From NCBI GenBank assembly GCA_964431835.1, contig CAYSKO010000003.1:53132-117131 (forward strand): a stretch of 64,000 bases of DNA. The letters run 5' to 3'. The position numbers and the translations under genes are program-made. This stretch comes from an uncultured Planctomycetia bacterium (GTDB taxonomy: Bacteria > Omnitrophota > Gorgyraeia > 2-02-FULL-51-18). This document shows positions 1-64,000 of this stretch, piece after piece. The notes under the pieces were generated by a model. That model worked only from the letters and a program-made list of their open reading frames with translations. It had not been told where the DNA came from and did not search any database. Position 1 is the stretch's first letter. Every line of letters starts with the position of its first letter.

Positions 1-208
1 TCGGCCGGGGCTGGACGTAATGCACGTTGAACTTCGGCGGCGCGACGGCCTTCACCGCGACGCGGTCGCCGCCGACCTGGCGGACGATCTCGGCGAACGC
101 GGCCGTCGTGGTCACGACGCGCACCTTCGCGGACGCGTGAAGCGGGTGCGCCGCCGCGAGCCATAAGCAGGCCAGGAAAAGCACTTTCATCGCACGGATC
201 ATTCTCAT
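1..208 (-). CDS. metal ABC transporter substrate-binding protein, ZnuA/TroA family (N-terminal fragment; gene continues past window start)
   Basis: Absent from ORF track because there is no stop in the window. Minus-strand ATG at 208..206 is preceded by AGGAGA. Translation MRMIRAMKVLFLACLWLAAAHPLHASAKVRVVTTTAAFAEIVRQVGGDRVAVKAVAPPKFNVHYVQPRP is a signal peptide plus a typical TroA/ZnuA N-terminus. Confidence 0.55.
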   Translation of the reverse strand, partial: MRMIRAMKVLFLACLWLAAAHPLHASAKVRVVTTTAAFAEIVRQVGGDRVAVKAVAPPKFNVHYVQPRP

Positions 209-217
209 GGCGTTCTC

Positions 218-1486
218 CTAGACGAGCTTGTGTTTGTGTTCGCCGATGGCGAACGTGCCCTGGACGAGCACCTGGTTGTCGTCCTCGCCATCCGCGAGAT
301 CGAAGTGCGACAACTGCACGCGCCAGCGCGCGAACTCGCTTTGATGGAACGTAAGGTAGCCGGTCACGCCTTCGTCACGGCTGTCCGGGCTTCCGGGCTC
401 GAGCGCGATGAGATCAACTGCGTCCAGACGGACGCCGGTCGACCACCGCGTGTGGAAGCGCAGGTCGGCCAGCAGGTACGCGCCCCACGTGGAGCCGTCG
501 AGGTCCTCGTAGATCAGATTGCCGAATTCGTCCTCGCTCTCGTAGAACGATTCCGAGCGGTCCACCCAAAAGAGCTCGGACTGCAGCTTGAACCCGCGAT
601 CGGCGGCGAAGCGGTGCCTGAACGTGCCGTCCACGCCGATCACGTTGACCTCGAACGACGAGTCGTCATCACGTGAACCGGCCAGGTGCGACGCGCCGAG
701 TTCGATCCCGGAGACGTCGGAGAAATCCCAGTAGTTCTTGAGGTGTGAGTACACGGTCGGCTCGCGGCGGCTTTCGCCGAAGAGCGTCCCCTCTTCCCCG
801 TTGCCGCCCTCGAGAACACCGAGCGTCGCTTCGTGCGCGCCGCCGGTCGGCAGATCGAGCGGGACGGTCCAATCGGCGCCCGACTTCGAGAAGCCGTGAT
901 GGCCGAAGTAGCGGGCGACGACGAGCGGCTCGTCGACGGTGTCGAGCGTGTCGCGGTGCACGGGGATCGCCTTGCCGATCTTCGGCAGGACGCGTCCGAA
1001 TCGAGCGGTCGAGCCGAGCGGCAGGCCGAAGCGCGTGGCGTACGCCTCTTCGATCGACATCTCCTCGAAATCGGCGATGCCGAGCGTCGCGTCGAAGCGT
1101 GTCCAGGGATCGACGGCCGCCCCGAAAACGACTTCGAGCTCGCGGACGCTGATCCGGTCCGCGCCTTCCTCGTCCTCTTTCGCGCTGTCGGACGTGAAAA
1201 CGACGTCGCCGATGACGCCGATGTCGGGGTTCCAGCGTCCGGCGGACGGCGCAGGGCGGCCCGCCAAAGGACCGCTTTGCGGGCCGGGCGTCGTGAACGC
1301 CGGCGGCGTCTGGCCTTTCAGGAGTGCGATCTCGCGCTGCTGGTGTTCGACGGTCAGCGAAAGGTCCTTCACCAGACGCCCGAGCTCCTGGACCTGCGTT
1401 TCGAGCGAGGCGGCGTCGGCCGCCCGAGCGGGACCGCCCTGGAGCGCGCAGCATACGCACAAGACGAGTGCAAAAAAGAATTTCAT
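218..1486 (-). CDS. outer-membrane beta-barrel protein with N-terminal coiled coil (putative porin)
   Basis: ORF 218..1792 trimmed to the internal ATG at 1486 (MKFFFALVLCVCCALQGGPARA signal peptide, GGAGG RBS). The Arg-rich upstream extension is implausible. Coiled-coil LETQVQELGRLVKDLSLTVEHQQREIALL is followed by a beta-strand-rich C-terminus. Confidence 0.5.
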   Translation of the reverse strand: MKFFFALVLCVCCALQGGPARAADAASLETQVQELGRLVKDLSLTVEHQQREIALLKGQTPPAFTTPGPQSGPLAGRPAPSAGRWNPDIGVIGDVVFTSDSAKEDEEGADRISVRELEVVFGAAVDPWTRFDATLGIADFEEMSIEEAYATRFGLPLGSTARFGRVLPKIGKAIPVHRDTLDTVDEPLVVARYFGHHGFSKSGADWTVPLDLPTGGAHEATLGVLEGGNGEEGTLFGESRREPTVYSHLKNYWDFSDVSGIELGASHLAGSRDDDSSFEVNVIGVDGTFRHRFAADRGFKLQSELFWVDRSESFYESEDEFGNLIYEDLDGSTWGAYLLADLRFHTRWSTGVRLDAVDLIALEPGSPDSRDEGVTGYLTFHQSEFARWRVQLSHFDLADGEDDNQVLVQGTFAIGEHKHKLV

Positions 1487-1524
1487 GGGTAAACCTCCGT
1501 TGAGAGTGAAAACGAAAAACCGCC

Positions 1525-1824
1525 CTAGAAAGAAGGGGCGGCCGGAGGGGCCCGCGGGACGCGGGCCGAGAGCGGAGCTAGCGGGAGGAAGCGGACGTTC
1601 GAAGAAGCGCGAAGGAAAACGGCGGCCCCATTCTGCGGGACGGCTGGCGAAACCGAGCAGACGTCGAACGACGCGCCGTGAGTCTGAAAATGATGGAGCG
1701 CACAGCCGGTATGATCGGAGTGATCGGAATCGGCGCCGTGCACGTGCGCGACGGCCGCGAGACCGGCGGGAACGCCGGAAGCGGCCAGGCAAAAAACGAG
1801 GAGAACCGCCGCGAGTTTCTTCAT
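1525..1824 (-). CDS. small secreted His-rich putative metal-binding protein, translationally coupled to csoR
   Basis: Signal peptide MKKLAAVLLVFCLAASGVPAGLAA followed by HVHGADSDHSDHTGCALHHFQTHG. The start overlaps the csoR stop (ATGA at 1821-1824). Confidence 0.45.
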   Translation of the reverse strand: MKKLAAVLLVFCLAASGVPAGLAAVAHVHGADSDHSDHTGCALHHFQTHGASFDVCSVSPAVPQNGAAVFLRASSNVRFLPLAPLSARVPRAPPAAPSF

Positions 1825-2099
1825 GCTTTCCCCGACAGGAGAAGTTTCGAAATGAACTTGAGCTCCCTGGCGCGCGCGTCCTTGGGGCTCTTACCGCTGA
1901 GGCAGTGATCGATATGGCGTTCGTAAACCTTGAGGGAAATCTGGTTCATCGCGGATCGCACGGCCGCGAGCTGGACGAACAACGTCTCGCACGAGCGCCC
2001 TTCTTCCAGCATCGCGCGCACGGCCCGTAGATGGCCCTCGCAACGCTTGAGGCGGTCGGCGGTGGCCTTATCGTATTGGTGCTTCACAGTATCCCCCAT
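1821..2099 (-). CDS. csoR: CsoR/RcnR/FrmR-family (DUF156) metal-sensing transcriptional repressor, copper-type C-H-C fingerprint
   Basis: 92 aa. Contains LKRCEGHLRAV and YERHIDHC (Cys, then His-x3-Cys), matching the CsoR metal-ligand pattern. Typical size and alpha-helical composition. Confidence 0.8.
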   Translation of the reverse strand: MGDTVKHQYDKATADRLKRCEGHLRAVRAMLEEGRSCETLFVQLAAVRSAMNQISLKVYERHIDHCLSGKSPKDARARELKFISKLLLSGKA

Positions 2100-2109
2100 G
2101 GGGGGATAC
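2088..2109. promoter_or_regulatory. perfect 22-bp palindrome AGTATCCCCCATGGGGGATACT centred on the csoR start codon; candidate CsoR operator (autoregulation)
   Basis: Read directly from the sequence. Interrupted C5/G5 tracts flanked by AT inverted repeats match the DUF156-family type-2 operator architecture. Confidence 0.6.
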
Positions 2110-2154
2110 TAGCAGAAGCGCAAGGAACGTGTCAACCCTAACCGCGAAAAGGAC

Positions 2155-2931
2155 TTATTTCTTGAACGCCGCGGGAAGGAGCGTCGTTCGCACGCGCAGG
2201 CTGAGCGCGTCGACGGCCATAACGACCGCGAACGTGAGGACGAGCGCCGAAAGGAGGTGACGGTACTGCAACATCTGGACGTATCCGAGCATGTAATACC
2301 CGATGCCGCCCGCGCCGACGAAGCCCATGATCGACGACGCGCGGATGTTGTACTCGAACATGAAAAAGAGCTGGGAGAGCGTCGCATTCGCGGATTCGGG
2401 CAGGATCGCGAAGCGGAAAAGCTGGAGCGGATTGGCGCCGGTGGCGCGCACGGCTTCGAGGACCTCCGGATCGACCCCTTCGAACGCTTCGTAGTAGAGC
2501 TTGCCGAGATACCCCACCGTGTAGAACGCGACTCCCATCACCCCCGCCGCGGGGCCGAGCCCGAGCGCCACCACGAAGACCACGCCGAAGAGGATGGAAG
2601 GCACGGTGCGAAGGATACCCACCACTGTGCGGGCCACCGTGCTCGCGCCGGGACCGAACAGAGAGCGGCTACCGAAAAACGCGAGCGGCATCGCCAGGCA
2701 AAGCCCCACGAGCGTGCCCGCAAACGCGATCTCGACCGTCTCGAGCATCGCCCACGCGAGTGGACCGAACGCGGCGGTGTCTGGGGGGAAAAGATCGCGC
2801 GAAAAAATTCCGAGGCGCTTCACCGCCGGCCAGAAGCCGCGCACGTCGAGAAGCCCGAGGTGGCCGAGAGTTCCGAGCGCGGCCGCGAGGAGGAGGCACC
2901 AAAAAAAACGCGAGCGATTCCGGTGATTCAT
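2155..2931 (-). CDS. phnE: phosphonate-type ABC transporter permease (PhnE family)
   Basis: 258 aa polytopic membrane protein with a BPD_transp_1-like EAA region (…SIMGFVGAGGIGYYM…). Start overlaps the phnC stop (ATGA). Confidence 0.75.
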   Translation of the reverse strand: MNHRNRSRFFWCLLLAAALGTLGHLGLLDVRGFWPAVKRLGIFSRDLFPPDTAAFGPLAWAMLETVEIAFAGTLVGLCLAMPLAFFGSRSLFGPGASTVARTVVGILRTVPSILFGVVFVVALGLGPAAGVMGVAFYTVGYLGKLYYEAFEGVDPEVLEAVRATGANPLQLFRFAILPESANATLSQLFFMFEYNIRASSIMGFVGAGGIGYYMLGYVQMLQYRHLLSALVLTFAVVMAVDALSLRVRTTLLPAAFKK

Positions 2932-3674
2932 CGGAGAAGCTCCACGATTCCTTCCGCCGTGAGGGTGGAGGCTTCCGCGTCGCGCACCACGCGGCCTTCA
3001 CGCATCACGATCACGCGGTCGGCGTATTCAGCCGCGGTGTCGGCATCGTGCGTGGTCACGATGAATCCGAGACCTTGCCCCGCGAGCGCGCGGATCATTC
3101 CGAGGATCTCGTGGGACGTGACGGGATCGAGCTGGGAGACGAGTTCGTCGGCCAGGATGAGCTGGGGGCGCGCCATGAGAGCGCGCGCGATCGCCACGCG
3201 CTGGCGCTCGCCGCCGCTTAAGTTCCGCGCCGGACTCTCGGCCTTGTCGGCCAGGCCCATGCGCAGAAGGAGCCCTTTGGCCTCGTCGACTGTTTCCTTC
3301 GGGAATGCCTTAAAGAGCGATCGCCACGTGCCGGTGCGGCCGAGCGCGCCCGTAAGCACGTTGTCGAGGGCGGTCAGTCCGCGCACGAGCCCGAGAGACT
3401 GGGGGATGTAAGCGAGCGCAGGGCGGCACTGCACGCCGTTCCGGTGAGGCGAATCCGCCGAGGTGAGTTCCCCGTTCTGCGGCCGCAGAATGCCCTGCAT
3501 AATCTTGAGGAGCGTCGTTTTCCCGCAGCCGGAGCGGCCGAGAAGCATCGCCACCTCGCCGCGGCGGACGGTGGCCGAGACGCCTCGGAGGACGGGCGTG
3601 CGGTCGTCGTAGGAAAACCAGACGTCGTTCGCCGACAGTACCGGAGTCCGGCAGGCACCTTTCGAAGACTTCAT
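2928..3674 (-). CDS. phnC: phosphonate-type ABC transporter ATP-binding protein (PhnC family)
   Basis: Walker A GRSGCGKTT, ABC signature LSGGERQRVAIARAL, Walker B LILADE. Confidence 0.8.
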   Translation of the reverse strand: MKSSKGACRTPVLSANDVWFSYDDRTPVLRGVSATVRRGEVAMLLGRSGCGKTTLLKIMQGILRPQNGELTSADSPHRNGVQCRPALAYIPQSLGLVRGLTALDNVLTGALGRTGTWRSLFKAFPKETVDEAKGLLLRMGLADKAESPARNLSGGERQRVAIARALMARPQLILADELVSQLDPVTSHEILGMIRALAGQGLGFIVTTHDADTAAEYADRVIVMREGRVVRDAEASTLTAEGIVELLR

Positions 3675-4579
3675 TTCTTCTTCGATTCCTCGTACGGGAG
3701 TCGGGTTTTCGTGAGCATCTGGCGCAGGCCGTCCAGATGCTTTTCATCCGCCTCGGCGAACCGCACGAAGATGCCCGAGACGAATTTCCGCATGAGCGCT
3801 TTGCCTTCCTCGTCGTTCATGCCAAGGAGAGCACCCTTCAATTTTTCGGCAGATTCGCCCGTGAAGTCCTTCGAGAAAACAATCGCGTGCGAGGGAATCG
3901 GGCCCTGCTTCTCGACGGCCCGCGTGGAATCCATGGTCTCCCGGTACAGTTTCTCGGGAACATCGCCGGCGATGACGGTCACGTCGGCCTGCCCAGCTTT
4001 CAGGGCCTCGACCGCCTGCGCGTAGCCGCCGGAGAACGTGACACCCGCAAAAAATGCCTTCGGATCGGCGCCGCTTTCCGTCGCGGGAACGAGGCCGAGC
4101 TCGACAAGCTTCGCCAAAGGCGCGACGTAGCCGGACGTCGAAAGCGGGTTGGGAAACGCTGCGTTCTTCCCTTTCAAGTCCGACAGAGACTGCGCGGGCG
4201 AATCCTTTTTCACGATCCAGTACGAAAAATAGTAAGGCTCTTCCTTCTTTTCGCCGTCGATCAACACCTCGCGGATCTCGGCGAGAGCGACGCGCGCTTC
4301 GGCCTTTTCCACCGCGAGCGCCGCTGGCCAGGCGCCCATGAACGCCGCCTGCGCGTGCCCGAACCGCAGCGCCTCGACGACGCCGGCGTAGCTCGTCGGG
4401 AACGTGATTTCGACGTCCGCGCCCGTAGCTTTCTCGAGGCGTGCCTCGAGGTCTTTCGCGCGGTCGGTAAGCTCCGCGGGGGTCGACGTCGGCTGAACGG
4501 CGATGACGATCCTTTCTTTCGCGGAGGCCGCGGAAAGCGTCAGCAGAAAAACGGCGGCCGCGGAGAGAATTTTCTTCAT
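3671..4579 (-). CDS. phnD: PhnD/SsuA-type periplasmic substrate-binding protein
   Basis: Signal peptide MKKILSAAAVFLLTLSAASA. PhnD-like fold motifs (YVAPLAKLVELG, GGYAQAVEAL). Stop overlaps the phnC start. Start overlaps the tonB stop (ATGA 4576-4579). Confidence 0.7.
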   Translation of the reverse strand: MKKILSAAAVFLLTLSAASAKERIVIAVQPTSTPAELTDRAKDLEARLEKATGADVEITFPTSYAGVVEALRFGHAQAAFMGAWPAALAVEKAEARVALAEIREVLIDGEKKEEPYYFSYWIVKKDSPAQSLSDLKGKNAAFPNPLSTSGYVAPLAKLVELGLVPATESGADPKAFFAGVTFSGGYAQAVEALKAGQADVTVIAGDVPEKLYRETMDSTRAVEKQGPIPSHAIVFSKDFTGESAEKLKGALLGMNDEEGKALMRKFVSGIFVRFAEADEKHLDGLRQMLTKTRLPYEESKKK

Positions 4580-5268
4580 GGGGCGTTCCTTTCGTTGGAT
4601 TTCAGTTGGAATCGGACCGGGACCTCCGCCTCGGAGTCGACGGCGATGCCCCCGAGGCGTGCGGGCTGGAAACGCCAGCGGCGGACGGCTTCGATGGCCG
4701 CCCGGTCGAGCGAAGGAAAACCGGAGGTGCGGGACAGCGCCACAGAGGAGGGTCGGCCGTTCCGGTTCACCGAGACCGCAAGGAGGACGACGCCTTCCTC
4801 TCCCGCGCGACGGGAAGCTTCAGGATAGCGCGGCGGCGGATTGCGAAGGTAATCGGCGGACGCGCCGGAAACCGCGCCCGCACCGGCGCGCAGCGTGGTG
4901 GCGTCTTTGCCGGGAACGGGAGAGCTGCCGTCTCCGGAGACGACGGGTTTGGGAGCCGCCTGGGGCGGCTCGGGAAGCGAAGCGGTTTCGGCTTGCGGCG
5001 AAGGCACGGCCGGGACAGGGGGAGCGAGTGCTTCGGCGGGCGCGGCTTCGGGCGCCGGCGGCGCGGCGACGAGATCAACCTCGACGCTCGAGAGGCCAGC
5101 GGCGACGCCGTAGCGCGCCTCTTCAACGAGAAGGCGGCCGCCGCCGAACACGAGCGCGGCGTGAAGGAGAAGGGCTAGGCCCGCGGACAGCCACTTGTCC
5201 GAACGGCGGGGACTTTCGGACGGATACGCGCGCACGGCGACGGGGGGTTCTGCGAAGGCGACGTTCAT
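4576..5268 (-). CDS. tonB: energy transducer TonB
   Basis: N-terminal membrane anchor, Pro/Ala-rich spacer, and a C-terminal TonB_C domain (NPPPRYP…VVLLAVSVNRNGRPSSVALSRTSGFPSLDRAAIEAVRRWRFQPA). Confidence 0.85.
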   Translation of the reverse strand: MNVAFAEPPVAVRAYPSESPRRSDKWLSAGLALLLHAALVFGGGRLLVEEARYGVAAGLSSVEVDLVAAPPAPEAAPAEALAPPVPAVPSPQAETASLPEPPQAAPKPVVSGDGSSPVPGKDATTLRAGAGAVSGASADYLRNPPPRYPEASRRAGEEGVVLLAVSVNRNGRPSSVALSRTSGFPSLDRAAIEAVRRWRFQPARLGGIAVDSEAEVPVRFQLKSNERNAP

Positions 5269-5681
5269 GCGGCTTCCATGCCTTTCGTTTGAATGGACAC
5301 TTTTTCGATCCCGCGCTTGCGCGCTTCGTCGAGCACGCGGATGGCGGCACCGAATTTCGCGTTCTCGTCCCCGTTCACGAACACCTTCGCGTCCGGATCG
5401 GAAGCTTTGAGCGCGTCGAGCCGGGGGCCGAGCTCATCGAGAGAGAGCTTGTCTTTGTCGAAGTAGACGTCGCCCGCTTCGGTGACGGTGATAACCGCGT
5501 GCGCGTCGCGCTTCTCGGGAGCGGAGGTCGCCGCGGCCGGAAGCTTCACCGGAACGCCCTGGTTTTTCACCATCGACATCGACACCATCACGAACGTCGC
5601 CAATAAAAAGAAGACGATATCGATGAGCGGAATGATCTCGATACGCGCGCGGCGTTTAGCGGTCGGTAAAGGAATTCTCAT
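5265..5681 (-). CDS. exbD: biopolymer transport protein ExbD/TolR
   Basis: RRARIEIIPLIDIVFFLLATFVMV TM segment plus the periplasmic ExbD fold. Confidence 0.85.
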   Translation of the reverse strand: MRIPLPTAKRRARIEIIPLIDIVFFLLATFVMVSMSMVKNQGVPVKLPAAATSAPEKRDAHAVITVTEAGDVYFDKDKLSLDELGPRLDALKASDPDAKVFVNGDENAKFGAAIRVLDEARKRGIEKVSIQTKGMEAA

Positions 5682-6273
5682 GGGGCTTTAAGAGGATTTC
5701 GAGGTGATTGGACGCGTCTTCTATCTCGTGCCGCGCTTCTTCGAGGCGGGCGCTCAAATAATTGAACGGGATGAGCGCGACGATCGCGATGCCCAGGCCG
5801 AACGCGGTGGCGATGAGCGCTTCGGCGATGCCGCCCGTGATGACGGCCGGCGCTTCGAGCTCGCGGTTTCCCAGAAGACCGAACGCGCGGATCATGCCCG
5901 TCACCGTGCCGAGTAGACCCAGAAGAGGCGCGAGCGTGACGATCGTGTCCAGCACGGACAGGCCCTGGTTAAAGCGCTTCAGTTCGCGGTTGGCCGCGCG
6001 CAGGAGCGCGCCCGAAAACGACTTCGCGCGGTTCGACAAGCCGTAGGAGAGGACGCGCGCGACGAAGTCGCCGCTGTCTTGTCCCGCGCGCGCGGCGGCG
6101 TTGAAGTCGCCCCGCTCCGCCTCCGCAAGGATGCGCTCCACCGTTTCCGGGCTGCGGCGCGTACGCTCGCGCCAGATGAAGAACATGCGCTCGAGGACGA
6201 CCGACAGGGCGACGACCGACGCGGCCAGAAGCGGCCACATGATCGGTCCGCCGCGTTTAATGAGCTCGGTCAT
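5656..6273 (-). CDS. exbB: MotA/TolQ/ExbB proton channel protein
   Basis: Three TM helices. Conserved TolQ/ExbB motif LGLLGTVTGMIRAFG…GGIAEALIATAFGLGIAI. Confidence 0.85.
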   Translation of the reverse strand: MTELIKRGGPIMWPLLAASVVALSVVLERMFFIWRERTRRSPETVERILAEAERGDFNAAARAGQDSGDFVARVLSYGLSNRAKSFSGALLRAANRELKRFNQGLSVLDTIVTLAPLLGLLGTVTGMIRAFGLLGNRELEAPAVITGGIAEALIATAFGLGIAIVALIPFNYLSARLEEARHEIEDASNHLEILLKPHENSFTDR

Positions 6274-6277
6274 CGGA

Positions 6278-8386
6278 TCACCACCGGACGCGGGCGCCCG
6301 CGTAGTACGTGCGATCGAGCGCCGGCTCGATCCCGTCCGCGCGAACCCGCGAGAAGTAAGTTTCGTCCGTGACGTTGCCGATACCCGCGAGGACCGTCAC
6401 CGCGTCCTTGTACACGGGGATTTCGGCGGTGAGATCCCAGACCTCGTATGCGGGAACCGCGCTCAGACCCGTCGTCCCGGCGAGGTTGTTGTCCGCCCAG
6501 TAGTGGTCCTCGACGAACGTTCCGATCAGCGCGACCTTGCCGCGGCCTTCGAGGAAACGCCAGACGAGACCCGTCTTGAAAACGTAATTCGGAGCGTACG
6601 CAGGTTCCTTGCCCGTCAGCGGGCCGCCTTCGAATTCGGCGTTCAGGAACGAGGCGCTGCCGTACCAACTGAGCGTGCCGAGCGGATGCTCCCGGTGCTC
6701 GACGCCGCGTACGTCGGAGGCGAAGCGGCAAAGGTCGATCTCGCCGGAGAGCTCGACGCCGTCGTACTGCACGTCGCCCACGTTCGCGCGCTGCGTCAGG
6801 GCACCGACCGAAAGCGTGCCAAAAAAATTCTCGTAGTCCGTGAGGAACGCACTCGCGTCGTACGTGGCCCAGGGCGTCGCGCGGCCGCGCACGCCCGCCT
6901 CGTACGTCCATGTCTTGCCTTCTTCGAGGTCGGTCGCGGGCAGCGTGTTGTTGCCCGACGGCGCGAGATCGTCGAACGACGGCGGTTTGTAGCCCTGCGA
7001 CACATTCCCGTAAAGCTCGGCCGACCACGGCAGCGCGTATTCCAAACCGAGGCCGAAGAGCGGCACCGCGTAGGTTTCCTCGATGTTGTGGAGCGGCGAC
7101 GTTTTCCCCGTGTTGAAGTTCTCCGTCACCTCGATCTGGATCAGTTCCGCGCGGACCGCCGGGCTCACCGATAACGCCCCGAACTGGAACTTGTTCTCCG
7201 CGAATACCGAGGCCGAGAGCGTGTTGTAGTCGAAGTCGAAGATCGGAGTCCCCTGGTCGGAAGGATAACTCGTCGTGCGGTCCTGCGAGCGCGGCGCGTC
7301 GGCGCCGTAGAAGAGTACGCCGCCGGTGAATGTGTGCCGTTCGCCCCAGGCGTCCCAGTCGTGGCGCACGCGGGACTCGATCGCGGCGGAGTACACTTCA
7401 CGGCGGTCCAGGTTCGCGGCGTTCGAGACATTTGTCGTGCGACGGTGGCTGAAGCGGTCGAAATAGCTGCCGTAGACGGTCGTGGTCCAGAGAGTCGCTT
7501 CCGAAAGGTCGCGTTCGAACGAGAGGCTCATCGCGTAACGCTCGGTCTCGAGACGGTCGAACGGACGGATCGTCTGATAACGGTCGGCCTCGTACTGCGC
7601 GAGCGTGAGACGTCCCGGTTCGCCGGCGTCCTTGTCGTGCGCGTCGAAATTCAGGATCCAGCGCGTGTCGGTCGCGGCGTCCATCGTCAGCTTGAAGCTG
7701 CCGCCGTAAAGCTCGAAATCCTCGTTTTCGCTGCGCTGACCTTCACTCTGGCTGTGGTGAAAGTACCCAAGATAACCCCAGCGGCCGGAAGTGCCGGTCA
7801 CGCGATTGAAGGTGCTGTACAGGTCGTCGGAGCCGAAAACATGCTGCGTGTCCGCCGTGAACGCGCGGTCGTCGACGGGATCGTAGGTGACGTAATTCAA
7901 TGCGGGACCCGGCTGCGGTCCGTAAAGAAGCGAGCTGCCGCCGCGGATCAGCTCCACGCGCTCAACCGCTTCGAGCGGTGGTGTGTAGTACGTCGTCGAG
8001 TATCCGTAGCGTTCCATGCCGATCGGAAGACCATCCTTCAAGGTCAGCACGTCCTGGGACTCATGCGGGTCGCCAATTCCGCGGTAATTGACGTTCACGT
8101 GTCCCTGGTTGTTCTGCTCGGAAACCAGAAGCCCCGGCAGCTGCGAGAAGGCCTGACGGTAATTGTTGTTTTGAATCTGCGGCTGATTTTGGAGGAGGGC
8201 CACCGACGTTTTCTTTCCGGCGAAGATACGCGTGCCTTCGACGTCCTGCTTGAACGATTCTCCCGACTCGGCAGTGACCAACACTTCTTTCATTTTAGTT
8301 TTTGGAGCCGCTGCGTCGGCAGAAGCGGGTGCGGCATGCAGACATAGAAGGGTGAAGGCCCCCAGAAGCGCAATCCGTACGTTCAT
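6278..8386 (-). CDS. TonB-dependent outer-membrane receptor
   Basis: ORF 6278..8398. The second ATG (8386) is preferred because GGAGA lies 8 nt upstream and MNVRIALLGAFTLLCLHAAPASA is a signal peptide. TonB box/plug (VLVTAE…), a long beta-barrel, and a C-terminal aromatic residue. Confidence 0.85.
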   Translation of the reverse strand: MNVRIALLGAFTLLCLHAAPASADAAAPKTKMKEVLVTAESGESFKQDVEGTRIFAGKKTSVALLQNQPQIQNNNYRQAFSQLPGLLVSEQNNQGHVNVNYRGIGDPHESQDVLTLKDGLPIGMERYGYSTTYYTPPLEAVERVELIRGGSSLLYGPQPGPALNYVTYDPVDDRAFTADTQHVFGSDDLYSTFNRVTGTSGRWGYLGYFHHSQSEGQRSENEDFELYGGSFKLTMDAATDTRWILNFDAHDKDAGEPGRLTLAQYEADRYQTIRPFDRLETERYAMSLSFERDLSEATLWTTTVYGSYFDRFSHRRTTNVSNAANLDRREVYSAAIESRVRHDWDAWGERHTFTGGVLFYGADAPRSQDRTTSYPSDQGTPIFDFDYNTLSASVFAENKFQFGALSVSPAVRAELIQIEVTENFNTGKTSPLHNIEETYAVPLFGLGLEYALPWSAELYGNVSQGYKPPSFDDLAPSGNNTLPATDLEEGKTWTYEAGVRGRATPWATYDASAFLTDYENFFGTLSVGALTQRANVGDVQYDGVELSGEIDLCRFASDVRGVEHREHPLGTLSWYGSASFLNAEFEGGPLTGKEPAYAPNYVFKTGLVWRFLEGRGKVALIGTFVEDHYWADNNLAGTTGLSAVPAYEVWDLTAEIPVYKDAVTVLAGIGNVTDETYFSRVRADGIEPALDRTYYAGARVRW

Positions 8387-8403
8387 TGATTTCTCCATAG
8401 CTA

Positions 8404-8481
8404 TTGAGACTTGGTCTCAATATGAAGTTTAAAAAAAGAGACTCAATATGAGAATGAGTCGCATTTGAGAATATATCTCAA
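8404..8481. promoter_or_regulatory. three palindromic TGAGA/TCTCA sites in the promoter region of the TonB-dependent receptor operon
   Basis: TTGAGACTTGGTCTCAA (8404-8420), GAGACTCAATATGAGAATGAGTC (8438-8460), TTGAGAATATATCTCAA (8465-8481). An AT-rich island directly upstream of the receptor start. Candidate metalloregulator operator; no match to a classical Fur box. Confidence 0.45.
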
Positions 8482-8509
8482 TAGGCTCGCTTTGTCAACC
8501 GAAAATTCT

Positions 8510-9118
8510 CTAGCTCTGGCGCAGGAGAGTCACCCACTCCGAAAGCGTGTCGAACACACCGCGACGCATGAGCATTACGCCGATGGCGGCCAGGAGCAGG
8601 TTCGCGAGCTTGGAAAGCGTGTTGGACCCCGCCTCCCCCAGCACGCGCGAAATGAAAGGCGAGAGCTGGAGAATCACCGCGCAGAGAAGCAGGTTCGCCA
8701 CGATCGCGAAGATCGTCGGCAGAAGCCCGAACGAGCCCAGGAGAATGAGTGAGGTCGTGAGCACAGCTGGGCCGACCATGAGCGGCACGGCCAGCGGCAC
8801 CACGCCGACTTCGTTCTCGGGAAGGTCGGAACCCTTGCCGTGGGAGAGAAGCAGGTCGCGGATCGATACGATGAAAAGCACCGCACCGCCCGCCACGAGG
8901 AAATCATTGATCGTGATTCCGAGCCAGCGGAACACGAGGCGACCGACGAACACGAAGACGAGCGCCACCGCGAGCGCGACGAGGGTCGAATTCCTGACCA
9001 ATGCTTCCCGATCGGCGGGTTTCATGCGCCGCGTCAGCGACAGATACGCCGGGATCATGCCGAGCGGGTCGACCGCGACGAAGATCGGCACGAACGCCAG
9101 GAAATACATTCGAAGCAT
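8510..9118 (-). CDS. marC: MarC-family (UPF0056) integral membrane protein
   Basis: 202 aa with six TM helices and MarC family pattern (…LAVPLMVGPAVLTT…). Confidence 0.7.
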   Translation of the reverse strand: MLRMYFLAFVPIFVAVDPLGMIPAYLSLTRRMKPADREALVRNSTLVALAVALVFVFVGRLVFRWLGITINDFLVAGGAVLFIVSIRDLLLSHGKGSDLPENEVGVVPLAVPLMVGPAVLTTSLILLGSFGLLPTIFAIVANLLLCAVILQLSPFISRVLGEAGSNTLSKLANLLLAAIGVMLMRRGVFDTLSEWVTLLRQS

Positions 9119-9119
9119 G

Positions 9120-9629
9120 CTAGGCGCTCACGGCCTTCTCGACGTCGTCGAAAAGTTGCGGGGTCGCCGCGTGGTACTCGCCGAGGATCTTTCCGTCGGA
9201 CGCGACGAGGTAAGAAGTGGGAATGCCGACGACGTTGTATTTGGTCGCGACTTCCTTCTCCGAATCCAGAAGCAGTGGATAATTGAGGCCCGCTTTTTTC
9301 GCGAAGGTCTTCACGCGCTGTTCGGACTCCCCCACGTCCACGCCTAGGATAGTGAAACCGCGGCCGGAGAATTGCGATTGGAGCTTGATGAGGTCAGGGA
9401 TTTCCTCGCGGCAGGGAGGGCACCAGGTGGCCCAGAAGTTGATGAGGACCGCCTTGTGCGCGGCGAGTTCCTTTTCGAGGCTCACGCTATTGCCGTCGAC
9501 GTCCTTCAACGTGAAGAGCTTCTCGCCCTTCACCTCGTCTGCCTCGATCCGGGCCGCGGTGCCGCAGCCCATCGCGAAGAGCGCCGCCCCCAGACCCGCC
9601 ACCGTCATCGCACGTCGCACGAACGTCAT
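9120..9629 (-). CDS. TlpA/ResA-like thiol:disulfide oxidoreductase (thioredoxin fold, lipoprotein-type signal)
   Basis: ORF 9120..9794 trimmed to ATG 9629 (MTFVRRAMTVAGLGAALFAMGC). Active-site WCPPC. The Arg-rich N-terminal extension was rejected. Confidence 0.75.
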   Translation of the reverse strand: MTFVRRAMTVAGLGAALFAMGCGTAARIEADEVKGEKLFTLKDVDGNSVSLEKELAAHKAVLINFWATWCPPCREEIPDLIKLQSQFSGRGFTILGVDVGESEQRVKTFAKKAGLNYPLLLDSEKEVATKYNVVGIPTSYLVASDGKILGEYHAATPQLFDDVEKAVSA

Positions 9630-9916
9630 ATCAGTAGCCCTCCGGTTGTGATGAAAAGATACTCCGCGGCCGCGAGGGCGAGCCAGCCCAGGGCTTTCTT
9701 GATCCAAAGCGAACGTGCCCCCGCATCGTTGGCCCTCGAGCGGGCAAACGGCGAACGGAACGCGCCCAGGAGGGCGAGCCCGAAAAGCAGGCACGCGTTG
9801 GCCGCGAAGAAATAGATGAAAGCGTTCGAACTGAACGTCAGAGGAGGCAGATTCAAAAAAACGGGCCCCGGGCTCTGGCGGATCAGCCGCTCGACGCTGC
9901 CGAGAAGCGATTCCAT
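9626..9916 (-). CDS. small hypothetical membrane protein, translationally coupled to the tlpA-like gene (ATGA overlap)
   Basis: 96 aa with two or three hydrophobic helices (FIYFFAANACLLFGLALLGAF, LGWLALAAAEYLFITTGGLLI). AAAGGGGG RBS-like sequence upstream. Confidence 0.35.
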   Translation of the reverse strand: MESLLGSVERLIRQSPGPVFLNLPPLTFSSNAFIYFFAANACLLFGLALLGAFRSPFARSRANDAGARSLWIKKALGWLALAAAEYLFITTGGLLI

Positions 9917-10014
9917 GACGACCCCCTTTTAAGAGGCCATTTTACCAGAACCGGGGCTTGAACCGGGCAAAATGCGTCCCGGGCGGAAACCGCGGCCTTT
10001 TTCGGCCGCGCAGC

Positions 10015-10122
10015 TCACGTGCAGCCGCGCAGCAGGAAGAGGACCAGGAGAACGGGGATCGGAACGCCGAGCATCCAAAGAACCGCCCAGCCCACTTTAC
10101 CCGATTGATCGGTGATCTTCAT
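10015..10122 (-). CDS. unannotated small hydrophobic peptide (35 aa) MKITDQSGKVGWAVLWMLGVPIPVLLVLFLLRGCT
   Basis: Below the ORF-track size cutoff. ATG at 10122 with AGGAGA 4-5 nt upstream. Single TM helix. Lies between the YflT-like and tlpA-like genes on the same strand. Confidence 0.35.
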   Translation of the reverse strand: MKITDQSGKVGWAVLWMLGVPIPVLLVLFLLRGCT

Positions 10123-10167
10123 GACGTCTCCTTTCGTGGACAACGCCTTTCGTTTGACAGCCTTTAC

Positions 10168-10692
10168 TTACTTCGTGACGTGCACTTCTTTGGAAGTCGA
10201 GATGTCCTGCGCGCCCACTTCCTTGAAGATGTCCTTCACGCGGTCGGCTTCCTGGTTGTTCTCGGCGTGGACCGAGATGAGGAAGTTCCCCTCGCGGACG
10301 CGTCCTTCGTAACGTTTGGCTTCGTACTCGGGAATGCCCATGCCGATAAGCGCACCGGCCACTCCGCCGACCGCCGCGCCGAGCGCCGCTCCGGAGAGCG
10401 CCGCCATGATCGGGCCGGCCGCGACGAACGGGCCGATGCCCGGGATCGCGAGCGTTCCGATGCCGGCCAGCCAGCCGACGACGCCGCCCAGCACCCCGCC
10501 GGGAAGCGCGCCGCGCACCGTGCCTTCGGGCGCTTTCGTGTGTTTTTCATGAGCGAAATCCTTCGTGCCGGTCTTATCGGGAAAGAGCACGGAGATATCG
10601 TCGTTCGAGAACCCTTCGTTCTTGAGCTGGCTGACAACGTCTTCGGCTTGGATCTCGGTCGTTGCGATGCAGAATACGGCTTGTTTGGACAT
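10168..10692 (-). CDS. general stress protein: YflT-like N-terminal domain plus glycine-zipper membrane segment (DUF1269-like)
   Basis: N-terminus VFCIATTEIQAEDVVSQLKNEGFSNDDISVLF resembles the YflT/GsiB-type domain. Central GxxxG zipper GGVLGGVVGWLAGIGTLAIPGIGPFVAAGPIMAALSGAALGAAVGGVAGALIGMG. Confidence 0.5.
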   Translation of the reverse strand: MSKQAVFCIATTEIQAEDVVSQLKNEGFSNDDISVLFPDKTGTKDFAHEKHTKAPEGTVRGALPGGVLGGVVGWLAGIGTLAIPGIGPFVAAGPIMAALSGAALGAAVGGVAGALIGMGIPEYEAKRYEGRVREGNFLISVHAENNQEADRVKDIFKEVGAQDISTSKEVHVTK

Positions 10693-10707
10693 GACTTTCT
10701 CCTGTTT

Positions 10708-11112
10708 TTAAGAGCGTTCGGTTTCGAGAAGGTCTTCGACTTGGCCGGGCGCCGCCGTTTCCGCGTGCCGGACGATGGCAGATCTTTCCGATTCGTTCAC
10801 ACGGCCCCGGAGCGTGACGCGGCCTCCGGCGGTGATGACCGCGGTATTTTTGGCGCCGAAAGAGATCGAGTCGTCCGCCATCAACGCCTTCCGGATCGTC
10901 TGGGTGATTCGGATATCGTCGGCGCTCTGCGACTGATCCTCAACCGTCGGCGCGTCGGGCATGTCGCCGGCGGGCGGCGCGACCGGTGAAGGCGTCGAAG
11001 AGACGGCAGCCGTTTCCGATGGGGGAGCGAGCGCGTCTTCCGCAAAAGCGGACGAGCAAATCGAAGCGGCCCCCACGAGAAGCGCGATACCGACAATCGA
11101 ACGAATGATCAT
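10708..11112 (-). CDS. BON-domain periplasmic protein (OsmY-like)
   Basis: ORF 10708..11388 trimmed to ATG 11112 (MIIRSIVGIALLVGAASICSSAFA signal peptide, GGAGG RBS). BON motif ITQTIRKALMADDSISFGAKNTAVITAGGRVTLRGRV. Confidence 0.7.
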   Translation of the reverse strand: MIIRSIVGIALLVGAASICSSAFAEDALAPPSETAAVSSTPSPVAPPAGDMPDAPTVEDQSQSADDIRITQTIRKALMADDSISFGAKNTAVITAGGRVTLRGRVNESERSAIVRHAETAAPGQVEDLLETERS

Positions 11113-13172
11113 TCCTTCCTCCCTTCCGTTACGGACGTTTGTGTGGCGGCCAAATCTTCCAGATCTTTGAGAGCCAAGTGGGAGCGAAGCACTTCGGCCA
11201 CGCTCCACGCCTGGGCGATGCAGGCACGTGGCGAGTACGGCGCGTCGCCGTCGAAAATTTCGCTGATACTGCCGACGCCTGCTTCCTTCAAATGCCCGTG
11301 AAAACTGTCCAGCATCTGGCGCGCTTTCACCCGGTCGCGATAGACGCGCATCCAGGCGTTCAGGAACGGTCCAATGAGCCACGCCCAAACCATGCCCTGG
11401 TGATAGGCGGCGTCTCGGGACCAGCGGTCGCCTTCGTAACGCGGGTGATATTCCTTGTTGCCCGGATCCAGCGTCCGGAGACCGTAGGGCGTCAAAAGCT
11501 TCTTCGCGACCGAATCGAGAACGGGCTTCCAGTACGAACGGTCGAGAACGGAATACCGGAGCGCCATGGTGAAGATCTGGTTCGGACGAAGCGCCGGGTC
11601 GTTCCCGCGTTCCCCGTCGATGAGATCGTAGAGATGCTGGCCCGGCTCGAACCAGAAACGCGCGTTAAACGAATCGAACACCTTCTTCGCGAGAGCCGTG
11701 TATTCGTCCGGCGACTCGCCGAACTCGCGCGACCAGGTCGCCATGAGTTTAAGTGCGTTGTACCACAGGGCCTGGATCTCCACGGGTTTGCCGCGGCGCG
11801 GGGTGACGACCCATTCGTCGACTTTCGCGTCCATCCACGTGAGCGCGAGACCTTCGGCCCCACCGCGCACTAGGCCGTCCCGGGGATCGACGTAAATGCC
11901 GAAATGAGTTCCACGCTGATGGTGCTCGATAACCGTCTTCAGGACCGGATAGAGCCCCTTCACCGTCTCCTTGTCGCCCGTCACCTGGTAATAACGGTCG
12001 ATCGCGTGGAAGAACCAGAAGGTCGCATCCATCGTGTTGTAGATCCCGGTGCGCTGGCCCTCCGGGAAATGATTCGGCAAAAGCCCGTCCTTCACGTAAT
12101 GCGCGAACGTCTGAAGAATGGCCTTCGCCTCGTAGTGGCGGCCCGTGCAGAGAGTAAGGCCTTCGAGGGAGATCATCGTGTCGCGGCCCCAGTCGGTGAA
12201 CCAGTGATAGCCGGCGATCACCGTGCGCAGACGCTCCCCCGACGCCCGGTAAAGGACGTTCTCGTCCGAGCGGGTCCAGGGGAGGACCACGAACTGGTCC
12301 GCGGCGATCGTAAGACGCGCCGCGAACGCGTCGGTCGACGCCCGCGGAGAAAGGGACAGTAGTTTTTCGAGACGTTTCCTTTCGGCTTCGAGAATTTTTT
12401 CGCAGTCGCACTCGAGCGCTTCCCACGGCTCGGTGCTCGCGACGAAGGAGACGTTCTCGCTCGGTTTCAGCTCGAATTCGAAGGCGCCGGGGCTGTAGAG
12501 ATTCGTCACCGAATCGTGGCCCCGGTCTTTTTCTACGCGGTAAAGCACGCCCGAAGAAATACGTTCGTCGATAGTGAACGCGCCGTTTTTCGGCTGCAAG
12601 CGCAAGCGGAGAGTCGGCGCGCCTTCGAAGGCGTGGATCTCGTAGCGGCCGCGAGTGACGTTCATCGAGAAAGGCCACTGCGGCGCGTAACCGAGCTGGC
12701 CGTCGTGCATGCGGCACGAAAGATAGGGACGCAGACGCGTGCGGATCGTCTTTCCGGAGACGAGCCGGTAGTTCACGTAGACGGTGTTCTGCCCGTACGG
12801 CATCACGATGCGTTTCTCGATCACGCGGCCCGCGACCGAGAACGTCCAGACGGGCGTTTGCCAATCGAGACGGAATTCGCTTAAGAAACGATGAGCGTCT
12901 CCCGAAATACGTCCGTCCGCGTGCTCGGCACCGGTCAGATCGAGCCAGCTTCCGTCCGCTTCTACGGAGTCGTCTAGGCGCGGAATCATCACGGTGCGGC
13001 CGCGCGGCGCGGGCAGATTCGGAATGAAAATGCCGTGGTAACGGCGCGTGCCCACGCCCCGGAGCGAAGCTGACGCGTACCCTCCGAGGCCATTCGTCAC
13101 GAGCCACTCTTTCGTGAGGAGCTCCGCGCCGTCGTTTTCGAAAGGACCGCTGTAGACGATCGGCTCGACCAT
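11109..13172 (-). CDS. amylo-alpha-1,6-glucosidase / glycogen debranching enzyme (GDE_C family)
   Basis: GDE motif GYHWFTDWGRDTMISLEGL with six-hairpin glycosidase core. ATG at 13172 overlaps the treZ stop (ATGA). The track start at 13175 is a TTG one codon upstream. Confidence 0.8.
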   Translation of the reverse strand: MVEPIVYSGPFENDGAELLTKEWLVTNGLGGYASASLRGVGTRRYHGIFIPNLPAPRGRTVMIPRLDDSVEADGSWLDLTGAEHADGRISGDAHRFLSEFRLDWQTPVWTFSVAGRVIEKRIVMPYGQNTVYVNYRLVSGKTIRTRLRPYLSCRMHDGQLGYAPQWPFSMNVTRGRYEIHAFEGAPTLRLRLQPKNGAFTIDERISSGVLYRVEKDRGHDSVTNLYSPGAFEFELKPSENVSFVASTEPWEALECDCEKILEAERKRLEKLLSLSPRASTDAFAARLTIAADQFVVLPWTRSDENVLYRASGERLRTVIAGYHWFTDWGRDTMISLEGLTLCTGRHYEAKAILQTFAHYVKDGLLPNHFPEGQRTGIYNTMDATFWFFHAIDRYYQVTGDKETVKGLYPVLKTVIEHHQRGTHFGIYVDPRDGLVRGGAEGLALTWMDAKVDEWVVTPRRGKPVEIQALWYNALKLMATWSREFGESPDEYTALAKKVFDSFNARFWFEPGQHLYDLIDGERGNDPALRPNQIFTMALRYSVLDRSYWKPVLDSVAKKLLTPYGLRTLDPGNKEYHPRYEGDRWSRDAAYHQGMVWAWLIGPFLNAWMRVYRDRVKARQMLDSFHGHLKEAGVGSISEIFDGDAPYSPRACIAQAWSVAEVLRSHLALKDLEDLAATQTSVTEGRKE

Positions 13173-15055
13173 CAAGAATCCTCCGATTCAGAACTGAAAA
13201 AGACGGCCGATGTGGCCGAAAGCTTCCAGCCCGCCGCGCCGCAGGGATTGACACTGCCCTGCCCTCCGAAACGCACCTCGTCGCTCGAAAACTTCATGCG
13301 CCACCGCATGCCCGCCGGCGGAGCCAGGAGCGGCTCGGAAGCGGGGGTCAGGTCGAAATCCCCGCCGAGATTCACGATGAGAAGCCGGTCCCCCTTTTCC
13401 TCACCTGCCCAGCGGAGAAGGAGACTTTGAGGACCCAGCACGGCGCCGTCGATCGCCAAACGGTCCTGCGCGGCGATGACCGCATCGTCACGGCGCAAGG
13501 CGAGAAGTTCGCGCTGATAGGCGTAAAGGCCCGCGTTGGAAAGGCGTTCGGAGAAATCGAGTCGGCACTTTTCGAACGTCGCGTCGACGTCGGGCGCATC
13601 GAGCGATCCCAGCGCTTCTGCGCCTGCGCAACTGGCAAATTGTTTCAGGAAGTCGCGCCGGCCGGCGCGAACCTTCGACGCCAGTTCCGCGTTGTGATCG
13701 GCGAAGAAAACGAACGGCGCCGACGCGCCGAACTCCTGACCCATGAAAAAAAGAGGGGTCCCGGGCCCAAGCAGAACGATAGCTGCCATCGCCCGGTAGC
13801 GCGCGAAACCCGACAGCGCGTACAGCCGTTCGCCGAACAGGCTGTTGGCGATCTGGTCGTGGTTGAGAAGATACGTGACGAACGCCTCGCCCTTTGCGAA
13901 AGGGACCGACGTTCCGCGGTTTTGTTTCTGCCAGGCGTAATACTGCCCCTGATACAGGAATCCGCGTTTGACCGCGGAGATGATTTCCTGCGGGGTGCCG
14001 GTATAATCCGTGTAATACGCTTCGCGTTTGCCTGTCAGCGCGACGCGGGCCGAATGGTGGAAGTCGTCGTTCCAGACGCCGTCCAATCCGAACCCTCCGT
14101 CCTCGACAGGCAGGATGCACCGCGCGTCGTTGGGCTCGTTCTCGGCCACGATCAAGATCGTGCGGGCCGCGGCCGATTCGCGCGCGAGCCCCGCGAGCTC
14201 CACGATGACGTGAACCGGACCATCGTCGTAGATATTCTGCGTCGCGTCGAGCCGCAAGCCGTCTAAATGATACTCGGCGATCCAATAGGCGGCGTTTCGC
14301 ACGAAAAATTCGCGGACCGGTGTCGAATTCGGGCCGTCGTAATTGATCGCATCGCCCCAGTCGGTCGTGTGACGCTTCGAAAAATAATCGTCCGAATACT
14401 GTCCGAGATAATTGCCGTCGGGGCCGATGTGGTTGTAGACGACGTCGTGGATGACACCCAAGCCTTTGGCGTGCGCGGCGTCGACGAGGCGCTTCAAACC
14501 CTCCGGTCCGCCGTAGACATGTGCCGGTGCGTAGAGCCCCACTCCGTCGTATCCCCAGTTCCAGCGGCCGGGGAATTCCGTGAGCGGCATGAGCTCGATC
14601 GACGTGACGCCGAACGCCTTCAGCTCGTCGAGCTCGCCGATGACGGCATCGAACGTGCCTTCGTGCGTGAACGATCCGACATGGAGTTCGTAAAAAACCT
14701 GGCCTTTCATTCGGAGCCCGCGCCACCCGGCGTCGGTCCATCTGAAAACGTCCGGATCGACTACTGCCGAAGGACCGTGCGGGCCGTCCGGTTGCCAGCG
14801 GGAGCACGGATCGGGAAACGCGTCGCCTCCGTCCAACCGATAACGGTAGCGCGATCCGGCGCGCGCTTCGGGAACCGTTCCGGAAAAATAACCGCCGTCT
14901 TCGGGGGCGAGCGGATAGGCACGCTTCGTATCTTCGAGAACGACCTCGATGGACCGCCGCTTCGGCGCCCAGATCCTGAAAAAGACGCCGTCGGGACGCG
15001 CTTCCGCCCCGAGACCCATCTTCCAGCCCGTTCGTCCGCTGACCGCCGAAGTCAT
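13172..15055 (-). CDS. treZ: malto-oligosyltrehalose trehalohydrolase
   Basis: GH13 TreZ N-terminus VFFRIWAP…YRYRLDGGDAFPDPCSRWQPDGPHGPSAVVD. Catalytic motifs GLRLDATQNI and VAENEPND. Confidence 0.85.
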   Translation of the reverse strand: MTSAVSGRTGWKMGLGAEARPDGVFFRIWAPKRRSIEVVLEDTKRAYPLAPEDGGYFSGTVPEARAGSRYRYRLDGGDAFPDPCSRWQPDGPHGPSAVVDPDVFRWTDAGWRGLRMKGQVFYELHVGSFTHEGTFDAVIGELDELKAFGVTSIELMPLTEFPGRWNWGYDGVGLYAPAHVYGGPEGLKRLVDAAHAKGLGVIHDVVYNHIGPDGNYLGQYSDDYFSKRHTTDWGDAINYDGPNSTPVREFFVRNAAYWIAEYHLDGLRLDATQNIYDDGPVHVIVELAGLARESAAARTILIVAENEPNDARCILPVEDGGFGLDGVWNDDFHHSARVALTGKREAYYTDYTGTPQEIISAVKRGFLYQGQYYAWQKQNRGTSVPFAKGEAFVTYLLNHDQIANSLFGERLYALSGFARYRAMAAIVLLGPGTPLFFMGQEFGASAPFVFFADHNAELASKVRAGRRDFLKQFASCAGAEALGSLDAPDVDATFEKCRLDFSERLSNAGLYAYQRELLALRRDDAVIAAQDRLAIDGAVLGPQSLLLRWAGEEKGDRLLIVNLGGDFDLTPASEPLLAPPAGMRWRMKFSSDEVRFGGQGSVNPCGAAGWKLSATSAVFFSSESEDS

Positions 15056-15062
15056 GCGCTCT

Positions 15063-15218
15063 TCACCTCTCGCCTTCGGCGCTTCCGGGCGTGCGGCCGG
15101 CTTCCTCGAATCGGCCGCGGTCGGCGCCAGCTTCCTTGCCTTCGGCGCTTCCGGGCGTGCGGCCAGGCTCTTCGAATCTTTCGGTGCGTTTGGACGGCTT
15201 TTTGTTTTTCTTTTTCAT
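15063..15218 (-). CDS. small hydrophilic Lys/Glu/Gly-rich protein (51 aa) with internal peptide repeat; hydrophilin-like candidate
   Basis: Inside spurious ORF 15063..15584. ATG 15218 preceded by GAGGAG at 6-nt spacing. MKKKNKKPSKRTERFEEPGRTPGSAEGKEAGADRGRFEEAGRTPGSAEGER, encoded by a 2 x ~67-bp tandem DNA repeat. Stop lies 8 nt before the treZ start. Confidence 0.4.
   Translation of the reverse strand: MKKKNKKPSKRTERFEEPGRTPGSAEGKEAGADRGRFEEAGRTPGSAEGER
15071..15200. repeat. tandem direct repeat, 2 copies of ~67 bp; the first 27 nt (CCTTCGGCGCTTCCGGGCGTGCGGCC) are identical, the remainder diverged
   Basis: Read from the sequence at 15071-15137 and 15138-15200. Lies within the small ORF above. 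Confidence 0.7.
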
Positions 15219-15307
15219 GGGAATCTCCTCGAATTTTAAGAATATAGAAAGTAAATCAGGAAGGACACCGAGGCCACTCTGCGTGGCTCCGCTTGGGTAG
15301 AACGGAT

Positions 15308-15832
15308 TTAGTCGGGGGCGCCGTCGGTGGCGGAACCGGGGGCGCTTTCGGCCATGAGGCCGGTTTCGCGGATCGTCCGATTCTGGATTTCGAGCGTGTG
15401 CATGCGGTCGTGCGCTGCTTTGATGAACTCGTGCTGACGCTCCACGACGTCCCTCACTTCGATGGGAAGATCCCCCTTCAAAGCTTCCGCGTACGTCCTC
15501 ACTGCCGCGTCCTCGCCGCGTTCGCATTCCTCGACCACAGCTCCTTCGTCGTGTCCCTGAGCGGCGGTACGCAGCTTGAACCATCCGCGGTGGGCCGCGC
15601 CGGCGGCGGTCCCCGCTCCGCCCGTTTTGCCGCCCAGGCGTTCGATCTCGCGGTCCAGTTCGTCGGCGAATTGGGCACGCTGTTCTGCGTAAGTCGAAAA
15701 AAGCTTATGGAGCGAATCGTGTCTGCTTTTCTCGGCGGCCATGCGGTAGCCCAGCTCGCCGTCACGGCAGATGGAAAAGAGGTCTTTCAAAACGACGAGC
15801 AGATTTTTGGAATCACCGGCGGGGTCGACCAT
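15308..15832 (-). CDS. PA2169-family four-helix-bundle protein (DUF2383, ferritin-like stress protein)
   Basis: 174 aa with the characteristic pattern LKDLFSICRDGELGYRMAAEKS…AVRTYAEALKGDLP…VVERQHEFIKAAHDRM. Confidence 0.7.
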   Translation of the reverse strand: MVDPAGDSKNLLVVLKDLFSICRDGELGYRMAAEKSRHDSLHKLFSTYAEQRAQFADELDREIERLGGKTGGAGTAAGAAHRGWFKLRTAAQGHDEGAVVEECERGEDAAVRTYAEALKGDLPIEVRDVVERQHEFIKAAHDRMHTLEIQNRTIRETGLMAESAPGSATDGAPD

Positions 15833-15865
15833 GGCGCCTCCTTGGAAGTCTTGTGCGTACAGATA

Positions 15866-15921
15866 GTTATACGCCTAGAGCGATTAAAATATGGTTAAAA
15901 TGAAATTAGAACTTTTTAATC
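15866..15921 (-). promoter_or_regulatory. copy A of the 55-bp AT-rich stress element (promoter/operator candidate for the DUF2383 gene)
   Basis: TTATACGCCTAGAGCGATTAAAATATGGTTAAAATGAAATTAGAACTTTTTAATC on the plus strand. The egtD stop codon (TGA 15920-22) is embedded in the TTTTTAATC arm. On the coding strand TATAAC lies 33 nt before the ATG. Confidence 0.5.
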
Positions 15922-16894
15922 AAGCGTTCGTGAGGAAAAATAAGCCGAAATACTCGTTTTCGTCGGTCCACACTTCCTCGAGCTCAAGATCCGCGGCCAG
16001 CGCCAGACGCCGGAATCCGTCCACGTCGTATTTGTGACAGCGTTCCGTCAATATCGATTCCCCTTGTCCGAACCGGAACGTCTCCCCGTCGATCGTCGCG
16101 ATCTGCTCGCACGCACTCACCAGCCGCATCTCCACACGGCCTTCGCCCTCCGCGTAGACGGCCTCGTGCCGGAAATTATCCACGCGAATATCGCCGCCCA
16201 GCTCCCGGTTGATGCGAACGAGCAAATTCAGATTGAATGCGGACGTCAGCCCCTCTCGGTCGTCGTAAGCGCGCTCTAGAATCTCCCGCGGTTTCTTTAA
16301 GTCCACTCCGATGAGCAGGCCACCATTTGGATGGCAAAGCCTCGATATTTTCTCGAGAAGCTCGCGGGCTTGGGACGGTTCGAAGTTGCCGATCGTGGAA
16401 CCGGGGAAATAAACGATTTTGCGCGTCACGTAGCCGCCACACGGCGGTAGCGCGTAGAAATCGACAAAGTCGGCGAACACCGGGCAGACGTCGAGTCCCG
16501 GATAGGCGGTCGCAAAGCGCCGGGCCGTCTCGACCAGCGCGCCGCGGGCGATGTCGATCGGGACATAGCCGGCGGGAGACTGCATGCGGTCGAGAAGAAG
16601 CCGGGTCTTTCTCCCGGAACCGCTGCCGTATTCCACGAGCAGGCAGTCGGTCCCCATTCGCCCAACGATGTCGTCGATGTTCTCGCGCATGATCTTCGTC
16701 TCCACGCGACCGACGTAATAATCGGGGGTGTCGACGATGCGCTCGAAGAGCCACGACCCGCGTTCGTCGTAGAAATACTTGCACGGCAACTCTTTCTTCG
16801 GAAGGCGCAGACCGGCTAGAACTTCCTCCTTGAACGTCGTCTCCGGAGGAGAGAAATCGTATAACCGGGGCCCTTCGGTCTCCACGCGCATCAT
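15920..16894 (-). CDS. egtD: L-histidine N-alpha-methyltransferase (ergothioneine biosynthesis)
   Basis: YFYDERGSWLFERI, LLVEYGSGSGRKT, and the DUF2260 methyltransferase fold throughout. Confidence 0.85.
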   Translation of the reverse strand: MMRVETEGPRLYDFSPPETTFKEEVLAGLRLPKKELPCKYFYDERGSWLFERIVDTPDYYVGRVETKIMRENIDDIVGRMGTDCLLVEYGSGSGRKTRLLLDRMQSPAGYVPIDIARGALVETARRFATAYPGLDVCPVFADFVDFYALPPCGGYVTRKIVYFPGSTIGNFEPSQARELLEKISRLCHPNGGLLIGVDLKKPREILERAYDDREGLTSAFNLNLLVRINRELGGDIRVDNFRHEAVYAEGEGRVEMRLVSACEQIATIDGETFRFGQGESILTERCHKYDVDGFRRLALAADLELEEVWTDENEYFGLFFLTNA

Positions 16895-18165
16895 GAGCGG
16901 GCGTCCCGGGCGAGCCGGATGCCGGAAAACTGCCAGCGGTCCGACGGGCGGAAAAAATTACGGTACGAGACACGGATGTGGGAGCGCGGCGTCGCGCACG
17001 AGCCTCCGCGGAGAACCATGCGGTTCGACATGAATTTGCCGTTGTACTCCCCGAGCGCTCCGTCGGCTGGACGGAACCCCGGATAGGGAGCGTACGCGCT
17101 CGAGGTCCATTCCCAGACATCGCCGAAAAGCTGGGCGATCCCGCGGCCCCCGGGGGCGCGACGCGGACGGAGCCGCCCGGTTTCGAGAAAATTTCCTACG
17201 ATGCGTTCGGGACCCGCGGCGTATTCCCACTCAAATTCGGTCGGCAGGCGTGCGCCGCTCCACCGCGCGTAGGCGTCGGCTTCGTAAAAACTCACGTGGC
17301 AAACCGGCTCTTCGGGATCTACCGGACGCATCCCCTCCAAAGTGAAATGCCGCCAATCGCGCCCGTGACGCTCCCAGTACAGCGGGGCTTCCCATGTGTG
17401 GGTGCGCACTTCATCCCATCCGTCGGAAAGCCAGAGCTCCGGCCTGCGGTACCCGCCATCTTCGATGAACGCGGCGAATTCGCCGCACGTGGTCGGGCGC
17501 TCGGCCAAAAGAAATTCTTCGCAGCGGACACGGTGCCGCGGGGTCTCGTTATCGTAGGAAAAACCGCTCCCCGAGTGCCCCGCCTCCGTCTCCGCGGCGG
17601 GATACGCGCGCCAGCGCGCAGGCGTCCCGGCGGCCAGCTCCGCTTCTTCTTCGTCCGGCAAACGGTAGGCCGGCCGAAGCGGGTTCGACCCGAAGAGATG
17701 TTTCACGTCCGTCAGAAGGAGTTCCTGGTGCTGTTCCTCGTGATGGAGGCCCGTTTCGACGAGCCGTTCGAGCTCGGAGTCCGCGCCCGTGCCGATGAGC
17801 GCTTCCATTCGCGCGTCGACTGCGGCGCGGTAGCGCATCACTTCCGCGAGCGGCGGACGCGAAAGCAAACCGCGTTCTGCGCGCGGCTGACGTGGGCCGA
17901 GCGTTTCGTAGTACGAATTGAACAGATAGGCGTATTTGGGGTGGAACGGGCGGTGGCCTGAAACGAAAGGAGCGAGAACGAGAGTCTCAAAAAACCACGC
18001 CGTGTGTCCCAGATGCCATTTGACGGGACTCGCGTCGGGCATGGACTGGAGCGCGCAATCCTCGGCGCTCAGCGCCGAGGCGAGGGCCTCCGTGCGGGAG
18101 CGGACCTCCTTATAACGCGACACCAGGAGAAAATCGCAGGTGCGGGCATGCACGGTCGCGGCCAT
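16891..18165 (-). CDS. egtB: ergothioneine biosynthesis sulfoxide synthase EgtB (DinB_2 + FGE-sulfatase domains)
   Basis: DinB_2 N-domain HLGHTAWFFETLVL…HHEEQHQELLLTDV, then an FGE-type C-domain. Stop overlaps the egtD start (ATGA). Confidence 0.85.
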   Translation of the reverse strand: MAATVHARTCDFLLVSRYKEVRSRTEALASALSAEDCALQSMPDASPVKWHLGHTAWFFETLVLAPFVSGHRPFHPKYAYLFNSYYETLGPRQPRAERGLLSRPPLAEVMRYRAAVDARMEALIGTGADSELERLVETGLHHEEQHQELLLTDVKHLFGSNPLRPAYRLPDEEEAELAAGTPARWRAYPAAETEAGHSGSGFSYDNETPRHRVRCEEFLLAERPTTCGEFAAFIEDGGYRRPELWLSDGWDEVRTHTWEAPLYWERHGRDWRHFTLEGMRPVDPEEPVCHVSFYEADAYARWSGARLPTEFEWEYAAGPERIVGNFLETGRLRPRRAPGGRGIAQLFGDVWEWTSSAYAPYPGFRPADGALGEYNGKFMSNRMVLRGGSCATPRSHIRVSYRNFFRPSDRWQFSGIRLARDARS

Positions 18166-18192
18166 AGGGACCCCCAGATTGATATCCTTCTC

Positions 18193-18247
18193 TTATACGC
18201 GCCTGGCGATTAAAAGGGGGTTAGATTTGGATTAAAAGTTTTTAATC
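18193..18247 (-). promoter_or_regulatory. copy B of the 55-bp AT-rich stress element (upstream of egtB)
   Basis: TTATACGCGCCTGGCGATTAAAAGGGGGTTAGATTTGGATTAAAAGTTTTTAATC. The stop (TAA 18242-44) of the upstream 825-aa gene is embedded in the TTTTTAATC arm. TATAAG lies 26 nt before the egtB ATG on the coding strand. Confidence 0.5.
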
Positions 18248-20719
18248 GCGGGTTCTTTCGCGGGATTCTTTTTCGATCTCCCGCCGGCCGGTCTTGGGAT
18301 CCGTCCGCATCACCCACGCACGGGACGAAAGCGGAAGGCCGTCCAAGCTCGGTGCGTCCTCCTCGGGGACGTGGATGTCGACGACGAGGGGCCAGTGGTC
18401 TGACGATTGCCGGTCGAGCGAAGTCGTGGGGACGCGGATGCCGGTCACTTGGATGCGCGGGCCGACGAACACGTGGTCGATCCGCCCGAGCCCCATCCAC
18501 GTGTTCTGCGGACGGTGCGCGTTGAGATGAAGCTGCGTGTCGCGCAAAACCGAACCGATCTTGCGGTAAGCCGGAGACGTCGGCAGCGCATTAAAATCGC
18601 CGCACAGGACGACCGGCCCCGAACACGCCGAATTCGCGAGCCAGTCGGCGCCGGAGAGCGCCTCCGCCTGGAGCAAACGCTCGGCGGGCCAAATGCTCAG
18701 GTGGGAATTGATAAGCTGTAGCTTGGTGAACCCGATGTCGATCGCGACCCACATAGCCCCGCGCGGCTCGAGATCTTTGCGCAGCTGCGGAAGCGGCGCG
18801 ACTTTCACGAGGTACATCGGGAAACGCGAGAGGATCGCGTTTCCGTACTGGCCGTCCTCGATGAGGAAGGTCGGGTGGAAATGAAACGTCATGTCGAGCC
18901 GCCGGGCGATCTGTTCGACTTGGTCCACGCAGCCCGAGCGCGAGCGGCCGACGTCGAGCTCTTGTAGCGTGACGACGTCGGCGTCGTGCCGCGCGATCAC
19001 GCGCGCGATACGTTCGGGCGAGCATTTTCCGTCGAGGCCCACGCAGCCGTGCACGTTGTATGTCATGATCCGGACGGTACGGAGCGACGCAGGGCGGAAC
19101 GCGCGTTTCACGCGGCCGTCCGAGCGGCCGAGCACGCGGAGCGCGGCTTCCCGGATATGCGCGGGCCGGAGATAGGGCTTTTCGAGCGGCGGGAGTGGCG
19201 CGTCCGACGTCAAAAGCGCGAAGCCGTGCGTCTCCTGCGGTCCCGCCCCGGCGTGGCTGCCGTGTTCGAGCGGGAAACTGGACGACTGCGCTCCGTGACG
19301 CCAGCCGAGAATGATGAAGTCGCCTGCGTCGGGGTGATGAGCGAGAGCGGCGACGTCCCGCGCGGCTTCTTCGAGAAAAGGATGATCTGGTCCGAGGAGC
19401 CGCGCGGCATCGGCGGGCAAAGAAAAACGGCCGTCTTCGGTCCATACGAGCGCTTCTTCAGGCCGGCTCGGCAGCATCACCGCGGGCACGCCCAGACGAG
19501 CGGGCATCTCGGACGCGAAGCGTTCTTTGTCGCACGCGTCCATCTCGCCCGGCACGTAGACGTGCGCGATCGGACCCATCGCGGTCACGATCACGCGCGA
19601 AGGGGTCAGGCTTTCGTCGGCCGGCTCTTCCCCCGGGCGCGAGTCGAGCGCGTGCGACTCGAGAAGACCGGCCCCGGATTCCCAATGCGAAAGAGGCCCC
19701 GGATCGTCCGAATGGACGCGCTTGCCGAAAAATTCCGCGACCGCGGCCTCGAGCGAGCGACCGTTCTTCTGCGTATAGGAGTGGGCGTTTTCCTGGCCGT
19801 GATCGGAATAAACCCAAACGTCGTAATGGCGCTGCGCCGAGCGGTGGGCCGATCTCCACACGCGCCCGATCGCGTCGTCGATGCCGCGGAGCGACCAATG
19901 CGCGAACTTGGAAGTGGGCCCGCGCCGGTGCGACTGCTCGTCGTACCCGAGAAGATTCAAATGAATGACCGGCAGGCCGCGCGCGACGTCGATCGTCGCG
20001 CCTGCGATCACGAGCTCCCGCAGAAGCACGCAGACCGCCACGCGTGTCGGGACGAATTCGAGCTCCTTCCAAAAACGTTTACCCGCGAACGTTCCGCGTA
20101 CGCAGTCGATCGTGGCAAGGACGAACTCGATCACCATGAGAATCGCGGTGCGCAAGAGAATGTCGAAATAAAGCACCATCAGAATCGGAAGGACGAGCGG
20201 ATTCGGAGCGCAGAAAAGGGCCTTCCAGCCGATTTTCGCCGCGCAGAAGCGCGCGTCTTTCGCTCCCCCGGTGAACACGTTCGAATAGGAGCTGCCTTCG
20301 GCGAGGAGACCGGGAGCAACCTTCTCGAGTCGCCGTTCGACTTCGCTTGCCGACGCGGTGTCGTACATTTTGAATATGCGGCCGCTTTTTCGGTCGAGGT
20401 AGCTGAAGGCGGGCACGCAACTTTTGACGCCGTAGAAGATTTCCCCCTGGACGGAGGGCGTGTTGGAAGGCATGCCGGAATAATGGGAGTGGAGCGTGTA
20501 GTTTTCGTGATCGACGAGCCGCTTGAGGAACGGCATATCGTGCGCAGAGAGAGCGCGCGTCAGCTGCGGGCGGGAAAGACCGTCGATCTGGACCATGACG
20601 AGGCCCGGCGTCGTCGGCGAAGCGTTCGCGCGGGAAAGACCGAGAAGACGAATGGCCCACTCGCTCCGGCTGAAGACGCGACGGAACACCCGGACGACCC
20701 GGCTCAGTTTAAATACCAT
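18242..20719 (-). CDS. membrane-associated bifunctional phosphoesterase: N-terminal alkaline-phosphatase-superfamily (type I phosphodiesterase/nucleotide pyrophosphatase-like) domain, TM segments, C-terminal endonuclease/exonuclease/phosphatase (EEP) domain
   Basis: N-terminal MVQIDGLSRPQLT…HYSGMPSNTPSVQ (AP-superfamily metal site). Hydrophobic helices around residues 170-230. C-terminal EEP signature RIMTYNVHGCVGLDGK…VVTLQELD…GDFNALPTSPAY…SDHWPLVVDI. Confidence 0.6.
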   Translation of the reverse strand: MVFKLSRVVRVFRRVFSRSEWAIRLLGLSRANASPTTPGLVMVQIDGLSRPQLTRALSAHDMPFLKRLVDHENYTLHSHYSGMPSNTPSVQGEIFYGVKSCVPAFSYLDRKSGRIFKMYDTASASEVERRLEKVAPGLLAEGSSYSNVFTGGAKDARFCAAKIGWKALFCAPNPLVLPILMVLYFDILLRTAILMVIEFVLATIDCVRGTFAGKRFWKELEFVPTRVAVCVLLRELVIAGATIDVARGLPVIHLNLLGYDEQSHRRGPTSKFAHWSLRGIDDAIGRVWRSAHRSAQRHYDVWVYSDHGQENAHSYTQKNGRSLEAAVAEFFGKRVHSDDPGPLSHWESGAGLLESHALDSRPGEEPADESLTPSRVIVTAMGPIAHVYVPGEMDACDKERFASEMPARLGVPAVMLPSRPEEALVWTEDGRFSLPADAARLLGPDHPFLEEAARDVAALAHHPDAGDFIILGWRHGAQSSSFPLEHGSHAGAGPQETHGFALLTSDAPLPPLEKPYLRPAHIREAALRVLGRSDGRVKRAFRPASLRTVRIMTYNVHGCVGLDGKCSPERIARVIARHDADVVTLQELDVGRSRSGCVDQVEQIARRLDMTFHFHPTFLIEDGQYGNAILSRFPMYLVKVAPLPQLRKDLEPRGAMWVAIDIGFTKLQLINSHLSIWPAERLLQAEALSGADWLANSACSGPVVLCGDFNALPTSPAYRKIGSVLRDTQLHLNAHRPQNTWMGLGRIDHVFVGPRIQVTGIRVPTTSLDRQSSDHWPLVVDIHVPEEDAPSLDGLPLSSRAWVMRTDPKTGRREIEKESRERTRD

Positions 20720-20846
20720 CGGGACCGAACGGACCGCGGCGCCAGGACCACGCGATGGCCGCGCCGAGATAACCTATGACCGCGAACGCATACAGGCAGA
20801 GAAAAAGACTGAATACTTCTTCGGGGCGGAGCGGATAGAGGTTCAT
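20709..20846 (-). CDS. unannotated small membrane ORF (45 aa) overlapping the start of the phosphoesterase gene by 11 nt
   Basis: Minus-strand ATG at 20846, GAGGAGG 12 nt upstream. MNLYPLRPEEVFSLFLCLYAFAVIGYLGAAIAWSWRRGPFGPDGI. Below the track cutoff. Confidence 0.3.
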   Translation of the reverse strand: MNLYPLRPEEVFSLFLCLYAFAVIGYLGAAIAWSWRRGPFGPDGI

Positions 20847-20956
20847 GGGGTTGGCGGTCCTCCTCAGAACCGGTCGGGAATGACTCGGGCTTAACGTTTT
20901 TTTAAAGCGGGGCGAAACCCTCCGTAGACCCCCGGATCGATCCTGCCCAGAGAACG

Positions 20957-21010
20957 TTATAGCGCGGACGTAATTAAAGAGGCCTTAAATTAAGATTAGA
21001 AGTTTTTAAC
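20957..21010 (-). promoter_or_regulatory. copy C of the 55-bp AT-rich stress element (upstream of small ORF + phosphoesterase)
   Basis: TTATAGCGCGGACGTAATTAAAGAGGCCTTAAATTAAGATTAGAAGTTTTTAAC. TATAAC lies ~108 nt before the small-ORF ATG on the coding strand. Confidence 0.4.
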
Positions 21011-21149
21011 CCTGTCGGTGACTCCGATTGGAGCCACGAGCGAGCACTTCCACGCTCTAGGGAAATTCGCGTTCATCGCGATCTTGTTGCGGGAGTAAAG
21101 CCGCGCGTCGCGGCACTTTTGGAAAGCGAGGCGGGGGATTTGGGCGCCC

Positions 21150-22430
21150 TCAGACGACGACCGCCTCCGTGCTTTCTTTTTTTGCGAGCGATTCCTTCGT
21201 CGCCTTCCCGATGTTCTTGAAGATTTTCCATTCGGCTTTCAGGACGCGCATTGTCGTGGCCCACTTCCCGCCTGCGGCGTCGGTGCGGCGTCGGGACCGG
21301 CGCGTGAGACGCGAATACACTTCGAGCGCCTTGGCTGCGGAGCGCGGCATGGAATATTCGGCGGCGGTCTTAAGACACGCCTCCCGGAGGGCTGAGCGGG
21401 CCTCGGGCGAAAGATCCGCCGCCCATTCGAGCGCGCCCGCGAAGGTCTCTTCGTCTTCCGCCGGAAGGAGCCGGCCGCTCGTCAGGTCCACGACGATGTC
21501 ACGGACGCCGCAGGCGTCGACCGCGACGACAGGGACACCCGCCGAGAACGCTTCCGCGAGGACTAGGCCCTGCGTCTCGCTCTGCGACGCGAACGCGAAC
21601 ACGTCGATCGCGTGGTAGGCGTCGACGAGCGCCTGGTCCTTCACGATGCCGATGGCATGCACTCGGTCCGAAACCCCCGCTTCATCGAAAATCGCGTGGA
21701 CCGCGTCTTCCGAAGGCCCTTTGCCCGCCAGAAGGAAATGCGCTTCGGTGCGTTTTTTTAGGAACCGGGCGACGGCGCGCGCGGTGAACTCGAGATTTTT
21801 TTCCGGGGCGAGGCGTCCGATGTGCCCCACGACGAACGCGCCGGAGGGGATCCCCGCGCTCCGGCGGCACTCTTCGCGGTTGCCCGAAGCGAAGCGCTCG
21901 ACGTCGATCCCCGTCGGAACCACGTCGATGGGGCTTTCCACGCCGCGTTCGCGCAGCATGTGCATGACGGACGCGCTGGGCGCGATCACGTGGTCGGCGA
22001 GATTGGAATAGCCGACCGCCAGCTCCACCACGAAGCGCGTCAGACGCTCGGATTCGCCATGGGTGACGTAATGCATGTTCTGCTCGAAGAGGGTGTGGTG
22101 TGTGAAAACGAGCGGCACTTTGTGTTTATGGGCCACGCGCAGCGCGGTGGCGCCCATGAGAAAAGGGTGGTGCGAATGAACCACTTCCGGACGAAACTCT
22201 CCGAGCGCCTCGGCCAGCACGACCGGCACCGGAAATTTGAGCGAAAAGGGCGTACCGTGGACGTTCTTCATCGAAGGCACGCGGATGACTCCGCGCTCTT
22301 CGCCGTCCGTGCCCTCGAAAGCGGGCGCGACCACGACGACGTTGTGGCCGTAACGGCGGTATTCCTCGGTGAAAGCCTCGATGGATTTTTCCAAGCCGCC
22401 CACGATCGGCTTGTAGGTATTGGTCATCAT
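21150..22430 (-). CDS. GT4-family glycosyltransferase
   Basis: ORF 21150..22664 trimmed to ATG 22430 (MMTNTYKPIVGGLEKS, typical GT4 N-terminus). Catalytic C-domain E-x7-E region …SQSETQGLVLAEAFSAGVPVVA. Confidence 0.75.
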   Translation of the reverse strand: MMTNTYKPIVGGLEKSIEAFTEEYRRYGHNVVVVAPAFEGTDGEERGVIRVPSMKNVHGTPFSLKFPVPVVLAEALGEFRPEVVHSHHPFLMGATALRVAHKHKVPLVFTHHTLFEQNMHYVTHGESERLTRFVVELAVGYSNLADHVIAPSASVMHMLRERGVESPIDVVPTGIDVERFASGNREECRRSAGIPSGAFVVGHIGRLAPEKNLEFTARAVARFLKKRTEAHFLLAGKGPSEDAVHAIFDEAGVSDRVHAIGIVKDQALVDAYHAIDVFAFASQSETQGLVLAEAFSAGVPVVAVDACGVRDIVVDLTSGRLLPAEDEETFAGALEWAADLSPEARSALREACLKTAAEYSMPRSAAKALEVYSRLTRRSRRRTDAAGGKWATTMRVLKAEWKIFKNIGKATKESLAKKESTEAVVV

Positions 22431-22438
22431 GAGAATGT

Positions 22439-24718
22439 TCACCGAGCGCCTCCGAGCGGGTTGACTAATACGGAACCCGCGGACGTGCGGGCCGTCGCGG
22501 GAACGAAACCGGGCAGGCGAATCGCGATCTCCGGCCCTTCGCCACGCCACTGTCCGCTCCAAGTGACCCGCATGCCTCCGTTTTCTGGACGGAGTTCGAC
22601 CGAAACGGGGCCCCACGTGGTCGCCGTTTCTCCGAAGGACATCGGCTCGCCCGACGCGGTCCACTCCGGGGGAATCCCCGCGGCGATCACGAGCCTGTTT
22701 TCGGCCTCTTCTTCACGAACGAACATGTTACGGAGCATGAGAACCCATTCGGCTGCGGCCCAAACGTGCTGGCCATCCCCCATGCAGCCGCCTTTCGTCT
22801 GCGGGTGGACGGCCTCGGGCCACTGCCCCGTGGGCGACGCCAGGCGAGCGATGGCCTGCGTGAGATCGAAATGACGCGGGTCGCCCGCCCGCAGGAGGAT
22901 CTGCGCCACGTGGAGGGTGAGGTAGGGATTGATTCCGGAATGGCTGATCTGCTGGAAGAAGCCGCCTTCCACGAAGTAATCGCGCATGAGAAAATTCGCC
23001 GTGTCCGTCAGCCGGGGGTCGGCCGGCTTCCAAAGCTGGAGTGGGTAACCGCCCGCGATCGAACCGATCGAACCCGCGTCGAGGCGGCGGTACGGCGACG
23101 CCGGCACCGCCGCAGTGCCGGGAAAAGTCGCCGACGCGACGCTGCGGTCGACGCACGCTGAGAAATCGGCGGATTCGCGCCGGAAGACGGCCGCGTCGCC
23201 GGAGGCGCCGTACCGGTCGCAAAGCCACGCCGCCGCCTCGAGTCCCGCGATCGACCAGAAATCGTCCCAATAGTAAAAATCGTTGGGCCCCAAATGTTCC
23301 GCGCTGAATCCCGCGGGCATGAGTCCGGCGTGGCCTTTGCCGGAATCGGAGGCCAGACGTTTACGGACGATCCATTTGCCGGCTCTCAAGATCGAGTTCT
23401 TCCAAGCGGCCTTCGGGTCTTTTCCGGTCAGCTCGCACCAGCGGCGCATGGTCCAGAGCGCCTCTCCATTCGAATCCCACTCCCCTTCCTGCGAGAGGAA
23501 ATAACCGAACGGCGTTTGCCGGGAGGGAAAGCGATCGATCACCCGTTCCGCGCGGTGCGCGAGCCCCACGCAGATGAGCGCGTGGAGGATAAACGCGGCG
23601 TCCCGGAACCAGAAACGTTTGTAGGTGTAGGGACCGGGGTAAACATCGCCGGGCGAATGGAGAACGAGCGTGCGGATCGCCGCCTCGTAGAGAAAACGGA
23701 AATGCGCGTCCGGCACCACCAGCCGCGAGTGGCCCCGCAGGCTTTCCTCCCATTCCATCGGTTCGGGATCTTTCGGCGCGTGCTTGAGCGCCGACCGGAG
23801 CGCCGATTTCTTCGGGAGAGACGTGGAGGCGACGATCGTCCGCCGCTTGCCCGGTTCCAGACGGTAGAGCGCCGCGGCCGTCGCCATGCCGACGTCGCAT
23901 TTGACTTCACCCTCGCTTGCGGTGTCGTCCAGGCGCCGGGAGACGTCGCCGCGTTCGTAGCGCGAGAAGCGCAACCGTTCGGGCGCCTCGCTGAGCCGCA
24001 CGTAATTCTTCCCGTTCACCTTCCAGCCCGGCTGGTCTTCGGTCGAGGCGATGTGATGGATGAAGCTCACTCCTTCGGGGTTGTAGGGCCGAAGCGAAAC
24101 CACGAGCCACGCGGGCACGTCGGAAAGCGCTTCGTAACGCATGCGGCACACGGTCTCCCCGGCGGCGTGACCGACTTCCGCGCGGGCGAAAAGCTCGCGG
24201 CCGGCGGAGGCTGAACGCGTCTCCACGGAAAGCCCGTCTCCCATCGAAAGTTTTTGCTCGGCGTCGCGGACGCGCGCGGGAACCAGCGGAGCAGCTCCGT
24301 CCGGGAAAATCCACGCGTCCACCGACCAGCCGTCGAAAAGGGGCGTCACGAGACCCCGGGGATCGACGATCGGCATTTCGTCGCTGTCCGGAACGCCGAC
24401 GGCGGTCCAATTCCGGTGCGTGAGATTGATGTGGGTGACGTTGAAAGCGCGCGGCACGAAAGCCACGTCGTACGGGTCGAACTGGCGCTCGACCCAAAAC
24501 GGCCAGATCCAGTCCAGATTATGCTGAATCGCCTGGCTGTTCATGAGACCCCGGGCCTGGAGGACGGCGCCGGCGCGCAAAAGCTCGGTCGGGGCCATCA
24601 CTTCGCTGGGCTGGGAAAAACGCTGAAGGCTCGAAAGAAGCGAGATCGGGTCGAGGAAGCCCTGTGCGCGCGCCACGCGGCGCACGACAAACCTCCACGG
24701 AATCCATTTCATCCACAT
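22439..24718 (-). CDS. (alpha/alpha)6-barrel glycoside hydrolase, GH63/GH15-like (possible compatible-solute glycoside hydrolase)
   Basis: 759 aa. Motifs FWFRDAAFILHAL and GYFLSQEGEWDSNGEALWT are typical of six-hairpin glycosidases. The exact family is not resolvable by eye. Confidence 0.5.
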   Translation of the reverse strand: MWMKWIPWRFVVRRVARAQGFLDPISLLSSLQRFSQPSEVMAPTELLRAGAVLQARGLMNSQAIQHNLDWIWPFWVERQFDPYDVAFVPRAFNVTHINLTHRNWTAVGVPDSDEMPIVDPRGLVTPLFDGWSVDAWIFPDGAAPLVPARVRDAEQKLSMGDGLSVETRSASAGRELFARAEVGHAAGETVCRMRYEALSDVPAWLVVSLRPYNPEGVSFIHHIASTEDQPGWKVNGKNYVRLSEAPERLRFSRYERGDVSRRLDDTASEGEVKCDVGMATAAALYRLEPGKRRTIVASTSLPKKSALRSALKHAPKDPEPMEWEESLRGHSRLVVPDAHFRFLYEAAIRTLVLHSPGDVYPGPYTYKRFWFRDAAFILHALICVGLAHRAERVIDRFPSRQTPFGYFLSQEGEWDSNGEALWTMRRWCELTGKDPKAAWKNSILRAGKWIVRKRLASDSGKGHAGLMPAGFSAEHLGPNDFYYWDDFWSIAGLEAAAWLCDRYGASGDAAVFRRESADFSACVDRSVASATFPGTAAVPASPYRRLDAGSIGSIAGGYPLQLWKPADPRLTDTANFLMRDYFVEGGFFQQISHSGINPYLTLHVAQILLRAGDPRHFDLTQAIARLASPTGQWPEAVHPQTKGGCMGDGQHVWAAAEWVLMLRNMFVREEEAENRLVIAAGIPPEWTASGEPMSFGETATTWGPVSVELRPENGGMRVTWSGQWRGEGPEIAIRLPGFVPATARTSAGSVLVNPLGGAR

Positions 24719-24780
24719 ACGTTTGGCGGCGTCCCTTCGGTCGGAGAGAGCTCTATTTTACCACGAAAGACGCGCGGAGG

Positions 24781-26310
24781 CTATTGCGGCGCGGGGACGT
24801 CTAGGGGCTTCAGATTCCGCGTCGCTGGGCCGGTAAGGACCGAGCCGTCGCACCCGAACCGCGACCCGTGGCACGGGCAGTCGAAGCTTTTCTCCGCGCC
24901 GTTCCACTGGACGACGCATCCCAGATGCGTGCACGTGGCGGAGAACACGCTCAGTTCGCCCGTTTCGTCCCGGAAAGCCGCGGCTTTGCCCGGTCCGCGG
25001 CGGAAAATGCCGCCTTCGCCGGGAGCGAGGTCTTCGGGGGAGTCCAGATCCTCCTTTTTCACGCGGTCGGCGGCGAATTGGGTGACGACGTTGAGGTTTT
25101 CCTCGAGGAAGGTCATCGCCGAGCGGACGTTCTTGCGCGTCGGCTCGTAGATATCCGCCCACGCGTTCTTCTTTCCGGCGATCAGGTCCGCCAAAAGCAC
25201 CGCGGCGAGCGTGCCGTACGTCATTCCGTTTCCCGAATAGCCCGTGGCGATGTAGATGCTGTCGTGATAGGGACTGCGGCCGATGAAAGCCAACGAATCG
25301 ACGGGCTCGATCACCTGACCCGACCATCGGTACTCCGCTTCCCCGGCCATCGGGTAACGGGCGCGCGTCCATTCGTCCAATTCGAGGAACGGGCGCTCGT
25401 AATCGTCGTTCTGCCCCGTCTTGTGATCGCGGCCGCCGACGATCAGGTAATCGGAGGTGGGTTCCCGGTGCACGCGCACGTAGTTGTACGGGTCGTCCGT
25501 GTCCCACGCCAGCACATCCGGGACCGAGTCCTTCGGAACGCGGTACGCGGTGGCGTACGTGCGGTACGCGGATTCCTTCAGGAAGAAAAGGACGTTTTTG
25601 ATCGGTGAATGCGTTGCGACGACGACCCTGTTGGCCGTGATCTTGAATCCGCCACGCGTCTGCACGCCGTCCGGCTCGACCCGCTCGACGAACGTGTCGG
25701 TGAAGATCGTCCCCTTTTGCCGGACGATCGCCTTCACGAGACCTTCGAGATAGCGCATCGGATGGAACGCCGCCTGGCGCGGAACGCGCAGCGTCGGACC
25801 CGTTTCGAAGAAAGGGTAAGGCCCGCTCGGGAGAAGCTCCGCCTCGAAACCTGCAGACCGTGCGCCGACCAGCTCTTTCTCGAGAATCTTCGAACCGTCT
25901 TCCGGATGCAGGAAAAGGTAGCCGTCGACCCGGCGAAAATCGCAGTCGATTTTTTCCTCGGCAACGATGGATTCGATCCGGTCGATCGCCTCGCACTGGC
26001 TCGCGGCCACCGCGCGCGCCGTCTCGGCGCCGTGCATCTTTTGGATCTCCGCGTAGCCGAAATCCAGAAACGCCGAAATATGCGCCGTCGTGCGGCCTGT
26101 CTCGCCGGAGCCCACCGCGCCGGAGTCCACCAAGGCCACGCGGTACCCTTCCTTCGAGAGAAGGTACGCGAGCGTCGTTCCGGTGATGCCGGCCCCGACG
26201 ACCACCACGTCGACGTCGATGTCGCGGTCGAGCGTTTCGAATCGAAGCGAAGGCGCGGTGGCGGTCCAAAGCGGTTCGAGATTCCCCGGCGTGCGGTTGG
26301 AGCGGATCAT
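24781..26310 (-). CDS. FAD-dependent oxidoreductase (DAO family) fused to a C-terminal Rieske [2Fe-2S] domain
   Basis: ORF 24781..27102 trimmed to ATG 26310 (MIRSNRTPG…); the upstream part is Arg-rich and overlaps the real Gfo gene. Dinucleotide fold VVVVGAGITGTTLAYLL. Rieske motifs CTHLGC…CPCHGSRF at the C-terminus. Confidence 0.75.
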   Translation of the reverse strand: MIRSNRTPGNLEPLWTATAPSLRFETLDRDIDVDVVVVGAGITGTTLAYLLSKEGYRVALVDSGAVGSGETGRTTAHISAFLDFGYAEIQKMHGAETARAVAASQCEAIDRIESIVAEEKIDCDFRRVDGYLFLHPEDGSKILEKELVGARSAGFEAELLPSGPYPFFETGPTLRVPRQAAFHPMRYLEGLVKAIVRQKGTIFTDTFVERVEPDGVQTRGGFKITANRVVVATHSPIKNVLFFLKESAYRTYATAYRVPKDSVPDVLAWDTDDPYNYVRVHREPTSDYLIVGGRDHKTGQNDDYERPFLELDEWTRARYPMAGEAEYRWSGQVIEPVDSLAFIGRSPYHDSIYIATGYSGNGMTYGTLAAVLLADLIAGKKNAWADIYEPTRKNVRSAMTFLEENLNVVTQFAADRVKKEDLDSPEDLAPGEGGIFRRGPGKAAAFRDETGELSVFSATCTHLGCVVQWNGAEKSFDCPCHGSRFGCDGSVLTGPATRNLKPLDVPAPQ

Positions 26311-26321
26311 GGGACGGCCTC

Positions 26322-27467
26322 TTAAGTGACCGAAGGCGACTGCGCGTGCACGAGCGGCGGTTCGCGCTTCACCGGCGGACGGTCGATTTCCTGCGAAAGG
26401 TTCGGACGCTTGGCCCGGCTGAATTCCTCGAGCCGGACCGTCCGGCCGGTTTCCGCCGAGCGGTAGATCGCGCGGATAATGCGAACGTCGGCGAGGCCTT
26501 CGGCGCCCGAGGGTTCCGGATATTCCCCTTTTCGGATGCAATTCGAAAAATAGAGAAGCTCCGAAGCGAACTGGTCGTGCCGCTTGAACGTTTTTTTCAC
26601 GGTTTTTCCGCCGACGGTGAGCACGTGTCCCAGCTCCAGATCGTAACTGTACGCAGGTTCGACGCGCAACTTGCCCTTCGTACCGCAGATATCGTACGTC
26701 GAGAAGCCGGCGGCGCTGAAGCTGCACGTGAACGTCGCGATGCGGTCGCCGGGAAAGCGCAGGACCACGCCCGCCATCTCGTCGACCTCCCGGAAACGGG
26801 GATCGCCGGACGATTCGGTGAGCGCGGTCACCTCTAAAGGCTCCGCGCGGAAGACGTAACGCGCCGCGTTGATGCAGTAGACGCCGATGTCGTAGACGGT
26901 TCCGCCGCCGAGCGCCGCCTGCAGGCGGATGTCGCCCGGCTTCACGTTCATGGAGAACGCCGAATGGAAGAACCGGACCTCGCCGAGCCGGCCCGACCGG
27001 GCGATCTCGACGGCCTTCAGGTTCGCCTCCTCGAAATGGAGCCGATAGGCAACCATGAGGAAGACGCCGCTTTCGTCCGCGGCCTCGATCATGCTCCTGC
27101 ATTCCTCCTCGGTAACCGCCATCGGCTTCTCGCAGAGGACGTGAACGCCGGCACGCGCGGCACGCACTGCGTAATCGCAGTGCAGATTGTTCGGGAGCGC
27201 GATGTAGACCGCGTCGATCTTTCCGCTCCGCATCGCCTCGTCATACTCGTCGTACGAGTACGTCCGCACGCCGTAGCGGCGGCCGACCTTCTGGTTTTTG
27301 ACCGGATCGTCGGAGATAAGCGCGACGAGCTCCGAATTCTTGGAAGCGTGCTCGAACGCCGGAAGGACCGCCGCTTGGGCAATGTGGCCGATCCCCACCA
27401 CGGCGTAGCGGACGCGCCCGCTTCCTGCCTTGGCGCGGACTTTCGATTTGCGGGCGACGTCGATCAT
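26322..27467 (-). CDS. Gfo/Idh/MocA-family NAD(P)-dependent sugar oxidoreductase
   Basis: Rossmann N-domain VRYAVVGIGHIAQAAVLPAF…, EKP motif, and the Gfo/Idh/MocA C-domain. Confidence 0.8.
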   Translation of the reverse strand: MIDVARKSKVRAKAGSGRVRYAVVGIGHIAQAAVLPAFEHASKNSELVALISDDPVKNQKVGRRYGVRTYSYDEYDEAMRSGKIDAVYIALPNNLHCDYAVRAARAGVHVLCEKPMAVTEEECRSMIEAADESGVFLMVAYRLHFEEANLKAVEIARSGRLGEVRFFHSAFSMNVKPGDIRLQAALGGGTVYDIGVYCINAARYVFRAEPLEVTALTESSGDPRFREVDEMAGVVLRFPGDRIATFTCSFSAAGFSTYDICGTKGKLRVEPAYSYDLELGHVLTVGGKTVKKTFKRHDQFASELLYFSNCIRKGEYPEPSGAEGLADVRIIRAIYRSAETGRTVRLEEFSRAKRPNLSQEIDRPPVKREPPLVHAQSPSVT

Positions 27468-27910
27468 AACGGCCTCCGGACGCCTTTGGGGCGCGCGGGA
27501 CGAGAAACGTCCTCAAGAGTGGCGCCGGCCATGTCCGTGTCGCCGGTGTCCACCGCGAGATCGCCAAGCGAGACGATTCCAACGAGCCGCTGCTCTTTAT
27601 TCAAAACCACGAGGCGTCGGATCTGCTTCTCGCCCATCAGTTTTGCGGCCTCTTGCACGTCCTGGTCCTCGAATCCGTAAACGACGTCCGGGGTCACGAT
27701 CTCCCGTACCTTGGCGACATTGGGGTCCAGGCCTTCGGCGACGGCACGGATCGCGATGTCACGGTCCGTGATCATCCCGATGAGGCGGTGCCCCTCCAGG
27801 ACGGGCAACGGCCCCACGTCGAGCCGCTTCATTTTCTCGGCCGCTTCCTTGATCGTGGCGTCGGATTCGATCACTTCGACCTGTTTGGTCATCACGTCTT
27901 TAAGCAACAT
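27464..27910 (-). CDS. CBS-domain pair protein
   Basis: ORF 27464..27970 trimmed to ATG 27910 (MLLKDVMTKQVEV). Two CBS motifs. Stop overlaps the Gfo start (ATGA). Confidence 0.7.
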   Translation of the reverse strand: MLLKDVMTKQVEVIESDATIKEAAEKMKRLDVGPLPVLEGHRLIGMITDRDIAIRAVAEGLDPNVAKVREIVTPDVVYGFEDQDVQEAAKLMGEKQIRRLVVLNKEQRLVGIVSLGDLAVDTGDTDMAGATLEDVSRPARPKGVRRPL

Positions 27911-27974
27911 GGTTACCGGCCTTTCGTGGGGAGCGGTGCTTTGAGAGGCGGACGGAGTCCGTCCCTTCACTTGG

Positions 27975-28030
27975 TTATAGACCCCAAGTGATTAAAGACC
28001 GATTAAATTCCGATTAAAAAATTTTAATCC
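27975..28030 (-). promoter_or_regulatory. copy D of the 55-bp AT-rich stress element (upstream of the CBS-Gfo-FAD/Rieske-GH-GT4 operon)
   Basis: TTATAGACCCCAAGTGATTAAAGACCGATTAAATTCCGATTAAAAAATTTTAATC, with three GATTAAA direct repeats at ~13-bp spacing. The rlmN stop (TAA 28024-26) is embedded in the TTTTAATC arm. TATAAC lies 63 nt before the CBS ATG. Confidence 0.5.
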
Positions 28031-29085
28031 TTGGCGGGCGAGGAGAGGCGGGCGGATCGCAGCTGGCCGCAAGCAGCTTGAATGTCGCGACCCTTCGAGA
28101 AACGGACGGTGGTGCGGACGCCGGCTTCCTGGAGAATCTGCTGGAAACGCACGACCTCCGCGTAATTCGGCGCGTCGTGCGGAAATTCCTCGATCGCGTT
28201 GTACGGGATGAGGTTGACCTTGCAAAGCATCCCGCGGAGCAGGTTCCCGAGTTCTCTCGCTTCTTTCTCCGACGCGTTGATTCCCTTGATCAGAATGTAC
28301 TCGAACGTGATCGCGCGTTTGGTGACCTTCGCATACTGCTTGCAGGCTTCGATCAAAGGCTTCACCGGATACGCGCGGTTCACGGGCATGATGGCGCCGC
28401 GCACCGCGTCGTTCGGGCCGTGAAGGGACACCGAAAGCTCCACCTGCAGACCCTCCTGCGTGAGCTGCTGAATCTTCGGCACGATGCCGCAGGTCGAGAT
28501 CGTGATCTTGCGCGCGCCCAAGCCCAGGCCCGCCGGCGAATTCAAGACGCGGATAGCCTTCATTAGCTCGTCGTAATTGTCGAACGGCTCGCCGATCCCC
28601 ATGAAGACGATGTTCGTGAGTTTCTTGTCCGGCGAAGTGTCGCGCGCGGCGAGCACCTGCAGGAGGATCTCCGACATCTTGAGGTTCCTGAAGAATCCCG
28701 CCTGCCCGCTCGCGCAGAACGCGCAGTGGAACTTACAGCCGACCTGCGACGAAACGCAGACCGTGCGGCGGTCGTCGAGCGGCATGTACACGGCCTCGAC
28801 GTAATCATTCTCGCCTATTTTAAGAAGAAGTTTCGTGCTGGCGTCGCCTTCGGAAAGCTGGCGCTCGACGACCGGCGGGATCGCCAGTTCGAACGTCTCG
28901 GAAAGGCGCTTGCGGAGATCGACCGAAAGATCGGTCATCTTGTCGAATTCGTACACGCCTTTCTCGAAGACCCATTTCAGAACCTGCTCGGCGCGGTACG
29001 GCTCGACGCTCATCTCCTCGAATTTCTTGCGGAGCGCTTCGGGGGTGTGGTCGAGGAGGTTGGGTTTCGGTCTAGCCACGGACAA
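28024..29085 (-). CDS. rlmN: 23S rRNA (adenine2503-C2)-methyltransferase, radical SAM
   Basis: CKFHCAFCASG radical-SAM cluster motif and an RlmN-specific N-terminus. TTG start at 29085. Confidence 0.85.
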   Translation of the reverse strand: MSVARPKPNLLDHTPEALRKKFEEMSVEPYRAEQVLKWVFEKGVYEFDKMTDLSVDLRKRLSETFELAIPPVVERQLSEGDASTKLLLKIGENDYVEAVYMPLDDRRTVCVSSQVGCKFHCAFCASGQAGFFRNLKMSEILLQVLAARDTSPDKKLTNIVFMGIGEPFDNYDELMKAIRVLNSPAGLGLGARKITISTCGIVPKIQQLTQEGLQVELSVSLHGPNDAVRGAIMPVNRAYPVKPLIEACKQYAKVTKRAITFEYILIKGINASEKEARELGNLLRGMLCKVNLIPYNAIEEFPHDAPNYAEVVRFQQILQEAGVRTTVRFSKGRDIQAACGQLRSARLSSPAKD

Positions 29086-29704
29086 GCCTCTTTCTTTCGT
29101 TGAGATGCGCGGTGTCGTTGATGGAAAGCAGTTTCACGCGCGCGTCGGTCTCGTTGGCGAGCGTGACGCTCGTGTTGTCGATTTGGACGTTGAAAAGGAC
29201 CGCGTCGAAATCGGCCTCGAGCCATTCGGCGATGAGCGCGGTGATCGCGCCACCGTGGGTGACGACGAGCACCGTTTCTCCGCGGTGCCGCCGCGCGATG
29301 CCTCTAACGCATTTCACGATGCGTTTCCGGAACGCCGAAACGCGCTCCGCGCGCGGGATCACACAGGCCGAGGGCTTCCGGAGCCAGCGCTGGTAGCCTT
29401 TCGCGTAGAGGAGGTCCACCTCCTCGGGTGTCATTCCTTCCCACGCACCCAAATTGATCTCGCGCAGGAGCGGCTCGCGTGCGATCCTGAGGTCGAGCCG
29501 GCGGGCCACCTCGAGCGAAGTCGAATACGCGCGGCCCAAATCGCTCGAATAAATCCTGTCGATCTTGATCTTTCCGAGTCGCTGCGCGAGCCGCTTAGCC
29601 TGACGCAGCCCCCGCGCGGTGAGGCGCGAGTCGTAATGGCCCTGGATCCGGTTTTGGAGATTGAACTCCGATTCCGCGTGGCGGACGATGACCAAGTGCG
29701 TCAT
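29072..29704 (-). CDS. histidine phosphatase family protein (phosphoglycerate mutase-like)
   Basis: RHAESEFN catalytic motif and VVTHGG. Overlaps the rlmN start by 14 nt. Confidence 0.8.
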   Translation of the reverse strand: MTHLVIVRHAESEFNLQNRIQGHYDSRLTARGLRQAKRLAQRLGKIKIDRIYSSDLGRAYSTSLEVARRLDLRIAREPLLREINLGAWEGMTPEEVDLLYAKGYQRWLRKPSACVIPRAERVSAFRKRIVKCVRGIARRHRGETVLVVTHGGAITALIAEWLEADFDAVLFNVQIDNTSVTLANETDARVKLLSINDTAHLNERKRLVRG

Positions 29705-29716
29705 GACGAGAGAGCT

Positions 29717-30229
29717 TTAACCGAGCGCTTTCTTGTACTGCGCCGCGTATTCCTTGTAACGCCGTGCCTGGTCTTTATGAAAGGAAGCTTCCTTTTTGGT
29801 GAGGGTCCGGACCACCTTCCCCGGCACACCCACGACGAGGGAGCGCTCCGGAATCCGCGCGTTCTCGCGCACGAGCGCTCCGGCCGCGATGAGACTGTAC
29901 GCGCCGACGCGGGCGCCCGTCAGCACGCGTGAGCCGATCCCGAGGAGTACGTAGTCTTCGACGTCGCACGCGTGCGCCACCGCCTGGTGCCCCATGATCA
30001 CGCCGCGTCCCAGGACCGCGCCTTTGCCGTGATCGCCGTGCAGGACGCAGCCGTCCTGGACGTTCGAATCCGGGCCGACGCGGATCGGGCCCATGTCGCC
30101 GCGAAGGACCGCGCCGAACCACGCGCTCGAGCCCGCTTCCAGGCGCACGTCGCCGATCACGTGCGCTCCCGGAGCGACGAACGCGGTCTTGTGGATCACG
30201 GGCTTTTTGTTCTTGAAAGGAAAGATCAT
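29717..30229 (-). CDS. gamma-class carbonic anhydrase family protein (left-handed beta-helix, YrdA/PaaY-like)
   Basis: Hexapeptide repeats and the His ligand pattern (…VLHGDHG…). Confidence 0.8.
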   Translation of the reverse strand: MIFPFKNKKPVIHKTAFVAPGAHVIGDVRLEAGSSAWFGAVLRGDMGPIRVGPDSNVQDGCVLHGDHGKGAVLGRGVIMGHQAVAHACDVEDYVLLGIGSRVLTGARVGAYSLIAAGALVRENARIPERSLVVGVPGKVVRTLTKKEASFHKDQARRYKEYAAQYKKALG

Positions 30230-30250
30230 GGACTCATTCTACCAGAAAGG

Positions 30251-31267
30251 TCAGTCGAGAAGCGTCGTGTCGATCTCCTCGATCTCGCCGACGATCTCCT
30301 CGAGAAGATCTTCGAGCGTGACGAGACCGACGGTCTTCTGCGTCTTCGGATCGCGGACGATCGCGATTTGGATCTTTCGCGTCTGGAACTCACGGAGGAG
30401 CTCGGCCACGCGCTTGGAAGGTGCGACGTAGAAGGGCGTCGAGAGAAGGTCCTCCGCGCGGATCAGCGAGCTGTTCTTAAAGAGATAAAGGAGATCGCGA
30501 ACGTAAAGGATCCCGATCACATTGTCGCGCGTGTCGCGGTAAACGGGGATGCGGTTGTGCCCTTCTTCGAGAAGCACCCGCTCGAGCTCTTCTTCGTCTA
30601 TCGTCACGGGAACGGAGATCATCTTCTCGAGCGCGGTCATGACGTCGCGGACTTCGATCTCGTCGAAACGGAAGATCCGCTCCAGCATCTTTCGCTCGTT
30701 CTCGCCGTAGAAACCCTCCTCCTTGCCGATCGTGATCATCATCTTCATTTCTTCCTCGGTGATGATCGGCGAACGGTGGTGCGGATTTCCGCCCAAGAGG
30801 CGGATCACGGCGTTCGAGATCACCGTCAGGATGCGCGTGAGGGGGCTGAAGAGCGCGATAAAGAATTCGATCACATAGCGGAAGAGAAACGCCGTGCCTT
30901 CCGGGTGGTTCGTGGCCATCACTTTCGGAGTAAGGTCGCAAAAAATGACGATCACGATGGTCGTCAGGACGGTGACGAAGAAAAGATCGATCCCCTCGCC
31001 GCCGAAATAGTGCGTGAAGATGACGGTCGAGATCGCGGCGATGGCCGTGTTGACGAGATTGTTGCCTACGAGGATCGTCGCGATGACCTTGTCGAGCCGC
31101 GAGACCATGCGGTAAATGCGGGTGGCGCCTTTACGGCGCCCTTCCATCATGTGGCGCAGGCGCACCTTGTTGATAGAAATGAGCGCCGATTCCGAGGCCG
31201 AAAAGAACGCCGAAAAAAAGAACAGCACACCCAGCGTGATGGCGAGAGCGGAAATGGATGGAGTCAT
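30251..31267 (-). CDS. CNNM/CorC-family membrane protein (DUF21 + CBS pair); putative Mg2+/Co2+ efflux or hemolysin-like protein
   Basis: DUF21 TM domain followed by two CBS domains. No CorC_HlyC C-domain seen. Confidence 0.75.
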   Translation of the reverse strand: MTPSISALAITLGVLFFFSAFFSASESALISINKVRLRHMMEGRRKGATRIYRMVSRLDKVIATILVGNNLVNTAIAAISTVIFTHYFGGEGIDLFFVTVLTTIVIVIFCDLTPKVMATNHPEGTAFLFRYVIEFFIALFSPLTRILTVISNAVIRLLGGNPHHRSPIITEEEMKMMITIGKEEGFYGENERKMLERIFRFDEIEVRDVMTALEKMISVPVTIDEEELERVLLEEGHNRIPVYRDTRDNVIGILYVRDLLYLFKNSSLIRAEDLLSTPFYVAPSKRVAELLREFQTRKIQIAIVRDPKTQKTVGLVTLEDLLEEIVGEIEEIDTTLLD

Positions 31268-31295
31268 GAGTCTTTATTCGCGTTGTCCATGAGCG

Positions 31296-31330
31296 CGAAA
31301 TTATAGCACGGAGGTCGGGATTAATCGAGT
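31296..31330 (-). promoter_or_regulatory. corC operon promoter: extended -10 TGCTATAAT with a partial copy of the stress-element left half (TTATAGC…GGGATTAATCG)
   Basis: Minus-strand reading CTCGATTAATCCCGACCTCCGTGCTATAATTTCGCG… with TATAAT 32 nt before the ATG at 31267. This is the same -10-to-start geometry as element copies A, B and E. Confidence 0.45.
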
Positions 31331-31378
31331 CTCGCGGGGATTCGTACTCGGAGTGACTTCGAACGGCGTTTCCTTTTA

Positions 31379-31408
31379 TTGACAAGGCCGTAAGCCCGCC
31401 TCTACAAT
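31379..31408 (+). promoter_or_regulatory. sigma70-type promoter of nuoJKLMN: TTGACA-N18-TACAAT
   Basis: Perfect -35 TTGACA at 31379-84 and TACAAT at 31403-08. Only 12 nt separate it from the nuoJ ATG, with no SD, so the message is near-leaderless. Confidence 0.55.
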
Positions 31409-31420
31409 AGTCCCTTCTCT

Positions 31421-31912
31421 ATGCTTGAGACGGGACTCTTTTACCTCATTTCATTCGGAATTCTGTTATCCGCGATCGGCGTCATCACGTCTCGCTCGGC
31501 CGTTCACAGCGTTCTGTGCCTGGTCGCGGCGATGGGGCTGATGGCCGGCCTGTTCGTGCTCCTGAAGGCCTTCCTCTTGGCGACGGTGCTCATCCTCGTT
31601 TACGCGGGCGCCATCCTCGTCCTTTTCCTCTTCGTGGTCATGCTGATCGACTTCCGCACCGTTTCGATGGACTGGAAGGGCTTCGGGGCCGCCCCCGCCT
31701 TCGCGATCGCCGGTGCGGCGCTTCTTTTCTTCCAGACGTTCCGCGTCATCCGCACGATCCGCCTGGAACCCGCCCCGTCCGTGCACGGCACGACGGCCGC
31801 GATTGGCGAGACCCTCTTCCGCCAGTACGTACTCCCCTTCGAATTGACGGCTTTCCTGCTCCTGGCGGCGGTCGTGAGCGTCGTGGTCCTGGCTAAAAAG
31901 GGCCTCAAATGA
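31421..31912 (+). CDS. nuoJ: NADH-quinone oxidoreductase subunit J
   Basis: 163 aa with five TM helices and the NuoJ pattern. Confidence 0.8.
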   Translation: MLETGLFYLISFGILLSAIGVITSRSAVHSVLCLVAAMGLMAGLFVLLKAFLLATVLILVYAGAILVLFLFVVMLIDFRTVSMDWKGFGAAPAFAIAGAALLFFQTFRVIRTIRLEPAPSVHGTTAAIGETLFRQYVLPFELTAFLLLAAVVSVVVLAKKGLK

Positions 31913-32211
31913 TCGGTCTTCACCATTATCTCGCGGTTTCGGCGCTCGTGTTCGCGATCGGCCTCGTCGGCCTTCTGACGCGCCGGAACATCCTCATGAT
32001 TCTCCTTTCGATCGAGCTGATCCTCAACTCCGCCAATCTTTCGTTCGTCGCTTTCTCCTCATACCGGGGCGATCTCTCCGGCCAAGTCGTCGTTTTTTTC
32101 GCGATGATCGTGGCGGCCGCCGAAGTGACCGTCGGCCTCGCGGTGGTGGTGCTCCTATATAGGAAGAAGGGCTCGATCAACGCCGACGACGCCGCGGAGT
32201 TGAAATGGTAG
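31909..32211 (+). CDS. nuoK: NADH-quinone oxidoreductase subunit K
   Basis: 100 aa, three TM helices, conserved Glu residues (…ELILNSANL…AAAEVTVGLA…). Start overlaps the nuoJ stop. Confidence 0.85.
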   Translation: MIGLHHYLAVSALVFAIGLVGLLTRRNILMILLSIELILNSANLSFVAFSSYRGDLSGQVVVFFAMIVAAAEVTVGLAVVVLLYRKKGSINADDAAELKW

Positions 32212-34157
32212 AAAACCTGCCCCCGCTGCCCTGGGTGATCCTCTTCGCGCCGCTTGTGGCGTGTGTCCTGATCGTTCTTTTCGCGCTGAAGCGTCCCGGG
32301 GCGGCCGCGGGAATCGCGCTGGCGGGCATCGTGATTCCCTTCATCGCGAGCGCCGCGCTCTGCTGGTTCAACACGGTCGAGATGCACTCGGCGGTGGCCA
32401 CGATCTCGTACGACTGGGTCAAGATTCCCGGTTTCAAGATCGGTTTCGGCTACCTGATCGATCAAATGACTCTCGTCATGCTCCTCGTCGTGACCGGGGT
32501 GGGAAGTTGCGTCTTCCTCTATTCGTCCTCCTACATGAAGGGCGACACGAGCTATCCCCGCTTTTTTGCCTCTCTTTCCCTCTTCGCTTTTTCCATGCTC
32601 GGGATCGTGCTCGCGGACAACTTCCTCATGCTCTTCATCTTCTGGGAGCTCGTGGCCGTCAGCTCGTATCTTCTCATCGGCTTCTGGTTCGAGAAGCCCT
32701 CGGCGGCCGACGCGGGCAACAAGGCGTTCATCGTCAATCGCGTCGCCGACTTCGGGATGGTTCTGGGTATCTTCATGGTTTGGATGCTCTCGGGGATGGG
32801 CGGCGCCGAGCGCACGTTCCAGTTCCAGGAGCTCGCGCACCGCATCCCCGCACTTCTCCACGCGGGCACGATCCCGCAGAGTCTCTTCGTGATCGCGGGG
32901 CTCCTCGTTTTCTGCGGTGTGGTCGGTAAGTCCGCGCAGTTCCCGCTCTACATCTGGCTTCCGGACGCGATGGAAGGCCCGACGCCGGTCTCCGCGCTCA
33001 TCCACGCGGCCACGATGGTCGCGGCGGGCGTTTACATGCTGGCGCGCGTTTTCTTCCTCGTCTCCGGCGTCGAAGCCGCGATGACGGCGATCGCGGTGAT
33101 CGGCGCGATCACCCTCGTCCTCGCCGCCGGCCTCGCACTCGTCCAGAACGACATCAAAAAGATCCTCGCCTACTCGACCGTGAGCCAGCTCGGCTACATG
33201 GTGCTCGCGCTCGGCCTGGGCGGTCGCACGGAAGCGATGTTCCACTTAACGACCCACGCCTTCTTCAAGGCGCTTCTCTTCCTCGGCGCGGGCTCGATGA
33301 TCCACGCGCTTCACACGCAGGATATCTGGGAGATGGGCGGGCTTCGGAAAGAGATGCCTATCACCTCCTGGACGTTCATCATTGGCACGCTCGCACTCTG
33401 CGGCATCGCGCCTCTTTCGGGCTTCTGGTCGAAGGACGAAATCCTTGTCCTGGCCAAGCGCGAAAATTGGGTCCTTTTCACGGTCGCCACCCTCGGCGCC
33501 GGGCTCACCGCCTTCTACATGACCCGCGCGGTCTGGGTCGCGGTGCTCGGCGAGCGAAAGAAGAAGGCGAAATCCCACGGCAAGAAAGCGCATGCCCACG
33601 ACGCGCACGACGCCGGGCACGACGGCCACGCGCACGAGTCGCCGCTTCCAATGACGCTTCCGCTCATTTTCCTCGCGGTCCTTTCCGTCACGGCCGGCTT
33701 TTTTGGCCTGCCGGCTTTCCTGAATTCCGCCGCGGAGCACGGCGCCCCCCACGGCGAAGCCGTGCATCACGGCATCGACTGGTTCGTCGCGGGTCTCTCG
33801 ACCGCGGTGGCCCTGGGCGGCATCGCACTCGGCACTTTGCTCTACAAAAACGCCAAACCCGGCCATGACCCGGTCGTGAAGGGTCTCGGCGGTCTCTATC
33901 ACCTCATCGTGAAAAAGTATTATTTGGACGACTTCTTTTCCGCGCTGGCCGGATTCGTCCAGAACGCGGTCGCGGGCGTTCTTTACCGCTTCGACGTGAA
34001 GGTCGTCATCGAACGCGGGGTAAACGGCACGGCCGCGCTCACCCGCTCGGCCGCCGACCGCGTGCGCCGTGCGCAAACCGGACGCGTCCGCACGTACGCC
34101 ACGGCGTTCGCGTTCGGGATCGTCGCGGCTGTCTATTTCATCCTGCTGAAAGGCTAG
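32205..34157 (+). CDS. nuoL: NADH-quinone oxidoreductase subunit L
   Basis: 650 aa antiporter-like subunit with a long C-terminal extension (horizontal helix region). Confidence 0.85.
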   Translation: MVENLPPLPWVILFAPLVACVLIVLFALKRPGAAAGIALAGIVIPFIASAALCWFNTVEMHSAVATISYDWVKIPGFKIGFGYLIDQMTLVMLLVVTGVGSCVFLYSSSYMKGDTSYPRFFASLSLFAFSMLGIVLADNFLMLFIFWELVAVSSYLLIGFWFEKPSAADAGNKAFIVNRVADFGMVLGIFMVWMLSGMGGAERTFQFQELAHRIPALLHAGTIPQSLFVIAGLLVFCGVVGKSAQFPLYIWLPDAMEGPTPVSALIHAATMVAAGVYMLARVFFLVSGVEAAMTAIAVIGAITLVLAAGLALVQNDIKKILAYSTVSQLGYMVLALGLGGRTEAMFHLTTHAFFKALLFLGAGSMIHALHTQDIWEMGGLRKEMPITSWTFIIGTLALCGIAPLSGFWSKDEILVLAKRENWVLFTVATLGAGLTAFYMTRAVWVAVLGERKKKAKSHGKKAHAHDAHDAGHDGHAHESPLPMTLPLIFLAVLSVTAGFFGLPAFLNSAAEHGAPHGEAVHHGIDWFVAGLSTAVALGGIALGTLLYKNAKPGHDPVVKGLGGLYHLIVKKYYLDDFFSALAGFVQNAVAGVLYRFDVKVVIERGVNGTAALTRSAADRVRRAQTGRVRTYATAFAFGIVAAVYFILLKG

Positions 34158-34161
34158 CCGA

Positions 34162-35679
34162 ATGCTCTCCCTCGGACCGATTTCCTGGATTCTCCTGTCG
34201 CCGGCCCTCGGCGGTCTGCTCGTTCTTTTGGTTCCTCAGAACCGCCCCGAGTGGATCAAACGGATTGGCGTGGCGGCGGTGTCCGTGTCACTCGCGGTGG
34301 CGCTTGCGACGTTCCTGCGCTACGACATCACGGCGGGCGGCTACCAGTTCGTCGACAAATTCGAATGGATCCCGAAACTCGGCATCTCCTACCACGTGGG
34401 CGCCGACGGCATCAACCTCACGCTACTTCTCATGACCGCCATCGTCTCGTTCGCCGGCATGCTCGTTACCTGCTCGGTCACCGAGCGCGTGAAGGAATAC
34501 GTGACGTTCTACCTCTTCCTCATCGCAGGCTGCTTCGGCGTGCTTTCCGCGCTCGACGTCTTCTTCATGTATTTCTTCTACGAGTGCGCGGTCGTTCCGG
34601 TGTTCCCGCTGATCGGCGTGTGGGGCTCAGGCAACAAGGAATACGCGACGATGAAGCTCACGCTCTACCTCACGCTCGGAGCGGTGCTCGCGCTTCTGGC
34701 CATCCTCGCGCTCTATTTTGCGACAGGGCTCAACACGTTCGACTTCCCCGCGATCGAGAGCGCGCTTCGGGCGAACCCGCTTCCGCTGGCGTTCCAGCGC
34801 TGGGCGTTCCCCTGTATCATGGTCGGCTTCGGCGTGATCCTCACGCTCTGGCCCTTCCACACGTGGTCTCCGATGGGTTACGCGGCGGCTCCCACGTCGG
34901 TCTCGATGCTGCACGCGGGCGTCTTGAAGAAACTCGGTGCGTATCTCATCATCCGCCTCGGAATCTCGCTCATGCCCGACGGCGCCGCACAGTGGATGCC
35001 CTACGTCGCGTGGCTCGCCGTCATGAACATCGTCTACTGCGGCCTCGTCGCCTTCACCCAGCGCGATCTGAAATACATCCTGGGCTATTCCAGCTGCAGT
35101 CACATGGGCTATATCCTTCTCGGCCTCGCGTGCCTCACGCCGGTTGCGCTGAACGGCACGGTCTTCTTCATGTTCGCGCACGGCATCATGGCCTCCCTTT
35201 CGTTCGCGCTCGTGGGCTGGATCTACGCACAGACGCACACGCGCATGCTCGACGAATGGGGCGGCCTCGGCAAGAAAATGCCGTTCATCTCCGTTCTCTT
35301 CGCGATGGCAGCGATGGCGTCGGCCGGTCTTCCCGGCTTCGCGAATTTCGTCGGTGAAATGACGATCCTGGCCGGCGCGTGGGACAAATACCGCTGGCCT
35401 GCGGTCTTCGCGGTGGCGGGCCTCGTGATCACGGCCGGCTACATGCTGCGGACGGTCCGCGGGGCGATCCAGGGGCCCCTTCCGGCCCGCTGGAACGCGC
35501 TCGAAGACGCGCGCACCCTGCGCGAGCGGGCTCCCTATCTTCTTCTGGCCGGCGTTCTTTTGGCCGTCGGCATGTTCCCGGCGCTCATCATGCCGGTCGT
35601 CGAGTCGGGCACGCGCCCGGTGCTCGACCGCACGATCCAAAGCGTGGAAGTCGTGGAAGGAAACGTGGCCCATGTTTAA
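34162..35679 (+). CDS. nuoM: NADH-quinone oxidoreductase subunit M
   Basis: 505 aa Mrp-antiporter-like subunit. Confidence 0.85.
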   Translation: MLSLGPISWILLSPALGGLLVLLVPQNRPEWIKRIGVAAVSVSLAVALATFLRYDITAGGYQFVDKFEWIPKLGISYHVGADGINLTLLLMTAIVSFAGMLVTCSVTERVKEYVTFYLFLIAGCFGVLSALDVFFMYFFYECAVVPVFPLIGVWGSGNKEYATMKLTLYLTLGAVLALLAILALYFATGLNTFDFPAIESALRANPLPLAFQRWAFPCIMVGFGVILTLWPFHTWSPMGYAAAPTSVSMLHAGVLKKLGAYLIIRLGISLMPDGAAQWMPYVAWLAVMNIVYCGLVAFTQRDLKYILGYSSCSHMGYILLGLACLTPVALNGTVFFMFAHGIMASLSFALVGWIYAQTHTRMLDEWGGLGKKMPFISVLFAMAAMASAGLPGFANFVGEMTILAGAWDKYRWPAVFAVAGLVITAGYMLRTVRGAIQGPLPARWNALEDARTLRERAPYLLLAGVLLAVGMFPALIMPVVESGTRPVLDRTIQSVEVVEGNVAHV

Positions 35680-37114
35680 CGCCTTCTCGGCCGTCTGCCA
35701 GGTTTTCCGCACTGAGATCGGCGTCGTGGTCCTGGCGCTCGGCTGCCTTATTTTCGACATCCTCCTTCCCGACACCGAAAAGCGCGCGAAGACCCTGGCC
35801 TCGATCGCGATGATCGGCGTGGCGCTTCTTTTCGGGCAGCTCTGCTTCCAATGGGGAAATTTCGGCGCCGCGTTCGGAGGCTCGCTCGTCCAGGACGGCA
35901 TCTCCTTCTACTTCAAGCTGATCTTCCTCCTAGCCGCGTTCTTCACACTCTTCATGGCGCGCGAGTACCAGTCGAAGCTCAAGCGCGGGCGCGAGGAATT
36001 CGTCCTCCTCATCCTTTTCGCGCTGGTCGGCACGATCTTTCTCGCCTCGGCGAACGATTTCCTTCTCTTTTTCATCGCACTCGAGACGCTGACGGTGTCT
36101 CTCTACGTGATGACGGCCTATCTGCGCGACCGCGAGTCGTCGATCGAGGCGGGCGTGAAATACATCGTCCTGGGCGCTCTCTCGACGGCCGTCTTCCTTT
36201 ACGGCCTGAGCTTCCTCTACGGCGCCTCGGGTACCACGTCCTTTACCGAAATGGGCGTTCGCATCGCGGCGATGCCCTCGGTGCCCGTTTCGTTCCTCTT
36301 CGGCATGGTGCTCGTCGTTTCTTCGCTCGGATTCAAGATCGCCGCGGTGCCGTTCCACCTTTGGGCGCCGGACGTGTACCAGGGCGCGCCGACGCCGGTC
36401 ACGGCTTATCTCGCGATCGGCTCCAAAGCCGCGGGTTTCGCGGGCCTCGTTCGCCTCTCCATGACGGCATTCGCGCCCGCGCAGGAATCGCTTTCCGCTC
36501 TCTTCGCGGTCCTCGCCGCCCTCACGATCCTCTACGGCAACCTCGGTGCGATCCCCCAGACCAACGTGAAGCGCCTCATGGGTTATTCGAGTATCGGCCA
36601 CGCGGGCTATCTCCTCATCGGCCTCGCGGCCTTCTCCGCGGGCGGCGGAGAATCGCTCCTTTATTACCTCATGGCGTATCTCTTCAGCACCGGCGGCGTC
36701 TTCTTGGCGATCGTTGCGCTTTCCCAGACCGCCAAAGCCGACGAGGTGGCCGATTTCGCGGGCCTTTCGCGCCGTTCGCCGCTCCTGGCCGCGGGGATCA
36801 TGCTCGGCCTCCTGTCGCTGGCCGGCGTGCCACCGTTCGCGGGTTTCTTCGCAAAGTTCTATCTGCTTTGGACCGGCGTGAAAGCAGGCCTCCTCTGGCT
36901 CGTCGCGATCGGCGTCTTGAACGTCGTGACGTCGCTTTTCTACTACTTGAAGATCGTAAAAGCCATGTACGTCGACGCACCGGCGGACACGAACCCCATC
37001 CGCCTTTCGCCCGACCAAAAGATCATCCAATATCTCTGCATCGCGGGCATTGTGGTCCTGGGTATTTGGCAGGGCCCGCTGGTCCGGCTCGTCGAAGCCG
37101 CTTTCGGCCGCTAA
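35672..37114 (+). CDS. nuoN: NADH-quinone oxidoreductase subunit N
   Basis: 480 aa Mrp-antiporter-like subunit. Start overlaps the nuoM stop. Confidence 0.85.
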   Translation: MFNAFSAVCQVFRTEIGVVVLALGCLIFDILLPDTEKRAKTLASIAMIGVALLFGQLCFQWGNFGAAFGGSLVQDGISFYFKLIFLLAAFFTLFMAREYQSKLKRGREEFVLLILFALVGTIFLASANDFLLFFIALETLTVSLYVMTAYLRDRESSIEAGVKYIVLGALSTAVFLYGLSFLYGASGTTSFTEMGVRIAAMPSVPVSFLFGMVLVVSSLGFKIAAVPFHLWAPDVYQGAPTPVTAYLAIGSKAAGFAGLVRLSMTAFAPAQESLSALFAVLAALTILYGNLGAIPQTNVKRLMGYSSIGHAGYLLIGLAAFSAGGGESLLYYLMAYLFSTGGVFLAIVALSQTAKADEVADFAGLSRRSPLLAAGIMLGLLSLAGVPPFAGFFAKFYLLWTGVKAGLLWLVAIGVLNVVTSLFYYLKIVKAMYVDAPADTNPIRLSPDQKIIQYLCIAGIVVLGIWQGPLVRLVEAAFGR

Positions 37115-37130
37115 AAGCCCTCTAAACACG

Positions 37131-37176
37131 AAAAAACCGCCCGCACCGGGGTTCCCGGTGCGGGCGGCTCTTTTTT
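37131..37176. terminator. bidirectional Rho-independent terminator (nuoN plus-strand / treT operon minus-strand)
   Basis: AAAAAACCGCCCGCACCGGGGTTCCCGGTGCGGGCGGCTCTTTTTT: a 13-bp GC stem flanked by an A-run and a T-run. Confidence 0.8.
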
Positions 37177-37186
37177 CGGAAAGACT

Positions 37187-38422
37187 TTAAGAGAGGCTGA
37201 CGCGGTCTCCTTCGTGGAAGAGCGAGAGGAAAAGCAGCATGTAATCGCGCAGGTGCCTCGTGAGGAGGAAGTTCTGCCGCACGTGCTCGCGGCCGTTCTC
37301 CCCCAGCTTTTGGGCGAAGGCGGGTTCCTGAAGGAGCTGTTTCAGCCAGTAAGCGGTTCCCTCGATCGAATGCGTGAGAATCCCCGAGTGCTTGTGCGTG
37401 ATCTGGAGCGGAATGCCTCCGACCGCGCTCGCGATGACCGGCTTTCCCTTCCACAAGGCCTCGGTGATCGTAAGCCCGAAACCCTCCTTCAGCGATTTTT
37501 GGAGGATCACCGTCGACACCCGCTGGATCGCGTTAATTTCGAGATGGCTCGTCTGCGGCAAAAGCATGATGAGGATGTCGGGATTGTTCCCGACCTCATT
37601 CTTCACCTCGGCCAGCACCTCGGCGCCTTCGGGATCGTCGGCCGCCGTGCCCCCCACGAGGAGGAGACGCGCGTCGACGTAATCCTGAACCTGCTTGAAC
37701 GCGCGCACCACGCCCACGGGATCCTTCAGCCGGTCGAAACGCGAAACCTGCGTCACGAGCGGCTTGTCGAGGGGGATGCCGAGGCGACTGATGATCGCGT
37801 CGATCTCCTCCTGCGGCAAATCGCGGTTCTTCTCCGCGAGCGGGTCGATGGACGGCGAGATGAGGGCCTGCGGAATCGAGAGGCTTTGCGCGAAGATCGG
37901 GGCCGAGAAAACCGAGCTGTCGTAGGACTCGATGAACTGCTTTAAGAACGACCAGAGCCCGGGATCGGGGTTCGAGACGTCCACATGGCAGCGCCAGACC
38001 CATTTGTTACCCATTTTCTTTTTCCTCTGGACAAGCCCCGCGGGCTGGAGATCGTGCACGAAGATGATGTCTTCGTCGAGCGGCATGGCGGCGAGATTTT
38101 CCTCCTGCACCGCCATGAACGTGTCGTAATCGCGTAGCTCGAAGTGCTGGGGCGTTCCGTGAAGCGCGTTGTGCATTTTTTTCGTGACGGCGTAGAAGGC
38201 CTCCCCGCCCTTGATTACGTCCCACTTGGCGTCGACGCCGAGTTCCTGAAAGAGCGGAATCATGCGGTTCAGGATCTCCGCCACGCCGCCGCCGACGGCG
38301 GTCGAATTGATATTGAGTATCCGTTTCCCCTGGAGCTGCCGCGCGAGAAGCCGGATCTCGTCCATCACCTGCTTGCCTACGATCGGCTCGTAATCGCTTA
38401 AGGTCGGTTTAAGCCGTGACAT
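37187..38422 (-). CDS. treT: trehalose synthase, glycosyl-transferring (TreT, GT4)
   Basis: Strong resemblance to archaeal/bacterial TreT: DYEPIVGKQ…INSTAVGGGVAEIL, WRCHVDVS, SPSIDPLAEKN, VTQVSRFD, DDPEG, KEGFGLTITEALWKGKPVI. Confidence 0.8.
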   Translation of the reverse strand: MSRLKPTLSDYEPIVGKQVMDEIRLLARQLQGKRILNINSTAVGGGVAEILNRMIPLFQELGVDAKWDVIKGGEAFYAVTKKMHNALHGTPQHFELRDYDTFMAVQEENLAAMPLDEDIIFVHDLQPAGLVQRKKKMGNKWVWRCHVDVSNPDPGLWSFLKQFIESYDSSVFSAPIFAQSLSIPQALISPSIDPLAEKNRDLPQEEIDAIISRLGIPLDKPLVTQVSRFDRLKDPVGVVRAFKQVQDYVDARLLLVGGTAADDPEGAEVLAEVKNEVGNNPDILIMLLPQTSHLEINAIQRVSTVILQKSLKEGFGLTITEALWKGKPVIASAVGGIPLQITHKHSGILTHSIEGTAYWLKQLLQEPAFAQKLGENGREHVRQNFLLTRHLRDYMLLFLSLFHEGDRVSLS

Positions 38423-39083
38423 GGGTGGCCTCCTCCTTGAGACGCTTCTCGACGAGGAGGAGGATACGCTGGCGCAGGCCCTCCATCGTCTGGGTATAGG
38501 GGTCGAGCTTGTCGATCTGTCGGGCGAGTTCGTGCTCGCCGTTGTGGTTCAGCCAGTCCGAGAAATCGTTCACGCCGAGGGGTTGGCGCAGGCGCCCAGT
38601 GAAGATGTGGTAATAGAGCGAGCTGATCGTCACCTTCCGCAGGCAGTCCCGGAATTCTGCGAGGTTGCGCGCCACGAGCTCCGTCGGCAGGTCGAAGAGG
38701 ATCGATTTCATGAAATGAAACTCTTCTCCGGGCGGGCACTCGCGCACGGTAGGATTCTCGTGCAGGAACCGGTCGATGGCGCCCGCGATCGCGGTCCGCA
38801 GGTCTTCGAGCGAATCGAAGCGCACGGTGTCGATCGCGGCCAAGCGCTCGCCCATCCTGTCTTCCTGAAGAACGTTCGTCGTCCAGAATGCAAAATCGTT
38901 CGGCGGCTCCGGGGTCAGGAACTGGTGCTGCTGCAGGAAATGGTGCGTGTGGTAGTACACCGACGATTCGGGCACCACCGAGAGATGGTCCCGCAGCTCC
39001 CGCAGGTTCTTCGCCTTGAGCCCCGTCAGCATGACGAGACTGAGCTGGGTCTTGAAATAGAAGGGTTTTTCCGCCTTTAACAT
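38409..39083 (-). CDS. hypothetical protein co-transcribed between otsB and treT
   Basis: ORF 38409..39515 trimmed to ATG 39083 (MLKAEKPFYFKTQLSLVMLTGLKAKNLRELRDHLSV…); the upstream part is Arg-rich and overlaps otsB. 224 aa, no recognised motif. Overlaps the treT start by 14 nt. Confidence 0.5.
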   Translation of the reverse strand: MLKAEKPFYFKTQLSLVMLTGLKAKNLRELRDHLSVVPESSVYYHTHHFLQQHQFLTPEPPNDFAFWTTNVLQEDRMGERLAAIDTVRFDSLEDLRTAIAGAIDRFLHENPTVRECPPGEEFHFMKSILFDLPTELVARNLAEFRDCLRKVTISSLYYHIFTGRLRQPLGVNDFSDWLNHNGEHELARQIDKLDPYTQTMEGLRQRILLLVEKRLKEEATHVTA

Positions 39084-39847
39084 TGGCTGAGTTCCTCCAA
39101 AAATTTGTCGACCTCTTTTTGGGAATCGAGGTAATACTGTGCGTGCGATTTCCGCGAGCGGCCGACGCGGATCGTGAGTCCGAAGCGTCCCATAGCCTTG
39201 AACATGTCCTCGTCCGTGCGGTCGTCGCCGATGACGATCGGCAGCGAGCCGGGATACTTCTTCAAAAGATGCACCGCGGCGAATCCCTTGTGCCAGCGGA
39301 TCTTCGGAAACACTTCCCAGACCTTCTTGCCTTTGCGCCACGCAAGCGGATGCTTGGCGTAATGTTTTTTGAAGAACTCCACCATCTGCCCGAACGCGGG
39401 TGTGTGCTCCTTGGGTAGATTCCGGAAGTGGAGGCTGATCGTGAGTCCCTTGTCCTCGATCAGGATGCCCGGGAGGTAATAGAAATCGGCGTTCAGCTTC
39501 TCGACCAGGAGCCACATCGTGAACCTGAGGCGACGCGCCTTCTTCGCTTCCAATGGAAGGGCGAGCCCTTCCATTTCGAGCCCGTGGTTCCCGACGTAGA
39601 CGACATTCTTCAGGTCAAAATACGTCCGCAGGTTCTTCAAGCTCCGGCCGCTGATGATCGACACACGAAAACCAGGTTTTTTCACGAGCTGACGGAGAAG
39701 CCGCTTCGTGCTGTCGCAGAAACTCACTTCGTCGGGCGTGGGGGCGATCGAAACGAGCGTCCCGTCGAAATCCAACATCAAGAGCTTCTTCTTGTTTGAA
39801 AGAAGCCTCTTTTTGATCGCCGGCCAGTCCCGCCAAAGTAAACGCAT
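39077..39847 (-). CDS. otsB: trehalose-6-phosphate phosphatase (HAD-IIB)
   Basis: HAD motif I LLMLDFDGTL and motif IV GDDRTDEDMF. OtsB-like length. Confidence 0.8.
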   Translation of the reverse strand: MRLLWRDWPAIKKRLLSNKKKLLMLDFDGTLVSIAPTPDEVSFCDSTKRLLRQLVKKPGFRVSIISGRSLKNLRTYFDLKNVVYVGNHGLEMEGLALPLEAKKARRLRFTMWLLVEKLNADFYYLPGILIEDKGLTISLHFRNLPKEHTPAFGQMVEFFKKHYAKHPLAWRKGKKVWEVFPKIRWHKGFAAVHLLKKYPGSLPIVIGDDRTDEDMFKAMGRFGLTIRVGRSRKSHAQYYLDSQKEVDKFLEELSQC

Positions 39848-39849
39848 GG

Positions 39850-42120
39850 CTAAAGGATGCGGACGTTGACCGCTTGCGTAGGGTGAAGATCGAGGCGCAC
39901 GCCCGCCAGCTCGTGGATGAGGTCGGCTGCCCAGCGGTACACGTTACGGTCCTTGAGAAGCGCGCGCATGCGGCGCATCCGCTCTTCCTGCTCGTGGGGC
40001 CGCATGAGAAGCGCGGTGCGGATCGCCTCGGCCGTCTGCGCCGTGTCGTAAGGATTCACGATCACGGCGTCGCTCAGCTCCCGGGCCGCCCCAGTGAACT
40101 GGCTCAAGATGAGGACGCCCCGCTCGTCCTGCCGTGCCATCACGAATTCCTTGGCCACGAGATTCATGCCGTCGTGGAGCGACGTCACCATGCAGACGTC
40201 GGCTCCGGCATAGAACGGGGCGATGTCTTTCTGGCTGTGATGTTTCTTGAGAAGCAGGATCGCCTTCCAATTCTTCGCCTTGAAGCGGGCGTTGATGCGT
40301 TCAGCCTCCCGCTCGACCTCGTACACGAATTCCTGGTACTTCTGAATGAGCGACCGGCTCGGCGCCCCGAGCTCGACGAACGTGAAGCGGCCCTGGTATT
40401 CGGGGTTCTTTTCGAGGAAGTGTTCCACCGCACGGAAGCGCTCAAGGATGCCCTTTGTGTAATCAAGCCGGTCGACGCCGACTCCGACGAAGTCCGCCGT
40501 GATTCCGTAGGGCTTAAGGAGCTCCGTTTTCGAGACCGGCGCCGTCGCCGGGCTTTCGCCGCCGGAAAACGCGATGCTAATCGGGAACGGCTTGATCCAG
40601 GTCGTGTGTCCTTCCCGGTTGACGTTGAAATGCTCGTAATCGATGCGGCACTCGAGGATCCGGTCCACCGTTTGCACGAAGTTGTTGCAGTGGTACTGCG
40701 TGTGGAAGCCGATGAGGTCGGCGCCGAGCATGCCGTCCAAGACTTCCTGCTGCCACGGGCAAATGCTGAACGATTCCGGGTTCGGCCAAGGGATATGCCA
40801 GAAAATGGCCACGCGCGCGTCGGGGCGCTCGGCTTTGATGAGCCGCGGCAGAAGCGCGAAGTGGTAGTCCTGGATGAGCACGCAGGGCTCGGACGTGCCC
40901 TCGAGCTCCTGGAGAAGCGCCTTTGCGAATTTCTTGTTCACCGCTTCGTACGCCTGCCAGTCCGTTTCGCGGAACGTGGGACGCGTGTGGGCGACGTGGC
41001 AAAGAGGCCAGAGCCCCTCGTTCGAAAATCCGTAATAGTAGCCGGCCTCTTCTTCTTTGGTGAGCCAGACGCGGCGGAGGGTGTACTGCGGCTCCTCGGG
41101 CGGCACGCGCAAGCGGTCCGACTCGTCTACGGTCTCGCGGTCGGCGTCGCCGTTGCCCTCGGCGATCCAGGTACCGCCGCACGCCTTGAGAACGGGCTCG
41201 AGCGCGGTCACGAGTCCGCTCGCGGGGACGACGCACTCGATTTCCTTGCCCTTCTTCACGTGCTGGTAGGGCTCGCGGTTCGAGACAACGAAGAGCGGGC
41301 GGCCCTGGAGCTTCAAGCGGACGAATTCCTTTAAACGTTCCGGCGTCCAGAGTGACTCCGACGACTGGCGCAGACGCGCTTCTTCCTCAGCCGCCTCGCG
41401 GGCTTGGACGAGACTGATGGCGAGCTTCGAGATTTCCTTGGCGATTGGACCCAAGAGGCGCTCTTCGGCCGGCGAAAGCTGGTCTGGCTTCGCCTCGCCC
41501 ATGCGGACTTTCTTGATCCAGTCGGCGGTCTTGCGTATCGGACGCATCACGTTGAGATAAAAAACGCCGAGAGTCGTCGCGGAGACGAGCACCCAGATAA
41601 CCGCGATGCGGAGCAGGTTCATGAGCCAGATGCGGCGCAGGCGCTCGTGGATGAAGCCCGCTTTGTGAAAGACGGTGACGGCGTATTCGCCGGCGCCGGT
41701 TAGGACCGGCGTGGAGTAGGCGTGGATATCCCGCTCGCCGAGACGCATGAAATCGCCGGCCGGACGCCCCTGGCGGACGGCGGTCTGAACGACGTCCCGC
41801 ACCGCTTTGGGCGATTCGGCCGCGCCGAACACGCCCGAGGACCCGGCCACGAGGCGACCGTCCTTGTCGTGCACGCAGAGCCCGAGAAGATCCTCGCGGT
41901 TCGAAAATTCGTCGGCGATGGGCGCCAGTTTCTCGAGGTGCCCTTCGGCGAGCGCCGGACGGACGGCTTCACGGAAGCTGTCGGCCAAAAGCCCGGCGTT
42001 TCGTTCGAGCTCCGACTTGAGCCGCGCTTTTTCGGTCCGGACCTGCCAGAGCGAAGAAACGATGAAGAGCGCAGCGAGAACCAGGAGCAAAGTTACGATA
42101 AGTTTTAAAGTAGCCCGCAC
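39850..42120 (-). CDS. otsA: trehalose-6-phosphate synthase (GT20 OtsA) fused to an N-terminal ~270-aa two-TM periplasmic sensor module with a HAMP-like linker
   Basis: TM1 [21 protein letters not shown], a ~150-aa extracytoplasmic segment, TM2 [28 protein letters not shown], and a linker. The GT20 core starts near [31 protein letters not shown], with GFFLHIPFP-equivalent FWHIPWP and the C-terminal catalytic region. Confidence 0.75.
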
Positions 42121-42152
42121 GGCACTCCCGGGGAAGGAAAAATCGGGTTTGT

Positions 42153-43256
42153 TTAACGCGCGTTACGAGGTTCGGTCAGCGCGTCGTGAATCTGTACGGT
42201 CGTTTCCTTGGAGATCGAGAACGTCCGCGTCGGGTAAGGGATCGTAATCCCCTCTTTGCGGAAGCGTTCGTGAACGGCCTTGATGAACTCGTGTTTGATG
42301 AGGTATTGGTCGGTGAATTCTTTGCCCTGCATGATCACGCTAAAGCCGATTCCCGAGTCGCAAAACGAGTGGAAGCGGATGAACGGCTCGAAATCGGCCA
42401 CCCCTCCCGGCGTCGCCTTCATGATCTCCCGGGCCACGGCGGTGACGACCCGCTCGACTTTCGGCAGATCGCTTTCGTAGTGCACGGACACCTCAACGAG
42501 CACCGCGATCAGCTTCGTGGGGGCGTAATAGTTCGTGATCACGCTCGAGACGAGCTTCGCGTTCGGGATCACGATCATGTTGTTCGAAGGCTCGCGGATG
42601 CGGGTGCTGCGCCATCCAACGTCGGTGACGTACCCTTGCTGCCCGGCTTCCAGCTTCACGAAGTCGCCGATCGCGACCGGCTTGTCGATCGTGACGTAAA
42701 TGCCCGCGAAAAAATTAGAAAGAGTGTCTTGGAGCGCGAGTGCCACCGCCAGCGAACCGATACCCAGCGAGGCGAGGATCGGCGTGATCGATATCCCCAT
42801 GAGGTCGAGGAAAATCAGCGCGCCGAGGCCAATGATGAACCCGCGGACAAGGCCCTTCGCGACCCCCTGAGAGACGCTTCCGAACACGGGGGTCGAATGC
42901 CGAGTCATGTACCCGCGCACGAGCCGATCGAGGAAGAGGACGACCGCCAAAACCACGGCTCCCTGAAGCGCGATCCGCGCGAGCTGGCTCGCCTTTTCCG
43001 GAAGCGGCAGGAGCTCCATGAGGAGGGCCATGCCCGACGCGAGAATGATGAGGTTGAGCGGAAACGACAGGGCGTCGATCAGGATGTCGTCCCAGACCGC
43101 CGTGGTGCGCGAGGCCCAAACTTTGAACCGCCGGAACAGGATCTTCTTGAAAAGCCATAGTATCAGGAGCCAAGCGACGACGACGGCAGGCGCGAAAAGA
43201 TAAGCGGGCAGAACCTGATTCAGGGAATAAAACCAGCTGGAGGGCTGGGACGGCAT
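42153..43256 (-). CDS. mechanosensitive ion channel protein, MscS family
   Basis: TM helices followed by the MscS beta-domain pattern (…GDFVKLEAGQQGYVTDVGWRSTRIREPSNNMIVIPNAKL…). Confidence 0.8.
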   Translation of the reverse strand: MPSQPSSWFYSLNQVLPAYLFAPAVVVAWLLILWLFKKILFRRFKVWASRTTAVWDDILIDALSFPLNLIILASGMALLMELLPLPEKASQLARIALQGAVVLAVVLFLDRLVRGYMTRHSTPVFGSVSQGVAKGLVRGFIIGLGALIFLDLMGISITPILASLGIGSLAVALALQDTLSNFFAGIYVTIDKPVAIGDFVKLEAGQQGYVTDVGWRSTRIREPSNNMIVIPNAKLVSSVITNYYAPTKLIAVLVEVSVHYESDLPKVERVVTAVAREIMKATPGGVADFEPFIRFHSFCDSGIGFSVIMQGKEFTDQYLIKHEFIKAVHERFRKEGITIPYPTRTFSISKETTVQIHDALTEPRNAR

Positions 43257-43340
43257 CGGCTACCTTTCGGGATGACTTAAGTAGCCCTATTATATCAATT
43301 TCCGACTGTCTTTTCCCTATAAAAGGGGCCAGGTAGGATA

Positions 43341-43376
43341 AAAAGGCGGGGAGGGGTCTCCCCCTCCCCGCCAGAC
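43341..43376 (-). terminator. Rho-independent terminator after glnK
   Basis: GGCGGGAGGGGG-tct-CCCCCTCCCCGCC, a 12-13-bp G/C stem. A T-run follows on the minus strand (A-run 43341-45 on the plus strand). Confidence 0.75.
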
Positions 43377-43388
43377 TTCTTTTCTCGC

Positions 43389-43730
43389 TTAACCGATGGC
43401 GACGTTTTGCGTCTCGCCGGTCCGGATACGCACGCACTGGGCCAGGTCGACGACGAAGATCTTGCCGTCGCCGATGTTGCCGGTGCGGGCGCCCGCGGTG
43501 ATCGCCTCGACGGCGTGCTTCACGAACTCCTCGTTGACCGCCACTTCGATCTTCACCTTCCGGAGCAGGCTCCCCGCTTCCTTGTGACTGCGGTAAACCT
43601 CCGAGATGCCCTTCTGGCGGCCGCGTCCCATGACTTCGGTCACGGTGACGAGGTGGATCTGCTTTTCTTCCAGCCGGTCGAGCGTCTCGTCGAGCCGGTC
43701 GGGCTGGATGATCGCGATGATATATTTCAT
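43389..43730 (-). CDS. glnK: nitrogen regulatory protein P-II
   Basis: 112-aa PII fold with the T-loop RGRQKG…Y region. Directly downstream of amtB. Confidence 0.85.
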   Translation of the reverse strand: MKYIIAIIQPDRLDETLDRLEEKQIHLVTVTEVMGRGRQKGISEVYRSHKEAGSLLRKVKIEVAVNEEFVKHAVEAITAGARTGNIGDGKIFVVDLAQCVRIRTGETQNVAIG

Positions 43731-43741
43731 TATTTTTCTCC

Positions 43742-45082
43742 TTAGTCCAGGGTCGTGTAAGCGGCTTCGCGGTGCTGCGTCAAATCGAGGCCGATCCGCT
43801 CTTCCTGCTCGGTGACGCGCAGGCCGCAGATCAAGTCCACGACCTTAAGCAGGATGAACGTGACGACCGCCGAATAGACGACCGTAATGAGGACCGCCTT
43901 GAGCTGGATAAACAAAAGGCCCGGGTTGCCGTAAAACAGCCCGTCCGCGCCGGCGGAATTGACCGTCTTGTTCGCCCAGAGACCGGTTGCGATGGCTCCC
44001 CAGATGCCGCCGACGCCGTGCACGCCGAACACGTCGAGCGAATCGTCGTAGCCCATCTTCACCTTCACAACCGCGACGAAGAAGTAGCAGATCAGCGACA
44101 CGCCGATGCCGATCCAGATCGCGTCGATCGGGGTGACAAAACCGGCCGCGGGAGTGATCGCGACGAGGCCCGCGACGACGCCCGTGATCATGCCGAGCAT
44201 CGTGGGGTGCGCGTTGATCTTCCAGTCGAGGAGCGCCCACGTGAGGCCCGCCGCGGCGGCCGCGACGTGCGTGACGAGGAACGCGTTGACGGCCAGGCCG
44301 TTGGCTCCGAGCGCGGAACCGCCGTTGAACCCGATCCAGCCGAACCAGAGAAGACCCGCTCCGAGGACGGCGTAAGGAAGGTTGTGCGGGGGCGACATCT
44401 TCTTCGGGAAACCGGTGCGCTTGCCGAGAACCAGCGAGCAAACGAGCGCCGCGATGCCGGCGTTGATGTGGACGACCGTTCCGCCCGCGAAGTCGAGAGC
44501 GCCCATGGTGCGGATGAAACCGCCGACGGCCCAGACCCAGTGGCAGATCGGGTCATAAACGAGCGTCGCCCAGAGGACGATGAACACGCAGTAAGCGGCG
44601 AATTTCATTCGCTCGGCGAACGCGCCCAGGATCAGGGCGGGCGTGATGACCGCGAACATGCACTGGAACAGCATGAAGAGCGTGTGGGGGATGGTCGCAG
44701 CGTAGTCCGCGTTCGGCTCGGCACCCACGCCGGCCAGAGCGAGGAAGTTCAGACCGCCGATCAGGCCTTTCACGTCGGTTCCGAACGAGAGTGTGTAACC
44801 GATGAGGATCCACTGGATGGTGATGATGCACGCGGCCATGAAGCACTGCATGAGCACCGATAGGAAGTTCTTCTTGCGGACCAGACCACCGTAGAAGAAC
44901 GCCAGCGCGGGCGTCATGAGGAGAACTAGGGCGGAGCTGACGATGATCCAGGCGGTGTCGCCGGTATCGATCGTGGGCGCTGCCGCTTCTTCCGCAAACG
45001 CGATGGCCGGCACAAGCGCCGTTCCGGCCAGGACGAACAGGGCCGTGAACAGCCCTTTAAACCCTCTCCATGCGTCTTTCAT
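43742..45082 (-). CDS. amtB: ammonium transporter
   Basis: Signal peptide plus 11 TM helices. Amt signature DFAGGTVVHINAG. Confidence 0.85.
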   Translation of the reverse strand: MKDAWRGFKGLFTALFVLAGTALVPAIAFAEEAAAPTIDTGDTAWIIVSSALVLLMTPALAFFYGGLVRKKNFLSVLMQCFMAACIITIQWILIGYTLSFGTDVKGLIGGLNFLALAGVGAEPNADYAATIPHTLFMLFQCMFAVITPALILGAFAERMKFAAYCVFIVLWATLVYDPICHWVWAVGGFIRTMGALDFAGGTVVHINAGIAALVCSLVLGKRTGFPKKMSPPHNLPYAVLGAGLLWFGWIGFNGGSALGANGLAVNAFLVTHVAAAAAGLTWALLDWKINAHPTMLGMITGVVAGLVAITPAAGFVTPIDAIWIGIGVSLICYFFVAVVKVKMGYDDSLDVFGVHGVGGIWGAIATGLWANKTVNSAGADGLFYGNPGLLFIQLKAVLITVVYSAVVTFILLKVVDLICGLRVTEQEERIGLDLTQHREAAYTTLD

Positions 45083-45192
45083 TCATTCCTCCTTTGGCGA
45101 ATCATACGTCGTTCAATCCGACGTTATTCTGCCCGGGGAATGTTTCGGTGATGTTACGGAGGAGTAAAGTCTCGGGGACGGCCGTTTAACGG

Positions 45193-45759
45193 TCAGCGCC
45201 GCTTGGAGGAGCGCTTCTTCTGGTTCCGGTGCCGCAGCTCGGCCTCTTCGATGATGCGCAGAGCGGTCTTCCGGTCGTGCCAGCCCTCGACGCCGGTCTT
45301 TTTCTTCTCGAGGTCCTTGTACACCGTGAAGAAATGTTCCACTTCCTTCAAAAGATGCGGCGGAACGTCCGAGAGCTGCTGGATGTGGTTCCAGAACGGG
45401 TCGTTTAGCGGAACGCAGAGGACTTTTTCATCCGGACCTTTCTCGTCCCACATCTTGAATAAACCGACGGGCTTCGCCTCGATGATGCAGCCCGGGAACG
45501 TAGGTTCCCAAACGAGCACGAGTGCGTCCAGCGCGTCGCCGTCAAGCGCGAGCGTTCCGGGAATAAAGCCGTAATCGCTCGGATAATGGACCGACGAGAA
45601 GAGCATGCGGTCGAACTTGAGCGCCTTGCGCTCCTTGTCGTACTCGTATTTGTTGCGGCTTCCTTTCGGAATCTCGATGACGACCGTGAGGCTCTGGATA
45701 TCGCGGGGTTCCTTCTGGACTTTCACGCTCCTGGCCTTTCCCTTACGCTTTCCCGGCAT
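45193..45759 (-). CDS. ppa: inorganic pyrophosphatase (family I) with basic N- and C-terminal extensions
   Basis: ORF 45193..46308 trimmed to ATG 45759. Core …VVIEIPKGSRNKYEYDKE…DGDALDALVL… matches the PPase signature. The true start could be a little further downstream. Confidence 0.7.
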   Translation of the reverse strand: MPGKRKGKARSVKVQKEPRDIQSLTVVIEIPKGSRNKYEYDKERKALKFDRMLFSSVHYPSDYGFIPGTLALDGDALDALVLVWEPTFPGCIIEAKPVGLFKMWDEKGPDEKVLCVPLNDPFWNHIQQLSDVPPHLLKEVEHFFTVYKDLEKKKTGVEGWHDRKTALRIIEEAELRHRNQKKRSSKRR

Positions 45760-45776
45760 TCTTCTTTTTCCTTTCT

Positions 45777-46298
45777 TCACGCTTTTTTCCTCGCGGCGAG
45801 GCCGCAGGCTTTCGTGTTGAGGTGCTGCACGAGCGCGGTCGCCAGCATGGCGAGGAGAACCGACGCGCCGAAATAATAAACCCCTGGGAGCGGTTTCGCT
45901 TCGGCGAGCGCGCCGAGTTTGACGGCCACGATCAGGACGGCCACGATGAAGACGTCGAGCATCGACCACTTGCCCAGCAAAGATAGCCCGTTGATCACCC
46001 GGCTGCGCAGCGTCTCCCCGAGCGGCACGAACCACGCGCACGTGAGCATCGCGAGTTTCGCGATCGGAAAGATCACGGAAAAAAAGAAGACAAGCACCGC
46101 AAGGGAGAGGTGGCCGTCGTCGCGAAGCGCTTGGATGCCTTCCAGGATGGAGAAAGTATTCTGCTTCCAAAGCTTCCTGACCGTGAGGATCGGCATGTTG
46201 AGGCCGCGGTACAGAAGCCAAGCCGAAGCTGCGAGAATCAGCGGCACGTCGGGGCGAAGCGGAAAAAAACCGCAAAGCGGGCGCTTTGCGGTTTTCAT
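45777..46298 (-). CDS. PqiA-family (paraquat-inducible protein A-like) integral membrane protein
   Basis: 173 aa with four TM helices and the PqiA pattern …ILTV…LW…FSILEGIQAL…GHLSLAVLVFFFSVIFPIAKL…. Start overlaps the GIY-YIG stop (ATGA). Confidence 0.55.
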   Translation of the reverse strand: MKTAKRPLCGFFPLRPDVPLILAASAWLLYRGLNMPILTVRKLWKQNTFSILEGIQALRDDGHLSLAVLVFFFSVIFPIAKLAMLTCAWFVPLGETLRSRVINGLSLLGKWSMLDVFIVAVLIVAVKLGALAEAKPLPGVYYFGASVLLAMLATALVQHLNTKACGLAARKKA

Positions 46299-46558
46299 CG
46301 GATCGCACCGGCCGAAGCGGCCAGGCGAAGCTTTCCCGTACGGTCGAGACGGCGTATCTGCGCTTCGCGTTTCAAGGCCGCGGAACGGTCGGGGACGTCT
46401 TCGCGGTAAACCACGCGTAGAGGGCGGTTATATGCGGTGTAGCGCGCGCCCCCTTTGGAGTGCTCTGCGAAACGCCGGTCGACGTCGGTGGTTACGCCCG
46501 TGTACAGCGCGCGGTTGGCGCATTCGATCATGTACACGTACCACGGGCCGCCCGGCAC
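46295..46558 (-). CDS. GIY-YIG nuclease-family protein (UPF0213/YhbQ-like)
   Basis: WYVYMIECANRALYTGVTTDVDRRFAEHSKG. The in-frame GTG at 46558 gives an ~88-aa protein of typical size; the long track ORF 46295..47032 is Arg-rich upstream. Confidence 0.6.
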   Translation of the reverse strand: MPGGPWYVYMIECANRALYTGVTTDVDRRFAEHSKGGARYTAYNRPLRVVYREDVPDRSAALKREAQIRRLDRTGKLRLAASAGAIR

Positions 46559-46566
46559 CCGGCGGC

Positions 46567-46989
46567 CTACTCGACTCCGTCCGCCGGAACGCTGGTGGCG
46601 CCACTCATCGCCTTTGCCACGAATTCGTCCGCTTTCGTGACGGCCATCCAGCGCCGTTCCGAGAACAGCTGGAGGACGATCACCAGCGGAATCACCGCGC
46701 AGACGATACCGAAACCCAATGCCGCCGCCACACGCGCCGGAATGCTCCACGGCGCGTAAAGCAAAATGGCGAACTGGATCACGCCGAGCATGTTCGCGAA
46801 AATGATCACACCGAGGATGACGAGCGTCGAGATCATACATTCCTTGCGGATGATCTTGATGGCCCGCACGTAATAGCTGGCGAGTTCGATCTTCGCGAGG
46901 TCGACGGTGGTGCGCTTGTATTGTTTCAGAAGCCCGACGGAAACATCGTAAAGGACGTCGCCGAAGCGCCGGATAAAGCCTTGAATCAT
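46567..46989 (-). CDS. YqjE-like inner-membrane protein (phage-holin-3_6 superfamily)
   Basis: ORF trimmed to ATG 46989 (MIQGFIRRFGDVLYDVSVGLLKQYKRTTVDLAKIELASYY…), overlapping the elaB-like stop (ATGA). Two TM helices. Confidence 0.55.
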   Translation of the reverse strand: MIQGFIRRFGDVLYDVSVGLLKQYKRTTVDLAKIELASYYVRAIKIIRKECMISTLVILGVIIFANMLGVIQFAILLYAPWSIPARVAAALGFGIVCAVIPLVIVLQLFSERRWMAVTKADEFVAKAMSGATSVPADGVE

Positions 46990-47324
46990 CGCCGGCTGCT
47001 CGTGCCGAGAATGAAACCGAGCAGGACCGCACCGGCCGCGACGCCGCCGATATACGGCCACGGATTGCGGTGCACTTCGCGGTCCAAGTCCTCGGCCGCC
47101 TGTTGGATTTTTTCCTGGCCCTCTTCGAGACGTTCGGCCGCGACGCGGCGCACCTGGTTCATCACGTCCTTATTGTTGACCGCGACTTCGGTCAGCGTCT
47201 CGCGGATCGTGGAGTATTTTTCGCCCAGAAGCCGGCGGAGCTCGTCTTTTTTGTCTTTGGCGGCTTCGTTGAGGAGCTGGAGGGCTTCGTCGATCTTGCG
47301 GTTCGAATTTAGAGTTTCAGACAT
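46986..47324 (-). CDS. DUF883 family stress protein (ElaB/YqjD/YgaM-like, ribosome-associated membrane anchor)
   Basis: 112 aa. C-terminal NPWPYIGGVAAGAVLLGFILGTSSRR is the DUF883 hallmark. Confidence 0.75.
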   Translation of the reverse strand: MSETLNSNRKIDEALQLLNEAAKDKKDELRRLLGEKYSTIRETLTEVAVNNKDVMNQVRRVAAERLEEGQEKIQQAAEDLDREVHRNPWPYIGGVAAGAVLLGFILGTSSRR

Positions 47325-47386
47325 GGCTTTCTCCTTAGCGTGTTTGAGAATGGATCCTGTCCTGACTTTCCTTGGTGCAGACCCCT

Positions 47387-47415
47387 ATTTTACACCCCGA
47401 GGAGGGTTTACTCAA
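47387..47415 (-). promoter_or_regulatory. sigma70-like promoter TTGAGT-N17-TAAAAT upstream of the elaB-like operon
   Basis: Minus-strand reading …TTGAGTAAACCCTCCTCGGGGTGTAAAATAGGGG… lies 62 nt upstream of the ATG at 47324. Confidence 0.4.
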
Positions 47416-47451
47416 TCGAAAAGGAGGCGGAAAACCCTGAATTTGCTGCTC

Positions 47452-48330
47452 TTACGAAACCACGACCCGTAAGGGCTTGCCGGTAGCGGCAATTTCGAGT
47501 TCGGAGCCGTACGGAAAGGCGTGGCGCCGGTGAGCGCCGTCCGGAAAGATCGCGCCTTCACGCATGAGCGACCTAAGAAGTATCCTTCGGTCGGCCCCCA
47601 GAACGCCGCCACGCAGGCGGTAACCGTAACGATTCGCGTAATAAAGCTCTCGGGGAACGTATTGGAAGTAGCTCGAAGCGACTGCAAGGGCTCGGCCGCC
47701 GGCCGAAAACGCGGCTCCCGTGGACCCAGCTGCGGTGGCGACCCATACCCCGGAGCTGCGATGCTGTTCGCGGCGCTTCCCTACGGCGATCACGTAATGG
47801 CTCATCGCGGCCGGATTCGAATGCGCTACGAGAACGTCGTTCAGGACCGGCTCCTTCAGCGGACGCCCGTCGAGGCGAAGCGAGAGGCGCGCGGCCTCGA
47901 CCACTTTCGCCTTCCCGTCCAGAAGCCGGTCTAGGATGCGCGCGAACGAACGGCGGTCGGCACGGCATAGTTTGCCGACGCTGTGATTGGGGTCCGAATT
48001 CACGCCCAGAACAGGCTGTCGGTCCACGGAACGCGCCGCCTCGAGGAGCGTGCCGTCGCCTCCGACCGTCACGATGAAACCGTACCGCTCGACGCCGTGA
48101 AGCTCCCCGCGCGTTTTGGCTTCGACCGAGAGTCCGCGCTCCTGAAGAGCCGAAAGCACTTCGCGGACGGTCCCGTAGTGCTCGGCGTGCGAACGCTTAA
48201 GATGGGCGAGGTTCACGTCCCCCGCCTCGAAGGCGCGTTTCAGCCCCGAGGGCTTGTACTCGTCGAAATAGGCTTCGTAAGCGCTCTTCTTGTAAGCAAC
48301 GAGCACGCGGCCGGGACGGAATTTGGGCAT
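47452..48330 (-). CDS. nadK: NAD(+) kinase
   Basis: GGDGTLL and NxGxLGF-type motifs. 292 aa. Confidence 0.85.
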   Translation of the reverse strand: MPKFRPGRVLVAYKKSAYEAYFDEYKPSGLKRAFEAGDVNLAHLKRSHAEHYGTVREVLSALQERGLSVEAKTRGELHGVERYGFIVTVGGDGTLLEAARSVDRQPVLGVNSDPNHSVGKLCRADRRSFARILDRLLDGKAKVVEAARLSLRLDGRPLKEPVLNDVLVAHSNPAAMSHYVIAVGKRREQHRSSGVWVATAAGSTGAAFSAGGRALAVASSYFQYVPRELYYANRYGYRLRGGVLGADRRILLRSLMREGAIFPDGAHRRHAFPYGSELEIAATGKPLRVVVS

Positions 48331-48367
48331 ACATCAGTATCACAAAGGAGGGGTTGCGAAGTCAAAC

Positions 48368-48452
48368 GGGAGCGAGGCGTAAGCTCTCGCCGTCTACGGA
48401 ACTCCGAATACGTCGTTCCTTGTACGACGGCGAGAGCTTACGCCTCGCTCCC
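48368..48452. repeat. long hairpin 1: 27-bp perfect stem GGGAGCGAGGCGTAAGCTCTCGCCGTC / GACGGCGAGAGCTTACGCCTCGCTCCC with a 31-nt, itself near-palindromic, apical segment
   Basis: Read from the sequence. Lies in the 273-bp non-coding leader between DUF488 and nadK. Confidence 0.8.
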
Positions 48453-48481
48453 TTCCGCAAAGGGATTCGACATGGGCAGAA

Positions 48482-48562
48482 GGAACGGGTGGGGTGTTTC
48501 GGCTTCGTACGAGGAACGACGTATTCGGAGTTCCGTAGAAGCCGAAACTCCCCACCCGTTCC
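48482..48562. repeat. long hairpin 2: 25-bp stem (one mismatch) GGAACGGGTGGGGTGTTTCGGCTTC / GAAGCCGAAACTCCCCACCCGTTCC whose 31-nt apical segment is the reverse complement of the hairpin-1 apex
   Basis: Read from the sequence. Apex 48507-48537 (GTACGAGGAACGACGTATTCGGAGTTCCGTA) versus 48395-48425 (TACGGAACTCCGAATACGTCGTTCCTTGTAC). Confidence 0.8.
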
Positions 48563-48566
48563 GGAA

Positions 48567-48615
48567 CCTATTTTCTATGCGACTTTATATTTTTGAATTT
48601 CGATTAGAATTTGAA
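48567..48615 (-). promoter_or_regulatory. degenerate copy of the AT-rich stress element at the DUF488 stop / nadK leader
   Basis: CTATGCGACTTTATATTTTTGAATTTCGATTAGAATTTGAATTC. The DUF488 stop (TAA 48604-06) is embedded in GATTAGAA, as in the other copies. Confidence 0.3.
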
Positions 48616-49137
48616 TTCGGCCTGCTCAGGCGGGTAGAGAACGCGTTCGCGGTCGAGTTTCGCGAAAGGGGTGAGCTTGTGTTTCTGTGCGGTTTTTCCG
48701 GAGATGACGTGGAACACTTCGACGCCGCGCGCCGTCAGCGCGTCGGACAAGAGTGAACGGTGGCAGCGCCACGGCACGGACTCGGCGCACAGGACGGCGG
48801 CCGGACCTTTATCGGCGTTGAAGGAAAGGAGCGCGTCGAGAGCGCGGCGGAACTGCGGGGTTTCCATGTGATCGGCGTAGCCGCGGAAGGAATCGCTCTT
48901 CCATCCCCCGTTGGGCGAATCGGGCCGGGGACGGCGACGGCCGCCGAGATCGGGGAAATGTAGATAGGCGATGCCAGAGGGAGCGAGCTCTTCCGGAAGG
49001 GTGCGGATGTCGTACTGCGGGTGGCGCTTCGAGCGGGGAATCAGACGAACATCGGCCAGCGCCTTCACGCCGCTCGCTTCGAGGAGCCCGACGAGCTCTC
49101 CGAGCGGGCGCGTGGAATGGCCGACCGTGTAGATCAA
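48604..49137 (-). CDS. DUF488 family protein
   Basis: A probable TTG start at 49137 overlaps the response-regulator stop (TTGA). N-terminus (M)IYTVGHSTRPLGELVGLLEASGVKALADVRLIPRSKRHPQYD matches DUF488. The longer track ORF would overlap the RR gene by 64 nt. Confidence 0.6.
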   Translation of the reverse strand: MIYTVGHSTRPLGELVGLLEASGVKALADVRLIPRSKRHPQYDIRTLPEELAPSGIAYLHFPDLGGRRRPRPDSPNGGWKSDSFRGYADHMETPQFRRALDALLSFNADKGPAAVLCAESVPWRCHRSLLSDALTARGVEVFHVISGKTAQKHKLTPFAKLDRERVLYPPEQAEFKF

Positions 49138-49523
49138 GCCGCGACGGCGGCGGTGATCTTCGAGAGTTCCGACATTTCGATCGGCTTCGAAAGGCATGCG
49201 GTGGGGCGGATATTGAAGCGCTGGAGGAACATTTCGTTCGCAGTCGACGCCGTGAGAACGACCACGGGGACGTTGCGGAGCGCGGGATTGGCCTGGATCT
49301 CGACGATGATCTCGAAGCCGGTGCGCTTCGGGAGATACAGGTCGAGAAGGATGAGGTCGGGACGGTTGTCTTCGGTGAGTCCCTGCACGAGCTCGAACGC
49401 CAATTCGCCGTCCTGGATGACGTCCAGACGGTTGACCATGTCGCTCTCGCTCAGCGTTTCGCGGGTCATTCGCACGTCTTCGTTGTTGTCCTCGATCAGC
49501 AGGATGTTCATTTTACGGGCCAT
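49134..49523 (-). CDS. single-domain response regulator (CheY-like receiver)
   Basis: ORF trimmed to ATG 49523 (MARKMNILLIEDNNEDV). D…DLILLDLYLP phospho-acceptor motif, T and K residues present. No output domain. Confidence 0.75.
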   Translation of the reverse strand: MARKMNILLIEDNNEDVRMTRETLSESDMVNRLDVIQDGELAFELVQGLTEDNRPDLILLDLYLPKRTGFEIIVEIQANPALRNVPVVVLTASTANEMFLQRFNIRPTACLSKPIEMSELSKITAAVAA

Positions 49524-49726
49524 GGCGTGGGACCTTTCTTTGCGGGTTGACCTTGAAAGGACGGATCGTCTGATCGTTAGCAAAAGGCTTTAAGAAGGAG
49601 GAAAACTGCGATTTTCAGATTCGGTACCGGATCGAGCAAAAAAGACGGGAGTCGTGCGGCGGATCGACTTACGGACGATATTATATCATCCGCGGGTCGA
49701 AAAAGAAACCGGATTCTAGGGGGTTT

Positions 49727-51163
49727 TTAGGCGTTTTGCGGAGCCGGAGCGGGCGCTTTGCGCGAATAGACGTGGGTCGCATGGCCATAGAAGGCCTCGG
49801 CGCATTCCATCAGCGTCTCGCCGTACGTCGGATGCGGGTGCACGGTGTTCGCGAGGTCGAATGCTGTCGCGCCCATCTCGATCGCGAGCGCCCCTTCACC
49901 GATCATCTCTCCCGCGCCGGCACCGACGATGCCCACGCCCAGGATACGCTCGGATTCGGCGTCCACGACGAGCTTGGTGAGACCTTCTTTGTCGGTGGCG
50001 AGCGCGCGCCCCGAGGCGCCCCACGGGAACTTCGCGACCTTGACGGCGAGGCCCTTGTCGCGCGCCTCGTTCTCGGTCACGCCGCACCAGGCGATCTCGG
50101 GTTCGGTGAAGACAACCGCCGGAACGATCACGTCCTTAAATTGGTTCTCTCCGCCGAGGATCACGTCGACGGCGACGCGCGCCTCGCGCGCGGCCTTGTG
50201 CGCGAGCATGAGCCCGCCGACCACGTCGCCGATGGCGAAGATATTCGGGTCCGAAGTGCGCTGCTGCGCGTCCACCTTGATGAAGCCCTTCTCGTCGCGC
50301 TGCACCTTCGTGTGCTGGAGGCCGATATCGGAGCAGTTGGGGGTGCGGCCGACGGAAACAAGCACGCGGTCGTAGAGTTCGTCGACCGATTTGCCGCCGA
50401 AATCCATGTGCACCTTGATCTGCTTGCCGCTCGTGGACATCTTGGAAACTTTCGCGCCGAGGCGCACTTCTTTGAAATTCTTTTCCGCGTATTTCACCAC
50501 CGGACGGGCCAGATCGGCGTCGGCGCCGGCGAGAATCGAACCCATCGCCTCGACGAGCGTGATCTTGGAGCCGAGCGATGCGTACACGGTGCCGAGCTCC
50601 ATGCCGATGTAGCCGCCGCCGACGACGAGGAGCTCCTGGGGCACTTCTTCGAGCTCGAGCGCCTCGGTAGAGGTCATGATGCGCTTGTTGCCGAGGTCGA
50701 ACGCCTTGGGAAGCGCGGGCTTCGAGCCCGTCGCCACGATCGCCTTGTCGAACTGGAGGAACTTCTGTCCGTCCGGAGTTTCGACGCGCAGAATCTTAGA
50801 ATCTTCGAACACGCCACGCCCGATCACGACTTCGACGCCACGGGCCTTGGCCAATTGCTGGATGCCGCCGCCCAGTTTCTCGAGAATGGATTCCTTCCAA
50901 GCGCGGAGCTTGTCGATCTTGAGGACGGGCTTGGCGAATTCGATGCCGCGCGCCGAAGAGAGCTCGGCCTCGTGGATCATTTTGGTGGCGTGGAGATACG
51001 CCTTCGAAGGGATGCAGCCGCGGTTTAAACACACGCCGCCGAGACGTTTTTCCTGCTCGATCAGAACGACCTTTCGGCCCTTGTCGGCCGCGTAGAACGC
51101 CGCCGCGTAGCCGCCGGGGCCGGCGCCGATGACGACGACGTCGACCTTCTGGGAGCCCTTCAT
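49727..51163 (-). CDS. lpdA: dihydrolipoyl dehydrogenase (E3)
   Basis: GAGPGGY FAD fold, redox-active disulfide GGVCLNRGCIPSK, and the C-terminal interface domain. Confidence 0.9.
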   Translation of the reverse strand: MKGSQKVDVVVIGAGPGGYAAAFYAADKGRKVVLIEQEKRLGGVCLNRGCIPSKAYLHATKMIHEAELSSARGIEFAKPVLKIDKLRAWKESILEKLGGGIQQLAKARGVEVVIGRGVFEDSKILRVETPDGQKFLQFDKAIVATGSKPALPKAFDLGNKRIMTSTEALELEEVPQELLVVGGGYIGMELGTVYASLGSKITLVEAMGSILAGADADLARPVVKYAEKNFKEVRLGAKVSKMSTSGKQIKVHMDFGGKSVDELYDRVLVSVGRTPNCSDIGLQHTKVQRDEKGFIKVDAQQRTSDPNIFAIGDVVGGLMLAHKAAREARVAVDVILGGENQFKDVIVPAVVFTEPEIAWCGVTENEARDKGLAVKVAKFPWGASGRALATDKEGLTKLVVDAESERILGVGIVGAGAGEMIGEGALAIEMGATAFDLANTVHPHPTYGETLMECAEAFYGHATHVYSRKAPAPAPQNA

Positions 51164-52449
51164 ATCTTCACGTCCCCTTCTTTAAATTCTTCGAGGAAAC
51201 GCACGATCTCCTGCAGGAAACGCGCGCCGTCCGCGCCGTCGACCGCGCGGTGGTCGTAAGAAAGGCCAAGAGGCAGGAGAAGCTTGGGTTCGAAAACGGT
51301 CTTGTCCCCTTCCTTCACGGCGACGGGCTTGATCGACCCTTTGCCGACTCCGAGAATCGCGAGCTCGGGAACGTTCACGATCGGCGTGAAGAACGTGCCA
51401 CCGATGCCGCCCAAGTTCGAGATCGTGAACGAGCCGCCCTTCAGCTGGTCGACCGAAACCTTGCGCTGGCGCGTCTTCTCCGCGAGATCGCCCAGTTCCT
51501 TGGCGATTTCGAAAAGGCTCTTCTTGTCCGCGTCGCGGAGGACGGGAACGATGAGGCCGGTCTCGGTGTCGACGGCCACGCCCAGGTGCACGTAGTCCTT
51601 GAGGACCAGCGTTTCGCCGTCGGCGTCGAGCGACGCGTTGACCTGTGGATACTTTTTAAGAGCGGAAACGGCGGCCTTCATGATGAACGGCGTCACGGTG
51701 AGTGCGGCACCCTTCTTCTCGTAGGCGGCTGCGTACTTCTTTCGGAACGCCATGAGCTGGGTAATGTCGGCCTCGTCGAACTGGGTGACGTGCGGGACGG
51801 TGGTCCACGATTCCGTCATTTTCTCCGCGATCTTCTTTCGGAGCGACGAGAGCGGCTTCTTGGTGACCGGACCCCACTTCGAGAAATCGATCGATTCGCG
51901 CTTCGGAGCGGCCGGAGCCGAAGGAGCGGCCGGCTGGCCACCGCCCGAGAAAGCCATCTGCTGGAGGTTCAGGACGTAATCGCGGAGATCGCCGACCGTA
52001 ATGCGGCCGCCGGGTTCGGAGCCACGCACGCGCGAGAGGTCGATGCCGAGGTCTTGCGCAAGCTTGCGGACAGTCGGAGAAGCGGCCGGCGGAATGCCGG
52101 CAGGAGACTGGAACGAATACTGTGCCGGAGCGGACTGAGCGGGAGCCGGCGCGGGGCGTGCGGACTGCTCGGCGCTGCGCGCGTTCGGAGCCGCGGGAGC
52201 CGGCGCGGAAGACTCCCCGGCGCCGTCGAGCTGAACGATGACCTGGCCGACCGAAACCTTGTCGCCGACCTTGACGAGAATTTTCTTCACGACGCCGGCA
52301 TGCGTGGAAGGGATCGGAGCGACGGCCTTCTCGTTTTCGAGCTCGAGGATCGTCTGGTCCTTGGCGACGGTGTCGCCTTCTTTGACGAAAATGTTCACGA
52401 CCGACCCGGTGTCGGCCCCTTCCCCGAGGTGGGGAATGCGGATGTCCAT
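51160..52449 (-). CDS. aceF: dihydrolipoamide acetyltransferase (E2 of the pyruvate dehydrogenase complex)
   Basis: Lipoyl domain (…ELENEKAV…), Ala/Pro linker, E3-binding domain, and catalytic domain with a DHR-type motif (SYDHRAVDGA). Confidence 0.85.
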   Translation of the reverse strand: MDIRIPHLGEGADTGSVVNIFVKEGDTVAKDQTILELENEKAVAPIPSTHAGVVKKILVKVGDKVSVGQVIVQLDGAGESSAPAPAAPNARSAEQSARPAPAPAQSAPAQYSFQSPAGIPPAASPTVRKLAQDLGIDLSRVRGSEPGGRITVGDLRDYVLNLQQMAFSGGGQPAAPSAPAAPKRESIDFSKWGPVTKKPLSSLRKKIAEKMTESWTTVPHVTQFDEADITQLMAFRKKYAAAYEKKGAALTVTPFIMKAAVSALKKYPQVNASLDADGETLVLKDYVHLGVAVDTETGLIVPVLRDADKKSLFEIAKELGDLAEKTRQRKVSVDQLKGGSFTISNLGGIGGTFFTPIVNVPELAILGVGKGSIKPVAVKEGDKTVFEPKLLLPLGLSYDHRAVDGADGARFLQEIVRFLEEFKEGDVKI

Positions 52450-52476
52450 TCCAAATCTCCTAAATAAAAAAAGCCC

Positions 52477-55158
52477 TTACGGGCATATGGGGTAAATCTT
52501 CTCAGGATCGACGCCGAGGTCGCGTACGGCCTGGGCGACGACGGACGCGTCAATCTTGCCCTTTTTATGGAGGGCGAAAAGCGTGGCGATCACGGTGCAT
52601 TCGGCGTCCACTTCGAAGAAGCGGCGCAGGTGCTCGCGCGTATCGCTGCGCCCAAAGCCGTCGGTGCCGAGCGTCATGAGGCCACCGGGGACCCAGGGCG
52701 CGATCTGATCGGGCACGATGCGCATGTTGTCGGAGACGGCCACGAAAACGCCTTGCTCCTTTTCGAGCACCGTCTCGACGTACGATTTCTTCGGCTTCTC
52801 GGTCGGGTGCAGCATGTTCCAGCGCTGGGCGTTCGTCGCGTCCACGCGCAGCTGCTTGTAATTGGTGGCGCTCCAGACGTCGGCCGAGACGTCGTACTTC
52901 TCGGCGAGGATCTCCTGGGCGCGCAGCGCCTCGCGGAGGATCGAGCCGGAGCCGAGGATCTGGGCCTTGTGCTTTTTGCCGGCCGCGCCGGGGCGGAATT
53001 TGTAGAGGCCCTTCAGAATCCCCTCTTCAACGCCTTCGGGCATCGCGGGCTGATGGTAGTTCTCGTTATGGACCGTGACGTAGTAATAAATGTCTTCGTT
53101 GTTCACGTACATGCGGCGCATGCCGTCGCGGATGATCACCGCGATCTCGTAAGAGTAAGCGGGATCGTAGGCGATGACCGTGGGGATCGTGCTCGCCATG
53201 ATGTGGCTGTGTCCGTCCTGATGCTGGAGGCCTTCGCCGTTCAGCGTCGTCCGGCCGGCGGTCGCGCCGATCAGGAAACCGCGTGCCTTGATGTCGCCCG
53301 CGAGCCACATCATGTCGCCGACGCGCTGGAAGCCGAACATCGAATAATAGATAAAGAACGGGATCGTCGGCGCGCTCAAATTCGCGTACGACGTGGCCGC
53401 GGCGATCCAAGACGCCATCGACCCGGCTTCGGTGATGCCTTCCTCGAGAATTTGGCCGTCTTTGGCTTCCTGGTAATAAAGGAGGGATTCGCGGTCGACC
53501 GGCTCGTAGAGCTGGCCCTTCGGGGAGTAGATGCCGATCTGGCGGAAAAGCGCGTCCATGCCGAACGTGCGCGCCTCGTCCGGGATGATCGGAACGACGC
53601 GACGGCCGCTCTCGGGATGGCGTAGGAGCTTCGTCAGGATACGGACGAACGCCATCGTCGTCGAAGCCTCCGTCTCGCCGAAGCCCTTCAGGAACTCGGA
53701 ATAATAATCGGATTCGGGAATCCGAACGGGCTCGTGCTTCACGACGCGCTTCGGGAGGAAGCCGCCGAGCGCTTTGCGCCGGTCGAGGAGATACTTCATC
53801 TCGACCGAATCCTGCGCGGGTCGGTAGAACGGCGTGTCGACGATTTCTTCGTCCGAGATCGGGACGTTGAAGCGCGCCCGGAATTCGCGCAGTTCTTTTT
53901 CGTTCAGCTTTTTCTGCTGGTGCGTGATGTTGCGGCCTTCGCCGGCTTCGCCGAGGCCGTAGCCCTTGACCGTCTTCGCGAGAATCACGGTCGGGCGGCC
54001 CTTCGTCTCGACGGCCGCCTTGTACGCCGCGTAAACCTTCTTCGGATCGTGGCCGCCGCGGAGCATCTTCTGGATCTGCTCGTCGGAAAGGTGGTTCACC
54101 ATCTCGAGGAGCTCGGGGTGCTTGCCGAAGAAATGCTTGCGGGTGTAGCTGCCCGGCTCGACTGAATATTTTTGGTAGTCGCCATCGACCGCCTCTTCCA
54201 TGCGCTTCATGAGGAGGCCTTTATGGTCCTTCTTGAGGAGCTCGTCCCAATCGGAGCCCCAGATGACCTTGATGACGTTCCATCCGGCGCCGCGGAAAAG
54301 ACCTTCCAGCTCCTGGATGATCTTGCCGTTGCCGCGCACGGGGCCGTCCAGGCGCTGGAGATTGCAGTTCACGACCCAGATGAGATTGTCCAAGTGTTCG
54401 CGGCCGGCGACGGTGAGCGCGCCGAGCGACTCCGGTTCGTCCGATTCGCCGTCTCCGACGTAGCACCAAACCTTCGGTTCACGGCCTTTCAGGAAGCCGC
54501 GCGCGGACATGTAGCGAAGGAAGCGCGCCTGGTAGATCGACATGATCGGCGCCAGGCCCATCGAGACCGACGGGAACTGCCAGAAATCGGGCATCAAGTA
54601 AGGGTGCGGATAAGAGGAAAGACCGCCGCCCTCGGCGAGCTCCTGCCTGAAATTATGGAGGTGTTTGGCCGTGAGACGGCCTTCGAGATAGGCGCGCGCG
54701 TAATTGCCGGGAGACGCGTGGCCCTGGAAATAAACGAGATCGCCCGGACCGTCGCCGTTTTCCCCGCCGCGGAAGAAGTGATTGAACGCGACCTCGTAGA
54801 GCGTGCAAAGCGAGGCGTACGTCGAGATGTGTCCGCCCAGGCCGCTGTTGATGCGGTTGGCCTTCACGACCATGGCCATCGCGTTCCAGCGGACGTAGCT
54901 TCGCAGGCGCTTCTCGATCGCCATGTCGCCGGGATAAGGCGGCTCTTGTTCGACCGGGATCGAATTCACGTACGGCGTGTTCACCGATCGCGGGATCTGA
55001 ACGCCCGAATCCGAGAGCCGGCCGATCAGCTTATCGAGAAAATAGGGGTTGGTCTGGGACGCGTACTCGAGCATGTGCTCGAGCGAGTCCAGCCATTCTT
55101 GCGTGTCGTTGCCGTTGGCCTTCGAGAGGTCCACGGCCTTCAATTCTTTAGGATCCAT
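52477..55158 (-). CDS. aceE: pyruvate dehydrogenase E1 component, homodimeric type
   Basis: 893 aa, characteristic length and motifs of AceE-type E1 (ThDP-binding GDG…N). Confidence 0.85.
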   Translation of the reverse strand: MDPKELKAVDLSKANGNDTQEWLDSLEHMLEYASQTNPYFLDKLIGRLSDSGVQIPRSVNTPYVNSIPVEQEPPYPGDMAIEKRLRSYVRWNAMAMVVKANRINSGLGGHISTYASLCTLYEVAFNHFFRGGENGDGPGDLVYFQGHASPGNYARAYLEGRLTAKHLHNFRQELAEGGGLSSYPHPYLMPDFWQFPSVSMGLAPIMSIYQARFLRYMSARGFLKGREPKVWCYVGDGESDEPESLGALTVAGREHLDNLIWVVNCNLQRLDGPVRGNGKIIQELEGLFRGAGWNVIKVIWGSDWDELLKKDHKGLLMKRMEEAVDGDYQKYSVEPGSYTRKHFFGKHPELLEMVNHLSDEQIQKMLRGGHDPKKVYAAYKAAVETKGRPTVILAKTVKGYGLGEAGEGRNITHQQKKLNEKELREFRARFNVPISDEEIVDTPFYRPAQDSVEMKYLLDRRKALGGFLPKRVVKHEPVRIPESDYYSEFLKGFGETEASTTMAFVRILTKLLRHPESGRRVVPIIPDEARTFGMDALFRQIGIYSPKGQLYEPVDRESLLYYQEAKDGQILEEGITEAGSMASWIAAATSYANLSAPTIPFFIYYSMFGFQRVGDMMWLAGDIKARGFLIGATAGRTTLNGEGLQHQDGHSHIMASTIPTVIAYDPAYSYEIAVIIRDGMRRMYVNNEDIYYYVTVHNENYHQPAMPEGVEEGILKGLYKFRPGAAGKKHKAQILGSGSILREALRAQEILAEKYDVSADVWSATNYKQLRVDATNAQRWNMLHPTEKPKKSYVETVLEKEQGVFVAVSDNMRIVPDQIAPWVPGGLMTLGTDGFGRSDTREHLRRFFEVDAECTVIATLFALHKKGKIDASVVAQAVRDLGVDPEKIYPICP

Positions 55159-55241
55159 TTGGGATGTCCGTCCGCCTGTTTTCCGCTATATTATACTCAA
55201 GCGGACGCTCATTTTACTACACGGGGAGCCTGTTGCAACAG

Positions 55242-55943
55242 ATGAAATTTATAGACCACACGTTCGGAAACCCGGCGGAGGACCTCGCCTGCGACGAGGC
55301 GCTGCTCGACGCGTGCGAAACCGACGGCGGGGAAGCCCTGCGGTTTTGGGAACCGCACGACGCGTTCGTGGTCCTCGGCTACTCGAATCGCCTCCAAACC
55401 GAGACGCGCGTCGAGGCTTGCCGGGGCCTCGACATCCCGGTCTTCCGCCGCGCCTCGGGCGGCGGCACCGTGCTTCAAGCCCCTGGCTGCCTGAATTACG
55501 CGGTGATCTTGAAAAACGAGCGAGCCCCTTCCGTACGCGCGGCCAACGGCTACGTGATGGAACGCCACCGCGCGGCCCTAGAATCTCTTCTGGGTGAAAC
55601 GGTCGCGGTGCGCGGTCACACGGACCTATGTCTCGGGGAGCTCAAATTTTCCGGCAATTCCCAGCGCCGGAAACGCTCACACTTCCTCTTCCACGGCACG
55701 CTCCTGCTTTCGATGGACCTCTCGCTCGTGGCGCAGGCGCTCGCCGCCCCCTCGGTTGCTCCCGAGTACCGTCGCGGGCGCGGGCACGAAGCCTTCCTGC
55801 TCAACTTGGGAATTCCTCCCGCTCGCGTGAAGGCCGCCCTCGCTGCCGTCTGGAAAGCTTCTCGCTCCGAAGAGCCCCCGCACGCGCTGACCCGTGAGCT
55901 CTCCGCCCGGTACGCCGACCCCGCCTGGACCCAGCGTCTCTAA
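55242..55943 (+). CDS. lipoate-protein ligase / octanoyltransferase family protein (BPL_LplA_LipB catalytic domain only)
   Basis: ORF trimmed to ATG 55242 (MKFIDHTFGNPAEDLACDEALLD…). RRASGGGTVLQ and a K-containing motif (LKFSGNSQRR). Divergent from the PDH operon. Confidence 0.7.
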   Translation: MKFIDHTFGNPAEDLACDEALLDACETDGGEALRFWEPHDAFVVLGYSNRLQTETRVEACRGLDIPVFRRASGGGTVLQAPGCLNYAVILKNERAPSVRAANGYVMERHRAALESLLGETVAVRGHTDLCLGELKFSGNSQRRKRSHFLFHGTLLLSMDLSLVAQALAAPSVAPEYRRGRGHEAFLLNLGIPPARVKAALAAVWKASRSEEPPHALTRELSARYADPAWTQRL

Positions 55944-55948
55944 AAAAA

Positions 55949-55976
55949 TCGGGGACCGCCCGAAGGCGATCCCCGA
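55949..55976 (-). terminator. Rho-independent terminator between convergent genes
   Basis: TCGGGGACCGCCCGAAGGCGATCCCCGA, a nested stem preceded by A7 on the plus strand (T7 after the hairpin on the minus strand). Confidence 0.75.
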
Positions 55977-56001
55977 AGAATAGCGCGTTGTGGTGCTTGT
56001 C

Positions 56002-56508
56002 TTACATCGAGCTGCCGGTAGAACCGGAAGCCGAGGTCGAACCCGTTCCCGCGGAACCGGTCGCCGAAGCGTCGCCCGACGTGGAAGCGCCCATCGAACC
56101 CGCATCCGCCGAACCCGTCGCGCTCATCCCGGAGTCCGCCGAAGCGGTGGTGCCGGAGATGGCCGAGGCGTCGACCGAGGTCGCGTCCGAGGACGTGGCC
56201 GTCGTCGAAGCGTCGGAAGCGTCCGCCGCCGCGCTCAGCTCGACGGAGCTGGCCGTGAAGGCGCCGTTGTCTTCGTTCGCGTCGAGCATAACCATCGAGC
56301 CGGACTGAACGTCCGCCGCCGAAGTGCCCGTGCCCGAATACTTCGCGTCCTGGTTCATCTTAACCTGGACTTCCTGGCCGTCATCCTTGCGAACCGTCAT
56401 CATCCCCGTCGAAGAATCGAAGTTCGAAACGGTGCCCCTGATTTCGTCGGCGGACGCGGTTCCCGCGACGAGCAAAAGCCCGACCATCATAAAAGCGTAG
56501 TTCTTCAT
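56002..56508 (-). CDS. secreted protein with Ser/Thr/Ala/Gly-rich low-complexity C-terminal half
   Basis: Signal peptide MKNYAFMMVGLLLVAGTASA and AAAGGAGA RBS. The plus-strand mirror ORF 55988..56308 was rejected. Confidence 0.6.
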   Translation of the reverse strand: MKNYAFMMVGLLLVAGTASADEIRGTVSNFDSSTGMMTVRKDDGQEVQVKMNQDAKYSGTGTSAADVQSGSMVMLDANEDNGAFTASSVELSAAADASDASTTATSSDATSVDASAISGTTASADSGMSATGSADAGSMGASTSGDASATGSAGTGSTSASGSTGSSM

Positions 56509-56577
56509 TTTAAATCTCCTTTGTCTCTCGTATTCTCTAAAAAACGCCGTGGTCCACCTCGGACAACGGCGACCTTC

Positions 56578-57057
56578 TTAATAACGGGCTTCTACGCCCG
56601 TTTCCATGAGTTCCTTGAAACGGTCAAGGTCATGGTCGATCTGCTGGGACGGTTCGTCGCCGAATAGCCGCGCGAACGCGACTCCGACGGCGCCTGCCGG
56701 AGGATTATAGGCGAGCTCCACCTTTACATCCGTGCCGCCGTCCGGGGACTTGTCGAAGCGCACCGAACCGGTGTGCTCGATTTGCGAGCCCTCGATCGAC
56801 TTCCAGCTGATCACTTCGTTCACGCGGTCGGTCACGATCTCGGCGTCCCACTCCACCTTCACACCGAGCGGCGCTTTCGCCACCCAATGCGACCGGGTCT
56901 CGTCGATCATCTCGACGACTTCCAGATGCTCCATGAACCTCGGAAGATTCTCGAAGTCGTGCCAGAAGGCATAAAGCTCTTCGCGCGATTTATTGATCCG
57001 TACAGTCTTTTGAAATTTCATGTCGTACGATTCGATATCGCTCGGTTTTCTCGACAT
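56578..57057 (-). CDS. SRPBCC-family (polyketide cyclase/dehydrase-like) protein
   Basis: 159 aa with the typical helix-grip fold pattern. Confidence 0.65.
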   Translation of the reverse strand: MSRKPSDIESYDMKFQKTVRINKSREELYAFWHDFENLPRFMEHLEVVEMIDETRSHWVAKAPLGVKVEWDAEIVTDRVNEVISWKSIEGSQIEHTGSVRFDKSPDGGTDVKVELAYNPPAGAVGVAFARLFGDEPSQQIDHDLDRFKELMETGVEARY

Positions 57058-57069
57058 TTTCGATCCTCC

Positions 57070-57462
57070 TTACGTGCGCTGCCGCGGGTCCGCGAAAGAG
57101 CGCCGTCCCCGGACAGGTTCGTCGTGCGTCGAACAATCGGTGGCGAGCTTCACGAGAAGAAGCGCGCTGCCGGCCACCGTGAAAAAAAACGAAGTGGGGC
57201 GGTGGTTGAAGTCCGCGAGCCACGGAAGGAGCATGGATGCGACCGCGGCCGCGGATTCCATCGCTCCGTGGACCCCACAAGAAATCCATTTCACGAGGCC
57301 GAAGGAATAGGCGGTAAGAAGCGAAAGCGCCGCGTGAGCGAACGCGATCGAGTACGCGATACGGGCCGCGTCGCCTGGAAAATCGAATATCGTTGGTGCG
57401 GCGGTGAAAGCGAGAACCAGCGTGAAATCGACCACCGCGTGAGATACCGAATTAAGCTTCAA
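57070..57462 (-). CDS. small integral membrane protein (possible SPW-repeat family)
   Basis: TTG start at 57462 with GGAG 6 nt upstream. Four TM helices. LLPWL in the second half. Confidence 0.5.
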   Translation of the reverse strand: MKLNSVSHAVVDFTLVLAFTAAPTIFDFPGDAARIAYSIAFAHAALSLLTAYSFGLVKWISCGVHGAMESAAAVASMLLPWLADFNHRPTSFFFTVAGSALLLVKLATDCSTHDEPVRGRRSFADPRQRT

Positions 57463-57499
57463 AATGATCTCCGTAAAAGAACGGTCTTTGTGAATACAG

Positions 57500-57610
57500 G
57501 ATAGCGCTGGAGGAATTAGAGAACGGTTAGATTGGGATTAAAAGTTTCTAAGCTCTTAAGGGGCTATCGAGAAAACGGATTAGAGCGGGATTAGATTATT
57601 TTAAGGATTT
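57500..57610 (-). promoter_or_regulatory. copy E of the AT-rich stress element plus three extra GGATTAGA(T) direct repeats
   Basis: GATAGCGCTGGAGGAATTAGAGAACGGTTAGATTGGGATTAAAAGTTTCTAAG…ACGGATTAGAGCGGGATTAGATTATTTTAAGGATTTT. The histidine-kinase stop (TAA 57601-03) lies inside the element. TATCCT-like -10 sits 34 nt before the TTG start at 57462. Confidence 0.45.
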
Positions 57611-60600
57611 TCGGGAGGTTTGACGGGAAAGCGGACCGTGAAAACGGAGCCCTCACCCGGGCGGCTGCGCGCGACGAGCGAGCCGCCCTGACGCTGGATT
57701 ATTTTCTGGCAGATCGCCAAGCCGATTCCGGTGCCGGGGTACTCTTCCCTTCCGTGCAGCCTCTGGAAAGGTTTGAAAATGCGGTCGAGGTATTTTTCGT
57801 CGAAGCCGATGCCGTTGTCGGTGACCGTGATCTCGTGGAAATCGCCGTCGGCGCGGCCTTCGACGCGGATGAGCGGCGTCACGTCCTTTTTCGAAAACTT
57901 AAGTGAGTTCCCGACGAGATTTTGGAAGAGCTGTTTCATGTAGAGCGGGTTCGCCAAAACGACGGGAAGGGCGTGGGTTTCGATGATCGCGCCGGTCTGC
58001 GTGATGCGCGCTTCGAGGTCCTGTATCGTCTCGCGGAGGGTTTGCTCGAGGTCCACCTCGCTCACCAGCGCCTCTTTCGAAGTGACGCGTGAGAAATTGA
58101 GGAGGTCCTCGATCAGCGTCTTCATACGGAGCGCGGCTCCCTGCATGCGGTCGAAGTAATCTTTTTCCGTCGCGCCCATTCCCGGGATCTCGCGGGCCTT
58201 GAGCCGGTCCGAGAACGCGATGATCTTACGGAGCGGTTCCTGCAGGTCGTGCGAGGCGACGTAGGCGAACTGTTCGAGTTCCTTGTTCGATTCGACGAGC
58301 TGCAGCGTCTTCTCTCTAAGGCTCTCCTCCGCCAGCTTCTGGCCGTGGATCTCCGTGCACGTCCCGAACCATTTGACGACGCACCCGTGTTCGTCTTGCT
58401 GCGAAAATCCCCGGCCCAGATGCCACCGGTAGGTCCCATCCGAGCGGCGGAGGCGGTATTCGACGTCGTACGCCCCTTCACCGTGGACGGCGGCGAGCCA
58501 GGATTGGATCGTTTTCGCCTTGTCGTCCGGGTGCAGGACGACGAGCCAACCTTGGCCCAGGGAGGCGTCCGGGGAAAGCCCGGTGTACTCGTACCACCGG
58601 GCATTGAAGTAGTCGACGTTGCCGTCGGGCCGTGTGGTCCAGACGATCTGAGGGATCGCTTCGGAGAGCGTCCGAAGCGATCCTTCGTTCTCGCGGGACA
58701 CCTCATAGAGGCGCGCGTTGTCGAGCGCGAGAGCCGTGCGGCGCGCAATCTCGCGCGCCACGGAAAGGTCGGTCGCGTCGTAGCGGCGGCCGGATTCAGA
58801 CGTGACGAACGTGATCGCGCCGTACGCGCGGTCCCGCGCAACGAGCGGCACCGTCATACCGGAAACGAGCCCGAGCGATTTGAGCACGGAAAGATGGTGC
58901 GCATCCTTCGCGACTGCCTCCAGAAATTCGCTTTGTATTTCCTGAATGAATTCGGCCTGACCCGTGCGGATGACGTGGCCGGCGCCGTGCGGATCGCCGG
59001 GCGACGGCGGATAACGCCGCACGAGGTCCCGGGCGATCTCCACTTTCGCGGAATCGCCGTGCGCGATCACAGCGTGTTCGATCGACCCATCCTCCTTCGT
59101 GAGATAGACCGCGCACCAGTCCGCGAAGTGAGGCACGATGACCCGCGTCAGATGACCCGCCATCTTCTGCGCGTTGAGCGTCCGCGAAAGGATCTCGTTG
59201 GCCTCCGCGAGAAGACGGAGATTCTCCTCTTCCCTCTTTCGCGCCGTGATGTCGATGACCGAACCGATCATCCCGGCGAATTCGCCGTCGCGGAAGCGCG
59301 GCTCGCCGTGCGCGAGTACCCAGCGGTACTGCCCGTCGTAGCGCCGCAAGCGGTATTCGTAGCGGAATTTACCGCGCTCCCTGATGGCCGCACCGTAAAC
59401 CGAGACGAGCAATTCAGCGTCGTCGGAATGGACGAATTGAAGCCACCCTTCACCGGCGTTTTTTTCAAGCGACGCGCCGGTGAAATTAAGCCAAGGTTTG
59501 TTGAAGTAGTCCCGGCGGCCGTCGGCCCGCGAAGTCCAGATCATCACCGGTGCCGAATCGGCCATTGTTCGGAAGCGCTCTTCGCTCTCGGCGATTGCGA
59601 TCTCCGCGAGCCTTTTCTCGGTCACGTCGCGCGTGAAGCAGCGCGTGTGGACGAACTTGCCGTCCTCCCAATAGACGTCCGAAGAAATCAGTACGTGGCG
59701 GATCGAACCATCCCTGCACTTGAGACGCGCTTCGCGGCTGTGGAGCTTCTCGCCGCTGGTGAGCCGCTTCAGGATGTCCTCGATCACGTCGGAATCGGCG
59801 TGGAACTCGGCGATGTGCCGGCCGACGTATTCGTGGGGCTCGTAACCGAGCATCTCGAGCTCGGTGCGGTTGGCGCGTAGAATCGTCCCGTCCGGGCCGA
59901 CCCAGTGCAGGCCGACGGTGGCATTTTCGAAGAAATCGTTCAGCGCGCGGTAGGCCTGTTCGAGCTCGGCGGTGCGCTCCCGGACGTGGCTTTCGAGCTC
60001 GCGGTTCGAGGCCTCTAGCGCGTCCTCGATGCGTTTGCGCTCGGTCATGTCGCGCAGGATCATGGCGAAGCCCAAGAGTTTCTTGTCGGCGGCGCGCAGG
60101 ACGGTGAGGGTGGCGTGGGTCCAGAAGCGGCTGCCGTCCTTGCGGAGCCGCCAGCCTTCTTCGCAGTACACGCCCTTACGCACGGCGACCCGGAGCCCCT
60201 CTTCGGTTCTCCCCTTGTCTTCGGGCAAGTAGAACACCGAGAAATGACGGCCGATGATCTCTTCGGGCGCGTATCCCTTGAGACGCTCGGCACCGGCATT
60301 CCAGGTGGCCACGTTGCCGTCGGGATCGAGCAGGAAAATCGCGTAGTCTTGCACGGTTTCGACGAGTAGCCGGAAACGCTCCTCGCTCTGGCGGAGTGCC
60401 TCTTCGGATTGCCTTTTTTCCGTGATGTCTTGGCCGGTACCGATGAGGCGGCAGACCTTGCCCCCCGTGTCTTTCACAACGCGGCCGCGCGCTTCGAGGA
60501 TTCGGAACGTGCCGTCGGGCCGCAGGATGCGGTGCTCGAGCTGAAACGGCTTGCCGTCTTTGACCGCCTGTTGGACGCGCTCCCGCACGGCGGAGGCGTC

Positions 60601-61140
60601 GTCGGCCGGCAGACGCTCGAGAAAAGAATCGAACGTGAGCGGCCGGTCACCGGGCTTCAGTCCGTAAATGCGGTAAAGCTCGGCCGACCAAGCGACCTTG
60701 CTGGTTTTCACGTCCCAGCTCCAGCTTCCGACCCGGGCGACCGACTGGGCTTCGTCGAGTGCGTTGCGGGATTCGGCCAGTTGCTCGAAGCTCGATTTCA
60801 ATTCCGCATTGCGCGCGCTAAGCTCCTTATTGGCAGACTTGAGCTCCTGGTTCACGGGGTCGCGTAAGAAGCTCGTGACGCGAATCAGGAGATCCTGATA
60901 GAGCTCCTGGGCTTCCGCGGGATTCTTTTTGAGGTAGTCGAGGTACCGCTCGAACTTTTTGATCTTGCGGAGCGACATGCGCCGCTGGATGCGGCGCTGG
61001 ATCGTGGGAGACTTGTACAGGCGGAAATCGACCCCGCTCGTCGTGTGGAGAAGGGTGAGAATCCCCTCCACCCCCTCTTTGGCGGGCAACTTCTTAATGA
61101 CTCTGCCATTTTTAAGCGAACTGCGGCGCCGGGCTTTCAT
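57601..61140 (-). CDS. multi-sensor histidine kinase: CheR_N-like domain, coiled coil, ~5 PAS/PAC domains, GAF, HisKA, HATPase_c
   Basis: 1179 aa. N-terminal all-alpha CheR_N pattern (…LYKSPTIQRRIQRRMSLRKI…LLIRVTSFLRDP). H-box FAYVASHDLQEPLRKI. ATPase motifs DNGIGF…GTGIGLAICQKII. No receiver domain. Confidence 0.85.
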   Translation of the reverse strand: MKARRRSSLKNGRVIKKLPAKEGVEGILTLLHTTSGVDFRLYKSPTIQRRIQRRMSLRKIKKFERYLDYLKKNPAEAQELYQDLLIRVTSFLRDPVNQELKSANKELSARNAELKSSFEQLAESRNALDEAQSVARVGSWSWDVKTSKVAWSAELYRIYGLKPGDRPLTFDSFLERLPADDASAVRERVQQAVKDGKPFQLEHRILRPDGTFRILEARGRVVKDTGGKVCRLIGTGQDITEKRQSEEALRQSEERFRLLVETVQDYAIFLLDPDGNVATWNAGAERLKGYAPEEIIGRHFSVFYLPEDKGRTEEGLRVAVRKGVYCEEGWRLRKDGSRFWTHATLTVLRAADKKLLGFAMILRDMTERKRIEDALEASNRELESHVRERTAELEQAYRALNDFFENATVGLHWVGPDGTILRANRTELEMLGYEPHEYVGRHIAEFHADSDVIEDILKRLTSGEKLHSREARLKCRDGSIRHVLISSDVYWEDGKFVHTRCFTRDVTEKRLAEIAIAESEERFRTMADSAPVMIWTSRADGRRDYFNKPWLNFTGASLEKNAGEGWLQFVHSDDAELLVSVYGAAIRERGKFRYEYRLRRYDGQYRWVLAHGEPRFRDGEFAGMIGSVIDITARKREEENLRLLAEANEILSRTLNAQKMAGHLTRVIVPHFADWCAVYLTKEDGSIEHAVIAHGDSAKVEIARDLVRRYPPSPGDPHGAGHVIRTGQAEFIQEIQSEFLEAVAKDAHHLSVLKSLGLVSGMTVPLVARDRAYGAITFVTSESGRRYDATDLSVAREIARRTALALDNARLYEVSRENEGSLRTLSEAIPQIVWTTRPDGNVDYFNARWYEYTGLSPDASLGQGWLVVLHPDDKAKTIQSWLAAVHGEGAYDVEYRLRRSDGTYRWHLGRGFSQQDEHGCVVKWFGTCTEIHGQKLAEESLREKTLQLVESNKELEQFAYVASHDLQEPLRKIIAFSDRLKAREIPGMGATEKDYFDRMQGAALRMKTLIEDLLNFSRVTSKEALVSEVDLEQTLRETIQDLEARITQTGAIIETHALPVVLANPLYMKQLFQNLVGNSLKFSKKDVTPLIRVEGRADGDFHEITVTDNGIGFDEKYLDRIFKPFQRLHGREEYPGTGIGLAICQKIIQRQGGSLVARSRPGEGSVFTVRFPVKPPENP

Positions 61141-61200
61141 GTGGAATCCCCAGGGTTAGAAGGAAAGATTTTAGCGCTTTTTCGGACGGATGGAAAGGCC

Positions 61201-61785
61201 TTAAACGAGGTCGAAGATCAGAATTTCGGAGGGTTCCAGAGCCTCGAGAAGGAAACTTGTCTCTTCGCTGACGGCCGCGCCGTCGCCTGCCGAGAGGAAG
61301 GTCTTTTCCAAGCGGACCGCCCCCTCCTCCCCGCCCCGCGATGCGACTCTGCAGAGCCGGTTCCGGCGTTTTTCGGCCGCGAAGTTTTTTTGCTCGTAAC
61401 CGGGGGAGAGCCCCGGGCGCTCGGGAAGGATCCATATCTGGAGGAGGTGCACAGGCTCCGACGACGACGCGTTGAACTCGCTGTGCGTCACACCCGTGCC
61501 CGCCGACATTCGCTGGACGTCGCCGGGACGGATCACAGAGCCGTTTCCCATGCTGTCCTTGTGCTCCAGCGCCCCGGAAAGGACCACCGTGACGATCTCC
61601 ATATCACGGTGGGCGTGTGTGCCGAATCCTTTTCCGGGCTGAACGACGTCCTCGTTGATCACGCGCAGGGACCGGAAGCCCATGGAGGCCGGGTCGAAAT
61701 ACTCGGCGAAGGAGAAGGTGTGACGCGTATCGAGCCAGCCGTGGTTAAAGTGGCCCCTTTCGTCGGAGTGCCGAAGACGAATCAT
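61201..61785 (-). CDS. pirin-family cupin protein
   Basis: HxH…E…H metal site ([19 protein letters not shown]). 194 aa short pirin. Confidence 0.75.
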
Positions 61786-61862
61786 GGTTCTACCATACCA
61801 CGCAGACGAACTTCATTAGAAGTTCTTAAGAAAAACGGCTGAATAAGCCGCCCCGGAAAGGA

Positions 61863-63986
61863 TTAGGCGGACGAAGCGACCGCGCGGAAAGCCACGTAGG
61901 CCCGGTAAAGCTCTTGAGAGAGCGTCTGGAGGGCGCGGACGATGAGGCCCTTGTCCTCGTACGCCTGAGCCGTCGTGCCGGGCGCAACTTTCTGGAGGAA
62001 CTGGATTTCGTTCGCGCTGACGCGGGAGGCTTTGGTGAGGCTCTTGACCATCTGCTGAAGAATTTCGTCCTCCGCGTCCGTTACCGCGGCGGCGATGGCG
62101 GCGCGGATGTACTGTTCGTGCGGCATCACGTTGAAGTTCTGCGCGTCGGCGACGCCTTGTTGGACAGGCAGGTAACCCGCACCGAGCTCCGCGGCGCGGT
62201 CGATGATCCCCTGATTCCGCACGCCCGAGAAGAATCGCTTCGCTCCCCGCTCGATCTCGGCGCTGAGCGCGTCGGACTGCATCCCTTCGAAGTTCTCGAG
62301 GCGTTTGCCGTCCTTGTCCGCGAACTCGATAAGGACGTTGAGCTTGGACGAAGCGTCTTTGAACTCTTGCTTGAGTAGTTGGACGACGCGAGAAATCTCC
62401 CTCGGATCCTGGCTTTCGACTCCGAGCGTGTAAATGACGGTCTTCGACTCGTTGAGCCGGGAGACAAGCCTCCGGAGTTGTCCTTTTGACGTCCGGTCGC
62501 CGGCAGCTGCTTCATCCAGAGCCATGCGCACGATCGGGTCGGCGGTTTCGGTGCCGGCGGGCGCCGGAGCCGCTTGGCGAAGAGCCGCGGCGCCGAGGGT
62601 GACGGCGGCAGTTTCGGCGCTAGCTCCGGTCGGGTCGTTCAAATCGACGCGATAGCCGGCACGCTGCTTGACGAACTCGGCTCCCGTGAAGCCTGTTGAG
62701 ACGGTGATGGGTAGAACGCCGCGCCCGAGAACGCTTGAGGCGTCCTGAGCGGCGATCGAAGAGAAAAGCGCTTGGTCGGCGGCGTTCGTTTGGACGGTAA
62801 AGTTCTGCGGCAAACGTCCGGAGACGCCGTAAAACGCCTGGAAACTGTCCGCACGAGCCCCCGACCCGACGGCACCGGCCTCGGCGTCGATCCTCGAGAA
62901 CAGAAGGTCCTGTTGCCGGGCGATCTCGCTGAGCGCCTCGGCTTCCGTCGCCAAACGAGCCCCCTGCATCGACGCGAGCTTCGCCTGAGCGGCCTCGATC
63001 TGAGAGCGGCGCTCTTGAGTGTCGGGGCCTTCGGCCAGAGCTTTCTTTTCTTTCTCGAATTCGCCGGAGGCGGCCTTCAGGGCGGCGACGGCAAGCGCGC
63101 GGGAGTCGGGGGCGAAGACGCTCGTGTAATACTTTTGGGCCACGCGCTGGGATTCGTTGGCCGGAGCGAGCGTCGGAAGAAGCGTCGCCGCCGCGTCCAC
63201 GTCGGTCAAGGCTCCGAGCCGGGCGAGGCCTTGGGCGCCGTTCTTTGCGTATTCGTAGAGGAGTTGTCCCAGATTGGCGACGAGAATGTTCTTCACGTGA
63301 TTCTTCGAGGCGTCGAGAAGGCCCGCGCGGATGGTTTCGCGGAGCGCTTGGACGGTCGCGAAGTTGGGGTCGATGACCCGCGTCTCTTGGTAGATGCCGT
63401 CGATGATCACGAAGTCGGCGGCGGCGTCGGCGACGTGGCCCGAGAAGCCCTGCGTACGTAAAGTCTCAAGGAACGCGACGGCGCTGGCCTGGGTGCGCTG
63501 AGTGGTCTCGATGAAGGAGACGACCTCGGCGTTGGGGACGCCGGGCTGGAGGCGCGTCTTGTCTTCCAGCATCGAGCGGACGTTGTCGAATCCGAAGTAC
63601 TTGGCGGTATTGACGCCGGCGTCGGCTTCCTTGATGAGGCCCGCGGCGTTGCGGCTGTAGATTTCAGAGACAACGAGAGCGGAGAAGTCGGTGATGTTGG
63701 AGGTGATGACCTTGGCGCGTTTCAGCCACTCGCCGTTGCCCGGCACGATGCGGTCGAAGCCGTAGGCGAGCGCGGAGGCCTGGACGATCGTATCCACACC
63801 CTCTCCCCTTACGCCGAGGAGCTCGGCGGCCCTCAAGGCGAGCGCGCGGCGAAGGTCATCGGCGGAGGTCGGGGTCGAAGTCGACTGGTCGATGAGAAGG
63901 ATGGGGTCCAAGCCCTTGGCCGTGATCTCGGCGGCCGCGCCCTGGAAGAGCGGCGAGGGAATGTTTTTCAAGACGATGTTCTTCAC
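61863..63986 (-). CDS. large Ala-rich hypothetical protein (possibly N-terminally truncated by the window edge)
   Basis: 707 aa with no recognisable motif. GTG start at 63986. The reading frame stays open to position 64000, so the true start may lie outside the window. Confidence 0.4.
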   Translation of the reverse strand: MKNIVLKNIPSPLFQGAAAEITAKGLDPILLIDQSTSTPTSADDLRRALALRAAELLGVRGEGVDTIVQASALAYGFDRIVPGNGEWLKRAKVITSNITDFSALVVSEIYSRNAAGLIKEADAGVNTAKYFGFDNVRSMLEDKTRLQPGVPNAEVVSFIETTQRTQASAVAFLETLRTQGFSGHVADAAADFVIIDGIYQETRVIDPNFATVQALRETIRAGLLDASKNHVKNILVANLGQLLYEYAKNGAQGLARLGALTDVDAAATLLPTLAPANESQRVAQKYYTSVFAPDSRALAVAALKAASGEFEKEKKALAEGPDTQERRSQIEAAQAKLASMQGARLATEAEALSEIARQQDLLFSRIDAEAGAVGSGARADSFQAFYGVSGRLPQNFTVQTNAADQALFSSIAAQDASSVLGRGVLPITVSTGFTGAEFVKQRAGYRVDLNDPTGASAETAAVTLGAAALRQAAPAPAGTETADPIVRMALDEAAAGDRTSKGQLRRLVSRLNESKTVIYTLGVESQDPREISRVVQLLKQEFKDASSKLNVLIEFADKDGKRLENFEGMQSDALSAEIERGAKRFFSGVRNQGIIDRAAELGAGYLPVQQGVADAQNFNVMPHEQYIRAAIAAAVTDAEDEILQQMVKSLTKASRVSANEIQFLQKVAPGTTAQAYEDKGLIVRALQTLSQELYRAYVAFRAVASSA

Positions 63987-64000
63987 GAAGTCGATCGGGA

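What the first reader, a model, noticed from the sequence alone, without database searches (positions are those of the whole stretch)
48331..48603. Two adjacent long perfect hairpins with mutually reverse-complementary apical segments in the nadK leader
The 273-bp non-coding region between DUF488 and nadK contains hairpin 1 (48368-48452; 27-bp perfect stem, 31-nt apex) and hairpin 2 (48482-48562; 25-bp stem, 31-nt apex). The apex of hairpin 2 is the reverse complement of the apex of hairpin 1 (33 of 34 nt with flanks), while the two basal stems are unrelated. Each apex is itself near-palindromic (GGAAC…GTTCC). As RNA on the minus strand this allows mutually exclusive folds, two independent hairpins versus a long apex-apex duplex. 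That is the logic of an attenuator or riboswitch-like switch. Alternatively it could be a structured sRNA, or a DNA-level site such as an attC-like recombination site or a composite REP. A degenerate stress-element copy sits immediately upstream (48567-48615), and nadK has no SD on its own strand. A stem this long and perfect in a GC-rich genome is highly non-random.
Basis: seen in the sequence. Interest (0 to 1): 0.65.

Follow-up and report, generated by a model that had tools for sequence, protein, structure and literature searches.

The report
Orphan pair of long intergenic palindromes
Two very long, near-perfect DNA hairpins with the same tip in opposite orientations really do lie between the DUF488 and nadK genes, but they are a one-off, lineage-specific pair of palindromes upstream of a likely nadK promoter, not a conserved riboswitch-like leader.

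Summary
H1 (48368-48452) has a 27/27-bp stem. H2 (48482-48562) has a 24/25-bp stem. Each has a 31-nt apex, and apex 2 is the reverse complement of apex 1 (34/35 nt). Folding z-scores are -10 to -13 on both strands.

The switch interpretation fails.
- The apex-apex duplex costs 25-29 kcal/mol more than the two hairpins.
- A sigma-70-like promoter (TTGACT-18-TGtGATACT) lies between H1 and the nadK ATG. It ends 5 nt before the ATG, so nadK is probably leaderless and the hairpins lie outside that proximal transcript.
- Five nadK relatives (53-57% identity) have 0-130 nt upstream and no hairpins. DUF488 and the 273-nt spacer are absent from the syntenic relative.
- There is no Rfam family match.

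No further copy turned up in about 80 kb of this genome, in GTDB representative genomes, or in the viral, plasmid and phage collections. No transposase or recombinase domain was matched in the window.

All 67 stem pairs are Watson-Crick with no G-U, and both strands fold equally well. That points to DNA-level palindromes.

Best reading: an orphan REP/BIME-like inverted doublet of a ~50-nt hairpin core. Its arms were probably extended and homogenised by template switching. At most it acts as a stem-loop barrier at the 3' end of the RR-DUF488 operon. Interest is low to moderate.

The parts
48368..48452 (.). Hairpin/palindrome H1: 27-bp perfect stem, 1-nt bulge, 3 bp, 2-nt bulge, 5-bp GGAAC/GTTCC mini-stem, 12-nt loop
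48395..48425 (+). Apex of H1 (TACGGAACTCCGAATACGTCGTTCCTTGTAC)
48482..48562 (.). Hairpin/palindrome H2: 25-bp stem with one T-T mismatch, same apical architecture as H1
48507..48537 (-). Apex of H2, the reverse complement of the H1 apex (1 mismatch in 31)
48387..48433 (+). Shared core, copy 1 (47 nt: apex plus top 8 bp of the stem)
   Evidence: I1, 89% complementary to 48499-48545
48499..48545 (-). Shared core, copy 2, inverted
   Evidence: I1
48453..48481 (.). 29-nt unique linker between the hairpins
   Evidence: its similarity to the L021 intergenic region is not significant
48563..48603 (-). AT-rich stretch between the DUF488 stop codon and H2
   Evidence: no second copy in the window
48336..48365 (-). 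Sigma-70-like promoter TTGACT-18 nt-(TGt)GATACT. The -35 hexamer starts 2 nt after the base of H1 and the -10 ends 5 nt before the nadK ATG, implying a leaderless nadK mRNA.
   Evidence: nadK has no SD; TTGACG-17-TTAGTC read by eye at the same place in L021
47452..48330 (-). nadK (NAD kinase, 292 aa), downstream neighbour
48604..49137 (-). DUF488 gene (177 aa), upstream neighbour. Its start overlaps the stop of the response-regulator gene. The hairpins lie in its 3' flank.
49134..49523 (-). Receiver-only response regulator (129 aa), first gene of the RR-DUF488 pair

Best explanation
This is a lineage-specific, strand-symmetric pair of DNA palindromes. Two inverted copies of a ~35-51-nt hairpin core (a GGAAC-N12-GTTCC mini-stem plus an 8-10-bp upper stem) are each embedded in their own perfect 15-17-bp stem extension. 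The pair lies in the spacer that this lineage gained, together with DUF488, between the PDH-E3/response-regulator genes and nadK. It lies downstream of the DUF488 stop codon and immediately upstream of a promoter-like site for nadK. Inferred origin: a small palindromic core was duplicated. Its arms were then lengthened and kept perfect, and one loop possibly flipped, by intrastrand replication template switching. That process is known to homogenise and expand inverted-repeat arms and to invert their spacers. Inferred action: on read-through transcripts of the RR-DUF488 operon the two ~35-bp stems form a very stable 3' barrier. It could pause or terminate transcription, block 3' exonucleases, or provide an RNase III substrate, as REP/BIME stem-loops do. 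This would separate that operon from a separately promoted, leaderless nadK. It is not a ligand- or translation-sensing switch. Shown: the structure, its uniqueness, its position, its absence from relatives, and the energetic one-sidedness. Inferred: the origin by template switching and the barrier role.
For: The structure is real and extreme. It is strand-symmetric. Both strands fold about equally well (-146.5 vs -151.3 kcal/mol as RNA; -44/-44 and -36/-36 kcal/mol per hairpin as DNA). All 67 stem pairs are Watson-Crick with no G-U, and the only defect is a T-T mismatch. Only the apex and the top 8-10 bp are shared; the lower stems are at composition-level identity. The position is after the DUF488 stop and before TTGACT-18-TGtGATACT, which ends 5 nt from the ATG. 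nadK has no SD although its neighbours do. No intrinsic-terminator-like site was found in 47300-49700. The insertion is lineage-specific. Relatives show E3-[9 nt]-nadK (L035) and E3-RR-[59 nt]-nadK (L021). They also show nadK overlapping or directly abutting its upstream gene (L019, L034), or 130 nt downstream of it (L022). None has long hairpins. The two-hairpin fold is favoured by 25-29 kcal/mol over the apex-apex duplex. The locus is identical in four other assemblies from independent samples and runs, so it is not an assembly artefact. For the template-switching mechanism, see the abstracts of PMC8604942 and PMC13100816. For long 'a-palindrome-a^c' derivatives of REP doublets, and for REP doublets as inverted pairs, see PMC3337134.
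Against: There is no transcript data, so neither read-through nor a barrier effect is shown. Neither hairpin is followed by a proper U-tract (sequence). The 26-nt identical stretch in the two apexes, next to unrelated lower stems, is not what neutral divergence of a duplication predicts. It hints at sequence-specific constraint, gene conversion or a recent event, which the model does not explain. The promoter call is a consensus match only (9/12 plus TG). No outgroup is close enough to show which arm of each stem is the original flank, so template switching is untested here. Only about 80 kb of the genome could be examined.
Confidence: 0.45

Rival explanations
1. It is a member of a dispersed palindromic repeat family of this genome (REP/REPIN/BIME- or MITE-like). 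The ~50-nt core would be the repeated unit, mobilised in trans by a transposase such as a RAYT encoded elsewhere. The pair would be a REP doublet in inverted orientation.
For: The architecture fits a REP doublet. Two short imperfect palindromes lie in inverted orientation, 65-77 nt apart, in extragenic space at the 3' end of a gene (REPIN definition and spacings such as 71 bp in PMC3337134). That paper also describes long 'a-palindrome-a^c' singlets in a REPIN-bearing genome. Only about 80 kb of the genome could be searched.
Against: There is no other copy in the 64-kb window or in 15.6 kb of flanking sequence, by exact search with up to 3 mismatches, by blastn, or by covariance model. The core is absent from GTDB representative genomes, IMG/VR, plasmids and phages. 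No transposase, RAYT or integrase domain was matched among the window ORFs scanned or in the precomputed gene tables. The spacer between the two cores does not pair with itself as in REPINs; it pairs with the outer flanks. No target-site duplication is visible.
Confidence: 0.2
2. It is a functional structured RNA or cis-regulatory leader of nadK. The two hairpins and the alternative apex-apex duplex would act as a switch, or the 195-nt double hairpin would be an sRNA whose two complementary 12-nt loops kiss.
For: The structure is very stable, with 10 double-sided differences between the two stems that preserve pairing. The two loops on any one strand are perfectly complementary. The region lies on the same strand as, and upstream of, a gene without an SD.
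Against: The alternative fold is 25-29 kcal/mol less stable. There is no strand asymmetry and no G-U pair. A promoter-like site lies between the hairpins and the ATG. No promoter-like site precedes H2 on the minus strand. There is no Rfam family match. The structure is absent from all five related nadK loci. Two sequences cannot show covariation in the evolutionary sense, because the lower stems are not demonstrably homologous.
Confidence: 0.1
3. It is a DNA-level protein recognition or recombination site. The two inverted 35-47-nt cores would be the arms of an invertible segment (inverton). Alternatively they would be binding sites (GGAAC-N12-GTTCC) for a dimeric regulator or recombinase, or attC-like folded sites marking DUF488 as a cassette.
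For: A 35-nt, 97% inverted repeat flanks a 77-bp segment. The 5-mer GGAAC/GTTCC occurs seven times in about 170 nt (sequence). DUF488 plus the spacer behaves as an insertion relative to L021. One low-coverage contig (L024) breaks exactly at the H2 apex.
Against: No recombinase or integrase domain was matched among the window ORFs scanned or in the gene tables. All five assemblies that span the locus (the window, L001, L002, L023 and the partial L024) show the same orientation. The promoter-like site lies outside the segment that would invert. The bases of the stems do not match the attC R''/R' consensus (RYYYAAC / GTTRRRY, from established knowledge; sequence). The closest DUF488 homologue sits in an unrelated context with a 52-nt gap to the next gene and no room for such hairpins. 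The ECF-like GGAAC-N16-CGTA motif occurs only in the two apexes, against 0.73 expected by chance.
Confidence: 0.1
4. It is a neutral by-product with no function at all: a recent replication or repair accident (snap-back or template-switch event) fixed by drift in a nearly clonal population.
For: The pair is unique, not conserved and strand-symmetric, with perfect arms that suggest a recent origin. The population is nearly clonal, with 0.04% divergence over 19 kb.
Against: Long perfect palindromes are generally unstable in bacteria (established knowledge), yet this pair is intact in every sample examined. Two such events side by side sharing the same apex need explaining.
Confidence: 0.15

Closest known systems
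REP / BIME / REPIN elements (repetitive extragenic palindromes; REP doublets forming hairpins)
   Same: Both are short imperfect palindromes in extragenic DNA at the 3' end of a gene. Both occur as an inverted doublet separated by a spacer of a few tens of nucleotides. Both form stable stem-loops in RNA or ssDNA. A role as a 3' mRNA barrier is plausible. Long symmetric 'flank-palindrome-flank^c' derivatives are described in REPIN-bearing genomes (PMC3337134).
   Different: No further copies were found in about 80 kb of this genome, and no RAYT domain was matched. Here the conserved part is the apex and the variable part is the base of each hairpin, whereas in REPINs the conserved REPs pair at the base. 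The spacer between the two cores pairs with the outer flanks, not with itself.
Quasi-palindrome correction, inverted-repeat expansion and spacer inversion by replication template switching
   Same: This process predicts exactly what is seen. The arms are perfect and purely Watson-Crick. They extend into sequence unrelated between copies. The loop can sit in either orientation. No strand is preferred (abstracts of PMC8604942 and PMC13100816).
   Different: It is a mutational process, not an element family. It is documented mostly for shorter arms and in yeast, primates and E. coli model systems. It was not demonstrated here because no close outgroup is available.
Transcription attenuators / riboswitches
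   Same: The region lies upstream of, and on the same strand as, a metabolic gene. Two mutually exclusive pairings can be drawn on paper.
   Different: The alternative pairing is 25-29 kcal/mol worse. There is no terminator-like site, no SD sequestration, no conservation and no Rfam match. The hairpins probably lie upstream of the nadK promoter.
Integron attC sites
   Same: Both are an imperfect palindrome of about 60-140 nt directly downstream of an ORF that behaves as an insertion.
   Different: There are no R''/R' core sites, no characteristic extrahelical bases and no integrase domain matched in the window. The stems are far too perfect. There are two hairpins rather than one per cassette.

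Membership tests
Riboswitch / attenuator leader | Lies in the 5' leader, between the transcription start and the start codon | tested here: inconclusive
   A promoter-like TTGACT-18-TGtGATACT lies between H1 and the ATG and ends 5 nt before it. This is a consensus match only, with no transcript data.
Riboswitch / attenuator leader | Two mutually exclusive folds of comparable stability | tested here: not met
   The forced apex-apex duplex costs +29.1 kcal/mol (minus-strand RNA) and +25.2 kcal/mol (plus-strand RNA) relative to the minimum free energy.
Riboswitch / attenuator leader | An expression platform: an intrinsic terminator or SD sequestration | tested here: not met
   0 terminator-like sites in 47300-49700. 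There is no SD upstream of nadK.
Riboswitch / attenuator leader | Conserved in orthologous leaders, or matching a curated RNA family | tested here: not met
   Five related nadK loci have 0-130 nt upstream and no hairpin. Rfam gives nothing at gathering score. The best sub-threshold hit is a plant miRNA model at 35.8 bits against a gathering score of 140.
REP / REPIN / BIME | Short imperfect palindromes in extragenic DNA, as inverted doublets with a spacer | tested here: met
   The 35-47-nt cores are inverted and 65-77 nt apart, between two genes.
REP / REPIN / BIME | Tens to hundreds of copies per genome | tested here: not met
   No other copy in 79.6 kb of this genome.
REP / REPIN / BIME | The doublet folds as one hairpin, with the REPs pairing with each other and the spacer self-paired | tested here: not met
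   That fold is 25-29 kcal/mol worse. The spacer ends pair with the outer flanks.
REP / REPIN / BIME | A cognate RAYT (Y1 transposase) in the genome | not testable with these tools
   No such domain was matched among the window ORFs scanned or in the gene tables. The whole genome is not available.
MITE | Terminal inverted repeats shared by copies, target-site duplication, multiple copies | tested here: not met
   The stems differ between the two copies. No direct repeat flanks either hairpin or the pair. There are no other copies.
Integron attC | R''/R' core sites (RYYYAAC...GTTRRRY), extrahelical bases, an integron integrase nearby | tested here: not met
   The stem bases read GGGAGCG.../...CGCTCCC and GGAACGG.../...CCGTTCC. 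No integrase domain was matched in the window (and the gene tables). The consensus is recalled from established knowledge.
Intrinsic terminator | A G+C-rich stem with a short loop, immediately followed by a U-tract | tested here: not met
   The scan finds none. On the minus strand H1 is followed by GUUUGACUU and H2 by UUCUGCCC. The genome does contain an inverted repeat with the look of a canonical bidirectional terminator elsewhere, at 37131-37173.
Inverton (invertible promoter) | Inverted repeats flanking a promoter, an invertase nearby, both orientations present in the population | tested here: not met
   The inverted repeats are present. But the promoter-like site lies outside them, no recombinase domain was matched, and every assembly shows a single orientation.

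The most novel reading that the evidence does not exclude
The ~50-nt hairpin core could be an active element of an undescribed kind. One possibility is a foldback-type mobile or self-priming DNA that copies its flank in inverted orientation when it lands (snap-back synthesis). That would explain why each copy carries a perfect but unrelated 15-17-bp stem extension. The other possibility is a protein-recognised apical motif presented on long double-stranded RNA stems, a natural 'short-hairpin' pair with mutually complementary kissing loops, possibly acted on by the adjacent DUF488 protein or by RNase III. The evidence does not exclude either. The 26-nt identical stretch in the apexes next to unrelated stems remains unexplained.
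Probability: 0.07. Interest if true: 0.65.

Novelty: new variant of a known kind. Interest (0 to 1): 0.25.

Why it matters
If the best reading holds, the significance is modest. It would be a clean natural example of how a small palindromic core can grow into 35-bp perfect hairpins in a bacterial intergenic spacer. It also shows how a gene that is fused to the PDH operon in relatives (nadK) can come to sit behind an inserted gene, a structural barrier and possibly its own leaderless promoter. It is also a caution: spectacular hairpins with a drawable alternative pairing need not be switches. It would become important only if the core proved to be mobile by a flank-copying mechanism, or to be a specific protein or RNase target.

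Tried and rejected
- **Rfam:** an E-value search of 48100-48900 and a gathering-score search of the whole window gave only sub-threshold miRNA/SRP-like hits driven by long stems.
- **Core searches in public collections:**
  - The 22-mer was absent from genome contigs and viral contigs.
  - The 18-mer in metagenome contigs gave 16 single hits with no flank similarity, all chance.
  - The stem-only pattern TACGGAAC-N12-GTTCCTNGTAC gave 3 chance hits in genome contigs and none in viral contigs.
  - Caveat: the metagenome collection did not return JGI contig L023, which holds the exact locus, so absence there is weak evidence.
- **Guide-like stems:** 20-21-mers from both lower stems had no match in viral contigs. 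blastn of the whole structure against plasmids and phages found nothing.
- **Past inversion:** the linker resembles the L021 RR-nadK spacer in the opposite orientation (CTTCCGC...AAAGGG..TTGAC), but 80 of 500 shuffles score as well, so this was rejected.
- **ECF-type promoter in the apex (GGAAC-N16-CGTA):** it occurs only in the two apexes, with 0.73 expected by chance, so there is no support.
- **DUF488-plus-hairpin cassette:** the closest DUF488 homologue (61% identity) lies in an unrelated context without room for hairpins.
- **80-aa ORF on the plus strand through both hairpins,** preceded by AAAGGAGGGG: no Pfam match, and the spacing to TTG is 2 nt. Judged spurious.
no second copy, and the derived pattern is at chance.

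Full report
**1. What is in the sequence**

The 273 nt between the stop codon of a DUF488 gene (48604-49137, minus strand) and the ATG of nadK (48330, minus strand) hold two large palindromes.

- H1 (48368-48452) has 27-nt arms that are 100% complementary around a 31-nt apex.
- H2 (48482-48562) has 25-nt arms with one T-T mismatch around a 31-nt apex.
- Inside each apex a further 3 bp and a 5-bp GGAAC/GTTCC mini-stem pair, leaving two small bulges on one side and a 12-nt loop.
- The H2 apex is the reverse complement of the H1 apex: 1 mismatch in 31, with 0 matches expected in shuffles, and 35 nt at 97% by blastn.
- Similarity runs on for 47 nt at 89%, so the top 8-10 bp of the stems are shared, with two differences compensated on the other arm.
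- The lower 15-17 bp of the stems are no more alike than two G-rich sequences would be by composition (my own count).

Folding is far beyond chance. For the region as RNA, z is -13.3 (minus strand) and -12.4 (plus strand). For each hairpin as DNA, z is -10 to -13.5. Nothing comparable exists elsewhere in the 64-kb window. The same sequence, base for base, is present in two Logan assemblies and a JGI metagenome contig, and in the part of a second JGI contig (L024) that reaches the locus. It is therefore not an assembly artefact.

**2. Is it a switch in the nadK leader?**

Five lines of evidence say no.

- *Energetics.* Forcing the apex-apex duplex costs 29.1 kcal/mol (minus-strand RNA) or 25.2 kcal/mol (plus-strand RNA) relative to the two-hairpin fold. 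In addition, each hairpin would close before the second apex is transcribed.
- *Position.* The promoter scan finds TTGACT-18 nt-GATACT, preceded by TG, on the minus strand at 48365-48336. The -35 hexamer begins 2 nt after the base of H1, and the -10 ends 5 nt before the ATG. nadK has no Shine-Dalgarno sequence, whereas many neighbouring genes carry AAGGAG-type ones. A leaderless nadK mRNA starting at or next to the ATG is therefore the simplest reading. The hairpins then lie upstream of the promoter, in the 3' flank of DUF488. This rests on a consensus match only. By eye, the syntenic relative L021 has TTGACG-17-TTAGTC at the corresponding place.
- *Expression platform.* No intrinsic-terminator-like site occurs in 47300-49700, and there is no SD to sequester.
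- *Known families.* Rfam gives nothing at gathering score. The sub-threshold hits are miRNA-precursor and SRP models that simply like long stems.
- *Conservation.* The nearest nadK relatives available are only 53-57% identical, from MAGs labelled Ca. Eisenbacteria or Omnitrophota. Their upstream arrangements differ from the window:

| Locus | Arrangement upstream of nadK |
|---|---|
| L035 | PDH E3, 9 nt, nadK |
| L021 | E3, response regulator, 59 nt, nadK |
| L019, L034 | nadK overlaps or abuts the upstream gene |
| L022 | 130-nt gap |

None has a long hairpin. DUF488 and the 273-nt spacer are thus an addition in this lineage.

**3. Is it a dispersed repeat or a mobile element?**

No further copy was found by any of these searches:

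- exact search with up to 3 mismatches;
- short-word blastn;
- a covariance model built from the two hairpins.

These covered the window plus 15.6 kb of flanking sequence from the same genome, 79.6 kb in all.

The core is also absent from GTDB species representatives, in two scans: an exact 22-mer and a stem-only pattern that returned 3 chance hits. It is absent from IMG/VR and from plasmid and phage records. In the JGI metagenome collection it gave only 16 chance hits. That collection did not return the JGI contig that carries the locus, so its silence carries little weight.

The window encodes housekeeping functions. These include ExbB and a TonB-dependent receptor, glycogen debranching enzymes, EgtD/EgtB-like proteins, complex I subunits, trehalose synthesis, the PDH complex, Amt/P-II and MscS. 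No transposase, RAYT, integrase or reverse transcriptase domain was matched among the ORFs scanned or in the precomputed gene tables. No target-site duplication flanks either hairpin or the pair.

**4. What kind of object is it?**

Three properties point to DNA-level palindromes rather than an RNA shaped by selection on one strand.

- Both strands fold equally well.
- All 67 stem pairs are Watson-Crick, with no G-U pair. In a selected RNA of this size several G-U pairs would be expected (my inference from general knowledge).
- The one defect is a symmetric T-T / A-A mismatch.

Because a perfect palindrome has no orientation, only the apex shows that the two copies are inverted.

The pattern is a shared core with perfect but unrelated stem extensions. 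Replication template switching between inverted-repeat arms produces exactly this. It homogenises arms, expands them into flanking sequence and can invert the spacer (abstracts of PMC8604942 and PMC13100816).

The overall layout matches the REP-doublet layout described for REPINs: two short imperfect palindromes in inverted orientation, 65-77 nt apart, in extragenic DNA behind a gene. The genome studied in that work also holds long symmetric 'a-palindrome-a^c' derivatives (PMC3337134). This pair differs from REPINs in four ways:

- The conserved part is the apex, not the base.
- The spacer pairs with the outer flanks instead of with itself.
- No other copies were found.
- No RAYT domain was matched.

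**5. Most likely mechanism**

I commit, at about 45%, to the following. This is an orphan REP/BIME-like inverted doublet of a ~50-nt hairpin core, with arms extended and kept perfect by template switching. It lies at the 3' end of the RR-DUF488 transcription unit.

If it does anything, it acts on read-through RNA as a very stable double stem-loop of -56 to -73 kcal/mol per hairpin. Such a barrier could pause or stop RNA polymerase, block 3' exonucleases, or offer an RNase III substrate. That would insulate a separately promoted, leaderless nadK.

The structure, its position, its uniqueness and its absence from relatives are shown. The origin and the barrier role are inferred.

What this model does not explain is why 26 nt of the apex are identical in both copies while the lower stems are unrelated. 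That contrast could reflect a recent event, gene conversion, or sequence-specific recognition of the apex.

**6. Rivals**

- Unsampled dispersed REP/MITE family: 0.20.
- Functionless recent accident: 0.15.
- Structured RNA or switch: 0.10.
- Protein or recombination site, including inverton or attC-like: 0.10.

Specific sub-ideas were tested and dropped:

- an ECF-type promoter in the apex;
- a past inversion inferred from linker similarity to L021;
- stems as guides against viruses;
- a DUF488-hairpin cassette;
- a plus-strand 80-aa ORF.

**7. Verdict**

The feature is real and statistically extreme, but it is an isolated, unconserved, strand-symmetric palindrome pair. The riboswitch/attenuator interpretation is not supported. 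It is best filed as a new variant of the extragenic-palindrome kind, not as a member of any described family. Interest is 0.25. The most novel reading still open is a flank-copying foldback element, or a protein-recognised apical motif on dsRNA stems. Its probability is about 0.07, and its interest if true would be about 0.65.

Noticed in passing
window 48336-48365 (minus strand); L021 2964-2992: nadK appears to have its own sigma-70-like extended -10 promoter, ending 5 nt before the ATG, and it has no SD. This suggests a leaderless mRNA. By eye, a similar TTGACG-17-TTAGTC sits 8 nt before the nadK ATG in the syntenic relative L021.
   Followed up: partly
window 47452-51163 versus L035, L021, L019, L022, L034: Gene content between PDH E3 and nadK varies among relatives: E3-nadK with a 9-nt gap, E3-RR-nadK, and here E3-RR-DUF488-hairpins-nadK. 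In some relatives nadK looks like the last gene of the PDH operon. The two small ORFs after nadK (112 and ~140 aa, no Pfam family) are conserved in every relative.
   Followed up: partly
window 45777-46558 (minus strand): A small GIY-YIG protein gene (87 aa) and a PqiA-domain gene (173 aa) lie between the 140-aa ORF and the pyrophosphatase gene. Both are absent at that position in L021 and L019, making this a second lineage-specific insertion in the same gene row.
   Followed up: no
L024 (JGI Ga0226658_10146386), end of contig = window 48537: A 1,086-nt metagenome contig stops exactly at the boundary between the stem and the apex of H2. This is consistent with an assembly-graph break or a coverage drop at the inverted repeat. 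It could also hint at structural heterogeneity.
   Followed up: no
window 48563-48625: An AT-rich stretch (about 25-30% G+C by eye, in a ~62% G+C window) straddles the DUF488 stop codon and contains GAAnnTTC-like repeats.
   Followed up: partly
window 48344-48356 and 48354-48596 (plus strand): A strong SD-like AAAGGAGGGG lies on the strand opposite to nadK, 2 nt before a TTG that opens an 80-aa ORF running through both hairpins. The ORF has no Pfam match. It was judged spurious, since it is the complement of the promoter spacer.
   Followed up: partly
window 37131-37173: A 20-bp G+C-rich stem with a 3-nt loop, flanked by A-rich sequence on one side and T-rich on the other, lies between the convergent complex I (nuoN-like) and trehalose synthase genes. 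It looks like a canonical bidirectional intrinsic terminator and shows what ordinary terminators look like in this genome.
   Followed up: no
window 15920-18165 (minus strand): Adjacent EgtD-like (histidine-specific methyltransferase) and EgtB-like (FGE-sulfatase/DinB) genes suggest ergothioneine biosynthesis. Together with the trehalose genes (37187-38422; 39850-42120) and MscS, the window is rich in stress- and osmoprotection functions.
   Followed up: no
Metagenome-contig collection versus L023: The DNA-pattern scan of metagenome contigs did not return the JGI contig Ga0163144_10006106, which contains the exact 18-mer twice. That collection therefore does not cover every JGI metagenome reachable through the look-up of encoding contigs, and negative scans there are weak evidence.
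   Followed up: yes
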